A stretch of 40,373 nt of DNA from a virus. The stretch lies in IMG/VR virus record IMGVR_UViG_3300042286_000057. One strand, written 5' to 3'. Positions 1 through 40,373 of the stretch are shown in pieces. Positions within the stretch are counted from its first letter, which is position 1. Each line of letters opens with the position of its first letter. The translations under genes and the position numbers were made by a program. The notes under the pieces were generated by a model, which saw only the letters and a list, made by a program, of their open reading frames with translations, ran no database searches and was not told the DNA's origin.

Positions 1-127
1 GTAATCTCGGCAGAACCATACGCCGTCCGTGCGCTCCGCTACTTCGACTGCACGGCCATAAGAATCGTACCCGCTGTAAAGTCGCCTAGCTTTAGCCATA
101 ACATTTCTCCGCATTCCGTGTTGGTAT
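1..127. repeat. Terminal direct repeat, copy 1 (identical to 40247..40373)
   Basis: Nucleotides 1-127 read identically to 40247-40373. This implies a circularly closed or terminally redundant unit of 40246 bp. It carries the 5' end of the minus-strand gene annotated at 40037..40345. Confidence 0.95.
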
Positions 128-133
128 GGTTGA

Positions 134-162
134 ACTATACCTATCGGGGCTGCCACTGTTAA
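134..162 (-). promoter_or_regulatory. sigma70-like promoter of the accessory cassette that wraps across the window ends
   Basis: The minus strand reads TTAACA (162-157), a 17-nt spacer, then TATAGT (139-134). It lies 20-35 nt upstream of the ATGs at 114/99, which equal 40360/40345 in the other repeat copy. Confidence 0.5.
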
Positions 163-191
163 ATACCGATTAGCATCAACAGCCGCCCGCC

Positions 192-389
192 TTATAACTT
201 TTCGTTGCCTGCCTGGCGTACCGGCAACAACCGCCAGCACTCATGCGGGTATCGCGGCGCACTGTCAATGCTGACCGGCTGACTGGCGTCGGCCTCCAGG
301 TAGTCCAGGTACCGCTTGCACCGGCTGCGCTGCGGGCAGAGCCTGGTGCGGTTTGCGCCTGTGCATAAGCGGGCGGGTGGTTGAGTCAT
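192..389 (-). CDS. hypothetical small Cys-containing protein (65 aa, internal ATG of track ORF 192..413)
   Basis: Last open frame of the leftward early operon, starting MTQPPARLCTGANRTRLCPQRSRCKRY. No clear SD. An alternative-frame ORF (265..486) overlaps it. Confidence 0.35.
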   Translation of the reverse strand: MTQPPARLCTGANRTRLCPQRSRCKRYLDYLEADASQPVSIDSAPRYPHECWRLLPVRQAGNEKL

Positions 390-403
390 TGGGCGTGCTG
401 CTG

Positions 404-718
404 TCAGTCCCATACGTCCTTACCTGTTTCTGCGTAGTACCAACTTGAGTCCATTTGAGCGGCGCGCATAAAGCTCTCAACATCACCCATGTTCAGCAGG
501 CCGATGATGTCGTTTTCTGTTGCTGTCTGCTCAATCAGCTCAGGCTCAACGCCAGCCTCGATCGCGGCTGCGAAGCTGTGGTGGCCGTCAAGGATCACCT
601 GATATTCCTCGCCCTCGTACTCAAACGTCGGGCTTACTTGCACTTCAAAATCCTGCGCCTCAATCTTCTTAGCTACGATTTCGTCGTCGATATAGCGCTG
701 GCTGCTGATAAGTTTCAT
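404..718 (-). CDS. ParB/Srx-like nuclease-domain protein (104 aa)
   Basis: VILDGHHSFAAAIEAGV resembles the ParB N-terminal DGHHR motif region. An AGGAAAGGAAA SD-like stretch precedes the ATG at 718. Confidence 0.6.
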   Translation of the reverse strand: MKLISSQRYIDDEIVAKKIEAQDFEVQVSPTFEYEGEEYQVILDGHHSFAAAIEAGVEPELIEQTATENDIIGLLNMGDVESFMRAAQMDSSWYYAETGKDVWD

Positions 719-825
719 TTTCCTTTCCTCGTTTCCGTCTCTCTATGGTTCCCATTATCGCAACCACGGCCCCTACTTGTGAAATATCAATTGGTAGCAA
801 AAAGCGGTTTGCTTATTCCGTTTTG

Positions 826-933
826 TTAGTGAGCCGGCTTTGCTGCCGTTGCTGCCGCCAGTATCTCTTCCTGTATCGCGCAGTTGTACAGCTCTTCGTT
901 GTTGTGATTGGCCTGTTCTGCGTTGAGTGTCAT
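826..933 (-). CDS. hypothetical 35-aa peptide
   Basis: ATG at 933 lies 4 nt after the stop of the upstream gene (938) and has an AAGGA SD. Translates MTLNAEQANHNNEELYNCAIQEEILAAATAAKPAH. Below the ORF-track size cutoff. Confidence 0.3.
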   Translation of the reverse strand: MTLNAEQANHNNEELYNCAIQEEILAAATAAKPAH

Positions 934-937
934 TGTG

Positions 938-1255
938 TTAGTCCTTTTTTGTGTCTAGTAGCTTATTCACCAATGCACTGCCCTCACTGTAAACCTCGCT
1001 GTCCTCAATGCTGAAGCTATCAATTCCGACCAGCATGCAGCCAAGAGCCTTATCCAGCAATTCCACCAAACGATAATGATAATTCGCGGCGGTTACGATG
1101 AATTGGGCGTTGGCTTCCGCTTCTGACTTATCTGGCCATTTCCTGTCGCCCTCCCAACTGTCGGTTTCGTAAGGTTTTACCCATACTCCGCTATGGCTAA
1201 CTACAGCCTCACCATCTACAACGCTCCAAGGTAGCGGCGTATGCCTATCGCTCAT
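938..1255 (-). CDS. hypothetical protein (105 aa; start MSDRHTPLPWSVV)
   Basis: The internal ATG at 1255 overlaps the upstream stop (ATGA), indicating translational coupling. The frame is the same as track ORF 938..1300. Confidence 0.7.
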   Translation of the reverse strand: MSDRHTPLPWSVVDGEAVVSHSGVWVKPYETDSWEGDRKWPDKSEAEANAQFIVTAANYHYRLVELLDKALGCMLVGIDSFSIEDSEVYSEGSALVNKLLDTKKD

Positions 1256-1464
1256 TGTGATTCCCCTCTGGACAACTTCTCGTTTATCCGGCGCATACAC
1301 TCATCCCGATTCTGATGCTGCGACCGGAAGTCTTCGCAAGTCTCCGTCAGGCCGCTTGGGATATGCGTAACCTTTATGCCCTTGGACATTCTTGGAACTT
1401 GCATGCCGTGCCCAGACCTTTGCGGCCACTCCTGGATTACCCAGTCGTTACACTTGCTCATCAT
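1252..1464 (-). CDS. release-factor GGQ-domain-like miniprotein (70 aa) with GMQ in place of GGQ
   Basis: SGHGMQVPRMSKGIKVTHIPSGLTETCEDFRSQHQNR aligns by eye with class-I RF domain 3 ([38 protein letters not shown]). The codons were checked in the DNA: GGC ATG CAA. Confidence 0.75.
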   Translation of the reverse strand: MMSKCNDWVIQEWPQRSGHGMQVPRMSKGIKVTHIPSGLTETCEDFRSQHQNRDECMRRINEKLSRGESQ

Positions 1465-1774
1465 TCGCCTCCTTATTCTTCAGCCTCGCCATAACATCCT
1501 CAAACGATCCGGCGGGCTGGTGGTCGTTGTGGAGTTTGCGGAGACTCTCAGGCCTTGCGTGGTTAATTTTATTCCCGTTTGATGCCGGAAGCGCCTTATC
1601 AATAACAACCCGTTCCTCGCCTGCAAATCCATTTACGCGACCGATTGCGCGCAAAACCTTTACTTTTTGCCCGATGTTTCCTGAGATCCTAGCCTCAACC
1701 ACCACAACCTCATCACCAACCCGCAATGGCCTTCCGTCGATGTCGTGTCCAAGAACTGCGCTCATCTCTTCCAT
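1448..1774 (-). CDS. hypothetical protein (108 aa)
   Basis: Track ORF in the operon. It overlaps its neighbours by 13-17 nt. No recognisable motif. Confidence 0.7.
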   Translation of the reverse strand: MEEMSAVLGHDIDGRPLRVGDEVVVVEARISGNIGQKVKVLRAIGRVNGFAGEERVVIDKALPASNGNKINHARPESLRKLHNDHQPAGSFEDVMARLKNKEANDEQV

Positions 1775-1941
1775 TGCACATACTCCATGAATGCATCAAA
1801 CCCATCGACGTCTACCCCGTTATCGTCTCCCCACTGCTCGGCAGCGTGCTCAAGCATGGCTTGCCGAGCTCCATCCGGCATTTCGTCATTATCAACGGCA
1901 GACATATAGCCAAACACCTGAATTTTCTGATACTCACTCAT
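1762..1941 (-). CDS. hypothetical strongly acidic protein (59 aa)
   Basis: ATG at 1941 overlaps the upstream stop (ATGA) and follows GAGGGGG. Translates MSEYQKIQVFGYMSAVDNDEMPDGARQAMLEHAAEQWGDDNGVDVDGFDAFMEYVQWKR, with 13 D/E against 4 K/R. Below the track cutoff. Confidence 0.6.
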   Translation of the reverse strand: MSEYQKIQVFGYMSAVDNDEMPDGARQAMLEHAAEQWGDDNGVDVDGFDAFMEYVQWKR

Positions 1942-2144
1942 CTCGCCCCCTCAATCTCTTTAAGCAGGGCGCGGGCGCCAGCGCAATCTGCGCCAACGAT
2001 CTTTAGCACCTCAACCAACCTCTCATGGTACTTAGCCGCCACCCGAATACCCGGCGACATCTCCCGGCCTTGTGCGGCTCCGTGAGCGCGGCCTATGGCT
2101 ACCAGGTGGGCGCGGGTTTCTGGGGTGATGTCTACTGTGGGCAT
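1938..2144 (-). CDS. hypothetical protein (68 aa)
   Basis: Track ORF, coupled to both neighbours by overlapping start/stop codons. Confidence 0.65.
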   Translation of the reverse strand: MPTVDITPETRAHLVAIGRAHGAAQGREMSPGIRVAAKYHERLVEVLKIVGADCAGARALLKEIEGAR

Positions 2145-2392
2145 TATTCGACCCTCCAGATACGGACGCCGCCTTCGACATTCCGTGCGACGAACCTGCA
2201 GGGGGCCCCTTTCCTGCGCCGCTTAAACGCAAGCTGCCGGGCCGCCGAAGCCTCTAATCCATCGCTGTGCCCGCCGCGAATGAAAACGCTGTCGCCGGGC
2301 TCCATCTTCGAAAACGGGTACGGCGGGGCCAAACTGCCCGGCGGACGCCGCCCCTCTTTCGGGGGTGGTACGTTCTTCTCGATCTCAGCCAT
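2144..2392 (-). CDS. hypothetical protein (82 aa)
   Basis: First ORF downstream of the 2431..2459 promoter. The YPFSKMEPGDSVFI...GGVRIWRVE pattern is typical of small conserved phage proteins. Confidence 0.7.
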   Translation of the reverse strand: MAEIEKNVPPPKEGRRPPGSLAPPYPFSKMEPGDSVFIRGGHSDGLEASAARQLAFKRRRKGAPCRFVARNVEGGVRIWRVE

Positions 2393-2412
2393 ATCTGCCT
2401 CTATGCCTCTAG

Positions 2413-2753
2413 TTATCCGTTACCCTAAAAACTGTAACCCGTTTTCCGACAGCCGTCAACTTTTCTCAGAGGTAACCGAAAGGGATTTATCTGTTACCTC
2501 CTGCGGGCCGCGCCATTACTGGGTTTGCGCCAGAAAGGTACCGGGTACCAGAAGTTTCAAATCATTACATGTACGGGTAAGTTAAATATGCGGTGTGTAA
2601 AATATTGAGGTTCTCCCGCACGTATAGAATTCACGTACTATCTGTTATCTGGTACCTTTGAATAGAAAATCGCCCGGTTTTCAGGGGGTTAGGTCAGGTA
2701 ACAGATAAATCTATCTGTTACCTTTTCCGCTACCTTTCGGCCTTTCTGTTACC
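2413..2753. repeat. array of six copies of a 12-mer (consensus TTATCTGTTACC), one inverted to form a palindrome
   Basis: Copies: 2413-2424 ttatccgttacc, 2487-2498 ttatctgttacc, 2638-2649 ctatctgttatc, 2697-2708 ggtaacagataa (inverted), 2711-2722 ctatctgttacc, 2742-2753 ctttctgttacc. An AT-rich patch lies at about 2575-2615 and twin GGTACC sites at 2537-2549. Confidence 0.8.
2431..2459 (-). promoter_or_regulatory. sigma70-like promoter for genes 2392 down to 192
   Basis: The minus strand reads TTGACG (2459-2454), a 17-nt spacer, then TACAGT (2436-2431). One 12-mer repeat copy lies between the -10 and the ATG, and another lies upstream of the -35. Confidence 0.5.
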
Positions 2754-5279
2754 TCAGAACGGAACGTAGTCTGCCCCGATGGTTTTATCCAGCTCCTTCC
2801 TGATCCGTTCGTTATCGTCAAGCGGGAGCCCTTTAACCCAAACCCGCCTCGGCTTCCCTTCCCATTTAAGCTGCTTCGGGCAGTGGACCCAGCCCAGCCG
2901 CTGCATCACTTTTGCCAGAGCCCGGCCTTTCGGCATCTCCAATATATCGTCCACGTCAAACTCCGCACCTGGCGGCAGTTGGCTGAGGCAGTCCGTGGCG
3001 ATGGCTTTTTCGGCCACCCCTTTCCCGCCCATCTCGATCCTCTGCGCCACCACGCTCTCGTCGTCGTCCACGTCCGCCGCACGCATGGATTCTTTCTCCG
3101 GCGTCCTGGGGGCGTGGCCGTTCGGGTTAAACGAGTCCGACAGTTTATGGTCCAGTAGCCAACGCCTGAGAGCCCCGGCCTGTTCCAACGCCGCGTGGAC
3201 TTCGGTGAAATAGATATCCATCCGCTGGCCTATCCGGTCCTCCATCTCCTCCGGCGTACTCCATGGCGTAAAGATCACGAACCAGCGCCGGTCCGTGGCC
3301 GACACGGGCAGGGCGTCCGAGTAGTTGGTGAACGCCATGTAGTTCGTCACGTTCAGCGCGTTGTAGCTGTCCTGGCCTTTCTTGTGGATGTCCACCGTGT
3401 TGTTGGTGATTAGGGGCTTCAGGGCGTTCATGGCGTCATATCGGTTGTGGCCGACCAGGCGGACCTCCTCCAGCCCGACGACGCACCGGCCTTCGGCGAA
3501 GCCGTTAAAGTTGCCCATGACCACCGACGGGCCCACGGTCCGCGTGTTAGGCTCACCGATGCAAACGGCGATAAGCTCCAGAAGCAGGGTTTTGCCGTCA
3601 CCCTCGATGCCTTTGATCAATGGCGCGTACCGGATTTTACGGCCGGGGTACTGGACGTTGTGGGCGATGAAGTCCAGCAGCGCCTTGTACACGGCCGGCC
3701 GGTTCCCGGCGATAAACTGTATGTGTCTGTCCATCACCTCCACCGCCCGCTGTCCGTCCGCATCCAGCCAGTCGTCCGCTTCCGGTATGCTGGCGGGGTT
3801 AAAGGTGTTGACGCAATCCCGGCCGCTAACCGTGAACCGCTCCCCAAACTGCGGGCAGTACATGCCCATCTCAACCGTGGGTATCTCCAGATCGTCCAGG
3901 GCATAGCGTAGCGCCGACGGCCGGCGGCCTTCATCGTCCGGTGGTAACTCCCTCTGGTACATGGCGTTAAACCCCTGCGGCGACACCCATTGATCCGTCC
4001 CGTATCGGTATAGCTTGTCGTTGTGCGTGACGTAGTACCAGCGGTCCGCCCATGCAGCCTCCGGCGTATCGACGCGATCCACGCCCCCGCCGGTCCGCTT
4101 GACGGCTTTACGCGCCACGGCAATGGACAGGTGCGAGCCCTCCAGCGCTTTGAAGCGCTCTTGGAACTTCATCGCCAGCCGTTCGCGGTCCACTTCCGCA
4201 AGCTCCGCGTCCCGCCCAACGCCGGCCGCCACGCGCTTCAGTCGTTCCAGATCGTCGGAACCGTCCATCCGGTCCAGCCACTTCTGGATGGGCGCGGCCT
4301 TCTGGATTTCCTGCACTGCGCTCTTTGCCTGCGCCTTCAGATCGACGCCTAGCCAGCCCGCAAGCGCCTTTAGTGCCTCGTCTTCGTCGCCGTTACTATG
4401 CCACTTCGCTACCACCTGAACCGGCGTCATGCCGATTTCTTCGCCGTGGTCGCGGATGCCTTGCGGGTGGATCGACAGGTCCTCTTGCAGGTCCCGGCCC
4501 AGCGCCTCAGACGACACCCGGTAGCCGCCCTGATACTCCTTGGCGTCCTGCCCGAACACATGCGGCACCCAGTCCGCAAACCGGCGCATAGCCTCATACT
4601 GCACCCGCTCCTCCGCCGTCATGGCCTCAACAGCAACGGGCGGGCGGTAGGTCAAAAGGAACAGTTCATCCTCGTCGAACACCTCGGAGCCTTCGGCTAC
4701 TTTCCAGCCCTCCGGCAGCAAGGCCGGCACGCTGTCCAGCCACTGGGCCAGATCAGCGTCCGTCACCTCCGGCAAGTCTTCGGCCGCGCAGTCGAGCAGG
4801 TCGCCGTTCTCCCAGCGGTACGGTTCCCGGAGGTCCGGGTGTATGCCGTAGGCCACAAACTGCTGGCCGGTCATCAGGATTTCTATGGCGTGGTCCCGGC
4901 CGTCCGGAGAGGTCAGTTTCAGTGTTTTCTTTTTACCGCCGCCGGGGCACCGGACCGCCAGCAGCACCCGGCCGGGCTTACCATAGCGGCGGGGTCCGTC
5001 TCCGAACGTCCAGCCGAAGTCAGACGCCACGGTCTCGGTGACGGCTGCATCGTCGATATCAATATCAACGCCGACCACTTCACCCGTGCGGATGCCTACG
5101 TAGTGGCGGGCCTTACCGTTGGCCTTCCAGGCTTCTACCCGGCTCCGATCAATGACCAGGCTGGACCATTTCGGCAGGCGCGGTACTTTCTCCCCCGGCG
5201 CTATGGGCAGGACTTCGTAACCCATCTCCAGCAAGGTCAGGCCGATGTCCTTAATCATGAATCCGTCAGGCTTGCTCAT
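2754..5279 (-). CDS. bifunctional primase-polymerase / SF3 (D5/P4-type) replicative helicase (841 aa)
   Basis: The N-terminus looks like a Prim-Pol domain (GYEVLPIAPGEKVP...GIRTGEVVGVDIDIDD). The C-terminal half has Walker A GIEGDGKT and Walker B VVGLEEV, typical of phage/plasmid primase-helicases. Confidence 0.9.
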   Translation of the reverse strand: MSKPDGFMIKDIGLTLLEMGYEVLPIAPGEKVPRLPKWSSLVIDRSRVEAWKANGKARHYVGIRTGEVVGVDIDIDDAAVTETVASDFGWTFGDGPRRYGKPGRVLLAVRCPGGGKKKTLKLTSPDGRDHAIEILMTGQQFVAYGIHPDLREPYRWENGDLLDCAAEDLPEVTDADLAQWLDSVPALLPEGWKVAEGSEVFDEDELFLLTYRPPVAVEAMTAEERVQYEAMRRFADWVPHVFGQDAKEYQGGYRVSSEALGRDLQEDLSIHPQGIRDHGEEIGMTPVQVVAKWHSNGDEDEALKALAGWLGVDLKAQAKSAVQEIQKAAPIQKWLDRMDGSDDLERLKRVAAGVGRDAELAEVDRERLAMKFQERFKALEGSHLSIAVARKAVKRTGGGVDRVDTPEAAWADRWYYVTHNDKLYRYGTDQWVSPQGFNAMYQRELPPDDEGRRPSALRYALDDLEIPTVEMGMYCPQFGERFTVSGRDCVNTFNPASIPEADDWLDADGQRAVEVMDRHIQFIAGNRPAVYKALLDFIAHNVQYPGRKIRYAPLIKGIEGDGKTLLLELIAVCIGEPNTRTVGPSVVMGNFNGFAEGRCVVGLEEVRLVGHNRYDAMNALKPLITNNTVDIHKKGQDSYNALNVTNYMAFTNYSDALPVSATDRRWFVIFTPWSTPEEMEDRIGQRMDIYFTEVHAALEQAGALRRWLLDHKLSDSFNPNGHAPRTPEKESMRAADVDDDESVVAQRIEMGGKGVAEKAIATDCLSQLPPGAEFDVDDILEMPKGRALAKVMQRLGWVHCPKQLKWEGKPRRVWVKGLPLDDNERIRKELDKTIGADYVPF

Positions 5280-5448
5280 TGCCTATGCGCTCCGCTTTCA
5301 GTTTGCCCTTAGATGCAACCTCTATCTGAAACTGCCGGACCGGGGGCGGGTGATCCCCCCACTGGTAGGTGGCCGATACCCAGATGCCCAGGGCCTCGGC
5401 CAGTTTCTGGCGGGATCCGAAGAAGTCCACCGCTTCTTGTGTGGTCAC
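5266..5448 (-). CDS. Cro/YdaS-like HTH regulator (60 aa, GTG start)
   Basis: FGSRQKLAEALGIWVSATYQWGDHPPPVRQFQIEVASKGKL matches the Cro/YdaS-type pattern. It is the first gene of the leftward operon and has a GGAG SD. Confidence 0.7.
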   Translation of the reverse strand: MTTQEAVDFFGSRQKLAEALGIWVSATYQWGDHPPPVRQFQIEVASKGKLKAERIGNEQA

Positions 5449-5468
5449 GCTAAATTCTCCTCTGATTA

Positions 5469-5512
5469 TTGACAGCTGTTACAGTCTGCTGTAATACTGT
5501 GCCAGCTGTCAA
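5469..5512. promoter_or_regulatory. divergent control region: 10-bp inverted repeat with two TTGACA hexamers
   Basis: TTGACAGCTG (5469-5478) and CAGCTGTCAA (5503-5512) are perfect inverted repeats 24 nt apart. On the plus strand TTGACA, 17 nt, then TAATAC(T) at 5492-5498 precedes the gene at 5534. An inner TACAG/CTGTA palindrome is present, and a CTGTTAC core is shared with the 2413-2753 repeats. Confidence 0.5.
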
Positions 5513-5533
5513 ACGAAAAACCGAGGAAACGAC

Positions 5534-5911
5534 ATGTCCGCACATCAAGAAAGAGTAGAAGACCTGCTGGCCTCCCTGATCCGGGAGCAGCAGCAAACCC
5601 GCGACGCCATCGCATCACTGGCGGAAGCCATCGCTGGGGTACGCGCAGAAGTGACGGAGGCCGCGCCCGCCCAGGCCAAAGAAACCGAAAAGGCCCCAGA
5701 AGCGAAAGCGGAGCCCGAAGCCTCCCCCAGCGACGCCGAACCGGAGGCCCCGGTAGACATCAACCAGCTGCGTGAAGCGTTCGCGGCTAAAAGCCGGGAC
5801 GGCAAAAAGACTGAGCTGAAGGAACTGCTCTCCAGCTACGGCGCTAAAAAGCTGCCCGACCTCAACGAGTCGCAATACGCCGAGGTGCTGAAGAAGGCGA
5901 ACGCGCTATGA
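5534..5911 (+). CDS. hypothetical Ala/Glu/Pro-rich protein (125 aa), first gene of the replication operon
   Basis: Track ORF with a GAGGAAA SD. Its end overlaps the next gene (ATGA). Confidence 0.8.
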   Translation: MSAHQERVEDLLASLIREQQQTRDAIASLAEAIAGVRAEVTEAAPAQAKETEKAPEAKAEPEASPSDAEPEAPVDINQLREAFAAKSRDGKKTELKELLSSYGAKKLPDLNESQYAEVLKKANAL

Positions 5912-7017
5912 TCGCCCACGCCAAACTCGGCGCGTCCAGCGCAGACCGATGGATGAACTGCCCCGGCTCGGTGCAGCTCTCCGAAGGCATGCCGGACAGT
6001 AAAAGCGAACACGCCGCCCTGGGCACCAAGGCGCATGATCTCGCTGAGCTGTGCCTGAAACACAAGCTGGACGCCACCGACCTGCCGGACACCGACGAGT
6101 GGGCGCAGTACCCGCACGACATGCGGGACTATGTGCAGGTGTACCTGGACTACGTGCGGGCCCGTCTGTTTGAGACCGGCGGCCGCCTGCTGGTAGAGCA
6201 GCGGGTGGACTACAGCGAGTGGGTGCCGGGGGGCTTCGGGACATCGGACGCCATCATACTGGCAGACGACCGCATCATCTGCGTGGATCTGAAGTACGGC
6301 ACCGGGGTGAAGGTCTACGCAGAGCGCAACCGGCAGGCCATGCTCTACGCCCTCGGCGCGTACTCCGACTACTGGTACGACCTGCCGGACGCCCCGAAGG
6401 TGGAGAGCGTCATTGTGCAGCCCCGGCTGGACCACATCGACGAGGCTGAGCAAACCCTGGATGAGCTGCTGGCCTTCGCTGACGAGGCCCGCAAGGCGGC
6501 GGAGCTTGCCCTGTCTGATAGCCCGCCCTTGGTGCCAGGGGAGAAGCAGTGCCGCTTCTGCCGAGCTAAGGCGGTATGCCGGGCCCGCGCCGACAAGAAC
6601 CTGAGCATCGCGGTAGAGGAGTTCGGGGAGCCGGTCCCCGCGCCGGACAAACTGGACCTTGACGAGATTGGCGAACTACTGCCGAAACTGGACGACATCG
6701 CCCAGTGGGTGAAAGATGTTAAGGAATACGCTTTACAGCAGGCTGTAAACGGCGGTAAGATAAAAGGCTATAAGGTTGTGGCAGGTCGCAGTGTTAGACG
6801 CTGGACCCCTGACGCAGCCGAACGGCTCGCTGAATACGATGACCTCTTTGAGCGTAAGCTCCTGGGCATCGGGCAGGCAGAGAAAGTTCTCGGCAAAGGC
6901 TCCGATCTGATCAAAGAGCTGACCGTGAAACCGGAGGGCAAACCGGCGTTGGTTCCGGCCTCCGACAAACGCCCTGAAATACAGGGCCCCCAATCCGCCG
7001 CAGATGACTTTGCATGA
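5908..7017 (+). CDS. PD-(D/E)XK Cas4-like exonuclease (DUF2800-type, 369 aa)
   Basis: GASSADRWMNCPGS at the N-terminus, a VDLKYGTG nuclease core, and the C-terminal Cys cluster CRFCRAKAVC. Confidence 0.85.
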   Translation: MIAHAKLGASSADRWMNCPGSVQLSEGMPDSKSEHAALGTKAHDLAELCLKHKLDATDLPDTDEWAQYPHDMRDYVQVYLDYVRARLFETGGRLLVEQRVDYSEWVPGGFGTSDAIILADDRIICVDLKYGTGVKVYAERNRQAMLYALGAYSDYWYDLPDAPKVESVIVQPRLDHIDEAEQTLDELLAFADEARKAAELALSDSPPLVPGEKQCRFCRAKAVCRARADKNLSIAVEEFGEPVPAPDKLDLDEIGELLPKLDDIAQWVKDVKEYALQQAVNGGKIKGYKVVAGRSVRRWTPDAAERLAEYDDLFERKLLGIGQAEKVLGKGSDLIKELTVKPEGKPALVPASDKRPEIQGPQSAADDFA

Positions 7018-7061
7018 GTCTAACCGGCAAAACGTGAGACTGAAAAACCGAGGTAAACGAG

Positions 7062-7586
7062 ATGAGCAAGAAAGTAGTCACTGGCAAAGTTCGCGGCTCC
7101 TACGTCAACGTATTCCGCCCGCGCATGAACGACATGAGCGGCAAAGACGAGTACAGCATGGCGATTCTGATCCCGAAGTCTGACGAGAAGACCGTCAGCA
7201 AGATCAAAGCCGCCATCGAAGAGGCCAAAAAAGACAAGTTTGGAAGTAAAACCCCCTCCAACTTCCGCAGCCCGTTGCGCGACGGTGACGAGGAGCGCCC
7301 GGATGACGAGGCGTATCAGGGCCACTACTTCATGAACATCAAGAGCCAGAACCGGCCGGGCATTGTGGATAAGAACCGTGATGAGGTGATCGATAACGAC
7401 GCCTTCATCTCCGGCGATTACTGTCGGGTGTCCATGAACGCCTACGCCTACGACGTGAGCGGCAATCGCGGGGTGGCCTTTGGCCTGGGCAATGTCCAGG
7501 TTCTTGAGAAGGGCGAGCCTCTGACCAGCCGCGCCCGCGCGGAAGACGAGTTTGACGACTGGGATGACGACGAAGACTTCGGTTGA
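7062..7586 (+). CDS. ssDNA-binding protein (DUF2815-type, 174 aa)
   Basis: MSKKVVTGKVRGSYVNVFRP at the N-terminus and an acidic SSB-like tail DEFDDWDDDEDFG. Its position between the Cas4-like nuclease and PolA is typical of this module. Confidence 0.8.
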   Translation: MSKKVVTGKVRGSYVNVFRPRMNDMSGKDEYSMAILIPKSDEKTVSKIKAAIEEAKKDKFGSKTPSNFRSPLRDGDEERPDDEAYQGHYFMNIKSQNRPGIVDKNRDEVIDNDAFISGDYCRVSMNAYAYDVSGNRGVAFGLGNVQVLEKGEPLTSRARAEDEFDDWDDDEDFG

Positions 7587-7603
7587 GTAACTTGATCCAC
7601 AGG

Positions 7604-7626
7604 GCCCGCTTCGGCGGGCTTTTTTA
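7604..7626 (+). terminator. intrinsic terminator/attenuator between the SSB and DNA polymerase genes
   Basis: GCCCGC-TTCG-GCGGGC stem-loop (7604-7619) followed by TTTTTT (7620-7625). Confidence 0.8.
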
Positions 7627-7640
7627 CCGGAGTCTGACGG

Positions 7641-10484
7641 ATGAAACACCTACACATCGACCTAGAAACGTACAGTGAGGCCGACCTACCGAAGACCGGC
7701 GGCCAGTTCTACGCCCGGCACCCCTCCACCCGTGTCCTCTTGCTGGCTTACAGCTACGGCGACGAGATCCACCTGATTGATCTTGAGAACGGCGGCGCCC
7801 TGCCGGACTCTTTGCTGGAGGACCTGAAAAACCCCAACGTAACCAAGTGGGCCCACAACGCTGCCTTTGAACGCGCCATCCTGTCCAATGTGCTTAACGT
7901 GCCGTGTGAGCCGGAACAGTGGCGCTGCACGATGGTCTGGGCCATGTCCCTGTCCTTGCCCGCCGGGCTAGACAAACTGAGCGAAGCCCTCAAGCTCGGC
8001 ACTGACGCCAAGGACAAAGAGGGCAAGCGCCTGATTCGCAAGTTCTGCCTGCCGGGCGGAGACGTGCAGCAGGATTTGAACGACGACGACTGGCGGCGGT
8101 TTTGCGAGTACTGCCGTCAAGACGTTGCGGCGGAGATGGCGGTGGCCCGGAGGCTAAAGCGCTACGCCCTGCCGGACAGCGAGTGGCAAGCGTGGGCCGT
8201 TGATCAGCGGGTTAATGACAACGGCCTGCCGATTGACATTGAACTGGTCCAGGCCATCCGGCGCGTGGCGGAGACCTATAAAGAGGACACCGCCGCCGAG
8301 GCCGCCAGGATAACCCAGCTGCCGAACCCCAACAGCCGGGACCAGATGCTGTCATGGCTGGCGGAGAGGGGCGTACAGGCGGATGACCTGACAAGCGGCA
8401 CCGTGGACCAACTATTGGCCGGAACACTGCCGGAGCCCGTCAGGAAGGCCCTGGAATGCCGCCAACAGATGAGCAAGGCCAGTCTTGCCAAGTTCGACGC
8501 CCTGGACCGGGCCACCTGTTCGGACGGCAGGCTCCGAGGCGCGTTCCAGTTTGCCGGGGCCGGCCGGACCGGCCGTTTTGCGGGCCGCATCTTCCAGCCG
8601 CAGAACCTGCCACGGCCGACGCTATCGGACGCGGACATAGACGTGGCCCGAAAGGCAATCCGGACCAGTGACGCCGATACCATGGGCATGATGTACGACG
8701 ATCTGAGCGGGGCGCTGTCTTCGCTGATCCGGTCCGTCATCGCGGCCCCGGCCGGCCGCCAGCTGGTAGTGGCGGATTACGCCAGTATTGAATCCATCAT
8801 GGTGGCGTGGTGCGCCGAGTCTGATTACCTGCTGAACCTCTACCACAAGGGGCTTGACCCCTATAAAGACTTCGCCACGAAAATCTACGGCATCGCCTAT
8901 GAGGACGTGACCAAGGAGCAACGCAGCTTCGCAAAACCCGCCGTTTTAGGCTGTTTTGCTAGTGGGACGCAGGTATTGACTAGGACCGGGCCTGTCGATA
9001 TAGTCAATATCTCTGACCAACATGAATTATGGGACGGCGTTGAATGGGTACGAAGCGAAGGGGCGATACCACAGGGGGAAAAACAGGTTGTGGAGAGAGC
9101 GGGGGTTTTTGTGACCCCCGACCACCTCATCCTGACGGACAGCGGGTGGCAGCAAGTAGCCGACCTAACCGACTACGATTTAAACCGGGCGATACAGTTG
9201 GCGCGTGGCACCTTATCGACTACTGCCGAAAGTACTGGCTGTGTCGGTGCGGCGACTGCTCAAAATTTGAGTGGGTCAACGCTACTAACCTCAACCTCGG
9301 AAAAACACGCAGATGCGTCTCGTGCGCTAACCGCATTACAAGCGCGGAACGCAGCGCCGCGACTAAACTCGGCGTTGAACAGCGCCACTATGACCGGCTT
9401 GCAAACCGCGTGTACGCGCAGCGCGCCCGGTGCCAGAATCCAAACAACCCCGGCTATGCGCACTACGGAGCGAGGGGAATACGATTCAACTTCAAAAGTG
9501 TTGAAGAAGCTGTCGCGTACCTTATCACGCTGCAAGGATGGGATAATCCGGATCTTGAAATTGACCGCATCAACAACGACGGGGGTTACGAGCCCGGCAA
9601 CCTGCGATTCATTGACAGACGCGGAAACACCTCCAACACGAGGCAATCGGGCCGGATTGAGTACGAAGGGGGGACTTACACGTACAGCGAGTTCCGCCGG
9701 CGGTTCGCCCCTAAATACCGCGATGCTAGAACTATCGGGCGCAAGGCGGCACAAGGAAAAACAGCCGAGGAAATCATCGCGGATCAATCCGGTTGCCGAG
9801 GCGCCTACTTACGACCTTCTGAACGCAGGCCCGCGTAACCGATACACGATCTTAACCGATGAAGGCCCGTTGATTGTCCATAACTGCGGCTACGGCCTGG
9901 GGGCCACGGGCTTGCAGCGGTACGCGGAGGCATTCGGCATGGAGATGACCGCCAGCGAGGCGAAGAAGCAGGTAGACACGTTCCGGTCTGCCTACTCCGA
10001 CATCCCGGAGTTCTGGGCCAAACTGGAGACGGCCGTCACCAAAGCTATGCAGTCAAAAGGCCGCACGATCCGAGCCGGGCGGTTCACGTTCCAGTTTGAC
10101 GGCCGGTTTCTGCTTCTGGGCCTACCCAGTGGCCGGCACTTGTATTACTACCAGCCGCGCATGGAGACCGGCAACTTCGGCAAGCTGGAGTTGACCTACG
10201 CCGGCAAGGAGCCGAACGTCCGCATTGGCACGCACCCCGGCAAGATTGTGGAGAACGTGGTCCAGGCGGTTGCCCGTGATCTACTGATCGAAGGGCTCAA
10301 GAACACACAGGCCGCCGGCTTTGAGATTGTCGGACACGTTCATGACGAGATCATCTGCCTGGCGGACGCGGACGACACCGAGGCCGAGCAGCGCCTACTG
10401 GACGCCATGACCAAAACGCCCGCATGGTGCAAAGACGCGCCGATCCGGGCAGACGGATACACCGCCCCGTACTACAGGAAATGA
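7641..10484 (+). CDS. family-A DNA polymerase precursor (947 aa) containing a 311-aa intein
   Basis: The N-terminal 3'-5' exonuclease has motif HIDLETYS. Motif B (RSFAKPAVLG / CGYGLG) is split by a Hint-domain insertion. The C-terminus has HVHDEI (motif C). Confidence 0.95.
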   Translation: MKHLHIDLETYSEADLPKTGGQFYARHPSTRVLLLAYSYGDEIHLIDLENGGALPDSLLEDLKNPNVTKWAHNAAFERAILSNVLNVPCEPEQWRCTMVWAMSLSLPAGLDKLSEALKLGTDAKDKEGKRLIRKFCLPGGDVQQDLNDDDWRRFCEYCRQDVAAEMAVARRLKRYALPDSEWQAWAVDQRVNDNGLPIDIELVQAIRRVAETYKEDTAAEAARITQLPNPNSRDQMLSWLAERGVQADDLTSGTVDQLLAGTLPEPVRKALECRQQMSKASLAKFDALDRATCSDGRLRGAFQFAGAGRTGRFAGRIFQPQNLPRPTLSDADIDVARKAIRTSDADTMGMMYDDLSGALSSLIRSVIAAPAGRQLVVADYASIESIMVAWCAESDYLLNLYHKGLDPYKDFATKIYGIAYEDVTKEQRSFAKPAVLGCFASGTQVLTRTGPVDIVNISDQHELWDGVEWVRSEGAIPQGEKQVVERAGVFVTPDHLILTDSGWQQVADLTDYDLNRAIQLARGTLSTTAESTGCVGAATAQNLSGSTLLTSTSEKHADASRALTALQARNAAPRLNSALNSATMTGLQTACTRSAPGARIQTTPAMRTTERGEYDSTSKVLKKLSRTLSRCKDGIIRILKLTASTTTGVTSPATCDSLTDAETPPTRGNRAGLSTKGGLTRTASSAGGSPLNTAMLELSGARRHKEKQPRKSSRINPVAEAPTYDLLNAGPRNRYTILTDEGPLIVHNCGYGLGATGLQRYAEAFGMEMTASEAKKQVDTFRSAYSDIPEFWAKLETAVTKAMQSKGRTIRAGRFTFQFDGRFLLLGLPSGRHLYYYQPRMETGNFGKLELTYAGKEPNVRIGTHPGKIVENVVQAVARDLLIEGLKNTQAAGFEIVGHVHDEIICLADADDTEAEQRLLDAMTKTPAWCKDAPIRADGYTAPYYRK
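9044..9838 (+). CDS. HNH-type homing endonuclease ORF nested in the intein, in the -1 frame relative to the polymerase
   Basis: Frame-2 translation from about 9179 reads GDTVGAWHLIDYCRKYWLCRCGDCSKFEW...YGARGIRFNF...EIDRINNDGGYEPGNLRFIDRRGNTSN. This is a Zn-finger plus HNH-like core, followed by a C-terminal helix region ending at TAA 9836-9838. The true start is unknown: ATG 9044, GTG 9146, or entry by frameshifting. Confidence 0.75.
   Translation: MGTKRRGDTTGGKTGCGESGGFCDPRPPHPDGQRVAASSRPNRLRFKPGDTVGAWHLIDYCRKYWLCRCGDCSKFEWVNATNLNLGKTRRCVSCANRITSAERSAATKLGVEQRHYDRLANRVYAQRARCQNPNNPGYAHYGARGIRFNFKSVEEAVAYLITLQGWDNPDLEIDRINNDGGYEPGNLRFIDRRGNTSNTRQSGRIEYEGGTYTYSEFRRRFAPKYRDARTIGRKAAQGKTAEEIIADQSGCRGAYLRPSERRPA
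9179..9185 (+). promoter_or_regulatory. candidate -1 programmed frameshift site T_TTA_AAC
   Basis: The polymerase-frame codons are GAT TTA AAC (9177-9185), so the heptamer is in X_XXY_YYZ register. A -1 slip enters the HNH frame at CCG (9185), exactly where HNH-family similarity starts. Confidence 0.4.
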
Positions 10485-10488
10485 CGCC

Positions 10489-10755
10489 ATGAAAGAATCC
10501 ACCATTGAGGCTAGATTGTGCCGCCGGGTTAAAGCCCTCGGCGGTACGTGCGAGAAGTTCACCAGTCCGGGGCGGCGGTCCGTACCGGATAGGCTGATCA
10601 CGCTGCCCGGCGGCCGGGTTATCTTCGCCGAGTGTAAAGCCCCCGGCAAGAAACCCACCGAACTACAGGCCAAAGACCACGAACGCCGCCGGGCCCTCGG
10701 TTGCGAGGTCTACGTTATCGACTCACCGGAGGCCGCCGATGCTTTCCCGGAGTAG
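10489..10755 (+). CDS. VRR-NUC domain nuclease (88 aa)
   Basis: EARLCRRVKALGG...PDRLITLPGGRVIFAECKAPGKKPTELQ matches the VRR-NUC PD-(D/E)XK pattern. Confidence 0.85.
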   Translation: MKESTIEARLCRRVKALGGTCEKFTSPGRRSVPDRLITLPGGRVIFAECKAPGKKPTELQAKDHERRRALGCEVYVIDSPEAADAFPE

Positions 10756-12106
10756 CCTGCACCCGTACCAGAAAAAGGCCGTCCAGTTCATACTGGAGCG
10801 GCCTTCTTGCGCTTTATGGTTGGACCTCGGCCTCGGCAAGACCATCAGCACCTTGACAGCCCTGGCGGACCTTGTGGACGGCATGGAGATTGAAAAGGCG
10901 CTGATCATCGCGCCCTTGCGCGTAGCCAACAGCGTCTGGAAGCAAGAGGCCGAAAACTGGGCACACACCCGGCACCTGAAGGTTAGTGTCTGCACCGGGG
11001 GCCAGAAGGCCCGACTAGCCGCCCTGGAGGCGGACGCCGATGTGTACGTGATCAACCGGGAAAACATACCGTGGTTGGTGAAACACTACGGCAAAAGGTG
11101 GCCGTTTGACTGCGTAGTGCTTGACGAGGCCAGCAGCTTCAAGTCCAGCAAGGCACAACGCTGGCGGGCCCTGAAACGCGCACGCCCTGCAATCAACCGG
11201 ATGATCGAACTCACCGGCACGCCGTCACCCAACGGCCTACTGGACCTTTGGGCCCAGATGTATCTGCTAGACCAAGGCCAGCGGCTTGGCCGCACCAAAA
11301 CCAGTTACCAGCGGAAATGGTTCGACTCGGATTTCATGGGGTACAACTGGACGCCGAGGACGGGGGCGGATGAGCAGATCCACGCGGCCGTGTCTGACCT
11401 GGTGTTAAGCATGACGGCGGAGGACTATCTGGACATGCCGGACCGGTTTGATATTGCCGTTCCGGTCCCACTCCCTGCATCAGCGCGGCGCTACTACGAC
11501 GATCTAGCCCGCACGTTGTTGGCGGAGCTGGAAGACGGGGCGGAGATTGAAGCGGTTAATGCGGCCGCCCTGGCGAATAAGCTATTGCAGGTTGCGAACG
11601 GGGCAGCCTATACCGATGACGAGGGCAACTGGTCGGAACTCCACAGCGCCAAACTGGACGCCTTACAAGAGATCGTAGAGGACAATCCGGACGAACCGCT
11701 GCTGGTAGCCTACAACTACAAAACCGACCTTGTACGACTGCGTGAGCGGTTCCCTGACGCCGTGGTACTCGGCAAAGACCAGAAGACCATAGACGACTGG
11801 AACGCGGGCAAGATTGGCATGTTGTTGGCGCACCCAGCCAGTGCCGGGCACGGGCTGAACCTCCAGCGCGGCGGATCGGTGCTTGTGTGGTTCGGGCTTA
11901 ACTGGTCACTGGAGCTGACTCAGCAGTTCAACGGCCGACTGCATCGCCAGGGGCAGAAAAAGCCGGTACGGGTTATTAGCCTAGTCGCTGAAGGCACGAT
12001 AGACGAGCGGGTGGTGGACGTTCTGAAGAATAAAGACGCCACCCAGAAGAACCTGATTGACGCGCTCAAAGCTGAAAAGCCGGACAACAAAAAAAGCGGC
12101 CCCTAA
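10739..12106 (+). CDS. SNF2-family helicase (455 aa)
   Basis: LHPYQKKAV, GLGKT (motif I), VLDEAS (motif II), and the C-terminal helicase motifs SAGHGLNLQ and RLHRQGQ. Confidence 0.9.
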   Translation: MLSRSSLHPYQKKAVQFILERPSCALWLDLGLGKTISTLTALADLVDGMEIEKALIIAPLRVANSVWKQEAENWAHTRHLKVSVCTGGQKARLAALEADADVYVINRENIPWLVKHYGKRWPFDCVVLDEASSFKSSKAQRWRALKRARPAINRMIELTGTPSPNGLLDLWAQMYLLDQGQRLGRTKTSYQRKWFDSDFMGYNWTPRTGADEQIHAAVSDLVLSMTAEDYLDMPDRFDIAVPVPLPASARRYYDDLARTLLAELEDGAEIEAVNAAALANKLLQVANGAAYTDDEGNWSELHSAKLDALQEIVEDNPDEPLLVAYNYKTDLVRLRERFPDAVVLGKDQKTIDDWNAGKIGMLLAHPASAGHGLNLQRGGSVLVWFGLNWSLELTQQFNGRLHRQGQKKPVRVISLVAEGTIDERVVDVLKNKDATQKNLIDALKAEKPDNKKSGP

Positions 12107-12264
12107 GAGCCGCTATCCTCCATCTCCTCCGGTGTAGTCGTCGTGTCCAGCTCGATCTCGCCGTCACAGAGCCTATCCCAGCACAGCCACCGGTCGTAGT
12201 CCCACTGACAGCCATAGAAAAACGACATGCGCCCGCCACAGATGGGGCATTCTGGCTCGGTCAT
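12103..12264 (-). CDS. hypothetical Cys-rich (zinc-ribbon-like) miniprotein (53 aa)
   Basis: ATG at 12264 overlaps the upstream stop (ATGA). Translates MTEPECPICGGRMSFFYGCQWDYDRWLCWDRLCDGEIELDTTTTPEEMEDSGS. Below the track cutoff. It is convergent with the SNF2 gene. Confidence 0.55.
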   Translation of the reverse strand: MTEPECPICGGRMSFFYGCQWDYDRWLCWDRLCDGEIELDTTTTPEEMEDSGS

Positions 12265-12449
12265 GGGTCTTGCCTCCACTTGCAGTCGCTACAACTGGGG
12301 TCTGTCGTGCGCCATGTGTGGCCGCAGGAATTCGACTCCTCCAGCGGCAACCAAGGCTCCCCAGGGCGCGGCCTGTCCTTGCAGGCGTAGCGGTGGTTTG
12401 GGTCGATTGGAGCGTGGTGGTTTAGGTCTGATTCGGGTTTGTAGGTCAT
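12261..12449 (-). CDS. hypothetical Cys-containing protein (62 aa)
   Basis: Track ORF with ATGA overlaps at both ends, indicating translational coupling. Confidence 0.55.
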   Translation of the reverse strand: MTYKPESDLNHHAPIDPNHRYACKDRPRPGEPWLPLEESNSCGHTWRTTDPSCSDCKWRQDP

Positions 12450-12664
12450 TTTCGCACTCCAATCCAGTTAAACAACCTCCGGAGCGCATACGAGCGCACC
12501 AGAGACACGAGAGTAAAGATTAAGGCTATGCCCGCATGCTGGCCCGTGCTGGCGTAAAAGCCGAACAGCGGGAACACGAGGGCTTGTGTCAGCATTGCCA
12601 CGGCGTAGCCGACTGCGACGTTGCAGGCGGCTTCGGTGGCGCTGGCTAGTTTGGTTTGGGTCAT
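12446..12664 (-). CDS. small membrane protein (72 aa, two hydrophobic segments)
   Basis: NVAVGYAVAMLTQALVFPLFGF and AGIALIFTLVSLVRSYAL are hydrophobic stretches. The start overlaps the upstream stop (ATGA). Confidence 0.7.
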   Translation of the reverse strand: MTQTKLASATEAACNVAVGYAVAMLTQALVFPLFGFYASTGQHAGIALIFTLVSLVRSYALRRLFNWIGVRK

Positions 12665-12801
12665 TTGGCTTTCCTCTCCTTCCGCTCATGCGGACAATAC
12701 GAACAATACCCATACCGCCCGCACGGCTCACTGCCGTCTGGGCAGAGGTATGGGGGTTTGGTGTGGCGGCCTTTGGTGTCTTCTGGTTTAGTGTCTGGCA
12801 T
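12661..12801 (-). CDS. hypothetical 4-Cys miniprotein (46 aa)
   Basis: The internal ATG at 12801 overlaps the end of the TraR gene. Translates MPDTKPEDTKGRHTKPPYLCPDGSEPCGRYGYCSYCPHERKERKAK. Its stop overlaps the next ATG. Confidence 0.5.
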   Translation of the reverse strand: MPDTKPEDTKGRHTKPPYLCPDGSEPCGRYGYCSYCPHERKERKAK

Positions 12802-12988
12802 TGAATCGCTCCCGCTTAGCGGCATCCTCAGCACACTCCGCCGAACAATAAGCCCCTTGCTCAATCGGCTCATCGCACCACCGGCAGCGGCCGCAATAGG
12901 CCATCTCAGGCCGCGCAATCACCGCCCGGATTGCGGCCATTCGCTCCATTTCTGCCAGATCGTTTGCTTTGTCGATTTCGTCAGCCAT
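12788..12988 (-). CDS. TraR/DksA-family C4 zinc-finger protein (66 aa)
   Basis: CGRCRWCDEPIEQGAYCSAEC follows a helical N-terminal half, which is typical of phage TraR-like proteins. Confidence 0.8.
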   Translation of the reverse strand: MADEIDKANDLAEMERMAAIRAVIARPEMAYCGRCRWCDEPIEQGAYCSAECAEDAAKRERFNARH

Positions 12989-13187
12989 CGTTAATCATCC
13001 CCCTCTGTCGCTTATTAGGCTCCATCGCCCGATGCACAGCAATCGCCATGTCGGCAACGCCCTGCTGGTAATCTTCGGAGCCGCCCGTAGGCAGCTCGAT
13101 TGCTTTGATCCTGTCCAGCTTGGCCTGTAGCGCACGGATTTCGCGCTTGGCGTGGCCGAGTTGGTCTTCCAGCCGTTTATCTCGCAT
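12981..13187 (-). CDS. hypothetical coiled-coil protein (68 aa from ATG 13187)
   Basis: Internal ATG with an AAGGAG SD. The frame is that of track ORF 12981..13229. Confidence 0.6.
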   Translation of the reverse strand: MRDKRLEDQLGHAKREIRALQAKLDRIKAIELPTGGSEDYQQGVADMAIAVHRAMEPNKRQRGMINDG

Positions 13188-13335
13188 ATTGCACCGTCTC
13201 CTTAAACACCCGCCCCAGCGCCGCCTCAAGCTCTGCTATGCGCTCCTGTTGTTGGGCGGCTTGTTTCGTTATCGCTTGGAGCTGCCGGTTCTTTTCGTAA
13301 AGCTCTGCTCGGAGTTCGCGTTCGGTTTGGGTCAT
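13177..13335 (-). CDS. hypothetical coiled-coil protein (52 aa from ATG 13335)
   Basis: ATG 13335 overlaps the methyltransferase stop (ATGA) and follows GAGGGCAGAG. The frame is that of track ORF 13177..13404. Confidence 0.6.
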   Translation of the reverse strand: MTQTERELRAELYEKNRQLQAITKQAAQQQERIAELEAALGRVFKETVQYAR

Positions 13336-14909
13336 TTCTCTGCCCTCATGATAACAACATCCACCGACGCACCCCGGAACTGATTTTCGTAGACCTTCGA
13401 CCATGTGAGGCTCATCCCAGGGAGCACATCTTTGCCTTTGGCGCTGGCTGGAAGAATCGCCACCAGCACGCCGTCAGGGCGCAGCATGGTTGCCGCGTGC
13501 TCGATGTGTGCTTGCCATCGCCCCTGGCTGTAAGGCGGGTTCATTACGATGCGGTCAAACTTCAGATTCGGTAACCCCTCTGACCATTGCAGAAAGTCTG
13601 CCTGAATGACCTCGTGACCTTTCTCGCGCAACACAGCACAGTGCAGCGGGCTGACCTCCACACAATGCAAGGGCGCGTCTATAAGGTCGGCAATGTTGCC
13701 TGTTCCGGCGCTCGGCTCAAGACAGTTGTGCGCGGTGCGGATCTCCGCCAGCTCCACCGCATCCCGGGCAATGTGCTCAGGCGTCGGGTAGAACTGGTGG
13801 CTTTTCTGGTCAGGGATAACGCCGGTGCACACGATCTCTTTAATGACCGGTTCCGGGTCGTAGTCGAACTGATACCAGCTGTATGCGTTGGTGTTCTGCT
13901 TCACGCCGCCCAACAGCTCTAGCACCCGCTCAACTTCGGCGATTACATGCTTGTCCTTTTCGTGGGATTCGATTCGGACAGCGTTCGGAATCAGCCGGCG
14001 GCTACGCTCTGCGGTGTCATAGGCACGGCCAAGGCGGTGAAGCACGTCCAGCACCGCGAACGGTAAAGGTCTTTCCATCAAGGTAAATTCTTTTACCTTG
14101 CGCTTCGGCTTCTGCCGGAATCGGGATGGAATGGCGGTCGGGTACAGGTGGTGCAGGATCTCGTTCAGGCGCCACGCCATATCCGGATGCACTTCTAGGT
14201 GGGCATTGCTGTTCTTGTAGCACCGAATCCGGAGCGCCCCGCCATCCAGTGGCACCCACTCACCCCGATGGTTCGCTCGGGCGATCTCGACAACCCGGTT
14301 GCTTGCATTCCAGTCCGGCTCGTCGCGCCCCATGAATTTCGCAATCACCTGGCGCAGATCATTCAGGTGCCCGGTCTGGCTGCGGGAATAGCTGCCCCAG
14401 TCGTTAGTTACGCCGGTCAGGATCATGCGTTTGCCGAATCCCTCCGGCTGATTGGTGACGTGCGCCTTGCTCAGGGCTCGGAAAATTCCGTCTACCTTTT
14501 CGGCCAGAAAGTCCATACGCTGGGCCAGAAGGTCCGCCAGGGTGGCGCGAACGGCGCTTTCCTCAAACTCCGGCGCTTTGTGGTTGTGAATCAGATCAAA
14601 CCACTCTTCCCGGCGCTTCGTGGGCATGAAATCCAGAACGTCCGTCAGGCTCAGGGCTTGGTGCCAGTAGCTGGCATCCAGCGCAGCCAGGCCACTTTCC
14701 AGCTTGAAGCTCGGCGTATTTCCGCCCTGGTGGTGTTGCCGCTTGGCGGCATCCTCGAAATACGAAATCACCGACCGGAAGTCATCGCCAGAGACATACT
14801 CTACCACGCGCTCCATGCGCTGGCGCTCTTCCCGATAGCGGCCAATGAGACTATCGACCATGTCCGTGCTGGCTGGGGCGAAGAACTGCGATTCAGCAAG
14901 ATTACTCAC
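13332..14909 (-). CDS. DNA N6-adenine methyltransferase with a large N-terminal DUF4942-like domain (about 525 aa)
   Basis: Motif I is LEPSAGTGNI and motif IV is VMNPPYS, both in the C-terminal third. A GTG at 14909 with a GGAG SD is the probable start, although the track ORF extends to 14945. Confidence 0.9.
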   Translation of the reverse strand: MSNLAESQFFAPASTDMVDSLIGRYREERQRMERVVEYVSGDDFRSVISYFEDAAKRQHHQGGNTPSFKLESGLAALDASYWHQALSLTDVLDFMPTKRREEWFDLIHNHKAPEFEESAVRATLADLLAQRMDFLAEKVDGIFRALSKAHVTNQPEGFGKRMILTGVTNDWGSYSRSQTGHLNDLRQVIAKFMGRDEPDWNASNRVVEIARANHRGEWVPLDGGALRIRCYKNSNAHLEVHPDMAWRLNEILHHLYPTAIPSRFRQKPKRKVKEFTLMERPLPFAVLDVLHRLGRAYDTAERSRRLIPNAVRIESHEKDKHVIAEVERVLELLGGVKQNTNAYSWYQFDYDPEPVIKEIVCTGVIPDQKSHQFYPTPEHIARDAVELAEIRTAHNCLEPSAGTGNIADLIDAPLHCVEVSPLHCAVLREKGHEVIQADFLQWSEGLPNLKFDRIVMNPPYSQGRWQAHIEHAATMLRPDGVLVAILPASAKGKDVLPGMSLTWSKVYENQFRGASVDVVIMRAEK

Positions 14910-15390
14910 CCTCCAACTCCCCAGCCCGCAACGCGGACGCCACAATATCGATCATGTCTTGCTCGCGTGTTTTGTGCCCACGACCGCCGGGCTGCAACGC
15001 CTTCTTGACCAGGTGCTGCAATGCCGGATTTTGCACGCGCCAGGCGTGTAGCACGTCGTACACGTCCACCCAGACGCCGGGCTTGATTTCGCGGTGGTAC
15101 TTACTGTGGACTCCTTCGGGTACGCTTTGGCCCCACTCCTGCGCCGGCGCGGCTTCCTCTTCCTCCGTCATAACCAGCCCCAAGTCTCGGCGGGCTTGGA
15201 GCCATTGGGCTTTGGTGTATTCGACAGAATAGGGGCGAACTCTCCTGATATAGTCAGGCTCCCTTCCGTCGTCGTTAATTCCATTCCAGCCAACCGCCCA
15301 TAAACTGCCCTTTGGCTTTAATGGCCACTTGCTCACATTCTTCGCGAGCCATTTAAGGTCTGGGTGCATATCATTACTCATACCCGCCAC
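14902..15390 (-). CDS. DUF3310-like protein (162 aa)
   Basis: The C-terminal VDVYDVLHAWRVQNPALQHLVKKALQPGGRGHKTREQDMIDIVASALRA resembles the SaV/DUF3310 pattern. Confidence 0.75.
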   Translation of the reverse strand: MAGMSNDMHPDLKWLAKNVSKWPLKPKGSLWAVGWNGINDDGREPDYIRRVRPYSVEYTKAQWLQARRDLGLVMTEEEEAAPAQEWGQSVPEGVHSKYHREIKPGVWVDVYDVLHAWRVQNPALQHLVKKALQPGGRGHKTREQDMIDIVASALRAGELEGE

Positions 15391-15641
15391 CCCTTAGCCA
15401 GCTCGATCAACTCCGGCACGCTCTTATGTTCGCACCCCTCCGGCAGTCGCCCAGACTCAACCGCCAGCGCCGTAACAGCGCTGCGCAGCTTGCCAAACTT
15501 GGACAAGTTGGGGCTTACCCCATGCCCGCGCCACCGCGACCAGTTCGACGGCGCGATGCCCGCCCTGGCGGATGCCTCGTAAACGCCGACGGCGGTCAGC
15601 CTCATCAGCTCCGCCAGCTCTTTAACCTCTTTGTCTGCCAT
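15378..15641 (-). CDS. putative HTH regulator (87 aa), first gene of the leftward operon
   Basis: YEASARAGIAPSNWSRWRGHGVSP is an HTH-like segment. The SD is AGAGGA. The gene sits directly downstream of a divergent promoter pair. Confidence 0.7.
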   Translation of the reverse strand: MADKEVKELAELMRLTAVGVYEASARAGIAPSNWSRWRGHGVSPNLSKFGKLRSAVTALAVESGRLPEGCEHKSVPELIELAKGWRV

Positions 15642-15672
15642 TTCGGTTCCTCTTTGTTGGTTGACGGATGGA

Positions 15673-15701
15673 AGTATGGATCATCTACAGCATAGCGTCA
15701 A
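15673..15701 (-). promoter_or_regulatory. sigma70-like promoter (leftward)
   Basis: The minus strand reads TTGACG (15701-15696), a 17-nt spacer, then CATACT (15678-15673). Confidence 0.5.
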
Positions 15702-15726
15702 GGCTAAAATAAATTGCTTTTTAGTG

Positions 15727-15755
15727 TTGACCGTATTGCTTTTGGGTCATACAAT
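15727..15755 (+). promoter_or_regulatory. near-consensus sigma70 promoter (rightward)
   Basis: TTGACC (15727-15732), a 17-nt spacer, then TACAAT (15750-15755). It lies 40 nt upstream of the ATG at 15795. Confidence 0.7.
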
Positions 15756-15794
15756 GGAGCCATCAAATCGAGATACAACGGCGGAGAGATAGAG

Positions 15795-16061
15795 ATGAAA
15801 AAGGTAGGCGGCAACAACTCAGCTCTGAGAGCGCTTGGCGACCGGAATCAAATTACTTACAACCTGATGGCGGATGTAGTCGGCGGAGTGAGGCTGCTCG
15901 ACGTGGATATTGCCGAGGACTACCTGGAAATTTATGAGGCAATCGACGGCGAGGATTTTTATAACAGCTTGGCCGACTGCGGGGAAGATCAGGTTGTGAT
16001 CTGCTATGACGTAAGCCAGTACTGGAAAGACAAAATTGAGGCCGAGTACGGCATCAACTAA
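15795..16061 (+). CDS. hypothetical strongly acidic early protein (88 aa)
   Basis: ATG 15795 has a GGAGAG SD. The protein has 18 D/E against 7 K/R. The frame is that of track ORF 15714..16061. Confidence 0.75.
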   Translation: MKKVGGNNSALRALGDRNQITYNLMADVVGGVRLLDVDIAEDYLEIYEAIDGEDFYNSLADCGEDQVVICYDVSQYWKDKIEAEYGIN

Positions 16062-16068
16062 GCTAAAC

Positions 16069-16085
16069 GCCGCCCTTCGGGCGGC
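16069..16085 (+). other. GC-rich stem-loop after the first early gene (no T-tract)
   Basis: GCCGCCC-TTC-GGGCGGC. Confidence 0.4.
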
Positions 16086-16115
16086 AACACCACCAACGGA
16101 AACGGGAGAAACCCA

Positions 16116-16343
16116 ATGACCACCCCACAACACCCCTACCACATCCAGCAAGCCAGCGAGCTGCTGGAAACTGGAAAGTGCCAGCTACCGGTTGACTGGT
16201 CAGACTTGGCGCGCCGGGTAGCGGCGCACCAGCATTACTCGCGAGCATTGCAGGCCAGTTACAAGGGCAACCCCCGGCTGCTGAAACTGATCACTGAAAA
16301 CGCGGCAATTGCGCTGTGTATGGATTTTGACCGTGAACTATAA
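16116..16343 (+). CDS. hypothetical protein (75 aa)
   Basis: Track ORF with a GGGAGAA SD. Confidence 0.7.
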   Translation: MTTPQHPYHIQQASELLETGKCQLPVDWSDLARRVAAHQHYSRALQASYKGNPRLLKLITENAAIALCMDFDREL

Positions 16344-16515
16344 CCCCATAATCGACATCGCCCTACTCGGCACTGCACTGACCATCGTTGGCCTTATTAT
16401 CCACGCCACGCAAAAGCCGAAGCGCGGTGCAACACCGGAGCCTGACCGAAAAAAGCTGGAAGAACATCAGGCCATCCGACGGCTGATTGCGGAGGATAAG
16501 CGCCATGGGCTTTGA
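16309..16515 (+). CDS. small single-pass membrane protein (start uncertain: TTG 16309 or GTG 16333)
   Basis: IIDIALLGTALTIVGLIIHA is a hydrophobic segment followed by a basic tail. Confidence 0.6.
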   Translation: MRCVWILTVNYNPIIDIALLGTALTIVGLIIHATQKPKRGATPEPDRKKLEEHQAIRRLIAEDKRHGL

Positions 16516-17173
16516 GTATCAGCGCCACGAAGAACGGGGAATTGAAACAGGTGTATTTATGAGCATGAGAGCTGAGTTTGAGAAGCGCTTTACGGTACCC
16601 AAGGACGCATGCTGGGATGAGCAATGCCAGAGCTACTGGTGGGACACCAGCCCCGGTGTTTTCCATCCTTTTAACGAGTCCTGGCTGATCTGGAAAGAGG
16701 CGTGCGAATGGCAGGTCTCCGCACTACATGGTGAGGAAATCCACGTGAACGTCGAAGGCGACGACGTTTACATGCTGCCGCTCCAGCCGTCCGGCATGGA
16801 GTCGCCCAGGTTTGTAGTGCATGTGCCGGCGGTGTCGCATCTGGAGTGGAGCCACACGCTGCTGGACGGTGAACCCGTCACCCTGAGCGAAGCGGAAGAA
16901 GCCGTTGCCAAACTCGGCGAAGGCTGGCGCCTGCCCACCAGGCAGGAACTGGAAAGCTTGCTCGATCTGTCCCGCCACGATCCGGCCATCGACACCAGCA
17001 AATACCCGGATACCAAAAGCTGCGCCTACTGGACCAGCACACCATGCGCCCGGGATAGCGCCGGCCGCTGGGTGGTCTATTTCGGCAGCGGCAGTGTCAG
17101 CGACTACGGCCGCAACGGCTACGCCTGCGTGCGGGCGGTTCGTGACGTGGAGGAGGGCCAAGGCGATGAGTGA
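16505..17173 (+). CDS. DUF1566 (Lcl C-terminal-like) domain protein (222 aa)
   Basis: GWRLPTRQELESLLD...YWTSTP...WVVYFGSGSVSDYGRNGYACVRAVR. ATG 16505 follows a GGAGGA SD. The track ORF starts at 16487. Confidence 0.8.
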   Translation: MGFEYQRHEERGIETGVFMSMRAEFEKRFTVPKDACWDEQCQSYWWDTSPGVFHPFNESWLIWKEACEWQVSALHGEEIHVNVEGDDVYMLPLQPSGMESPRFVVHVPAVSHLEWSHTLLDGEPVTLSEAEEAVAKLGEGWRLPTRQELESLLDLSRHDPAIDTSKYPDTKSCAYWTSTPCARDSAGRWVVYFGSGSVSDYGRNGYACVRAVRDVEEGQGDE

Positions 17174-17540
17174 TTTCGTTTGGCCGTCAGGCGAGCACAG
17201 GGCCGAAAACCGGGAGCTTGATTACGTGTGCGATTACCTGGAAGACACGCTCGACAAACTCGATGCCCTGCGCGCTCTGTACGAAAGCACCAGTGTGGAG
17301 CTAAGGAAGGCCCTGGTGCGGGTGGCGGAACTTGAGCGTGATGTCGAAGAGCTGGAGGCATTGCGGGCGCCCGTTATTCTCCGCAAGCAGGCCGAGGCGT
17401 TGGAGGCGATGGCCGAGAAAATTCGGAACGACACTCGGGGCACTAATACCCTTTGGGAGATGTTGATTGTCATGGACGTGGAGGCACAAGAGCTGCGCAA
17501 AAAGGCCGAAGTCGCCGAGCGGGTGGGAGGTGAGAAGTGA
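17166..17540 (+). CDS. hypothetical coiled-coil protein, paralogue A (124 aa)
   Basis: ATG 17166 overlaps the upstream stop. It shares the LY.S..VEL.KA..RV.EL / LRKQAEA.E / LRK.AE.AER blocks with the next gene. Confidence 0.75.
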   Translation: MSDFVWPSGEHRAENRELDYVCDYLEDTLDKLDALRALYESTSVELRKALVRVAELERDVEELEALRAPVILRKQAEALEAMAEKIRNDTRGTNTLWEMLIVMDVEAQELRKKAEVAERVGGEK

Positions 17541-18043
17541 AATACCATGCACCAACCAAGCAATTCACGGTATCGCAAAATGGAGTTCTTGATATGAAAG
17601 TCGGTATGAGAATCTTGCTTAGAAACGAAGCCAACCCGGGCATCCGATTGGAGTTTCACAACTACCTCCCAGTCCCATTCCGGGTCCAGGACAGTGAAGA
17701 AAACGAGTACTGGTACGAAGACCTTGAAGATGCCATCGACCAATTCGAGACCATCAATCAGTTTGAAACCCTGTACAAAAGCGCCAGGGTGGAGCTGGGG
17801 AAGGCCCGGGCGCGGGTGTCGGAGCTTGCAACAAAGGCTTCAGAGCCCTACGTCCTCCGCAAGCAGGCCGAGGCGGTGGAGCAATGCTGGAGCGATATCG
17901 CAGAGATGGTGTTTTCAACGGAGGTTCGGACGCCGGAGGGCGCGTTTACTAAAGCGGCGGGGTATTGCGCAGAATACTCCCTGCGCCTGCGCAAACAAGC
18001 CGAAGCCGCCGAACGGGCACGAGAGGATGGAGGCAACGGATGA
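17537..18043 (+). CDS. hypothetical coiled-coil protein, paralogue B (168 aa; alternative start ATG 17594)
   Basis: Track ORF. It shares a 21-nt identical stretch with paralogue A (17379-17399 = 17855-17875). Confidence 0.75.
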   Translation: MKYHAPTKQFTVSQNGVLDMKVGMRILLRNEANPGIRLEFHNYLPVPFRVQDSEENEYWYEDLEDAIDQFETINQFETLYKSARVELGKARARVSELATKASEPYVLRKQAEAVEQCWSDIAEMVFSTEVRTPEGAFTKAAGYCAEYSLRLRKQAEAAERAREDGGNG

Positions 18044-18174
18044 TGGACGCCGAGGGCAGAGAAGGCGCTGAAACGGCATCTGAAGAAATCGCCCGGCTGA
18101 GGTCGAAGCTTGCCGGTGCCCGCCATCTCCTGTTCGTGGCTGGTCCGGATGCTCGAATCACGACTGCATCGTAA
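18040..18174 (+). CDS. hypothetical 44-aa peptide
   Basis: ATG 18040 overlaps the upstream stop (ATGA). The frame is that of track ORF 17965..18174. Confidence 0.4.
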   Translation: MMDAEGREGAETASEEIARLRSKLAGARHLLFVAGPDARITTAS

Positions 18175-18191
18175 CCGGTCCGAAAACAGGT

Positions 18192-18350
18192 ATGGGCACA
18201 AACGGTTCGTGTACGTGCATTCAATATGCCAATAGGGGTCAGCTCTCTTTATTGGCAGGGCGCCTAGCGGCTTTCCTGGGTGACGCTGAGCAGTCGTCAA
18301 AGGGGTACGGATTTGGATCAAGTGATCACCAGACCTGGGAGTGCGAGTGA
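18192..18350 (+). CDS. hypothetical 52-aa peptide
   Basis: Starts MGTNGSCTCIQYANRG. Weak SD. Below the track cutoff. Confidence 0.3.
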   Translation: MGTNGSCTCIQYANRGQLSLLAGRLAAFLGDAEQSSKGYGFGSSDHQTWECE

Positions 18351-18520
18351 TGACCCCGGTATCCAAAACCCTGCCGCCCGTCGGCGTGCAAGTCTGGGTA
18401 AAGTACGACAACGGGCGCGAAGGCATTAACTGGATAGAGCACCTGATTGGCGGCTTTTTCTGGTGCGAAGATGAGGGCAATGTCGTGGAGTGGTGTTATT
18501 TGTCTGAGGTGGGACGGTGA
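18350..18520 (+). CDS. hypothetical 56-aa protein (DUF551-like pattern)
   Basis: The ATG overlaps the upstream TGA. Translates MTPVSKTLPPVGVQVWVKYDNGREGINWIEHLIGGFFWCEDEGNVVEWCYLSEVGR. Confidence 0.45.
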   Translation: MTPVSKTLPPVGVQVWVKYDNGREGINWIEHLIGGFFWCEDEGNVVEWCYLSEVGR

Positions 18521-18526
18521 GTCGCA

Positions 18527-18820
18527 TTAACCGTCCGACGACTCAGGCTTAAAAAGCTGCATCATGCGCGCGCGGTGCAGCTCCGCCTCTCTTTGCTCTC
18601 TGGCGCGCTCGCGTTCGTTGCGTTTTCGCTGGTAGTGGAAATTGACGACAAAGGTTAAGATGCCAAGCACCAGGGTGATGCCCATCACCCACTGATTGAA
18701 GGTAATCGCCCCAAAGGTAAAGCCTGCTGCGTTTGCGGTATAGGATGCCTGCGGGGCTAGAGACTCTAACTTGACGTGCAAATTAGGGGCGGCGTTTTCT
18801 ATGAAATTTCTGAGCGACAT
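18527..18820 (-). CDS. single-pass membrane protein with a highly charged C-terminal tail (97 aa)
   Basis: The TM segment is WVMGITLVLGILTFVVNF, followed by QRKRNERERAREQREAELHRAR. It has holin-like or exclusion-like topology, but it lies outside the lysis cassette. Confidence 0.75.
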   Translation of the reverse strand: MSLRNFIENAAPNLHVKLESLAPQASYTANAAGFTFGAITFNQWVMGITLVLGILTFVVNFHYQRKRNERERAREQREAELHRARMMQLFKPESSDG

Positions 18821-18898
18821 AATGCACTGGCTCGCGTGTCAATTGGTGGCGTTTATGATTAGGATTGTATCGCATATATGGGCGGTTTTCGATCCTGA

Positions 18899-20056
18899 TT
18901 AACTCGACAGCATAGATGGCTTAACAAAGTTGCTGGCAACGTGACCGTGCTCTTTATGATAAGTCATGCAGTCAACGGCTCTATCTGAAATGTAGCCGCC
19001 ATGACTTGCGTGAGCGTCCCTAGCTGCCATTGTCTGATGCTGATACACCGTCATGCCGCTACGCTCTTTCGTCTCCATGTGATGCCTGTGGCCGGTGTGC
19101 GCGTGACGGTATTTTGTGGCGCCCCAGATTTCAGGGAATTGAGACGCAAAAAGTAGCGGTAGTTCGTGATTTGGCTTTTTGTGCCCGTGATGCCAGCCCA
19201 GCATCACTTTTCCGAACTGGTATGCGTAGTACGGTATTTCTGTGTCTATGATCTCAACTCGAGGTTCGTTGATATAGAGCGCGGCAAACATCTTCCGCAT
19301 CCACATGCTCGAGACGATGTTGTGATTACCTTCCGCCATAAGGCAAATAACTTTCTTGTGACGCTTTAGCGCCTCATCAATAAACCGCCGCCTAATCCTG
19401 ATGCTGGTTTCTATGATCTTCGGGAATCTTCCGTCTGCGTCCAATTGGTAACGATTAGTCGGAGTTACTGCATCGAACCCGTCGAAATGCTCAAAGTCGC
19501 CAAGCTCGCCAACAATTGCGTACTCTGAATTTGGAGCGCCGTCCATCATTGCTATAAATGCGCCAACCAGCGTTTCTTCTGCTATTTTCAGATCCCAATC
19601 AGCTCCGCCCTCTCTATGCCATGCCAGCATGCCTACGTGACAATCGGTTAGAGTGTAAAGATTCAGAAGGTCCGAGTTTAGTTGCCGCTTTGGCTTTTTG
19701 ATCGGGGAGGATGGCGGGATTTCTTTTGATAGTTCTGCTACTGCGGCCTGCATCAACTCCAACTGCCGTTCTGCGTCCTGGTTCGTCTTAACCCATTGCA
19801 GAACCGGCTGGCCTTCTTTGTATAGCGTTGATGTCCCTTTGACTGCGTAGCCGTCAGGTACGGTATGGCGCATATCGTGCTCGGGCGCATGGCCTTTCTT
19901 GGCCGCTCTGGCGCGTATCGTGCGCATGGCCTTCCGTATGTTTCCCGGGTCTGCGCCCACCTTCTCGGCAATCTGCGCGCTTGATAGTCCTTCATCCATC
20001 AGGCGCCCGATTTCTTTCTGTCTCTCTGAGTTGGCATAATCGACAAAACCAGCCAT
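18899..20056 (-). CDS. HTH domain fused to a calcineurin-like metallophosphoesterase (385 aa from ATG 20056)
   Basis: The N-terminal LSSAQIAEKVGADPGNIRKAMRTIRARAAKKG is an HTH. The ordered MPP motifs are DCH, GDFEHFD, GNH, HHGH and GHRHH. ATG 20056 has an ACGGAG SD. The track ORF extends to 20149. Confidence 0.85.
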   Translation of the reverse strand: MAGFVDYANSERQKEIGRLMDEGLSSAQIAEKVGADPGNIRKAMRTIRARAAKKGHAPEHDMRHTVPDGYAVKGTSTLYKEGQPVLQWVKTNQDAERQLELMQAAVAELSKEIPPSSPIKKPKRQLNSDLLNLYTLTDCHVGMLAWHREGGADWDLKIAEETLVGAFIAMMDGAPNSEYAIVGELGDFEHFDGFDAVTPTNRYQLDADGRFPKIIETSIRIRRRFIDEALKRHKKVICLMAEGNHNIVSSMWMRKMFAALYINEPRVEIIDTEIPYYAYQFGKVMLGWHHGHKKPNHELPLLFASQFPEIWGATKYRHAHTGHRHHMETKERSGMTVYQHQTMAARDAHASHGGYISDRAVDCMTYHKEHGHVASNFVKPSMLSS

Positions 20057-20114
20057 CGCAAGCGCTCCGTTATGAGTAGTAGCCCGTAGTATAGCCTTAG
20101 TAGGCATATAACAA

Positions 20115-20138
20115 CAAAAAAGGCGCATATCAGCGCCC
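20115..20138 (-). terminator. intrinsic terminator ending the late operon
   Basis: The minus strand reads GGCGC-TGATAT-GCGCC followed by TTTTTTG, immediately after the o-spanin gene. Confidence 0.75.
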
Positions 20139-20176
20139 GTTCTGTCCACAGTACCAATTTGGGTATCATCGTACCT

Positions 20177-20425
20177 TTATTGGGACTGGTAGAATTGTCG
20201 TTCAGCCCGCTGCTTTTCATTGCACTTCAGCAGGCTTTGCCACAGCTCAAACGACCAGTCGTAATAGTCGCCAAGTGTGCCGCCGTTGCGGGGAGGGATT
20301 TCACAGTCAGCCATCCACGCCGGTTCTGGCTTTATCATCACTGTTTCCGTCTTCACGTTGCGGCCCAAACTGCAAGCTGTCATCGAGATGCAAAGCCATG
20401 CACTCACTAGTAACCTTGTCCACAT
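20177..20425 (-). CDS. o-spanin (outer-membrane lipoprotein, 82 aa from ATG 20425)
   Basis: The signal and lipobox read MWTRLLVSAWLCISMTAC. The gene starts inside the i-spanin gene in another frame and extends beyond it, which is the overlapped architecture. Confidence 0.8.
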   Translation of the reverse strand: MWTRLLVSAWLCISMTACSLGRNVKTETVMIKPEPAWMADCEIPPRNGGTLGDYYDWSFELWQSLLKCNEKQRAERQFYQSQ

Positions 20426-20726
20426 TCTTTCTGGCCTCCTGTATCGCAAACCGATAGGCCCGCTCGCTTCGTTCAAGTTGCTGAGCTCTGCGTTGCTGTT
20501 CGGTTAGTGCCTGCTGGCGCTGTTCACTGATCTTGCTCAACTGCTCAAGCCTTGCGTTTTGGATGGCAATCGTCTCTTCTTGAGCCACCGCCCGCTGCTC
20601 AAGCCCGCCAAACTCCTTGAGTTCAGTCCAGAACCAATAAGCGGCGCCACCAGCCACCACCAACAGGGCAATGGCGAGGTAGCCGCTAAACGGTGTTGCC
20701 GCGAATCGTTGAATTAGCTTTAGCAT
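20307..20726 (-). CDS. i-spanin (139 aa from ATG 20726)
   Basis: The N-terminal TM is GYLAIALLVVAGGAAYWFW, followed by a long coiled-coil region. The SD is AGGAG. Confidence 0.8.
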   Translation of the reverse strand: MLKLIQRFAATPFSGYLAIALLVVAGGAAYWFWTELKEFGGLEQRAVAQEETIAIQNARLEQLSKISEQRQQALTEQQRRAQQLERSERAYRFAIQEARKNVDKVTSECMALHLDDSLQFGPQREDGNSDDKARTGVDG

Positions 20727-20886
20727 TCTCTCGCTCCTGAAGCCATTTATACAACCCAAACACCCCGGCATTCATAACAAGGAATTCTTCATGCGCTGCC
20801 GGGTTGGTTATCACGATATACGTACACAGCACGCAGTACCAGAATATCAGGATTTCGTTGGCGGCGTTTTTAAGGATATCCATCAC
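20686..20886 (-). CDS. putative holin (66 aa)
   Basis: The hydrophobic segment ILIFWYCVLCTYIVI. It sits between the endolysin and the spanins, and its start overlaps the endolysin stop (ATGA). Confidence 0.5.
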   Translation of the reverse strand: MMDILKNAANEILIFWYCVLCTYIVITNPAAHEEFLVMNAGVFGLYKWLQERENAKANSTIRGNTV

Positions 20887-21293
20887 TCCACCAGCTCAAA
20901 ATGCACAAGATCATCAAAATCGTTATCAGCCACTTCCGTGTCACGGTCCCAGTCGCCGCCCCATCGCAGCCGATGCGTTATCATGCCTTCGTCGTGCAGC
21001 ACCTGGGCCACGCCCATGACATACCCAGCGAACAGGATCATCCGCTCCCTATCCTTCCAGTCGATAGGGTATGGCGCCGCATCAACCGCCATGCTGGGCG
21101 TTTTGTTGTGCTTTCCGTTCGGCCATTTAACCCTTGATTTGCCGGAGTTGTACGCCTCCATTTGTGCGGCCTTGCCCCTGTGACCGCACAGAATCGAGTT
21201 GTCGAAATGACTGATAACCGTGTTAAATATTAGCTGCAAGTCCTTGTGGCAAGTGTTCAGCCTGGCCTTGCTGGTGTCGCTGTACCTTGGCAT
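20883..21293 (-). CDS. endolysin, peptidase M15 (L-Ala-D-Glu / D,D-peptidase type), 136 aa from ATG 21293
   Basis: CGHRGKAAQ...SMAVDAAPYP...RWGGDWD...DLVHFE is the M15 Zn-peptidase pattern. The SD is GGGAGG. Confidence 0.85.
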   Translation of the reverse strand: MPRYSDTSKARLNTCHKDLQLIFNTVISHFDNSILCGHRGKAAQMEAYNSGKSRVKWPNGKHNKTPSMAVDAAPYPIDWKDRERMILFAGYVMGVAQVLHDEGMITHRLRWGGDWDRDTEVADNDFDDLVHFELVE

Positions 21294-21357
21294 ACCGCCT
21301 CCCGCTAAACACTCGCCCCGCAACAGGGGCAGGTAGACTCTGACGGCTTAAAGTATC

Positions 21358-21651
21358 TCATGCCACCCTCTCGGCGGTCTCGAACAGCTCATCCAGCTGC
21401 TCGTCGGAGAGCCCGACTGCCCCGGCCATGGCTGAGATAAGCGGACTCAGGCGCACGAAGCTGGCTTCCTGCCAGGCCAATTTAATCATTGGATCGTCGG
21501 AGTCCGAGACCGCTTGCTCTATGTCATCGAGCAAACCCGCCTGCATTAGCGCAGCCTTTGCCTGGAATCGAGTCACCTTCATGGCCTCTCGACGCTTTCT
21601 TAGCGCCCACTCTTCGTGGGTTTCGACTGCTGTTTCTTCAATGTTTTCCAT
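21358..21651 (-). CDS. hypothetical acidic protein downstream of the fibre gene (97 aa; possible fibre assembly factor)
   Basis: Track ORF with an AGGAGC SD. The functional suggestion rests on position only. Confidence 0.7.
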   Translation of the reverse strand: MENIEETAVETHEEWALRKRREAMKVTRFQAKAALMQAGLLDDIEQAVSDSDDPMIKLAWQEASFVRLSPLISAMAGAVGLSDEQLDELFETAERVA

Positions 21652-21705
21652 GTTTAGCTCCTAACGCCCTGCTACCGCAGGGCAAACAGATTGCAGGGTT
21701 ACGGA

Positions 21706-22914
21706 TTACGGATTGCGAAAGCGGGGGCGGAACCCGAGACCCGTGTGCGCAGTCGTGCGCTCGTTGTAGAGGTTCAGCGCCGCGAGGCCGGCATTGCCGG
21801 CATTGTAGCGAGTGCCACCCCGGATCAGGAGCCGTTCTCCCGTAAGATTGGTGTAGAGGTAGCCCAAGGGGTCATCCACGCCTTTGGGCACGATCAGAGC
21901 GCGCTTGAGGGCGTCACTGGCTCCCGTGTTATCGACCGTTGACCAGGTGCGATTGCTCGGCAGATCAAACAGAGTGTCTTCATAACCCGCCTCAGCCGGG
22001 ATGCCGTTATCCGCACTCAGGAGCACGCGTCCATCCACCATCTTCATGCCGCTCAGCCATTCCCATACGTTGCCCACCATGTCGGCAATGCCTGCCATGG
22101 TCTCGTCGTGGCGCCACTGCACCGGGCCGGAGCCGGTCAGGGTGTTGCCGATTCCGGCACTGTCGCCCGGTACACCGTTGTCCTGCCGGGTGCCTGTCTC
22201 CCAGCGGTTGTCATGATGACGGCCATGATTGGTGTTGCCGCGCGGCTGGAAGCCGTTGGCCATGCACCACAGAGAGATGGCCGCCCAATCCCAAATAGTC
22301 ATCATGTCAAATCCGGCACCGGCGGCTTGACAGGCAGCGCGGGCGTTGTCGTAGTTGATGTTAACCGCCGGAGCGACCCCAGGCTGACTGACGGCCTCGC
22401 CATCAACGATTGCAGCTTGATAAGCGCCTACCCAGATCTCGGCGTCTTCCACCCCGTTAAAGACGAACGCCTCGTGGACGCCAGTGCCAAGCTCGCCGCC
22501 CGGTGCGATGTCTTCGCACAGGAACTTGCCCTGACGGACGAAGTAGCTCGGCTGCCCCTTGGCGGTGTAAAAGACGGTCATTCGCCCGCCGCTTGCAGCT
22601 TCAACGGAGCGCCTGAGGCCATCTATTAGCGCCGGAGCGGTCGGCAGTTTGTTGTCAAACGTATTCGCTGCGGCGGCGGCTGAATTCGCCGCGTCGGATG
22701 CCGATGCGCTGGCTGCGGCCGCTGAATTCGCTGCCTGTTGAGCGTTAGATCCGACTTCGGTCGCCTTTGTGTCAACGTAGTCGGCCTGCGCCTGCAATTG
22801 CTGCCGAAACGGCTCAAGGCTCGCCACAAACGCGTTAGACTTGGGAATAAACACACTCTCCGGCTCGCCACGCTGCGGGGCTGCCGGTAACGGGGTGGAC
22901 TGTGGTGCTGCCAT
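21706..22914 (-). CDS. tail fibre with an Ala/Ser-rich N-terminal stalk and a C-terminal FGE-sulfatase (SUMF1/C-type-lectin-fold) domain (402 aa)
   Basis: ANSAAAASASASDAANSAAAAAN is the stalk. GNVWEWLSG ... RGGTRYNAGN ... GLGFRPR is typical of the FGE-sulfatase fold. Confidence 0.8.
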   Translation of the reverse strand: MAAPQSTPLPAAPQRGEPESVFIPKSNAFVASLEPFRQQLQAQADYVDTKATEVGSNAQQAANSAAAASASASDAANSAAAAANTFDNKLPTAPALIDGLRRSVEAASGGRMTVFYTAKGQPSYFVRQGKFLCEDIAPGGELGTGVHEAFVFNGVEDAEIWVGAYQAAIVDGEAVSQPGVAPAVNINYDNARAACQAAGAGFDMMTIWDWAAISLWCMANGFQPRGNTNHGRHHDNRWETGTRQDNGVPGDSAGIGNTLTGSGPVQWRHDETMAGIADMVGNVWEWLSGMKMVDGRVLLSADNGIPAEAGYEDTLFDLPSNRTWSTVDNTGASDALKRALIVPKGVDDPLGYLYTNLTGERLLIRGGTRYNAGNAGLAALNLYNERTTAHTGLGFRPRFRNP

Positions 22915-22915
22915 G

Positions 22916-24811
22916 TTATAGGCCCTCTACGGTGATGGTGACGTTGGAAAACGCCGGATTGCTCAAGAGTATATCAAACTCACGGAAATAGCCGTACACG
23001 ATGGTCTCCTCCAAGTCTACGGAGCCGATCCAGACGACCGGGGTGGCGCGCAGTCGCGCCAGGGTACGCTGCACTGAACCGCCGTAGGCGGGCGGTATCA
23101 CGGCGTCAAACTCGGCCCGCTTGGAGAACCGGCGCGGGACGATCTCGAAGTTTCCGAACTGGTCGGCTTCTTTGCGACTGAAGTCGATGATACCCGCGCT
23201 GCTGCCGTACTGTGCGTCACCGATCTTGTAGATGGTGCCCAGCACCACCTCGCCTATCGCCACGTCCGCGCCGGCCCCATCCAACGTGATCTGAACCGTG
23301 CCGTCAATGTAGGCCGGCAAGTCCACGCGGGCCAAGTCCGCCTTGACCAGATACGGGTCGAAGAAAAAGCTGTACCAATCCTGCACACCGGAGTTGTCCA
23401 GCATGCTGATAGCGCCGGTGTCGTACACGAGCCCGTCGGTTGGGTCGGTGTAGGTGATCTGCACGGTGCTGGCGTTTACGTTAAAAAGCGCAATGCCGTT
23501 CACCAGCATACCGGGGGTGATGTTGATCACAAGGGGGCTGGGGCCTGTAGTTAGGCTGTCTAGCTTGTTGTCGAACATGCGCAGGGGGTTGATGAAGCCG
23601 AGGTCTAGCCAGGTTGGCGGGTCTGCGAGAGCGCCAACATCGGGGCGGTCGTTGTTGTTTGTTAGGGCCTCATAACGATGATCGCCATACAGGTAAACGT
23701 CACCCGCCGTTACAGATGGGTTTGTTTGCGTAATGATCGTCAGGTCCGGCAGGTCGGCAACAACAAACCCTTGAGCCTGACGGATGCCAAGATGATTCGC
23801 GCTGGCCGCAATCGCCTGGTACTTGTCGGTCCCGTAGTTCTCGTAGAACTCCGGCGACAGGGTGTTCGACGTTGATTCGATGGTTCGAGTAGTGAGGTTG
23901 AGTTTGCGCACGTACGGCTGAACCCAGAATCCGAAATAGATTCCTGATCCGTCGTCGCTCTCGCAAAAGGCTCTCGTCGATGATGGGAGCGGCAGCGTGG
24001 TCGCGGCCGCTAAAGTCGTTGGATTCCGCCACTCAATATTGCTCGACTTGATAACGCCGACCTCATTTGCCACCGGATCATAAATCAGTGCGGCACCGTC
24101 GAGGTCGCCGAACGAATCCCGGACTTGACTGGTGGTGGTGCCGTCAAACGACATCAAATAGCCGGTAGTCACGCCGCCCGTACTGGTGACTGCGTTCAAA
24201 TAGGCGAACGCCTTCCCGGTGGCATTGTCATAGCACAGCCCGCATATTGCATGGATGCCTGCGTTGGAGTCCTCATGGGACAGCCAGTCACCGTCTGATC
24301 GCCCGTAGTTCACCAGATTGACAATCGTAATACGGCTCTCTTTCACCTCGTTGTTTTTACGAACCGTGGGCAACACCAGCGCAGACGAATCGGACGAAAA
24401 AACAACCCGGGTCCACCGGTACCACAGGCAGTGATCCGTGAATTTCCGCAGGCCAGTGCTCACCTCGTATAACTCAACCACATAGTTGCCGCCCGGCACG
24501 CTAAACGCGACGGCAATGTGCGAGTCATCGCGGGCAACTGCGATGAAGACCGGCGTGACCGTCTCTGGCTGCTGCCAACTCAGATTAACGCCAGTGGTTT
24601 CCCCGGTGATGGGATCGTGCCGGCGTAGGTCGAACGGGCCTGAGCTCGACTTCATGATGTAAATGAACCCGCTTGATGCCGCAACTAGCGGGCCACTCAA
24701 ACTTTCAGCGTAGTCCGGACCGGTTGGAGCCCAAACAGGGTTTTGCTCGGTCGGAGCGTTGCTGGTAACAATTCCATCCGCCGTCAAATCCATCGGCCTG
24801 ATAATCTTCAC
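22916..24811 (-). CDS. tail tip / distal tail protein (631 aa)
   Basis: Immediately downstream of the tape measure gene with an ATGA overlap. Large and beta-rich. No precise family was recognised. Confidence 0.8.
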   Translation of the reverse strand: MKIIRPMDLTADGIVTSNAPTEQNPVWAPTGPDYAESLSGPLVAASSGFIYIMKSSSGPFDLRRHDPITGETTGVNLSWQQPETVTPVFIAVARDDSHIAVAFSVPGGNYVVELYEVSTGLRKFTDHCLWYRWTRVVFSSDSSALVLPTVRKNNEVKESRITIVNLVNYGRSDGDWLSHEDSNAGIHAICGLCYDNATGKAFAYLNAVTSTGGVTTGYLMSFDGTTTSQVRDSFGDLDGAALIYDPVANEVGVIKSSNIEWRNPTTLAAATTLPLPSSTRAFCESDDGSGIYFGFWVQPYVRKLNLTTRTIESTSNTLSPEFYENYGTDKYQAIAASANHLGIRQAQGFVVADLPDLTIITQTNPSVTAGDVYLYGDHRYEALTNNNDRPDVGALADPPTWLDLGFINPLRMFDNKLDSLTTGPSPLVINITPGMLVNGIALFNVNASTVQITYTDPTDGLVYDTGAISMLDNSGVQDWYSFFFDPYLVKADLARVDLPAYIDGTVQITLDGAGADVAIGEVVLGTIYKIGDAQYGSSAGIIDFSRKEADQFGNFEIVPRRFSKRAEFDAVIPPAYGGSVQRTLARLRATPVVWIGSVDLEETIVYGYFREFDILLSNPAFSNVTITVEGL

Positions 24812-27800
24812 GAGCGCACCTCGATTCCGTCAATTTCGAACCGCTCCAATGTCTTTGCGGTCTTGTTGGCCTGTTTTATGAGGGCCAGCTGGCTGCGCTC
24901 CAGATCATCGCGCAAGCCCTTAATCGCCTCAAGCTGGTTTTCCAAACTGCGCAACATGCGAGCCTCCCTGTCCTCTGCCGTCTGCGTCACGTCGCCCACG
25001 CGGCCAATAACGCCAGCTGTGCGGGCGTACTCGCGAGCGTAGTCAGCAAACGTCCCGAAGTTGCCTTGGTCAATCTGTGTGGCCCGGTCCAGCGCTGATT
25101 GCAGTGTACCAAAATTCGACACGCGGCCAGCGTTGGCGATTTGCTCCAGCGTTTGCAGGGCGCTCTGGCGGCTGGCCTCTTGCACGGCGCTGGACTGAAA
25201 CAGCATGGAGTCCATGGCGGACTGTACGGCGCGGTTGGCGCGCTTGGCCTCGCTTAGCCGGTCGCGCTGGCCTGCGATTTCGGTCTGGTAGTAGCTTTCC
25301 TGCGCCTTCTCAATCGCGCTATAGTACTGGTCCGCCACACCCTGCAACCGCAACAGCGTGGCGATATTCTCCGCCCCCTCCTTGGTTGCAGCGTCCTGCG
25401 CCTGCATGAGCGCCCAGAAGCCATCCCGCGTCTCTGGCAACGGCAAATCGCCCAGGCCCTGAGCCAGCGCGTTGGCATTGATGGCAAACTGCTGCGCCTC
25501 GGTCGCAAAGTTGCCGATGAAGTTCTGCATGTTGCTGATGAACTGATCTAGCCCGCCATTCAGCTCAATCAGCCGGTCAGAGGCGTTAATCAATTCCGCC
25601 CCGGCCAATGAGCTAAACCGCAAGCCCAACATATCCACGGCTTGCTCGGTCACCTGAACCTGTGTGGCTACCCGTGCCAACGTCTCGCCAAGGCCTTCGC
25701 CGGCGCGCTGGAAGTCGTCAAGGAATGGGATGGCGGCCCCCGCCAGCTGGTCGAACACAGTGCCAAAGTAGGCTTCCAGTTCTGCTTGCTGCTCGGCTGC
25801 GTTCAACCCTTCGAGGCTTAGGCGCTGCGTCTGCACCCTGAACCCTGCCAGCCGCCCCATGGCGTCAACTCCGAGCACGTCCGCGCCGGCCACTACGCTA
25901 TCCAACAGGCTCTCGAACACGAGGCTGAACTGCTGCTCAACATCACCACCGATACGCTGAAAACGTTCTTTGGTGTCGTAATCGTCGAAGGCGTGCTTCT
26001 TGACACGGAACGTGGCGTACGCGTTCACGATCGTTTCGTCAATCAGATCGGTAATGTAGCCGCCGATGATCTGGATGCCTTCGTCTCGTTTCTTGACCTT
26101 GCCGCCCAGTAGCTTGCCGAAATCTACAAGCCCCCCAGTGAACATGAAGCTCAGGTAGTCCAGATACGCGTCTGCCGCGAACTCAAACGCGCCACCCAGC
26201 CCGAGCGAAAGCGCTTGGGCGCCACTGTAAACGCTTGGCATTCCAATGCCGTCTTGGGCGCCTGCCTGACCTCTTGCAACCCTTGCAGACGCCCCAGCAA
26301 TACCCAGCTGCACCGCCTGCAACGCCCGCAACATATCCCGGTTAATGCCCACCAGCTCACGGGACGCCCCCGCGCTGATGTCCACGGCCTTGGCGATGGA
26401 CTCCGACTTGGCATCAATGGAGCCCAGCACCGTGCCGGTGCCCTGGGCTGCCTGCCGGGCTGCGGTCGGATCCCAGTCATCGCTGAAGTAGTCGGACAGT
26501 TCGGACACGGCCAACTGAATCGCGCCGCCAGCGACCGCCCCGGCAATGGGGCCGGCAAACGCCCCGCCGATCTGGGCAAGGGCGCTGCTGTTGGCGGTCA
26601 AGTCTTTGGCCAGGCTGTCGGTGATGGTCTTGTTGACGATGCCCGCGATGGACGTTGCCAGTGTATTGCCGATCACGTCACCGATCTTGTCCCAGTCGCC
26701 CGAGGCTATGGCGTCTTGTAGGCTGCTGGCTACGGAGTCGGCGGCAGTTTGCCAGGGGTTGACGAACGCTTCGGCGGAATCCTCGCCTGCTTCCGCCATG
26801 GCCTCAACAAGCCCCTTGATGAGCTTGTCACGCATCTCCGGACTAATGATGCCCGCCGCTGAAGCCTCCATCAGAGTGTTGATCTGGCGGTTTAGCGTGG
26901 CGAACTCTGCGCCGAGTGGGTCTACCTCATCTCGGATTTTGGCAACCGCTTTGGCCAGCTTTTCAAGCTCTTCAGACCCAGTCTTGGCGGTGTTCATCAT
27001 CGTCTGCAAAGACTGCGTCTGAATGTCAAATGATTCTCTAGCAAGCTGTTGGGCTTCAAGAATGTCTGCGCTTACATTAACGATAGCGTCACGCTCTGCC
27101 AAAATTGTTGATATGGAGTCAAGCCTGGCTTGGTTTGCCCCGTCAATTGCGGCTGAGAGCTGATTCCTTATGGCGGTCTGCGCGTCATCGTCAAACCAGT
27201 TTCGAGGGTCAAGGTACTGCGCAATGGCTGACGCATAGGCCCCAGCTTTATCAACGAACGCGGCCACCTCAACCGTCGCTATCTGAATTAATGCGCGGAC
27301 ATTGGCTGGAAAATTCAGGAATGCGTCGCCGAGGAATCCGACAGTATCAGACCACATACCCTGAATGTCATTTCCAGAGGCCGCGAACATTTCACCAACA
27401 ATGTTAAGCGTTGTTCTGACATCGCCCGCCCAAACTGACCATTGTGAAGCCATCGCGGGAAGAATGTCGCCAAAATCAATTAAGCGTTCAGAAGCCCAGA
27501 CAATAGCCTCGCCAACGCCAGAAACCGCAGAGTTAATGCCGTCAGAGCTGCCAATAAATTGCAGCATATTGGTTCTGGCAATCTCCAGATTCTGCCCGAA
27601 CGTCGCCACAGTCTTGTTAAAGTTGGTGTCAATCTCTTCAGCCGCGCCGCGCAGCGCGTTTACCACAATCTCTGCGGTGATGCCGCCCTCGGCTGCAAAG
27701 GCCCGCAATTCTCCAATGGTCATGTTCAGGCTGTCGGCAATGGCGCGCATGAGCGCCGGGGCTTGTTCGGAGACCGAGTTAAACTCGTCACCCCGCAATG

Positions 27801-28296
27801 CACCAGCGGCCAAACCCTGGGAGAGCTGCGTGATAGCTGCGGCGGCCTCAGAGGCACTCGCACCAGACACGGCAAACGACTGGTTGATGGTAGTTGTCAG
27901 ACCAATCAGGTCTTCGGTGGATAGCCCCAACTCAGTTGTCGAGCGGGCAAGGCGCGCATACAGGTTGGCCGTGGCGTCAAAATTCGAGCGGGTGTCCTTT
28001 GCAACATTAACCAGTCGCGCCTGTATGGCCTCAAGCTCACGCGTGCCGCTAGTGACCTGCCTGAGCTGGTTAGCGACGTTTTGCCAGGTATCGGCGTACT
28101 GGATGACCTCGCGCGCCGAAAGGGCCGCTACCAGTCCGGTAACGGCACGCCTTGCCGCGTCCGTGGCCGTGGTCAGTTGGCGAGTAGACCTCTCAGCCTT
28201 CCCCGCCGCCCCGCTCATTCGGGTCAACTCGGCAGACGCCCGCCGCATCGGTGACGAGTCGATGTTAAAGCCCAGTTCCGCCATCGTTGCGGCCAT
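24808..28296 (-). CDS. tape measure protein (1162 aa)
   Basis: Length, Ala/Gly/Gln-rich helical composition, and position after the chaperone pair. Confidence 0.9.
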   Translation of the reverse strand: MAATMAELGFNIDSSPMRRASAELTRMSGAAGKAERSTRQLTTATDAARRAVTGLVAALSAREVIQYADTWQNVANQLRQVTSGTRELEAIQARLVNVAKDTRSNFDATANLYARLARSTTELGLSTEDLIGLTTTINQSFAVSGASASEAAAAITQLSQGLAAGALRGDEFNSVSEQAPALMRAIADSLNMTIGELRAFAAEGGITAEIVVNALRGAAEEIDTNFNKTVATFGQNLEIARTNMLQFIGSSDGINSAVSGVGEAIVWASERLIDFGDILPAMASQWSVWAGDVRTTLNIVGEMFAASGNDIQGMWSDTVGFLGDAFLNFPANVRALIQIATVEVAAFVDKAGAYASAIAQYLDPRNWFDDDAQTAIRNQLSAAIDGANQARLDSISTILAERDAIVNVSADILEAQQLARESFDIQTQSLQTMMNTAKTGSEELEKLAKAVAKIRDEVDPLGAEFATLNRQINTLMEASAAGIISPEMRDKLIKGLVEAMAEAGEDSAEAFVNPWQTAADSVASSLQDAIASGDWDKIGDVIGNTLATSIAGIVNKTITDSLAKDLTANSSALAQIGGAFAGPIAGAVAGGAIQLAVSELSDYFSDDWDPTAARQAAQGTGTVLGSIDAKSESIAKAVDISAGASRELVGINRDMLRALQAVQLGIAGASARVARGQAGAQDGIGMPSVYSGAQALSLGLGGAFEFAADAYLDYLSFMFTGGLVDFGKLLGGKVKKRDEGIQIIGGYITDLIDETIVNAYATFRVKKHAFDDYDTKERFQRIGGDVEQQFSLVFESLLDSVVAGADVLGVDAMGRLAGFRVQTQRLSLEGLNAAEQQAELEAYFGTVFDQLAGAAIPFLDDFQRAGEGLGETLARVATQVQVTEQAVDMLGLRFSSLAGAELINASDRLIELNGGLDQFISNMQNFIGNFATEAQQFAINANALAQGLGDLPLPETRDGFWALMQAQDAATKEGAENIATLLRLQGVADQYYSAIEKAQESYYQTEIAGQRDRLSEAKRANRAVQSAMDSMLFQSSAVQEASRQSALQTLEQIANAGRVSNFGTLQSALDRATQIDQGNFGTFADYAREYARTAGVIGRVGDVTQTAEDREARMLRSLENQLEAIKGLRDDLERSQLALIKQANKTAKTLERFEIDGIEVRS

Positions 28297-28320
28297 ATGC
28301 GACAGTCTCCCGACGTTGCT

Positions 28321-28785
28321 TTACTCTAGTTTATCACGGTTTGCTGCGCTTGCGTCACGCTGCCTGAGTAGGTAGCCGGTTGCGCTCCGCGTGCGGTCGA
28401 TATAGGGCACGTCATCCGCGATGTCTCCCTGCTTGCCGCCCTTTGCCAGCCACTGGCAGTAGGCGCGGGACATGTCCATAAGGCGGGACAGCTCCCAGCC
28501 GGTTAACTGCAAGCGTCCGCAATGGTCGAACGCCTGCAACTCTGCCCAGCTCAGCGCCACCTGCCCACCCATCCCTGCGGGCGCGGCCATGCCGGTGTCA
28601 ATAAACAGCCCGGCCAGATACTCGTGCTCGTCAAGCTCCGGCATGGCCGTATAGGGGTGATCTGGGCCGTACTGCTCGTACCGGGTGCGCCTGTCATCCT
28701 TGCGCTTGCGCTCCGGTACGCTGTGCATCCATCCGAGTTGCGCTGCCCAGAGCTTTAGTCTGTCGGCAGCTTCTGCGTAAAATTT
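28321..28785 (-). CDS. -1 frame extension of the tail assembly chaperone (GT-like product)
   Basis: The -1 frame is open from the slippery site A_AAT_TTT (28785-28779) through YAEAADRLKLWAAQLGW into track ORF 28321..28728. Confidence 0.65.
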   Translation of the reverse strand, partial: KFYAEAADRLKLWAAQLGWMHSVPERKRKDDRRTRYEQYGPDHPYTAMPELDEHEYLAGLFIDTGMAAPAGMGGQVALSWAELQAFDHCGRLQLTGWELSRLMDMSRAYCQWLAKGGKQGDIADDVPYIDRTRSATGYLLRQRDASAANRDKLE

Positions 28786-29159
28786 TCCTGCGCCACTACA
28801 AACCGCAGGGCTTGCATGCGGATGTCTTTGTAGTTCAGGTACAGCTTAATGGCGTTTTCGTAGTTGCATTCGCCAACCTCTGCGGGCATGTTTTCCCACG
28901 CCAGGGTCATCTTGGCAAAGAGTTTGCTATCTTCCAGTGCTACGTCTTCCAGACTTCGGTCGTCTTTTTTCCCCTGGCCTTTCATGGCTTTGCGCTGGAA
29001 CGACGTCCACGCATCGCAATCGGGGCCTTTAAGCTTGATGCGCAGGGGCTTGTTCTTGCCGTTGTATACGCGCTCGTCGGTGCCGGGTGAGCACAGGTGC
29101 AGCCATGCACCTTCTTCGGACGCGGAAACGGTATCAAATTGCTTCAAAATGTTGGTCAT
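28755..29159 (-). CDS. tail assembly chaperone (G-like, 134 aa)
   Basis: It sits between the tail tube and tape measure genes. A slippery heptamer lies 8 codons before its stop. Confidence 0.75.
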   Translation of the reverse strand: MTNILKQFDTVSASEEGAWLHLCSPGTDERVYNGKNKPLRIKLKGPDCDAWTSFQRKAMKGQGKKDDRSLEDVALEDSKLFAKMTLAWENMPAEVGECNYENAIKLYLNYKDIRMQALRFVVAQENFTQKLPTD

Positions 29160-29247
29160 ATCATGCCTCGCTATGCATCCGGAAAGATGACCGGCAAGCG
29201 GTGGATGAGGCCGCCTTTCGCTTGCGGGCTAGCCGGTCAATTTGGGG

Positions 29248-29700
29248 TTAAGGTGCCGGAACGTTCAGGACAGGCGTGTTGATCTCAAAGTTCACGTTCG
29301 AGCCAACAACGCTGTTAGCAGATCCAGGAGCTTTGGTGTAGCTGAATACACGTCCAACGTAGTAATCAATGGAACCGTCTGCGTACTGAACTTTCACCGA
29401 ATGCTCGCCAGCGGTCGCCGGATTATTGGCCGCATCGCTCAACAGGGTCTGCCCTGCATCAGCAACGTCCCAGCCAAGAGCAATGGTCTGGCTGCCATAA
29501 TTTATAAACCCTGGAAGCTTCTGGGTTACGCCGGTCTTTAGTGGGTTGTGGGTGACAACTTCGACGTTTGGCCCGTATTCGCCGAGATCGGTAACTTCAC
29601 CAACCTCAACAAATGCAAGGGCTTCGTAGCCGAGTTTATCGAGGGTCGCGGGTGCGCCCGCAGCAACAGAAAGGGTAATTCCGGTACTTGTAATCACCAT
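29248..29700 (-). CDS. major tail (tube) protein (150 aa from ATG 29700)
   Basis: Position, size, and a TGGAGA SD before ATG 29700. It is flanked by an upstream terminator/promoter and a downstream hairpin, which suggests high expression. The track ORF extends to 29736. Confidence 0.75.
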   Translation of the reverse strand: MVITSTGITLSVAAGAPATLDKLGYEALAFVEVGEVTDLGEYGPNVEVVTHNPLKTGVTQKLPGFINYGSQTIALGWDVADAGQTLLSDAANNPATAGEHSVKVQYADGSIDYYVGRVFSYTKAPGSANSVVGSNVNFEINTPVLNVPAP

Positions 29701-29768
29701 GGTTAAGTCTCCAATATTGGAAAATTTCGCCATCACGACGAGAAGCTGCCTAGGTACAGCCTTGTCTC

Positions 29769-29796
29769 AGTATACCCTAGTTTTGAGTTGAAACAA
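29769..29796 (-). promoter_or_regulatory. possible promoter in front of the tail tube gene
   Basis: The minus strand reads TTGTTT (29796-29791), a 16-nt spacer, then TATACT (29774-29769). It abuts the terminator T-tract. Confidence 0.4.
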
Positions 29797-29817
29797 AAAA
29801 CCCCGCACAAAGCGGGG
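29795..29817 (-). terminator. intrinsic terminator between the head-tail joining genes and the tail tube gene
   Basis: The minus strand reads CCCCGC-TTTGT-GCGGGG followed by TTTTTTG. Confidence 0.8.
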
Positions 29818-29862
29818 CAGGGAGAGAGGCGGAGCGTCATCAACGACGAGTCCAGATGCAGC

Positions 29863-30258
29863 TTACCCCGAATACTCCACAGAAACAACCACCATCAACC
29901 GGTCGTCATCGGCTTGCAGCTCCATATCGTATGGCTCACGGATGACGCGCACGCTACCAATCAAGCCAGTGCCCTTGGCATACAGCGCCCTGATCTGATC
30001 CGCCGCCGCGTGAACGGCCTCAAGGCCAGCGCCAGGGCGGTTAACGCATGCCACCTGCAAGATGCCACGGGGAACCACTGTGTCGGAGTAGCGCAAGCCG
30101 TTGTCGATACCTTCATTCGGGAAAAACGACACCTCCAGCCACACGCCAGATGATGGGGGCGTGAAGTTGAAGCCCGGCCATGAGATGGGGTAGCCGAGCG
30201 CTGCGTTGTTCAGCCGCGTGATGGCGGCCATGTAGATTTGGTTGTTTGTGGGGGTCAT
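29863..30258 (-). CDS. tail terminator-like protein (DUF4128-like, 131 aa)
   Basis: The ISWPGFNFTPPSSGVWLEVSFFP ... GILQVACVNRPGAG pattern, plus position. Confidence 0.7.
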   Translation of the reverse strand: MTPTNNQIYMAAITRLNNAALGYPISWPGFNFTPPSSGVWLEVSFFPNEGIDNGLRYSDTVVPRGILQVACVNRPGAGLEAVHAAADQIRALYAKGTGLIGSVRVIREPYDMELQADDDRLMVVVSVEYSG

Positions 30259-30485
30259 TGGTCGTCATCCTCGTCTGGCTCAGCTATAACGATACCCTCA
30301 ATGCCGTGCAGGTTCTCGATCTCTGAGACTTCGACGGTAATTGTTGCCTCCAAAATCTCATTGACGGACCAGTCGCACCGAATGCGAGTGATGCCGTGGA
30401 TTTCGTGGCCGCCATCTGTGTAGACCTTGATACCGTTGGTCGCTTTCGGGCCATCGCCTTCCGGTAATACGATTTTAATGGTCAC
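30255..30485 (-). CDS. hypothetical structural protein (76 aa)
   Basis: Track ORF with ATGA-type overlaps on both sides. Confidence 0.7.
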   Translation of the reverse strand: MTIKIVLPEGDGPKATNGIKVYTDGGHEIHGITRIRCDWSVNEILEATITVEVSEIENLHGIEGIVIAEPDEDDDQ

Positions 30486-30904
30486 TTAATCGCCCTCCTA
30501 ACCCGTCGTGCGGCATTAGCCGCTATGATGTCCCAGTTTTGTGCGGCCCGCCGCATGAAAGAGTAGCGCGCCTCCATGTAGATCGCATAATTGGCCGTCC
30601 ATCCGAGCACCAGCCTGTCACCAATCTTAACGCTGTTGATTGCCAGCAGTGCGGGGCCCGCATCAAAGTCTGTGTTTTTGTAACCCTTTGGCGCGGTGTC
30701 CTCGCCGGACGGGATAGAGTTCACTGCGCCCGTGAAGCTGTTACGCAAGAAGCCTGTATCAATCGGCGTATTTCCCGTTTTGAACCGGCTCTCATTGGCC
30801 TGCATCGTCAGGTCTTGTGCGGCTTCTTTAAGAGTCGCCTCCATGGCCGCCTCGGCTTTGCGCTGCCATGCCAGCACCTGTCGCTCGAATCTTGAAAGGG
30901 CCAT
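30482..30904 (-). CDS. HK97 gp10-family head-tail joining protein (140 aa)
   Basis: PIDTGFLRNSF and YAIYMEARY are hallmarks of this family. Confidence 0.8.
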   Translation of the reverse strand: MALSRFERQVLAWQRKAEAAMEATLKEAAQDLTMQANESRFKTGNTPIDTGFLRNSFTGAVNSIPSGEDTAPKGYKNTDFDAGPALLAINSVKIGDRLVLGWTANYAIYMEARYSFMRRAAQNWDIIAANAARRVRRAIK

Positions 30905-31947
30905 CAGCCAAACCCCCTTATAGTCTTAGCCGCCTGCCCCGCAAAGTTCATCTTGTAGCGTACTACGCAACGGCATTGTATCGTTTCGCCCGCCGGGGCG
31001 CCCAGGCTGCTATCCCCTGGCCGCATAAGCTGATAGCCGCCAACCGTGAAAGGCTGGTCAATCGGCATCTCCTGCCCGTCGGCGGCCGCGTGCGTTGGTC
31101 GCGTTCGCGCGTCGCCACTTGCGTCCCAGACCTTGGTGGCAAACTCCCGTTCAAGCTCTCCGGTTTCGACCGCCTGCCGTATCGCCTCGTCTTGCCCAGC
31201 TCTCAAGGCGTTAATGCTCTCAGTGCGGGCGATGGTTTCGGCCCGGTAATTCAGGACACTGGCTTGGTAACGGCTAACAGCTGCGTCAATTTGCTTTGCC
31301 TTTAACGGTTTGCCAGAATCCATGGCCTTTTTAAATGCACCATCTAGCCGCCTGTCTCTACGCTGCCTTGTTAGATAGTTCGGGTCCAGCGTCTCAAGCT
31401 CGCGCCTGGCATTGCGCACCCACTCCGCCTGATTCGATGTCAACCCAATAAACCCGCCCGTCCTCTGCTTGGTCACAGGATCAATCCGCCCCACTAGATC
31501 CAGCGCAGACGTGCGAGGGCCGACGCCTTCCGCCAGGTTCGCCGTCAGCACAGACCGCACAACCTCCCGAGTCTCGTCGGCAATCTCGACAATGCGGGTT
31601 GACGACCAGTTGCGCAGCCATTCCTCGGCACGAGGTGCCCGCACGTTAAACCTCGCCACAAGCGTTCCAGCCTCGACAGGGATGCGCCCAATCTGAGCCG
31701 CGCCCGTTGCCCCGCCTTTTTCGTAAGCGGCAATCACGGCGTTTTCAAGCGGCCTAAAGGTGGTTGGGTCAAGTTGCAGCAGATTGACGACGCCTTCGAT
31801 GTCGCCACGGTTGATAAGCGCGGCAATCTCGGCAATGACCGCCTGATCCTTGACGGACTGGACGGCCTTGCGGAAGGCGCTGAGGACGGCGCGTTCGTTG
31901 TCTTTTGCTATTCGGGAGAGGTTCACTTTCTGCACCCGACAAACCAC
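30904..31947 (-). CDS. minor head protein, Mu F / SPP1 gp7 family (probable GTG start at 31926)
   Basis: WDASGDARTRPTHAAADGQ ... PGDSSLGAPAGETIQCRCV is the family's C-terminal signature. Confidence 0.85.
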   Translation of the reverse strand: MVCRVQKVNLSRIAKDNERAVLSAFRKAVQSVKDQAVIAEIAALINRGDIEGVVNLLQLDPTTFRPLENAVIAAYEKGGATGAAQIGRIPVEAGTLVARFNVRAPRAEEWLRNWSSTRIVEIADETREVVRSVLTANLAEGVGPRTSALDLVGRIDPVTKQRTGGFIGLTSNQAEWVRNARRELETLDPNYLTRQRRDRRLDGAFKKAMDSGKPLKAKQIDAAVSRYQASVLNYRAETIARTESINALRAGQDEAIRQAVETGELEREFATKVWDASGDARTRPTHAAADGQEMPIDQPFTVGGYQLMRPGDSSLGAPAGETIQCRCVVRYKMNFAGQAAKTIRGFG

Positions 31948-32285
31948 ACCAACTGCCCATCAGCAGGCAGAACAGTAGGCGAGTCAACCATCACAATCTG
32001 GTACGTTTCGCCGTTAATCGTCATCGTACCCGACAACGTAGGCTCAACCTCAAACGGCGCAACGGCTAAAAGAATGTCAGTGGCGACGATATAGCCGCCG
32101 TCGATGTAGGTCTGCTTTTCGCGGCCCTGAGGCTGTACGGCGCTAACTGGGTATGACTGGCCGGGAGTGGGTGGGTTAAACGGATCGCCGTCTGAGCCTG
32201 GGGCGTTATAGACCACCGCGCCCTGCTTGTACTTGGTCAGCAGGCGGCTGGCTGTGGACTGCATGCGGTCATAAAAGGCGCTCAT
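31923..32285 (-). CDS. head closure / adaptor-like protein (120 aa)
   Basis: Assigned from position in the connector cluster. No firm motif. Confidence 0.7.
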   Translation of the reverse strand: MSAFYDRMQSTASRLLTKYKQGAVVYNAPGSDGDPFNPPTPGQSYPVSAVQPQGREKQTYIDGGYIVATDILLAVAPFEVEPTLSGTMTINGETYQIVMVDSPTVLPADGQLVWFVGCRK

Positions 32286-32443
32286 TGCACACCTCGCTCT
32301 AACGCTTCGATGTCGCTATCATCATGCACAATATCATCATGCACAAATAAATAGCCTTCATGCTCCCCGCTTTTCACCTCTTCGCGGTTGCTTGCCTCTA
32401 TGGTTCGCCCGCATACGGGGCAGTATTGGAATCCTTCAGTCAT
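32282..32443 (-). CDS. hypothetical 53-aa protein (CPVCG motif)
   Basis: ATG 32443 overlaps the upstream stop by 8 nt, and its stop overlaps the next ATG. Translates MTEGFQYCPVCGRTIEASNREEVKSGEHEGYLFVHDDIVHDDSDIEALERGVQ. Below the track cutoff. Confidence 0.5.
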   Translation of the reverse strand: MTEGFQYCPVCGRTIEASNREEVKSGEHEGYLFVHDDIVHDDSDIEALERGVQ

Positions 32444-32675
32444 GCTCAAACCCCGTCATGGCTAGGTCATGCTGCAATAGCGTAACCGCTCCAATAAGCG
32501 AAAGGACTGCGCCGCCGCCTACTTCAAACGCCGTACCAAAGGTGCGGTCAGCCTCTACGGTTGCCACCGCCAAGCCCTGAATTCGGCCCTCTTTGGCCTC
32601 GGCCAGCAGCTGCTCACACATTTCGATTACGTCGGGGTCTGGCTTGGCGGTATGGATTGGCCTGATTTCAGCCAC
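32436..32675 (-). CDS. hypothetical structural protein (79 aa from GTG 32675)
   Basis: GTG with a GAGGTG SD, overlapping the upstream stop. The frame is that of track ORF 32436..32705. Confidence 0.6.
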   Translation of the reverse strand: MAEIRPIHTAKPDPDVIEMCEQLLAEAKEGRIQGLAVATVEADRTFGTAFEVGGGAVLSLIGAVTLLQHDLAMTGFEHD

Positions 32676-33036
32676 GGCGCACCTCAAACGTATTCCCACC
32701 AGCACTACCCAAATAAGGCCGCAACAGCGCCGCCAACTGCGGGTAGTAGGTTGACTGCCTCCCGGTGTCGCTGTAGCTCACAGACACGGCTCCTGCCACG
32801 CTCTCGGACAACACGCGCTGGCCCTGCGGGGCTAGCAGGTCTTCGCCTGAGTCGATCAGCAGGGCGGCAACCATTTGGGCGGTTTTGATCTGGTCAGGCA
32901 CAGGGTCAGGGACAGTTAGGTTTTGCGTGTCCAGGTAGTCCATGGCTTTGATCAGCAAAACGTCAGGGTCGCCAACCAGCGTTATTCCTCGGGCGCTGGC
33001 GTAGCCTTGCAGTTCTGTAGCGGTTGCGTAGCTCAT
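32668..33036 (-). CDS. head-tail connector (gp6-like adaptor, 122 aa)
   Basis: The N-terminal MSYATATELQGYASARG...LIKAMDYL pattern. It is the first gene after the capsid terminator. Confidence 0.7.
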   Translation of the reverse strand: MSYATATELQGYASARGITLVGDPDVLLIKAMDYLDTQNLTVPDPVPDQIKTAQMVAALLIDSGEDLLAPQGQRVLSESVAGAVSVSYSDTGRQSTYYPQLAALLRPYLGSAGGNTFEVRRG

Positions 33037-33063
33037 TATTGAGGCTCCGTTTAATTTTCACTC

Positions 33064-33072
33064 ATTCTAGCA
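33064..33072 (-). promoter_or_regulatory. possible extended -10 promoter element (TGcTAGAAT)
   Basis: The minus strand reads TGCTAGAAT directly after the terminator T-tract, about 28 nt upstream of ATG 33036. Confidence 0.35.
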
Positions 33073-33073
33073 C

Positions 33074-33099
33074 AAAAAAGCCCCGCATATAGCAGGGCT
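33074..33099 (-). terminator. intrinsic terminator after the capsid gene block
   Basis: The minus strand reads AGCCCTGC-TATAT-GCGGGGCT (8 bp with one G-U pair) followed by TTTTTTG. Confidence 0.8.
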
Positions 33100-33117
33100 C
33101 CTTTGCAGCCTTTCGGC

Positions 33118-33294
33118 TTAGTCTTCGTCTTTCTTGGCAGGCCGTCCGCGCTTTGCTTGCTCGGGCTCGGCCTTTGGGTTTTTGGACAGGGACTCAATCA
33201 GGCTCTCGTCTTCCGTCTGGATAACGCCGCCCTTTGAATGAATCACCTGTCCCTTGTGAACTACGCTGTAGCCTTCAGGGACAGTGAATTTCAC
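33118..33294 (-). CDS. hypothetical 58-aa protein after the capsid gene (GTG start)
   Basis: GTG 33294 overlaps the capsid stop (GTGA) and follows GGAGG. Translates VKFTVPEGYSVVHKGQVIHSKGGVIQTEDESLIESLSKNPKAEPEQAKRGRPAKKDED. Confidence 0.5.
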   Translation of the reverse strand: MKFTVPEGYSVVHKGQVIHSKGGVIQTEDESLIESLSKNPKAEPEQAKRGRPAKKDED

Positions 33295-34457
33295 GCCAAC
33301 CTCCTATAGGTCAGACCGTACAGGCGGCCCATGTGGGTTTTGCTCTGGCGGATCTCCATGGCAAAGTCACCGATGATGCGAGTCCGCTGGCCGTCTTGGC
33401 CGTTCTGGGTCGCGTCCACGGTGCGCCATGCGCCGCTGGCCTCGGCATTGCCGGATGCCATCGGGACCACGCTGATCATGCCAGCATCGAAGATTACCAG
33501 CTCGTCGTCTGCCAGGTTGGTATCAACCACGATGCGGTTAACGTTGCCAACCAGCGGCAGGTCGGACGGCAGCATCATCAGGCTGCCCTCGTCAGCAGCC
33601 CACTCTTGCAGCCGCTGGGAGTTGTAGTTAGCCGCTACCAGCGCGGACAGCGCGCGGGCCTGCTTGATGCCTACGGCGATGGTGTTAGCCGTACCGCCAC
33701 GAGACACGATCTCGGCGTTGATGGCGTTGATCTTGTCCAGGGTCAGGGCGCCAGCGCCGTCAGTGTTAATTGCGCCGGTCTGATCCAGGTAATACCGCAG
33801 ACCGCCGGTGTAGGTCACAGTTTCGCCGCCAATGATGGCGGTTGCTTTGCGGCCACGAACCAGCGCCCTGTCCATCTGGATAGTCAGTTGTCGGATACGC
33901 TCGGACACCTGGAACGCCAGGTCGTTGGTGTTGCCGAACTGGATGGTAGCCAGCGCGCGGCGGCTGAACTCAACGGCGGTGTCCATGGTCTGGAAGAAGT
34001 TCTCAACCGGATCAGGTTGGAAAATGCCGTCGTTCTGGGCCAGCGAGTTTTCCTCGCGGCCAACAGAGTCAATGGTCAGCTCGGTCCCGGACGCGATGTC
34101 GGCAGCGGTAGTGCCTCCAAAGCCACGGGTCACGGTCAGGTCGTTGCCAGACACGGCAGTGACCAACAGCACCTCATCGGAACCTTTCGGGCTGACAGTC
34201 ATGCCTGCGCGGAACTTGGTGCCGTCAGCCACCGATACGGTAGTGGCGGCGGCCAGGGCCGCAGCAGTGGTCTCGGAACTGGTCGCGTCAACGCGCATAT
34301 CCAGCCAGCCCATCTTGTAGCCTTCAAACGCGGCGCGCGGTGCGCCCATGCTGACGGCTTGCAGGATGCCGGTGCGGTTGGAGCGCGCAATCTCAAACGC
34401 TTCGTTAATGACCTTGTCGTTCAGCAGTGCGGACAGGTCGGGGGAGTTAATAGCCAT
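33291..34457 (-). CDS. major capsid protein (388 aa; SU10/DUF5309-like)
   Basis: Position after the scaffold gene, size, and a following terminator. The overall pattern resembles SU10-type capsid proteins. Confidence 0.9.
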   Translation of the reverse strand: MAINSPDLSALLNDKVINEAFEIARSNRTGILQAVSMGAPRAAFEGYKMGWLDMRVDATSSETTAAALAAATTVSVADGTKFRAGMTVSPKGSDEVLLVTAVSGNDLTVTRGFGGTTAADIASGTELTIDSVGREENSLAQNDGIFQPDPVENFFQTMDTAVEFSRRALATIQFGNTNDLAFQVSERIRQLTIQMDRALVRGRKATAIIGGETVTYTGGLRYYLDQTGAINTDGAGALTLDKINAINAEIVSRGGTANTIAVGIKQARALSALVAANYNSQRLQEWAADEGSLMMLPSDLPLVGNVNRIVVDTNLADDELVIFDAGMISVVPMASGNAEASGAWRTVDATQNGQDGQRTRIIGDFAMEIRQSKTHMGRLYGLTYRRLA

Positions 34458-34468
34458 GTGTCACCTCG

Positions 34469-35119
34469 TCAATTCTTGATATGGGCAGTTAGGAAACCGG
34501 TCAGGTCTCCCTTTGATTTTGCGGCATCTGCCGCTGCATTACCATCGCCTGCCCCACCGGGGCGACCTGATCCGGTGGCACCGCCACCTGTTGCGCCGCT
34601 TCCGTCAGTCAGAAACGGGTAATTCTCCTTGAGGTGTTCGACGATCTTGGCCTGATCGACCTGTACGCCGCCCATCTCGTAAACCACACCGTCTTCGGTG
34701 TATCGGGCAAACTTCTGAATCTTTTCGGCCAGCAGCTCCGCTCGCTTTGTGTCTCGCGTCAGCTCGGACGCAATCTTGCCAGCCGCACCCTCTACTGCGC
34801 GCTCAGCCTCACGGCGGTCACGCTCTTTGATCTCACGGTCAAGGCGTTCCGCCCGTTCCCGCTCAGCCTCATACAGGGACTGAAACTCGCCGTTCTCTTT
34901 CTGGCGCTTTTCTTCGGCCAGGCGCTGGGCCTCTTCCAGCTCTTGCGCCCGCTGCTTTGCGGTCTTGGTCTCGTCCAGCAATTTGCTGTGGTGAGACTTC
35001 AGCCGGTCAAGCTCGGCCAGTTTTTCCTGAATGTCTTTCGGCAGTTCCGGCGCGGCTTCAGTGGTTGCCGTTTCGGTTGTCTCTACCGCTCCAGTGGTTT
35101 CGGTTGCTTCTTCGCTCAC
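34469..35119 (-). CDS. scaffolding protein (216 aa)
   Basis: Glu/Ala/Lys-rich coiled coil between the portal and capsid genes. Confidence 0.75.
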   Translation of the reverse strand: MSEEATETTGAVETTETATTEAAPELPKDIQEKLAELDRLKSHHSKLLDETKTAKQRAQELEEAQRLAEEKRQKENGEFQSLYEAERERAERLDREIKERDRREAERAVEGAAGKIASELTRDTKRAELLAEKIQKFARYTEDGVVYEMGGVQVDQAKIVEHLKENYPFLTDGSGATGGGATGSGRPGGAGDGNAAADAAKSKGDLTGFLTAHIKN

Positions 35120-35177
35120 AGAGCATTCTCCTTTCCCGCACGGCGGGCCAGTGGTTAGGTGTTTTGATTATAAGCCT

Positions 35178-36599
35178 TTACATCTCGCCGGGCAAACTGT
35201 CAACTAAACCGGACGCGGCATCCTCCAGAATCTCGTCATCGGTGCGCGACGGGTCAAGCTGAATTCTGCCTTGCCGGATAGCATACAGCACGTCACGGTC
35301 TCCAATGCTGCCAAGCTGGCGGGCCTGCACAACGGCCAGCAAGTCTTGTGCGGATAGTCCGGATTCCCAATAGCTATCATTCAGGCGGTACTCGATGTCG
35401 TTCGGGTTAACGCCAAGGAATCGGGCGAAGTCCTCAAGAGCGGCCTCGATGCACTCCGAAGCATTGCCAACGACCACGTCAAGGACGCTCGCTTCTGCGC
35501 TGGCATTTATGCGGGCGGCTTCTGCGGTCTCTGCCTGCCCGCCACGCTGCACCAGCTGCGCGCCGAGGGCCACCATCTCGGATTCGATGTCTTTTTTGAC
35601 CTCGCGGTTATAGTCTGTCGATTGTGCCTGCACAACTTCCAGCTTTCCGCCCTTGGTCTTCAGGCCGTGGCGGTTTCCGAAACTGATAGGGCCGGGGTTG
35701 TGCTGTGCCCACTCATCCAGATCAGTTTCGCCCACGTCCACATGCAACATCGGCTGAGTGCCAACGTAGCCAGATTCCATTACGTTCGCCGTGGTCTGGT
35801 AATGGGCGATATTGGCACGGGCCACGTCATACAGCGGCGGCATGTCGACGCCTGGAAGATTGGTCTTGGCGCCTGCAATGTGGAGCGGTATATGATCAAA
35901 AGGTGCGCCGCCGGCCATGCGCGGAATGTACTCATCTTTCATCGGATTGCCGGCGTCGTCGTAAATCTGCTGAGTATAAACGCCGTCCCTAAGCCTAAGA
36001 ACGCGGTACCTAGTCTCAGTTTCATGGCCAAACTCATCCTCGTCGTTCGCGTCCACATATTCTCGCAACACGGCACGGGTCAGAACCTGGCGGCCTCGGA
36101 TACCCTCAAAGTGCCAGTTGATCAGGTTCTCGAAATGGTAGGCGGCGATGGTCGGGCGCAGCCCTAATCGCGCCTCGGTCTCACTGTCCGCGTTTTCCGG
36201 CGCTTCCGGGTAGTCCACCAGGAGGAAGAACTTGCCAGCCTCCAGCAGCTCGCCAACCATCTCTTTGCTGACTTGTTCGAGACTTTGGCCTGCCCCGTCA
36301 ATATCCTCTCGATATTGCTCAAGCTGGCTCGGCAGATTTACGACTGGCTCCTTGCGGAACACCATGCCAATCATGCTTTCTTTGGTGCGGCCTGTGACGC
36401 CCAGAAAGTAGGCCCGATTGATGTAGCCGATGTAGTGATCAGTGTATGCGCCGGTGTCAGGGTCTTTGGCAAAATCGGCCGGTAGATACAGCTCCCGCTT
36501 CGCCTTAATGGCAGGATCTCCACCGCACGCATCCCGGACAGCCGTCACAATGGGCAGCATGTGCGAATATTCTGGGTGTAGCGTCGTATGCACCGGCAT
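35178..36599 (-). CDS. portal protein (DUF4055-type, 473 aa)
   Basis: Position after TerL, size, and the N-terminal YSHMLPIVTAVRDACGG...AIKAKRELYLP pattern. Confidence 0.85.
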   Translation of the reverse strand: MPVHTTLHPEYSHMLPIVTAVRDACGGDPAIKAKRELYLPADFAKDPDTGAYTDHYIGYINRAYFLGVTGRTKESMIGMVFRKEPVVNLPSQLEQYREDIDGAGQSLEQVSKEMVGELLEAGKFFLLVDYPEAPENADSETEARLGLRPTIAAYHFENLINWHFEGIRGRQVLTRAVLREYVDANDEDEFGHETETRYRVLRLRDGVYTQQIYDDAGNPMKDEYIPRMAGGAPFDHIPLHIAGAKTNLPGVDMPPLYDVARANIAHYQTTANVMESGYVGTQPMLHVDVGETDLDEWAQHNPGPISFGNRHGLKTKGGKLEVVQAQSTDYNREVKKDIESEMVALGAQLVQRGGQAETAEAARINASAEASVLDVVVGNASECIEAALEDFARFLGVNPNDIEYRLNDSYWESGLSAQDLLAVVQARQLGSIGDRDVLYAIRQGRIQLDPSRTDDEILEDAASGLVDSLPGEM

Positions 36600-36636
36600 G
36601 GCTTATTCCTGTCAAGCGTTTTCGGTAGTATATCAG

Positions 36637-37863
36637 TTAGTTCATTTTGAAAGTAACTTGTGGCATTTGTTTGCGCGTAATCATCGGCTCAACAGCATAC
36701 CTCACAGCATCCCATCCGTGGTTGTGCGCATCAACCAGCTTGGTCGTTATGTCGCCGGTCAACCTGTCCACCCTGTAGCTGTACAGCCTAGCCTCTTTGC
36801 GCATGTTGTCGCATCGCGGATGAATCACGATTCGCCGGAATGACCGCAAGAACTGGATGCCATCCTCTACGCTGCCCTGCCATTTCTTCACCGCCTGAAT
36901 GCGCGGTAAGCCATGGCGCTTCAGGTGACTGATCGACTCGGGCCGAGCGCAATCCCATCGGCTAACCTCTTTATCAAAGCCGGGTATTTTGGCGCACACG
37001 TAGGCCGCCGTGTCATCCAGCTCAAGCCCTACTTTGAACGCCTCTCGGTGAATATACAGGTCGTCGCCATGAATCCACAATTCAACCGCTGCCGTGGGGT
37101 CCTGCGAAAAACCGAAGTCGCCGCCGTAGTACGGGCCTTGCCAGTCCTGCCCTGGGGTGAACTCCTGAATCTTGATCTTGCCGTGGAACACTTGCGCGTC
37201 TGAGTTCTCAAGGTACGCTCCTTCCCATACGTGCGCGTAGGTGGCTGGGTCTAGCCGCTCTTGCTCTCGCTTTCGCAAGGCTTCCAGCCCTTCTGGAAAG
37301 TAGGGATTGTCGTGCCAGTTGACCTCGGCGATCAATGCGTTTTCAGGCGGGTTTTTTCTGAACCGCTTATCGACCGGGCTGCCGTCCTCTTTCGGGTTCC
37401 AGATCGCCACAAGCTCGCTATTGGGTTGGCGAAAAACCGTGGCCTCAAGATCAAGCCAGGACTGCTCCGGGACGGTTTCCGCTTCCTCGACGATGGTTAG
37501 ATCAATCTTCGCTAACGACTTGATCGCTTGGCTGTTATGCCGCAACCCGCGAAAGATGAACTCCGTCCCGTTCTTGCCCTTCAGGTAGTCCACGCCAACG
37601 TCATAATGCGCCTCTAGCCAGGGGTAGGACGCAATCGCGGCCTTCAGCTCGGCGTGGAAGGACTCTTTGATGCTCGCCTGAAACTCTCGCGTGCAGAGTA
37701 TGCGCAGGGGTTGCGCGTAGCCCCATATTGCAGCCATAAGGGCCACGCTGAACGACTTGCCCGAACCCCGCCCACCGTACAGAGCGCGGTATCTTGCGCT
37801 GCCAAGCGGCGGAGAGAGGACGGGCAGGATTTTAGAGGGGAGCTTAATCGTTGCCGTTGTCAT
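36637..37863 (-). CDS. terL: terminase large subunit (PBSX/Terminase_3-like, 408 aa)
   Basis: Walker A is GGRGSGKS and Walker B-like is LTIVEEAE. The C-terminal nuclease region contains GGDFGFSQDP. Confidence 0.9.
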   Translation of the reverse strand: MTTATIKLPSKILPVLSPPLGSARYRALYGGRGSGKSFSVALMAAIWGYAQPLRILCTREFQASIKESFHAELKAAIASYPWLEAHYDVGVDYLKGKNGTEFIFRGLRHNSQAIKSLAKIDLTIVEEAETVPEQSWLDLEATVFRQPNSELVAIWNPKEDGSPVDKRFRKNPPENALIAEVNWHDNPYFPEGLEALRKREQERLDPATYAHVWEGAYLENSDAQVFHGKIKIQEFTPGQDWQGPYYGGDFGFSQDPTAAVELWIHGDDLYIHREAFKVGLELDDTAAYVCAKIPGFDKEVSRWDCARPESISHLKRHGLPRIQAVKKWQGSVEDGIQFLRSFRRIVIHPRCDNMRKEARLYSYRVDRLTGDITTKLVDAHNHGWDAVRYAVEPMITRKQMPQVTFKMN

Positions 37864-38236
37864 CGGATTGCGCGGACTCTATGACAATGCGGGTTGGGGT
37901 CATGCTGCCGTCAGGGCTGGAGTGCTCGATGTGCTGCTTCTCAATCATGCCCAGCTTAGCCTTGGCACAGAAGATCAGCACAGGCGCACTGCCAGACGGC
38001 AGGCCCTCGGTTACGGCAATGCGCAGACGCTCATGCCACCAAGCGTGGGACGCCTCTTTTGCCAGCTCGTATGCCGCCTTGAACTCTGGATACTTGTCTA
38101 CCCATTGATAAAAGCACGACCGATGAATGCCGAGCACCTTGCAGACTTCCAGCACGTCCTGCCCTTCGCTGAACATCTCCGGCAGCCGTTCGGCGTATTC
38201 TGGCTTGTACTTTGGGCCTTTTTCTTGCTTGGCCAT
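37844..38236 (-). CDS. terS: terminase small subunit (130 aa)
   Basis: The HTH-like segment is DVLEVCKVLGIHRSCFYQWVDKYPEF. The gene overlaps the terL start. Confidence 0.75.
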   Translation of the reverse strand: MAKQEKGPKYKPEYAERLPEMFSEGQDVLEVCKVLGIHRSCFYQWVDKYPEFKAAYELAKEASHAWWHERLRIAVTEGLPSGSAPVLIFCAKAKLGMIEKQHIEHSSPDGSMTPTRIVIESAQSDDNGND

Positions 38237-38317
38237 AACTCACCTATTTGGAAGGGTTTGCCCAAAGTGTACCACAACAGAGGCAAGTCGCCATCCTTGG
38301 CAATCCTGCCTTTTCCG

Positions 38318-38344
38318 AAAAAAAAAATCCCCGCAATCGCGGGG
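38318..38344 (-). terminator. strong intrinsic terminator closing the accessory cassette upstream of terS
   Basis: The minus strand reads CCCCGC-GATT-GCGGGG, then A, then ten T residues. Confidence 0.85.
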
Positions 38345-38402
38345 CAAGATGGAGAGAGAGAGGAAGCCCCGACTATCTGCCGCCGTCGGGAGGGCGGTGG
38401 GA

Positions 38403-38479
38403 TGGTGGGCCAAGGCGGCTATGCTCCGCTCCTCCTGCCGATTATGAGTCGGCTGCTCTGCTGATTGAGCTATTGGCCC
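38403..38479 (-). tRNA. tRNA-like gene with a CAU anticodon (Met or Ile2 type), encoded CCA, and non-canonical D and T loops
   Basis: Manual fold: acceptor GGGCCAA/TTGGCCC, U8, D stem GCTC/GAGC, anticodon stem GCCGA/TCGGC with loop CUCAUAA, discriminator A, then CCA. The T stem is only 4 bp plus an A-C mismatch. The T loop is AGCAUAG rather than UUCRANY, and the D loop AAUCAGCA lacks GG. Confidence 0.55.
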
Positions 38480-38540
38480 AGAATTAAAGTGAGGTGGCCG
38501 GTGCTGATCTCCGGCAAATATCAAAGCTCAAACCACCTAG

Positions 38541-38564
38541 GATTAAAGTCAGAATCGAACTGAC
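38541..38564 (-). ncRNA. orphan tRNA-like T arm plus 3' acceptor-like strand (no 5' partner found)
   Basis: The minus strand reads GTCAG-TTCGATT-CTGAC (a canonical T-arm shape) followed by TTTAATC. No complementary GATTAAA and no 7-nt anticodon loop occur upstream. Confidence 0.3.
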
Positions 38565-38855
38565 TGCCTCTGATCTGTTCCTGAGCGCATCAGCCTGCGC
38601 ATTCACCTCACTGAATTGGCCTCTGGCCGCCTCGTCAGACGGTCGTAGCATCGTCATGCAACAGAGGCCAAATCAGTGCCCGCTAGTTACCGCCTAACGG
38701 GATGCGTACAGCGTATCGCTTCACAGTGAGATTGCCTCCAGGCTTGTGGCTAGTTCGGCAAGCTCTAGCCGTGCACCGCAGATTAAGCGCTGCGGCCCGC
38801 TGACATGCAATTGTCATGGGTGACTATAGCTCAAACCTCACGGAGAACGCAAGGG

Positions 38856-39407
38856 CTACCTTCTTGCTGGCATTTTCCCATGATTTGCATGGTAGCCATA
38901 TCTAATCTCAGCTTCCTTTCTTGCTGCAACAGCTTCTTGCATAGTCCTAAAATATCCCAAGTAGATTCTTTCCCAGTTCACGCATATTTCAGCCGTGTAA
39001 TGCCCTGTTCTTTTTATCTTAAAAACGCCAGTTGTTCCGGTTTTGTTTTTCTTTGAGCGTCCAAGATTGTGCGCATTTTCTATTCTGCTTACCGGCCTTA
39101 GATTGCATATTCGATTGTCTTTCTTGTTGCCATTTATGTGATCCACTTCATCCGGTAGATAGCCATGTTCCATGAGAAAGATAACCCTGTGCGCATAATC
39201 TTTTTTACCATTAAATGACCCCATTAAATAACCGATGGTTATAGGAGTATTGAAGGCGGCTCTGCCAGCCCATTTTTTATTCCAGCCGAGATAGCCCTTT
39301 TCCGTCTTGAAGTATGATCTATCCCTCGGCCTCCAAAATATCAGACCAGAGTCAGGGCAATGAGTAAAATTCTCTAACAGCTCTTTTCTGTCAAACATAA
39401 CTATCAC
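38856..39407 (-). CDS. free-standing HNH homing endonuclease with a C-terminal AP2-like DNA-binding domain (183 aa)
   Basis: EVDHINGNKKDNRICNLRPVSRIENAHN is the HNH core and TGVFKIKRTGHYTAEICVNWERIYLGYFRTMQEAVAARKEAE is the AP2-like domain. The gene is visibly more AT-rich than the rest of the genome. Confidence 0.9.
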   Translation of the reverse strand: MIVMFDRKELLENFTHCPDSGLIFWRPRDRSYFKTEKGYLGWNKKWAGRAAFNTPITIGYLMGSFNGKKDYAHRVIFLMEHGYLPDEVDHINGNKKDNRICNLRPVSRIENAHNLGRSKKNKTGTTGVFKIKRTGHYTAEICVNWERIYLGYFRTMQEAVAARKEAEIRYGYHANHGKMPARR

Positions 39408-39433
39408 CGTGTAGTCATCACCGATTGAAAGGA

Positions 39434-39485
39434 GATGCGCCAGTTGGTCGGTGTTCCAACGTTCGGGAGCTACCCTAGGCGCATC
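39434..39485 (-). other. predicted three-way-junction RNA/DNA structure between the beta-barrel gene and the HNH gene
   Basis: An 8-bp closing stem GATGCGCC/GGCGCATC encloses two hairpins, GGG-agcta-CCC and GTTGG-8 nt-CCAAC. Confidence 0.35.
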
Positions 39486-39489
39486 TTAA

Positions 39490-39936
39490 TTATAACTCAA
39501 TGCGGAATGAGAATGCGATGGCCTCGCCCATCAAAAGGACGGTTGGCTCAACTTTGTGCCTTGTGTAACTAAGCATCGGAACGATGATCGGTAAAATCTC
39601 TGTTTTATCTTGATAGTCACCATACCAGCCCCGATAACCTCTTACTGCGCCGACAACTACTTTTGCCTCAAGATTACCTTTAGCCCACGTCCACGTTCTT
39701 CCAAGCGCATAAGACTCCCTGCCGAAGCTATTGCGGAACCTGGCAGCGAATACCCGCTTGTGCTCAACCGCGACCAGGTCATGGCTGCTGGTGTAATCGA
39801 CCTTGTTGCCTGTGACGATGTGGTAGCTCCAGCCTCCGGCGTGCAGGGCGGTTTCTGCATGCGCGGGCACGCATAGGGCCGTAGCGGCCAGAAAGGCGAA
39901 GATGGTGGTGATGCGGTAGGCTGTGTTGGTTTTCAT
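39490..39936 (-). CDS. secreted outer-membrane beta-barrel protein, PagP-like (148 aa from ATG 39936)
   Basis: The signal peptide is MKTNTAYRITTIFAFLAATALCVPAHA. WSYH, RFRNSF, ILPIIVPMLSY and the terminal AFSFRIEL line up by eye with PagP segments ITWH, AFKDSW, PLPVLLPLASV and FAWMRFQF. Confidence 0.8.
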   Translation of the reverse strand: MKTNTAYRITTIFAFLAATALCVPAHAETALHAGGWSYHIVTGNKVDYTSSHDLVAVEHKRVFAARFRNSFGRESYALGRTWTWAKGNLEAKVVVGAVRGYRGWYGDYQDKTEILPIIVPMLSYTRHKVEPTVLLMGEAIAFSFRIEL

Positions 39937-40005
39937 TGGGAAATCCTTGGGAGCTGCCATTGGCGGGCGGTTGGGGAGATGATGTTAGGCCAGTTTTACG
40001 CCATG

Positions 40006-40027
40006 GCCCTGGGCCTGAGCCCAGGGC
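40006..40027 (-). other. perfect 9-bp GC-rich hairpin between cassette genes (no T-tract)
   Basis: GCCCTGGGC-ctga-GCCCAGGGC. Confidence 0.4.
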
Positions 40028-40036
40028 GGAGGCTGG

Positions 40037-40345
40037 TTAATCTGGCAGACGTCTACGATGAGGGCCAGGGATTATGTGCAGTATACTAAACCCGTATTCA
40101 ATGCTGTTTTCCTGCTCTTCTTCTGGAATTTCGACGTATTCTTGGGCGCCAGGATGTTCGCACATGTTGCGAACTCGGACTGGAAAAGTAGGGACCTTCC
40201 CATAAGCCCTCCAAGCAGACCAGGTTTTGCGGTAACCGTTCCAACCGTAATCTCGGCAGAACCATACGCCGTCCGTGCGCTCCGCTACTTCGACTGCACG
40301 GCCATAAGAATCGTACCCGCTGTAAAGTCGCCTAGCTTTAGCCAT
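40037..40345 (-). CDS. hypothetical protein (102 aa from ATG 40345; the track ORF starts at 40360)
   Basis: A GGAGAA SD precedes ATG 40345. The 5' end lies in the terminal repeat, so the gene spans the circular junction relative to its promoter at 134..162. Confidence 0.7.
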   Translation of the reverse strand: MAKARRLYSGYDSYGRAVEVAERTDGVWFCRDYGWNGYRKTWSAWRAYGKVPTFPVRVRNMCEHPGAQEYVEIPEEEQENSIEYGFSILHIIPGPHRRRLPD

Positions 40346-40373
40346 AACATTTCTCCGCATTCCGTGTTGGTAT
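40247..40373. repeat. Terminal direct repeat, copy 2 (identical to 1..127)
   Basis: Direct comparison of both ends of the window. Confidence 0.95.

Follow-up and report, generated by a model that had tools for sequence, protein, structure and literature searches.

The Gly-Gly-Gln (GGQ) sequence of release factors is among the most strictly conserved motifs in biology. A virus record of IMG/VR (IMGVR_UViG_3300042286_000057), analysed here over its full 40,373 nucleotides and referred to as the window, encodes on its minus strand a protein of 69 amino acids, here called mini-RF, that is a pared-down release-factor domain 3 reading His-Gly-Met in place of that motif.

The mini-RF gene and the phage genome that carries it

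The preliminary description had reported a protein of 70 aa at 1252-1464, and a 70-codon reading frame is present there on the minus strand with the peptide exactly as first quoted (Table 1); the codons GGC ATG CAA that it had read lie at 1407-1399, and with the preceding His codon the motif runs CAC GGC ATG CAA (1410-1399). The Shine-Dalgarno sequence TAAGGAGG is spaced 6 nt from the ATG at 1461 and 3 nt from the ATG at 1464, and public gene calls also give a protein of 69 residues, so that the second ATG is the likelier start; residues are numbered on the 69-aa form throughout. The stop codon of the upstream ORF (1448-1450) falls within the mini-RF gene, and the mini-RF TGA (1252-1254) overlaps the ATG of the next ORF (1253-1255) as ATGA. 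Since the gene overlaps both neighbours, translational coupling to them, as initially claimed, holds, and the same is true of the location in an early operon, as the leftward operon is headed by a Cro-like regulator and a primase, followed by small ORFs without known function among which mini-RF is found.

Table 1. Features of the mini-RF locus in the window, and anti-defence genes found near x-G-M genes on other contigs (contig handle given before the positions).
Feature	Positions	Strand	Basis or remark
mini-RF CDS, 69 aa	1252-1461	minus	ORF list; Pfam RF-1; PHROG 20323; public gene calls
mini-RF from alternative start ATG at 1464, 70 aa	1252-1464	minus	
Codons CAC GGC ATG, His18-Gly19-Met20 (69-aa numbering)	1402-1410	minus	Aligned with Gly-Gly-Gln of release factors
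Codons of R46-S-Q-H-Q-N-R52, conserved start of domain-3 helix	1306-1326	minus	RSQHxN[RK] in release factors
Shine-Dalgarno sequence TAAGGAGG	1468-1475	minus	Read from sequence; strong; serves mini-RF
Upstream ORF, 108 aa, no confident family	1448-1774	minus	Stop codon 11-14 nt inside mini-RF gene
Downstream ORF, 105 aa, phrog_1273 (unknown function)	938-1255	minus	ATG overlaps mini-RF TGA
P22 Cro-like regulator	5266-5448	minus	Head of leftward early operon containing mini-RF
Prim-Pol/DUF5906 primase	2754-5279	minus	Early operon with mini-RF
Tad3	L009 3233-3697		Near x-G-M gene
Acb2/Tad1 hairpin	L010 3271-3507		Near x-G-M gene (context L010/L011)
Acb2/Tad1 hairpin	L026 9089-9313		Near x-G-M gene
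AcrVA2-like	L023 648-1595		Near x-G-M gene

The identical 69-aa protein was found on at least 22 contigs from several metagenomes and on two phage backbones, the gene existing in two versions that are one synonymous base apart. The first backbone, that of the window, carries the Cro-like regulator and the Prim-Pol/DUF5906 primase, and the second carries DUF1391, a PriCT_2 primase, YqaJ and AAA_24. The module around mini-RF is a clear mosaic exchange between these backbones. The block comprising a 59-aa ORF, mini-RF and a 104-aa ORF is 98.5-99.5% identical between them (L003, L004, L007 and L008 compared with window positions 1-6000).

The window itself is an almost complete genome of a siphovirus, about 40 kb in length, and has its own genes for DNA polymerase, helicase, methyltransferase, tape-measure protein, portal and terminase. 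A nucleotide search of the region against cultured phages revealed no close relative, the region had no nucleotide match in complete E. coli genomes, and no cultured phage has a protein more than 36% identical to the portal protein. A scan of GTDB genomes returned three distant matches that gave no clue to the host, which is probably a proteobacterium (GC 0.54-0.61). In the 947-aa DNA polymerase (7641-10484, plus strand), polymerase PHROGs match residues 1-438 and 749-947, and the endonuclease-like segment between them (phrog_93, residues 459-762) could represent an intein or the insertion of a homing endonuclease. The 537-aa DNA methyltransferase (13332-14945, minus strand; phrog_6263, E = 2e-191) is encoded between the modules for replication and structure and may have an anti-restriction function. 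A single tRNA-Met (anticodon CAT; 38403-38479, minus strand) shares its strand with the mini-RF operon and is located immediately upstream of the terminase genes; it would lie a few kb downstream of that operon if the genome were circularly permuted. Reassignment of a stop codon in this phage was considered and rejected, as code 11 leaves long ORFs unbroken throughout the window and no tRNA other than the tRNA-Met is encoded.

Relation to release-factor domain 3

The homology to the RF-1 domain that had been proposed at the outset is significant in profile searches. Against Pfam PF00472 mini-RF scores 39.4 bits (gathering cut-off 35; E = 6.4e-10) over profile positions 20-71 of 116, and against PHROG 20323, a phage family with a profile of 73 positions that bears the label 'RF-1 domain peptide chain release factor', residues 7-65 match profile positions 6-63 of 73 with E = 1.3e-11. 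A phmmer search of PDB sequences aligned 52 residues with E. coli RF2 without a gap (E about 7e-9). Judged by these scores, the similarity to the RF-1 domain is far beyond chance. Structure prediction, which the preliminary description had suggested as a check, agrees: an AlphaFold2 model from a 40-sequence alignment (mean pLDDT 81.3) has predicted strands at residues 7-12, 28-33 and 38-42, with a loop between the first two, and a helix at 48-67, and Foldseek placed domain 3 of RF2, RF1 and PrfH on top of the list with probability 1.00 (TMq 0.65-0.79). The best 50 PDB fold matches were all release factors or their homologues, and the best matches in the viral fold library BFVD were phage 'release factor' proteins. 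As modelled, mini-RF is a bare domain 3 core of three strands, a loop and one helix.

Reduction to this core, also claimed initially, is in line with the behaviour of the full-length families. The NCBIfam equivalogs for RF1, RF2, PrfH and ArfB matched only locally and far under their cut-offs, with 35.6 bits for TIGR00020 (cut-off 370), 34.9 bits for NF001859 (cut-off 400), 26.2 bits for PrfH (TIGR03072; cut-off 166.65) and 13.2 bits for ArfB (NF006718; cut-off 100), and the Pfam scan gave no PF03462 match. Of the families that had been suggested for comparison, only the RF-1 domain was therefore recovered above its cut-off, and ArfB and PrfH were not. A basic tail is absent, the protein ending 5 residues past the helix.

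With domain 3 of RF1 and RF2, mini-RF shares 33-38% identity over about 52 residues, ungapped across the motif, as well as the beta-beta-beta-helix fold, the THxPxG and RSQHxN[RK] sequences and, with RF2, the length of the loop. In contrast to these factors of about 350 aa, its 69 residues include none of domains 1, 2 and 4 and hence no means of reading stop codons; GGQ has become HGM, the Gly-rich lead-in SGAGGQ has given way to a Pro-rich one with W-P, and the HVN(K/R)T segment is replaced, in keeping with the earlier observation on HVN, which the alignment with RF1 and RF2 upholds. ArfB (YaeJ), ICT1 and C12orf65 likewise consist of a catalytic RF domain without codon-recognition domains, but these factors keep GGQ, and ArfB and ICT1 have an alpha-i helix insertion and a basic C-terminal tail needed both for ribosome binding and for activity (PMC3950681), neither of which is present in mini-RF. 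PrfH, a truncated RF paralogue found in conflict and repair contexts and a fold match of mini-RF (9mor_A), differs in that it keeps GGQ, has about 200 aa including a recognition domain, and is paired with RtcB; no RtcB is found among the neighbours of mini-RF.

Closer in size are the PHROG 20323 proteins of phiPsa374-like Pseudomonas phages, T4-like Acinetobacter phages and cluster C mycobacteriophages, phage proteins of about 70 aa that mini-RF matches end to end. No protein of a cultured phage is more than 41% identical to it, however, the PHROG 20323 proteins are annotated as release factors, and the Acinetobacter versions, unlike mini-RF, have a fully degenerate loop. Loss of the Gln from an RF domain 3 has a parallel in the MRPS35-type GGQ-domain protein, where the domain was kept for a non-catalytic ribosomal role (PMC6514570), although that protein belongs to the eukaryotic mitochondrial ribosome, has flanking helical domains, is not borne by mobile elements and shows no conserved Met. 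Taken on its sequence features, mini-RF belongs to the RF-1 domain superfamily and to PHROG 20323 and is not a class I release factor, an ArfB or a PrfH, as the features that define those groups (GGQ, recognition domains, tail, pairing with RtcB) are missing. The survey of release-factor evolution by Burroughs and Aravind does not mention phage versions (PMC6514570). Our literature search, which left most subscription-journal papers outside its reach so that a prior description is possible, found no published account of a phage RF subfamily with Gln replaced by Met.

The register of the motif decides which residue has been changed. The preliminary description had paired S-G-H-G-M-Q with S-G-A-G-G-Q and concluded that the second glycine of GGQ had become Met, a pairing that requires a one-residue deletion past the Q. 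Three independent alignments (phmmer to RF2; an HMM alignment of the 150 best database matches including canonical factors; and MAFFT on 40 mini and ArfB-like proteins) instead place H18-G19-M20 on G-G-Q with no gap across the motif, and G19 is the sole invariant column in the MAFFT alignment of 40 sequences. Where mini proteins with GGQ show GGQHVG..., their x-G-M counterparts show GGMHVG... or GGMQVG... at an equal distance from the THxPxG strand. In the nearest relatives of mini-RF the Met is invariant, and it is followed by S, C, S or G. These alignments, together with the equal spacing in GGQ and GGM relatives, indicate that Gln was replaced by Met and the first Gly by His, and that the second Gly is kept as G19. 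The absence of an intact GGQ therefore stands, but the GMQ register and the loss of the second glycine were alignment artefacts.

The x-G-M subfamily and its genomic settings

A word-indexed search had found P0002 (58% identity, K-G-M-G) as the sole relative of mini-RF; an exhaustive HMMER search of 1.84 billion cluster representatives returned 1,898 matches at E<=1e-3. Among the best 150 of these 1,898, a set that is biased toward the query profile and in which all figures are cluster counts and not prevalences, 95 representatives lack Gln at the motif position; the tip residue in those 95 is Met in 71, Phe in 12, Leu in 3, Ile in 2 and Trp in 2, it is nearly always preceded by Gly, and the residue that opens the motif varies (G 22, T 10, H 9, K 9, S 5, R 3), with GGM being kept by 22 of the 95, about a quarter. 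From the exhaustive search, about 90 distinct 50%-identity clusters of proteins of 60-140 aa carry W-P-x(5-6)-x-G-M. In an alignment of 74 sequences, conservation extends from the N-terminal half (W12 aromatic in 92%, P13 85%, G19 96%, M20 85%, G28 95%) through the turn (H33 96%, P35 91%, G37 96%, C42 86%) to the start of the helix (R46 97%, Q48 84%, H49 85%, N51 97%, R52 82%), so the family as a whole keeps two elements of true release factors, the strand-turn THxPxG and the helix start RSQHxN[RK].

We delimit the x-G-M subfamily by W/Y-P, x-G-[M/F/L], THxP[T/S]G and RSQHxN[R/K] in proteins that are typically 60-140 aa long, some being fused to unrelated extensions, and the mini-RF of the window carries all of these marks (W12-P13, H18-G19-M20, T32-H33-I-P35-S-G37 and R46-S-Q-H-Q-N-R52). 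In a nearest-neighbour test on 207 pooled domain sequences, the nearest neighbours of mini-RF were all x-G-M proteins, and for 84 of 88 x-G-M sequences the nearest was another x-G-M sequence; the 25 mini GGQ proteins grouped with one another or with long factors, apart from x-G-M, and 12 of the 20 sequences with a fully degenerate loop nested beside x-G-M. One of these, P0005, has G-H-T-R in place of the G-M tip, yet is a member of the clade nearest to the window's protein, which carries S-G-H-G-M. The closest members of that clade (P0003, P0004 and P0005; 223-226 aa) bear extensions of about 160 aa without a Pfam match, N-terminal in P0003 and P0004 and C-terminal in P0005. On this evidence the x-G-M mini-RFs constitute a large, coherent subfamily on phages and other mobile elements, and the annotation 'peptide chain release factor 1' that these genes receive in genomes is misleading.

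The preliminary description had allowed that the altered motif might be an isolated mutation or a sequencing error, with relatives uniformly carrying GGQ. Neither is the case, as the nearest clade reads S-G-H-G-M and the motif is common to the roughly 90 clusters. The wider supposition that mini-RF is a decaying or erroneous copy, be it by sequencing error, by a private mutation of GGQ or as a pseudogene fragment of prfA or prfB, has its short length and missing GGQ in its favour and nothing more, and it is refuted by the family-wide motif and by the identity of the protein on at least 22 contigs and two backbones with one synonymous difference. The strong Shine-Dalgarno sequence, the coupling to both neighbours and the confidently predicted fold also speak against it, and its probability is negligible.

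The x-G-M lineage has so far been seen only on phages, a prophage and other contigs resembling mobile elements, where the genes lie in early or accessory phage regions, at integrase-proximal prophage ends and in what are apparently other mobile elements. An all-against-all BLAST of the neighbours at seven independent x-G-M loci revealed no conserved partner gene, only mini-RF itself recurring, and the gene moves as a module on its own, within early or accessory regions. An IMG/VR search with a five-sequence alignment of the clade gave 11 loci, which are uninformative on x-G-M context because most carry GGQ-bearing or otherwise different mini-RFs, and tblastn of P0153 against plasmids mainly returned canonical prfB on large replicons. 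Four of the seven independent contexts have an anti-defence Pfam family no more than 5 kb from the x-G-M gene (Table 1), an association by neighbourhood that is suggestive only; PADLOC gave no match for mini-RF, its neighbours or its relatives.

RF-1-domain ORFs of mycobacteria and mycobacteriophages sit in tRNA arrays with Pth and tmRNA genes (PMC5966550). Adjacency to tRNA genes was rejected as a general trait of the x-G-M genes, as it is absent in nine x-G-M loci and tRNA genes flank a homologue only in T4-like Acinetobacter phages. In one of these, Acinetobacter phage Minot (MW388001.1; L002 828-1707), a 78-aa RF-1 domain protein with the fully degenerate loop K-G-A-S-N-W lies in a tRNA cluster, directly behind a tRNA-Met; a tRNA with a CUA anticodon (amber-reading, annotated tRNA-Pyl) precedes it by about 570 bp. 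In Pseudomonas phage Kremar (OM982620.1 1610-2086; L001 1483-1959), a 158-aa protein is annotated 'peptide chain release factor 1'. The Kremar protein joins a GGM mini-RF (W-P...G-G-M-Q-V-G) to a fragment of the C-terminal domain of ribosomal L7/L12 (PF00542, residues 90-118, 28.3 bits with a cut-off of 25.9) followed by a Cys-rich tail, a fusion which links the x-G-M family to the translation apparatus.

These settings bear on the possibility that the domain-3 scaffold acts off the ribosome, as a decoy or binder such as a non-methylatable pseudo-substrate of PrmC, or as a binder of small molecules or RNA in an anti-defence island. The Met stands exactly at the position of the Gln that PrmC targets, the gene stands alone as a module of accessory regions, close to anti-defence genes of the sponge type, and Acb4, a small alpha-beta-beta-beta-alpha nucleotide sponge of phages, resembles release factors in fold (PMC11722364). 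However, the best-kept residues, THxPxG and RSQHxNR, are those shared with ribosome-bound release factors, the best PDB fold matches are confined to release factors and homologues, the Kremar fusion points to the ribosome, and a profile comparison with Acb4 (SPO1 gp1.3) gave an hhalign probability of 0.1%. We consider an action away from the ribosome improbable. Identity with the Acb4 sponge itself was rejected on the hhalign result; in the Pfam scan PF13876 (Phage_gp49_66) matched gp1.3 and had no match in mini-RF.

Proposed action at the peptidyl-transferase centre

Both glycines of GGQ adopt torsion angles available only to Gly, and any mutation of either abolishes release, while the Gln side chain serves for packing, and methylation at N5 gives it further van der Waals contacts with U2506, A2451 and A2452 (PMC5799190). 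The group through which hydrolysis is catalysed is the backbone amide of the residue in the Gln position (PMC6742477). Without its tail, the isolated GGQ domain of ArfB/YaeJ neither binds the ribosome nor hydrolyses (PMC3950681).

The residues kept best are the ones that ribosome-bound factors also have, and mini-RF is therefore most simply read as an occupant of the peptidyl-transferase centre (PTC) and A site that modulates the host factors for termination and rescue or competes with them, a reading to which we assign a probability of roughly 0.4. The protein would dock in the 50S A site in the manner of RF domain 3, with its loop in the PTC, and the Met side chain would take over the hydrophobic packing role of N5-methyl-Gln against U2506, A2451 and A2452. 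By occupying or competing for the PTC/A site it would alter the action of host termination or ribosome-rescue factors during infection, most plausibly in a conflict between phage and host over translation. As the ArfB GGQ domain alone is inactive and non-binding, the 69-aa protein may need a recruiter, and none is conserved nearby.

Mini-RF is probably not a conventional peptidyl-tRNA hydrolase, since it has no codon-reading domain and no ArfB-type tail, carries His at the first Gly, and has sisters with degenerate loops. The preliminary description had suggested an A-site/PTC-binding mimic rather than a hydrolase, and on sequence grounds this is plausible and weakly favoured, given that the first Gly is variable in the family and that the sister P0005 lacks the motif. 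The conserved Met at the tip could fit catalysis as easily as binding.

The alternative, that mini-RF is an active, codon-independent peptidyl-tRNA hydrolase, would make it a minimal rescue factor of the ArfB/ICT1 kind in which Met replaces Gln without catalytic loss, freeing ribosomes that have stalled through the cutting of mRNA or tRNA under host defence or phage takeover. Met retains the backbone amide that is the catalytic group (PMC6742477) and could offer methylation-independent packing where the Gln side chain only packs (PMC5799190), so that GGM members could in principle be active; the second Gly is 96% conserved and the tip is Met in 85% of the 74-sequence alignment. GGM occurs in 22 of the 95 non-Gln representatives among the best 150 of 1,898, so some members may be active hydrolases, and the RF-1 ORFs in tRNA arrays beside Pth and tmRNA (PMC5966550), like that among the tRNA genes of Minot, suit a rescue function. 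Against this, mini-RF has His at the first Gly, where any mutation abolishes canonical release (PMC5799190), and about three quarters of the family, again among the best 150 of 1,898, have a residue other than Gly in first place. Further, it lacks the C-terminal tail without which ArfB is inactive and non-binding (PMC3950681) as well as any codon-reading domain, the close relative P0005 is without any G-M, and no tRNA adjoins the gene in nine x-G-M loci. We regard hydrolase activity of mini-RF as unlikely, though it deserves to be kept in mind.

Extended from mini-RF to the whole subfamily, occupation of the PTC/A site would make the x-G-M mini-RFs a widespread class of mobile-element proteins that target the PTC, with Met as a methylation-independent surrogate for N5-methyl-Gln, deployed to override or exploit host termination and rescue. 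Countering defences that stall ribosomes by cleaving mRNA or tRNA, and blocking host rescue or abortive pathways, would be examples of such use. This generalization is tentative, and we hold it to be rather doubtful as it stands.

The anomaly in the motif is real and family-wide, and the function put forward for it is a proposal. A diverse RF-domain lineage in which Gln has changed to Met is a natural experiment on the role of the Gln side chain, and either outcome is directly testable with a protein of 69 residues. Should the x-G-M proteins prove to be active hydrolases, no smaller release enzyme would be known, and the Gln side chain would turn out to be dispensable in vivo; if they bind the ribosome, they would represent a new type of viral translation effector and a ready-made minimal probe of the peptidyl-transferase centre.

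Follow-up and report, generated by a model that had tools for sequence, protein, structure and literature searches.

A putative HNH-like homing endonuclease gene nested out of frame within the intein of a phage family A DNA polymerase

The viral DNA analysed here (IMG/VR record IMGVR_UViG_3300042286_000057; all 40,373 nucleotides are referred to as the window) contains a family A DNA polymerase gene which, as we consider very probable, carries a mobile intein organised as a module of two overlapping genes, the second being an internally started, HNH-like homing endonuclease (HEN) gene in the -1 frame (Table 1). The two frames are open to an extent far greater than chance would allow, and both are under selection. 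As originally predicted, the polymerase frame remains open through the HEN region; it matches PF00476 (E = 1.9e-17) and phrog_17 (E = 3e-107), while homologues lacking the intein are 636 aa long and about 96% identical. The overlap of the two genes is larger than first thought, amounting to 795 nt rather than about 660 nt, as the nested gene begins at the ATG at 9044 and reaches into both Hint halves. Its stop codon had been placed correctly, at 9836-9838, but lies inside block F and not just before blocks F and G.

Table 1. Features of the polymerase gene, its intein and the nested gene (positions in the window)
Feature	Position	Strand	Remarks
Family A DNA polymerase precursor ORF	7641..10484	+	947 codons + stop; open straight through the intein
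Class-1-type intein in polymerase motif B	8952..9884	+	311 codons; ...AKPAVLG / C...HN / CGYGLG
N-terminal Hint half, blocks A-B	8952..9175	+	TPDH at 9114-9125; polymerase frame is the conserved frame here
Proposed HEN initiation region	9031..9046	+	SD-like GGGACGG 9031-9037, 6-nt spacer, ATG 9044-9046
Nested ORF, HNH-like homing endonuclease	9044..9838	+	-1 frame; 264 codons + TAA; phrog_374
HEN N-terminal leader, residues 1-44	9044..9175	+	overprinted on Hint; predicted disordered (pLDDT < 50 at 1-41)
Polymerase-frame filler	9176..9795	+	S/T/A/R-rich read-through of the HEN gene; sole constraint is absence of stop codons
T_TTA_AAC heptamer, formal -1 frameshift site	9179..9185	+	in register with the polymerase frame
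CxxC...CxxC zinc-ribbon-like motif	9248..9325	+	C69, C72, C91, C94; nearly invariant (alignment A2)
Segment deleted in frame in close relative L007	9343..9765	+	423 nt; HEN core gone, 170-aa mini-intein left
Y141-G-A-R-G-I146 motif	9464..9481	+	AP2-like DNA-binding strand; R144/G145 invariant, Y141/I146 nearly so
Beta-beta-alpha-Me-like motif	9563..9637	+	D174-R175-I-N-N-D...N186-L-R-F...N198; Arg in place of general-base His
C-terminal Hint half, blocks F-G	9796..9884	+	...TYDLLNAGPRNRYTILTDEGPLIVHN

Two open frames and their relatives

The arrangement is shared by a large set of relatives. We surveyed 166 related loci on viral and metagenome contigs, taken as the best 80 tblastn matches per collection, and within this sample the HEN is nested out of frame in the polymerase intein at 162 of the 166 loci, lying in the -1 frame at 91 of these and in the +1 frame at 71. 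The host frame is likewise stop-free in 162 of the 166, and at none of the 166 loci does the HEN lie in frame with the Hint domain. Frame class is essentially monophyletic. Among the annotated carriers are Jersey-like Salmonella phages, Streptococcus Javan phages and a Gardnerella phage; GenBank labels for the homologous region vary between intein, group I intron and no label. A protein-level search yields just 35 relatives of the nested HEN in 5.8 billion protein clusters, whereas with tblastn the HEN turns up in 763 phage records and hundreds of stretches from metagenomes.

A chance origin of the open polymerase frame can be addressed by resampling. When the HEN core is rebuilt from synonymous codons, a mean of 6.3 stops is expected in the polymerase frame where the window has 0, and a stop-free polymerase frame was obtained in 0 of 3000 resamples, in agreement with the original prediction that an unselected alternative frame of such a length would normally hold several stops. 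Shuffling the order of the codons gave P = 0.047 for the same outcome, and the third frame contains 16 stops. Stop avoidance extends to the relatives and follows the frame class: at the -1 loci, codon pairs that make stops in the host frame were observed 0 times against 337 expected, while pairs making stops in the unused frame were at expectation (1093 observed, 1000 expected). The pattern is reversed in the +1 class, with 0 observed against 623 expected, and 817 against 706 for the other frame. The two classes thus act as natural reciprocal controls for the way in which a no-stop rule reshapes the codon and dipeptide use of the other frame.

Substitution patterns point to different kinds of constraint on the two frames. 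Codon position 3 of the HEN takes 57-59% of the substitutions, and amino-acid identity is 0.86/0.81 in the HEN frame, compared with 0.69/0.54 in the host frame and 0.66/0.53 in the third. Over the HEN, the host frame is thus about as well conserved as a frame that is not used at all; its low-complexity translation had originally been interpreted as an out-of-frame reading. The HEN frame is under purifying selection, whereas the polymerase frame over the HEN is constrained only against stops. The selection on the HEN frame spans clades that are 50-70% divergent, and in the relatives examined no stops were found in this frame; the alternative of a HEN frame that is unconstrained and broken by stops thus does not describe them.

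The nested gene and its product

The product of the -1 frame matches the "HNH endonuclease" family phrog_374 of PHROGs (E = 3e-29), while neither Pfam nor NCBIfam gave a match. Its AlphaFold2 model has a mean pLDDT of 85, with residues 45-250 mostly above 90, and places a beta-beta-alpha topology (strands 172-175 and 187-190, helix 192-197; pLDDT > 90) at the motif that carries the putative active site. A search of this model against the PDB with Foldseek returned nothing at E <= 0.001, and BFVD yielded 96 matches to phage HNH/AP2-type endonucleases, many of them named HNH or AP2 and AP2/ERF-domain phage proteins among them. At the level of sequence, the motif region aligns weakly with residues 65-117 of I-HmuI (1U3E; E = 0.094). 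Of the conserved motif residues (structural Asn and metal-ligand Asn/His), N186 and N198 are invariant and D174 is nearly so (alignment A2), but the first His of a canonical HNH motif is an invariant Arg (R175), in nested and free-standing members alike. The motifs quoted in the original prediction are present, but its description of a complete and well-formed HNH enzyme was too strong. Since the motif lacks the catalytic His, membership of the HNH family is not established, and the nuclease chemistry is likewise unproven, given the family-wide exchange of His for Arg, the missing Pfam nuclease family and the lack of a significant PDB match.

Several observations indicate that the intein has been mobile, and was horizontally transferred, in the recent past. 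One relative (L006) has exteins that are 8-10% divergent, yet its intein differs at only 8 of 933 nt (0.9%). Two others (L008 and L009) are exact empty sites, which lack precisely these 933 nt so that motif B reads ...AKPAVLG-CGYGLG..., and a third (L007) has lost the HEN core and retains a mini-intein. It is the combination of empty alleles, a HEN-deleted mini-intein and a near-identical intein within divergent exteins that indicates recent mobility. The pattern typical of homing endonucleases, with a sporadic distribution, exact empty sites and an element that is less diverged than its flanks, is present.

These same data bear on the best of the competing explanations, namely that the -1 ORF either is a relic in decay or encodes a DNA-binding protein without catalytic function, with the intein now mostly inherited vertically or mobilised in trans by another nuclease. 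The exchange of the catalytic His for Arg across the family, the lack of a Pfam nuclease family and the existence of the HEN-deleted derivative are what such a history would leave behind. A relic, however, would not be expected to show purifying selection across such divergent clades, a confident fold prediction and invariant motif residues, and the near-identical intein in divergent exteins, together with the exact empty sites, argues for homing that is recent and active. The HEN has free-standing relatives (L012, L143, L004 and many of the BFVD matches), and free-standing members share the D-R motif, so that the Arg is a trait of the family and not a sign of decay. We regard this explanation as improbable; the product of the nested gene is a putative nuclease with an inferred cleavage target.

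Translation of the nested gene

The start of the nested gene appears to be written within conserved codons of the Hint domain. In the polymerase frame, the SD-like GGGACGG corresponds to the W-D-G codons of Hint and the ATG arises from GAA-TGG (E-W), while the spacer between them contains the TGA that closes the HEN frame upstream. In the window this SD-like sequence is only of moderate strength, and the need to encode the conserved W-D-G residues dictates it as well. Its dG of -6.4 kcal/mol is close to that of the polymerase gene itself (-6.1) and to the median of the genes in the window (-6.0), and is reached by 6.4% of random sites. The RNA around the nested ATG is weakly structured. Further downstream, a GTG at 9146 provides an alternative HEN start.

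An ATG or GTG at -70 is present at 60 of 65 loci of the -1 class, compared with 19 of 44 loci of the +1 class at the same site (Fisher P = 2.5e-8). The +1 class has an ATG of its own, 17 nt upstream of block B and preceded by a strong SD sequence (AAGGAGG, dG about -12), at about 40 of 56 loci. Each class thus has a conserved internal start codon with an SD-like sequence inside the Hint coding region, and this points to separate translation of the HEN by internal initiation and not by frameshifting.

Programmed -1 frameshifting would be the obvious other route, with slippage at the T_TTA_AAC heptamer producing a fusion of N-extein, N-terminal Hint half and HEN that ends at 9838. The heptamer is of the canonical X_XXY_YYZ type, stands exactly in the polymerase register and is located where the two frames exchange meaning. 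It also spells the HEN residues F-K-P, and among 69 distinct loci of the -1 class it was found only in the window, in L006 and L007, which belong to the window's lineage, and, at a different position, in L132. The structure predicted downstream of it is not significant (z = -1.35), as 18 of 200 shuffled sequences fold as well. Furthermore, the HEN frame reaches 44 codons back from the heptamer to the conserved ATG without a stop, which slippage would not need, and the 71 loci of the +1 class cannot use -1 slippage at all but have the same architecture, with a strong SD and an ATG. Frameshifting is thus very improbable, even more so than a relic, and internal initiation is the reading that we adopt.

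The insert as an intein

Sets of 24-99 relatives show little or no variation at the residues needed for splicing (C1, T55-x-x-H58, H-N and C+1). Cys1 is encoded by the TGT at 8952, His-Asn by 9879-9884 and Cys+1 by the codon starting at 9885, so that the insert measures 933 nt in total. Position 1 is an invariant Cys (alignment A3), a Cys being found at the inferred position in 92 of 99 unique relatives; T55 and H58 of block B (TPDH in the window) are invariant in the alignment of relatives; and at +1, 96 of 99 relatives have Cys and 3 have Ser, HN having been part of the search pattern used. The family profile of the Hint region matches only inteins in the PDB, the best being NEQ068 (E = 3.7e-4), followed by PI-MtuI mini-inteins. 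Individual sequences are less easily recognised: Pfam Hint models stay below threshold on the window's intein (Hint_2 reaches only E = 0.11), just 2 of 24 relatives have a Hint match at E < 0.01, and a structure model made from the single sequence is uninformative, with a pLDDT of 38. No Rfam intron family matches positions 8700-10100 at E <= 1. With invariant splicing residues, PDB profile matches that are all inteins and no Rfam intron, the insert is, as judged from such comparisons, an intein. The precursor presumably undergoes protein splicing, since in at least 160 phage lineages the insert breaks up motif B of an essential polymerase.

HNH endonucleases encoded within introns of phage polymerase genes, such as I-HmuI, are well known. 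The insert might accordingly be a self-splicing intron that is removed at the RNA level and carries an HNH endonuclease, the open polymerase frame being incidental; indeed, the homologous region in GenBank NC_013600 is annotated as a type I self-splicing intron. We give this hardly any credence, as no intron family was detected in the above search, an intron has no need of the stop-free host frame, and the insert is exactly 311 codons long, is bounded in the host frame by the invariant C1...T-x-x-H...H-N/C+1 and has a profile that matches solved inteins.

An artefact of assembly or sequencing, in which the loss of a base near 9180 and the gain of one near 9800 mask a canonical in-frame Hint-HNH-Hint intein, would in principle unify the frames but has practically no chance of being correct, and is already refuted by the comparative data that had been proposed as a check. 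The frame structure recurs, in two frame classes with frame-specific stop avoidance and conserved internal start codons, in the independent assemblies L006, L007 and L091 and at 160 other loci; these come from isolates as well as metagenomes and from the work of many sequencing groups. Moreover, an artefact would not keep the "wrong" frame free of stops.

A two-gene module

We propose that the polymerase frame is translated as N-extein, N-terminal Hint half, a stop-free filler of about 205 codons that carries no meaning, C-terminal Hint half and C-extein. The Hint halves would then fold together and splice out the intein along with the filler, thereby restoring motif B. Ribosomes most likely also start internally at the ATG at 9044, using the SD-like sequence provided by the Hint W-D-G codons, to produce a 264-aa HNH-like homing endonuclease of zinc-ribbon/AP2 type. 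This enzyme would cut intein-free polymerase alleles of co-infecting phages, and repair would copy the whole module into them. Such inteins would thus tolerate some 200 residues of arbitrary sequence.

More tentatively, and as a single joint claim, we suggest that these elements may constitute an old and very large family that has so far gone undescribed, the "bicistronic inteins" of phage family A polymerases, in which the HEN is of necessity a gene of its own, out of frame and at no time fused to Hint, its ribosome-binding site and start are written in conserved Hint codons, its coding sequence is shaped by the no-stop rule of the host frame, and its beta-beta-alpha-Me site has an Arg where all characterised HNH enzymes have a His. 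If this is true, intein and HEN are two co-adapted genes instead of a single protein, in-frame fusion is selected against, and a different nuclease chemistry is on offer. The essentially monophyletic frame classes imply that the non-fused state can be stable across deep clades. For annotation, the difficulty is that gene-calling programs retain just the long polymerase ORF and not the nested endonuclease. The Jersey-like Salmonella phages offer a tractable system in which to study both nested-gene translation and homing.

Comparison with known systems

The general arrangement was first described in 2025 and is known from preprints of 2025-2026, which report out-of-frame intein HENs of other HEN families in other host genes; the statement in the original prediction that it is without known precedent is thus outdated. 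The closest case (bioRxiv 10.1101/2025.01.02.630785) concerns Endo VII-like HENs (IPR004211) in inteins of terminase, minor capsid, thymidylate synthase and DNA polymerase III alpha genes, an architecture which the authors call rare. As in the window, the HEN ORF lies between the Hint halves on the same strand but in another frame, the extein/intein frame is open, its in-frame reading has no recognisable structure, and the HEN has free-standing relatives; a free-standing HEN invading an intein was proposed as the origin. The window differs in its host gene (a family A polymerase, at motif B) and in its HEN, which is HNH-like with a zinc ribbon, YGxRGI and DRxxD...N motifs, and no Pfam match. 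The text of that preprint mentions neither "start codon" nor "ribosom", while the family described here, divided into two frame classes, comprises at least 160 loci and has conserved SD/ATG signals and measured selection. A second preprint (bioRxiv 10.64898/2026.09.14.751524) reports a sporadically distributed dnaX intein of cyanobacteria with an out-of-frame HEN; the host gene there is cellular, unlike the phage polymerase of the window, and in its text "HNH" does not occur and "LAGLIDADG" occurs three times, so that the HEN family is a different one.

A similar principle operates without an intein in the ShiLan domain, a hidden out-of-frame HNH endonuclease in a mycobacteriophage methylase (PMC11855218). 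Both systems combine a stop-free insertion in the host frame with an endonuclease in an alternate frame and a homing-like distribution, and the route of translation is an open question for ShiLan as well. ShiLan lacks Hint domains and is presumed to remain part of the host protein, whereas the window has the full set of splicing motifs; leaderless initiation at a GTG was proposed for ShiLan, where no ribosome-binding site had been found, in contrast to the conserved SD and ATG of the present family.

With canonical inteins (LAGLIDADG, PI-SceI) the window shares its location in a conserved catalytic motif, the Hint blocks A, B, F and G, and a homing cycle with empty, invaded and HEN-decayed alleles. 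In-frame HNH inteins also exist (Dalgaard 1997, as cited in bioRxiv 10.1101/2025.01.02.630785). A canonical intein has its HEN as a domain within one and the same polypeptide, a state not seen at any of the 166 loci among the best 80 tblastn matches per collection. I-HmuI (1U3E) is the sole solved nuclease that matched the motif region and, like the window's element, is mobile and found in a phage DNA polymerase gene. It has a catalytic D-H pair and resides in an RNA-spliced group I intron, whereas the present family has D-R and no detectable intron.

Fractured genes, which Dassa et al. are said to have described in 2009, have split inteins whose halves flank a free-standing HEN gene, and there, too, Hint halves and HEN are translated as separate units from a single locus. 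They differ in that the host gene is split into two ORFs whose products are joined by trans-splicing, while the window has an unbroken host frame on which the HEN is overprinted. Fractured genes have lent support to an origin in which the splicing domain came first and the HEN invaded later. The out-of-frame, free-standing type of endonuclease in the present family, which had been predicted as such and is borne out by the open frames, the selection, the start and SD and the free-standing relatives, provides large-scale direct support for the same succession.

The nested gene and its host

The original prediction, an HNH endonuclease frame overprinted on an intein linker while the polymerase frame stays open, is confirmed: a single 947-codon family A DNA polymerase ORF runs through the insert, and the -1 ORF nested in it, which encodes an HNH-like homing endonuclease (HEN), carries all of the motifs that had been quoted. 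Its interpretation as an overprinted endonuclease of the free-standing type is likewise supported, and we regard the overall architecture and mechanism described here as probably correct. The polymerase belongs to a phage replication module, comprising a DUF2800/PD-(D/E)XK nuclease, an Enc34-type ssDNA-binding protein, the polymerase, a small ORF and an SNF2 helicase. The intein begins with CFASGTQVLT, contains TPDH and ends with ...GPLIVHN, followed by Cys.

Features of the polymerase locus in the window
Feature	Position	Remarks
Family A DNA polymerase ORF, 947 codons	7641-10484	PF00476, phrog_17
Intein insert, 311 codons	8952-9884	Between ...AKPAVLG and CGYGLG... (polymerase motif B)
SD-like GGGACGG	9031-9037	From W-D-G codons
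Nested HEN ORF, -1 frame, 264 codons	9044-9838	phrog_374 (E = 3e-29), phrog_3377 (7e-21), both 'HNH endonuclease' families
Polymerase-frame filler (reading of the HEN gene), S/T/A/R-rich	~9176-9795	
Small ORF downstream of the polymerase	10489-10755	

Identity of the intein

Pfam does not recognise the Hint (splicing) domain, with both the full intein and a synthetic mini-intein scoring below threshold, so the intein call was tested by other routes. In an alignment of 24 sequences of joined N- and C-terminal Hint halves, the invariant residues are C1, W27, G29, T55, H58, H105 and N106, with the +1 Cys nearly invariant. The profile of this alignment matches only inteins in the PDB, the best being NEQ068, the N-fragment of the Nanoarchaeum polymerase split intein (E = 3.7e-4), and the next PI-MtuI/RecA mini-inteins. 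Exactly 933 nt are missing from close relatives, which restores motif B. An AlphaFold2 model of the polymerase-frame intein, run without an alignment, was uninformative (pLDDT 38).

A group I intron was set aside, as an Rfam search of 8700-10100 returned no intron family. This also counts against the GenBank label 'type I self-splicing intron' for the homologous region of Sodalis phage SO-1 (L171, NC_013600), where the polymerase (792-3980) and the overlapping HNH ORF (2276-3034) are recorded as two CDSs; our analysis indicates that this region, too, is an intein with a nested out-of-frame HEN.

Distribution and frame classes

A blastn search of INPHARED with the intein DNA (distant mode) gave no match, and single-sequence pattern scans found one distant locus in viral contigs and one in genome contigs. 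With the HEN-frame protein, tblastn against INPHARED gave matches under annotated polymerase genes, among them 'intein-containing DNA polymerase precursor' genes of Jersey-like Salmonella phages, Streptococcus Javan phages and a Gardnerella phage. When these loci were translated, the annotated polymerase CDS ran through the filler and the endonuclease lay in another frame, -1 in the Salmonella phage and +1 in the two Gram-positive phages. A profile built from four loci then yielded at least 160 loci in IMG/VR and metagenome contigs.

Among the best 80 matches per collection, a survey for that reason biased towards relatives of the query, 162 of 166 HEN-positive loci have the HEN nested in a different frame within a polymerase-sized open frame (91 at -1, 71 at +1), in none do the HEN and the long ORF share a frame, and four look free-standing or broken. 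This recurrence rules out two compensating indels, the artefact that had been left to exclude. Every host ORF encodes a family A polymerase, and the interruptions fall at two or three neighbouring sites within the motif B region. All 69 +1-class HEN sequences group in a single pure clade of a neighbour-joining tree, and 84 of the 89 -1-class sequences in another, so both overlapping configurations are old and stable.

In L075 (IMG/VR UViG_638275545, Jersey-like and resembling the Salmonella phage SS3e record), the coding sequence for the polymerase is split over three frames, and the HEN shares a frame with the N-Hint half; this state, the sole case of any Hint-HEN continuity seen, represents either old sequencing errors or a degenerate allele. 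In L019 (1820-3699) an interruption of the host polymerase frame lies upstream of the HEN, whose own frame extends open over 600 nt in that direction; the allele may be frameshifted or decaying.

A protein database search with the translated region 9176-9835, covering 5.8 billion protein clusters, found only 35 homologues. Almost all of them come from short contigs (about 1 kb) that cut off the polymerase ORF, so that the gene caller reports the nested ORF in its place, an illustration of how overlapping genes are lost from protein databases.

Constraint on the two frames

The absence of stops from the polymerase frame exceeds chance, as had been proposed. When synonymous codons of the HEN core were resampled with the codon usage of the polymerase extein, a mean of 6.3 polymerase-frame stops was expected and none of 3000 resamples was stop-free; shuffling the codon order gave P = 0.047. 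The third frame holds 16 stops. Three unrelated annotated phages gave a stronger result than the window, with 4.6-17 stops expected and 0 observed.

Avoidance is specific to frame class. The HEN-frame codon pairs NTG+A and NTA+R, which create a host-frame stop in the -1 class, are expected 337 times there and never observed, as against 706 expected and 817 observed in the +1 class. Conversely, the pairs NNT+AA/AG/GA, which create a host-frame stop in the +1 class, number 623 expected and 0 observed in that class, and 1000 expected and 1093 observed in the -1 class. The filler is under a strict no-stop constraint, with the two classes as reciprocal controls. This constraint extends to the HEN protein sequence: Met followed by a codon starting with A occurs in 0 of 146 cases in the -1 class versus 89 of 224 in the +1 class, and in the window CTG makes up 3 of 11 Leu codons in the HEN core versus 27 of 49 in the N-extein.

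The window and its closest relative, L006, differ at too few intein positions (8) to separate the frames, and family-wide pairs 70-97% identical in DNA were used instead. Differences fall mostly at HEN codon position 3 (57-59%, with 15-17% at position 2). Amino-acid identity in the HEN, polymerase and unused third frames is 0.86, 0.69 and 0.66 in the -1 class and 0.81, 0.54 and 0.53 in the +1 class, such that the polymerase frame is indistinguishable from the unused frame in both. Purifying selection therefore acts on the HEN as a protein, and the filler is free of amino-acid constraint.

The endonuclease

The HEN had been described as a complete, well-formed HNH enzyme. That wording needs qualifying, as the position of the general-base His is occupied by an invariant Arg (Arg175, 9566-9568) in nested and free-standing members alike. 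Searches of Pfam and NCBIfam with the ORF gave no match. AlphaFold2, with a 33-sequence alignment, gave a mean pLDDT of 85, with residues 45-250 mostly above 90 and residues 1-44, which are overprinted on Hint, predicted to be disordered. Foldseek found nothing significant in the PDB, probably because the chain comprises several domains; against a library of predicted viral structures it gave 96 matches at E <= 0.001, most of them free-standing phage proteins labelled 'HNH', 'AP2/ERF-domain' or 'homing endonuclease', the best being an uncharacterised protein (247 aa) from Jersey-like phage LPSE1. Alignment of the family profile with the beta-beta-alpha-Me motif of I-HmuI is weak (E = 0.094), and D174, N186 and N198 are invariant or nearly so. 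From fold and motifs the protein thus looks like an HNH-type homing endonuclease without one defining HNH feature. Where I-HmuI-type HNH enzymes carry the catalytic D-H, this whole family of presumably active homing enzymes carries an invariant D-R.

A second host gene, suggested by 'dUTPase' annotations, was rejected. Clostridioides phage phiCDKH02 gp43 (L170:1297-2124) and a Staphylococcus phage PT94 gene (L172:1492-2181) are free-standing members of the HEN family in frame with their own CDS, and their dUTPase labels are probably mis-annotations.

Translation of the nested gene

Internal initiation is the best-supported mechanism, as suggested by a conserved start, an SD-like sequence and weak local RNA structure. 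In the +1 class about 40 of 56 distinct loci have an ATG 17 nt upstream of the Thr codon of block B, usually with AAGGAGG ahead of it; this sequence is spelled by the Hint codons for K-E-V and has a duplex energy of about -12 kcal/mol. In the -1 class an ATG 70 nt upstream of block B (-64 or -85 in some loci) typically marks the opening of the HEN frame or follows it closely. The window's ATG 9044 is exactly this -70 site, immediately follows the TGA that closes the frame upstream, and is built from the last base of the codon before the conserved Hint Trp (GAA-TGG). The +1 class, where a start at this Trp would serve no purpose, is a control: ATG or GTG is found there in 60 of 65 -1-class versus 19 of 44 +1-class loci (Fisher P = 2.5e-8), and ATG alone in 42 of 65 versus 6 of 44 (P = 1.5e-7). 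The energy of the SD-like sequence (-6.4, reached by only 6.4% of random positions) is on a par with -6.1 for the polymerase gene's own and a median of -6.0 for 36 long window ORFs, and the start-region RNA is less structured than shuffles. We consider it reasonably likely that ATG 9044 is the actual start; GTG 9146, with a weak SD, may be an alternative.

Frameshifting into the HEN frame was set aside. The heptamer T_TTA_AAC (9179-9185), which keeps register with the polymerase frame, has the textbook form of a -1 slippery site, but it simply spells HEN residues F-K-P, is restricted to the lineage of the window and to L132, where its position differs, is followed by no significant structure (z = -1.35), and offers no explanation for the +1 class. 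We take it for a coincidence that could be a minor contributor at most.

At the other end of the gene, about 20 +1-class loci (e.g. L002, L003) have the HEN stop 19-28 nt past the intein end, where the nested ORF overlaps conserved polymerase motif B codons, and in 13 -1-class loci the CAT-AAC codons of the terminal His-Asn supply the stop TAA.

Mobility among close relatives

A precursor search found homologues of 947 aa (97% identity; P0001, from L006), 806 aa (P0002, from L007) and 636 aa (about 96% identity; P0003-P0005). L006 differs from the window by 8-10% in the exteins and by 8/933 nt (0.9%) in the intein. L008 and L009 are exact empty sites, the former reading ...GCCGTTTTAGGC and TGCGGCTACGGC... 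on the two sides of the insertion point. In L007 an in-frame deletion of 423 nt (window 9343-9765) has taken out the HEN core, and a mini-intein of 170 aa remains. The alleles represent the successive states of a homing cycle, empty, invaded and HEN-decayed, and together they indicate recent horizontal transfer.

There is no clear co-conversion tract beside the intein, only a mosaic pattern. The window C-extein (9885-10484) differs from the intein-free L008 and L009 at 2 of about 600 nt, and the N-extein (7641-8951) by 8-10% from all relatives; the window exteins are a mosaic produced by recombination, and the breakpoint lies at the intein or close to it.

L006 also has, at 6200-6772, a 191-aa canonical free-standing endonuclease of NUMOD4/HNH_3 type (motif H-L-D-G-N...N-L) that is absent from the window. 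Its insertion point is the end of the gene that follows the polymerase, equivalent to the 3' end of the window's small ORF, and several unrelated homing endonucleases appear to have a hot spot in this phage lineage.

Relation to known systems

The arrangement had been thought to have no described precedent, which is overstated. A 2025 preprint describes inteins with an Endo VII-like HEN 'in frame 3' and with antisense LAGLIDADG and VSR-like HENs, proposes that free-standing HENs invade inteins and predicts that such inteins are under-annotated (bioRxiv 10.1101/2025.01.02.630785). A cyanobacterial dnaX intein with an out-of-frame HEN is the subject of a 2026 preprint in which the term 'HNH' is absent (bioRxiv 10.64898/2026.09.14.751524). 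A hidden out-of-frame HNH was also reported in 2025 from a mycobacteriophage methylase insertion (PMC11855218); that insertion is without Hint domains, whereas the insert in the window has Hint halves. A literature search found nothing on a polymerase motif B, HNH-like out-of-frame family. Given these papers, the out-of-frame intein HEN is a known kind; new are the quantitative evidence on selection, the reciprocal stop avoidance and the conserved initiation signals. The family described here differs from its predecessors in the HEN family and the host gene, and is a much larger member of that kind.
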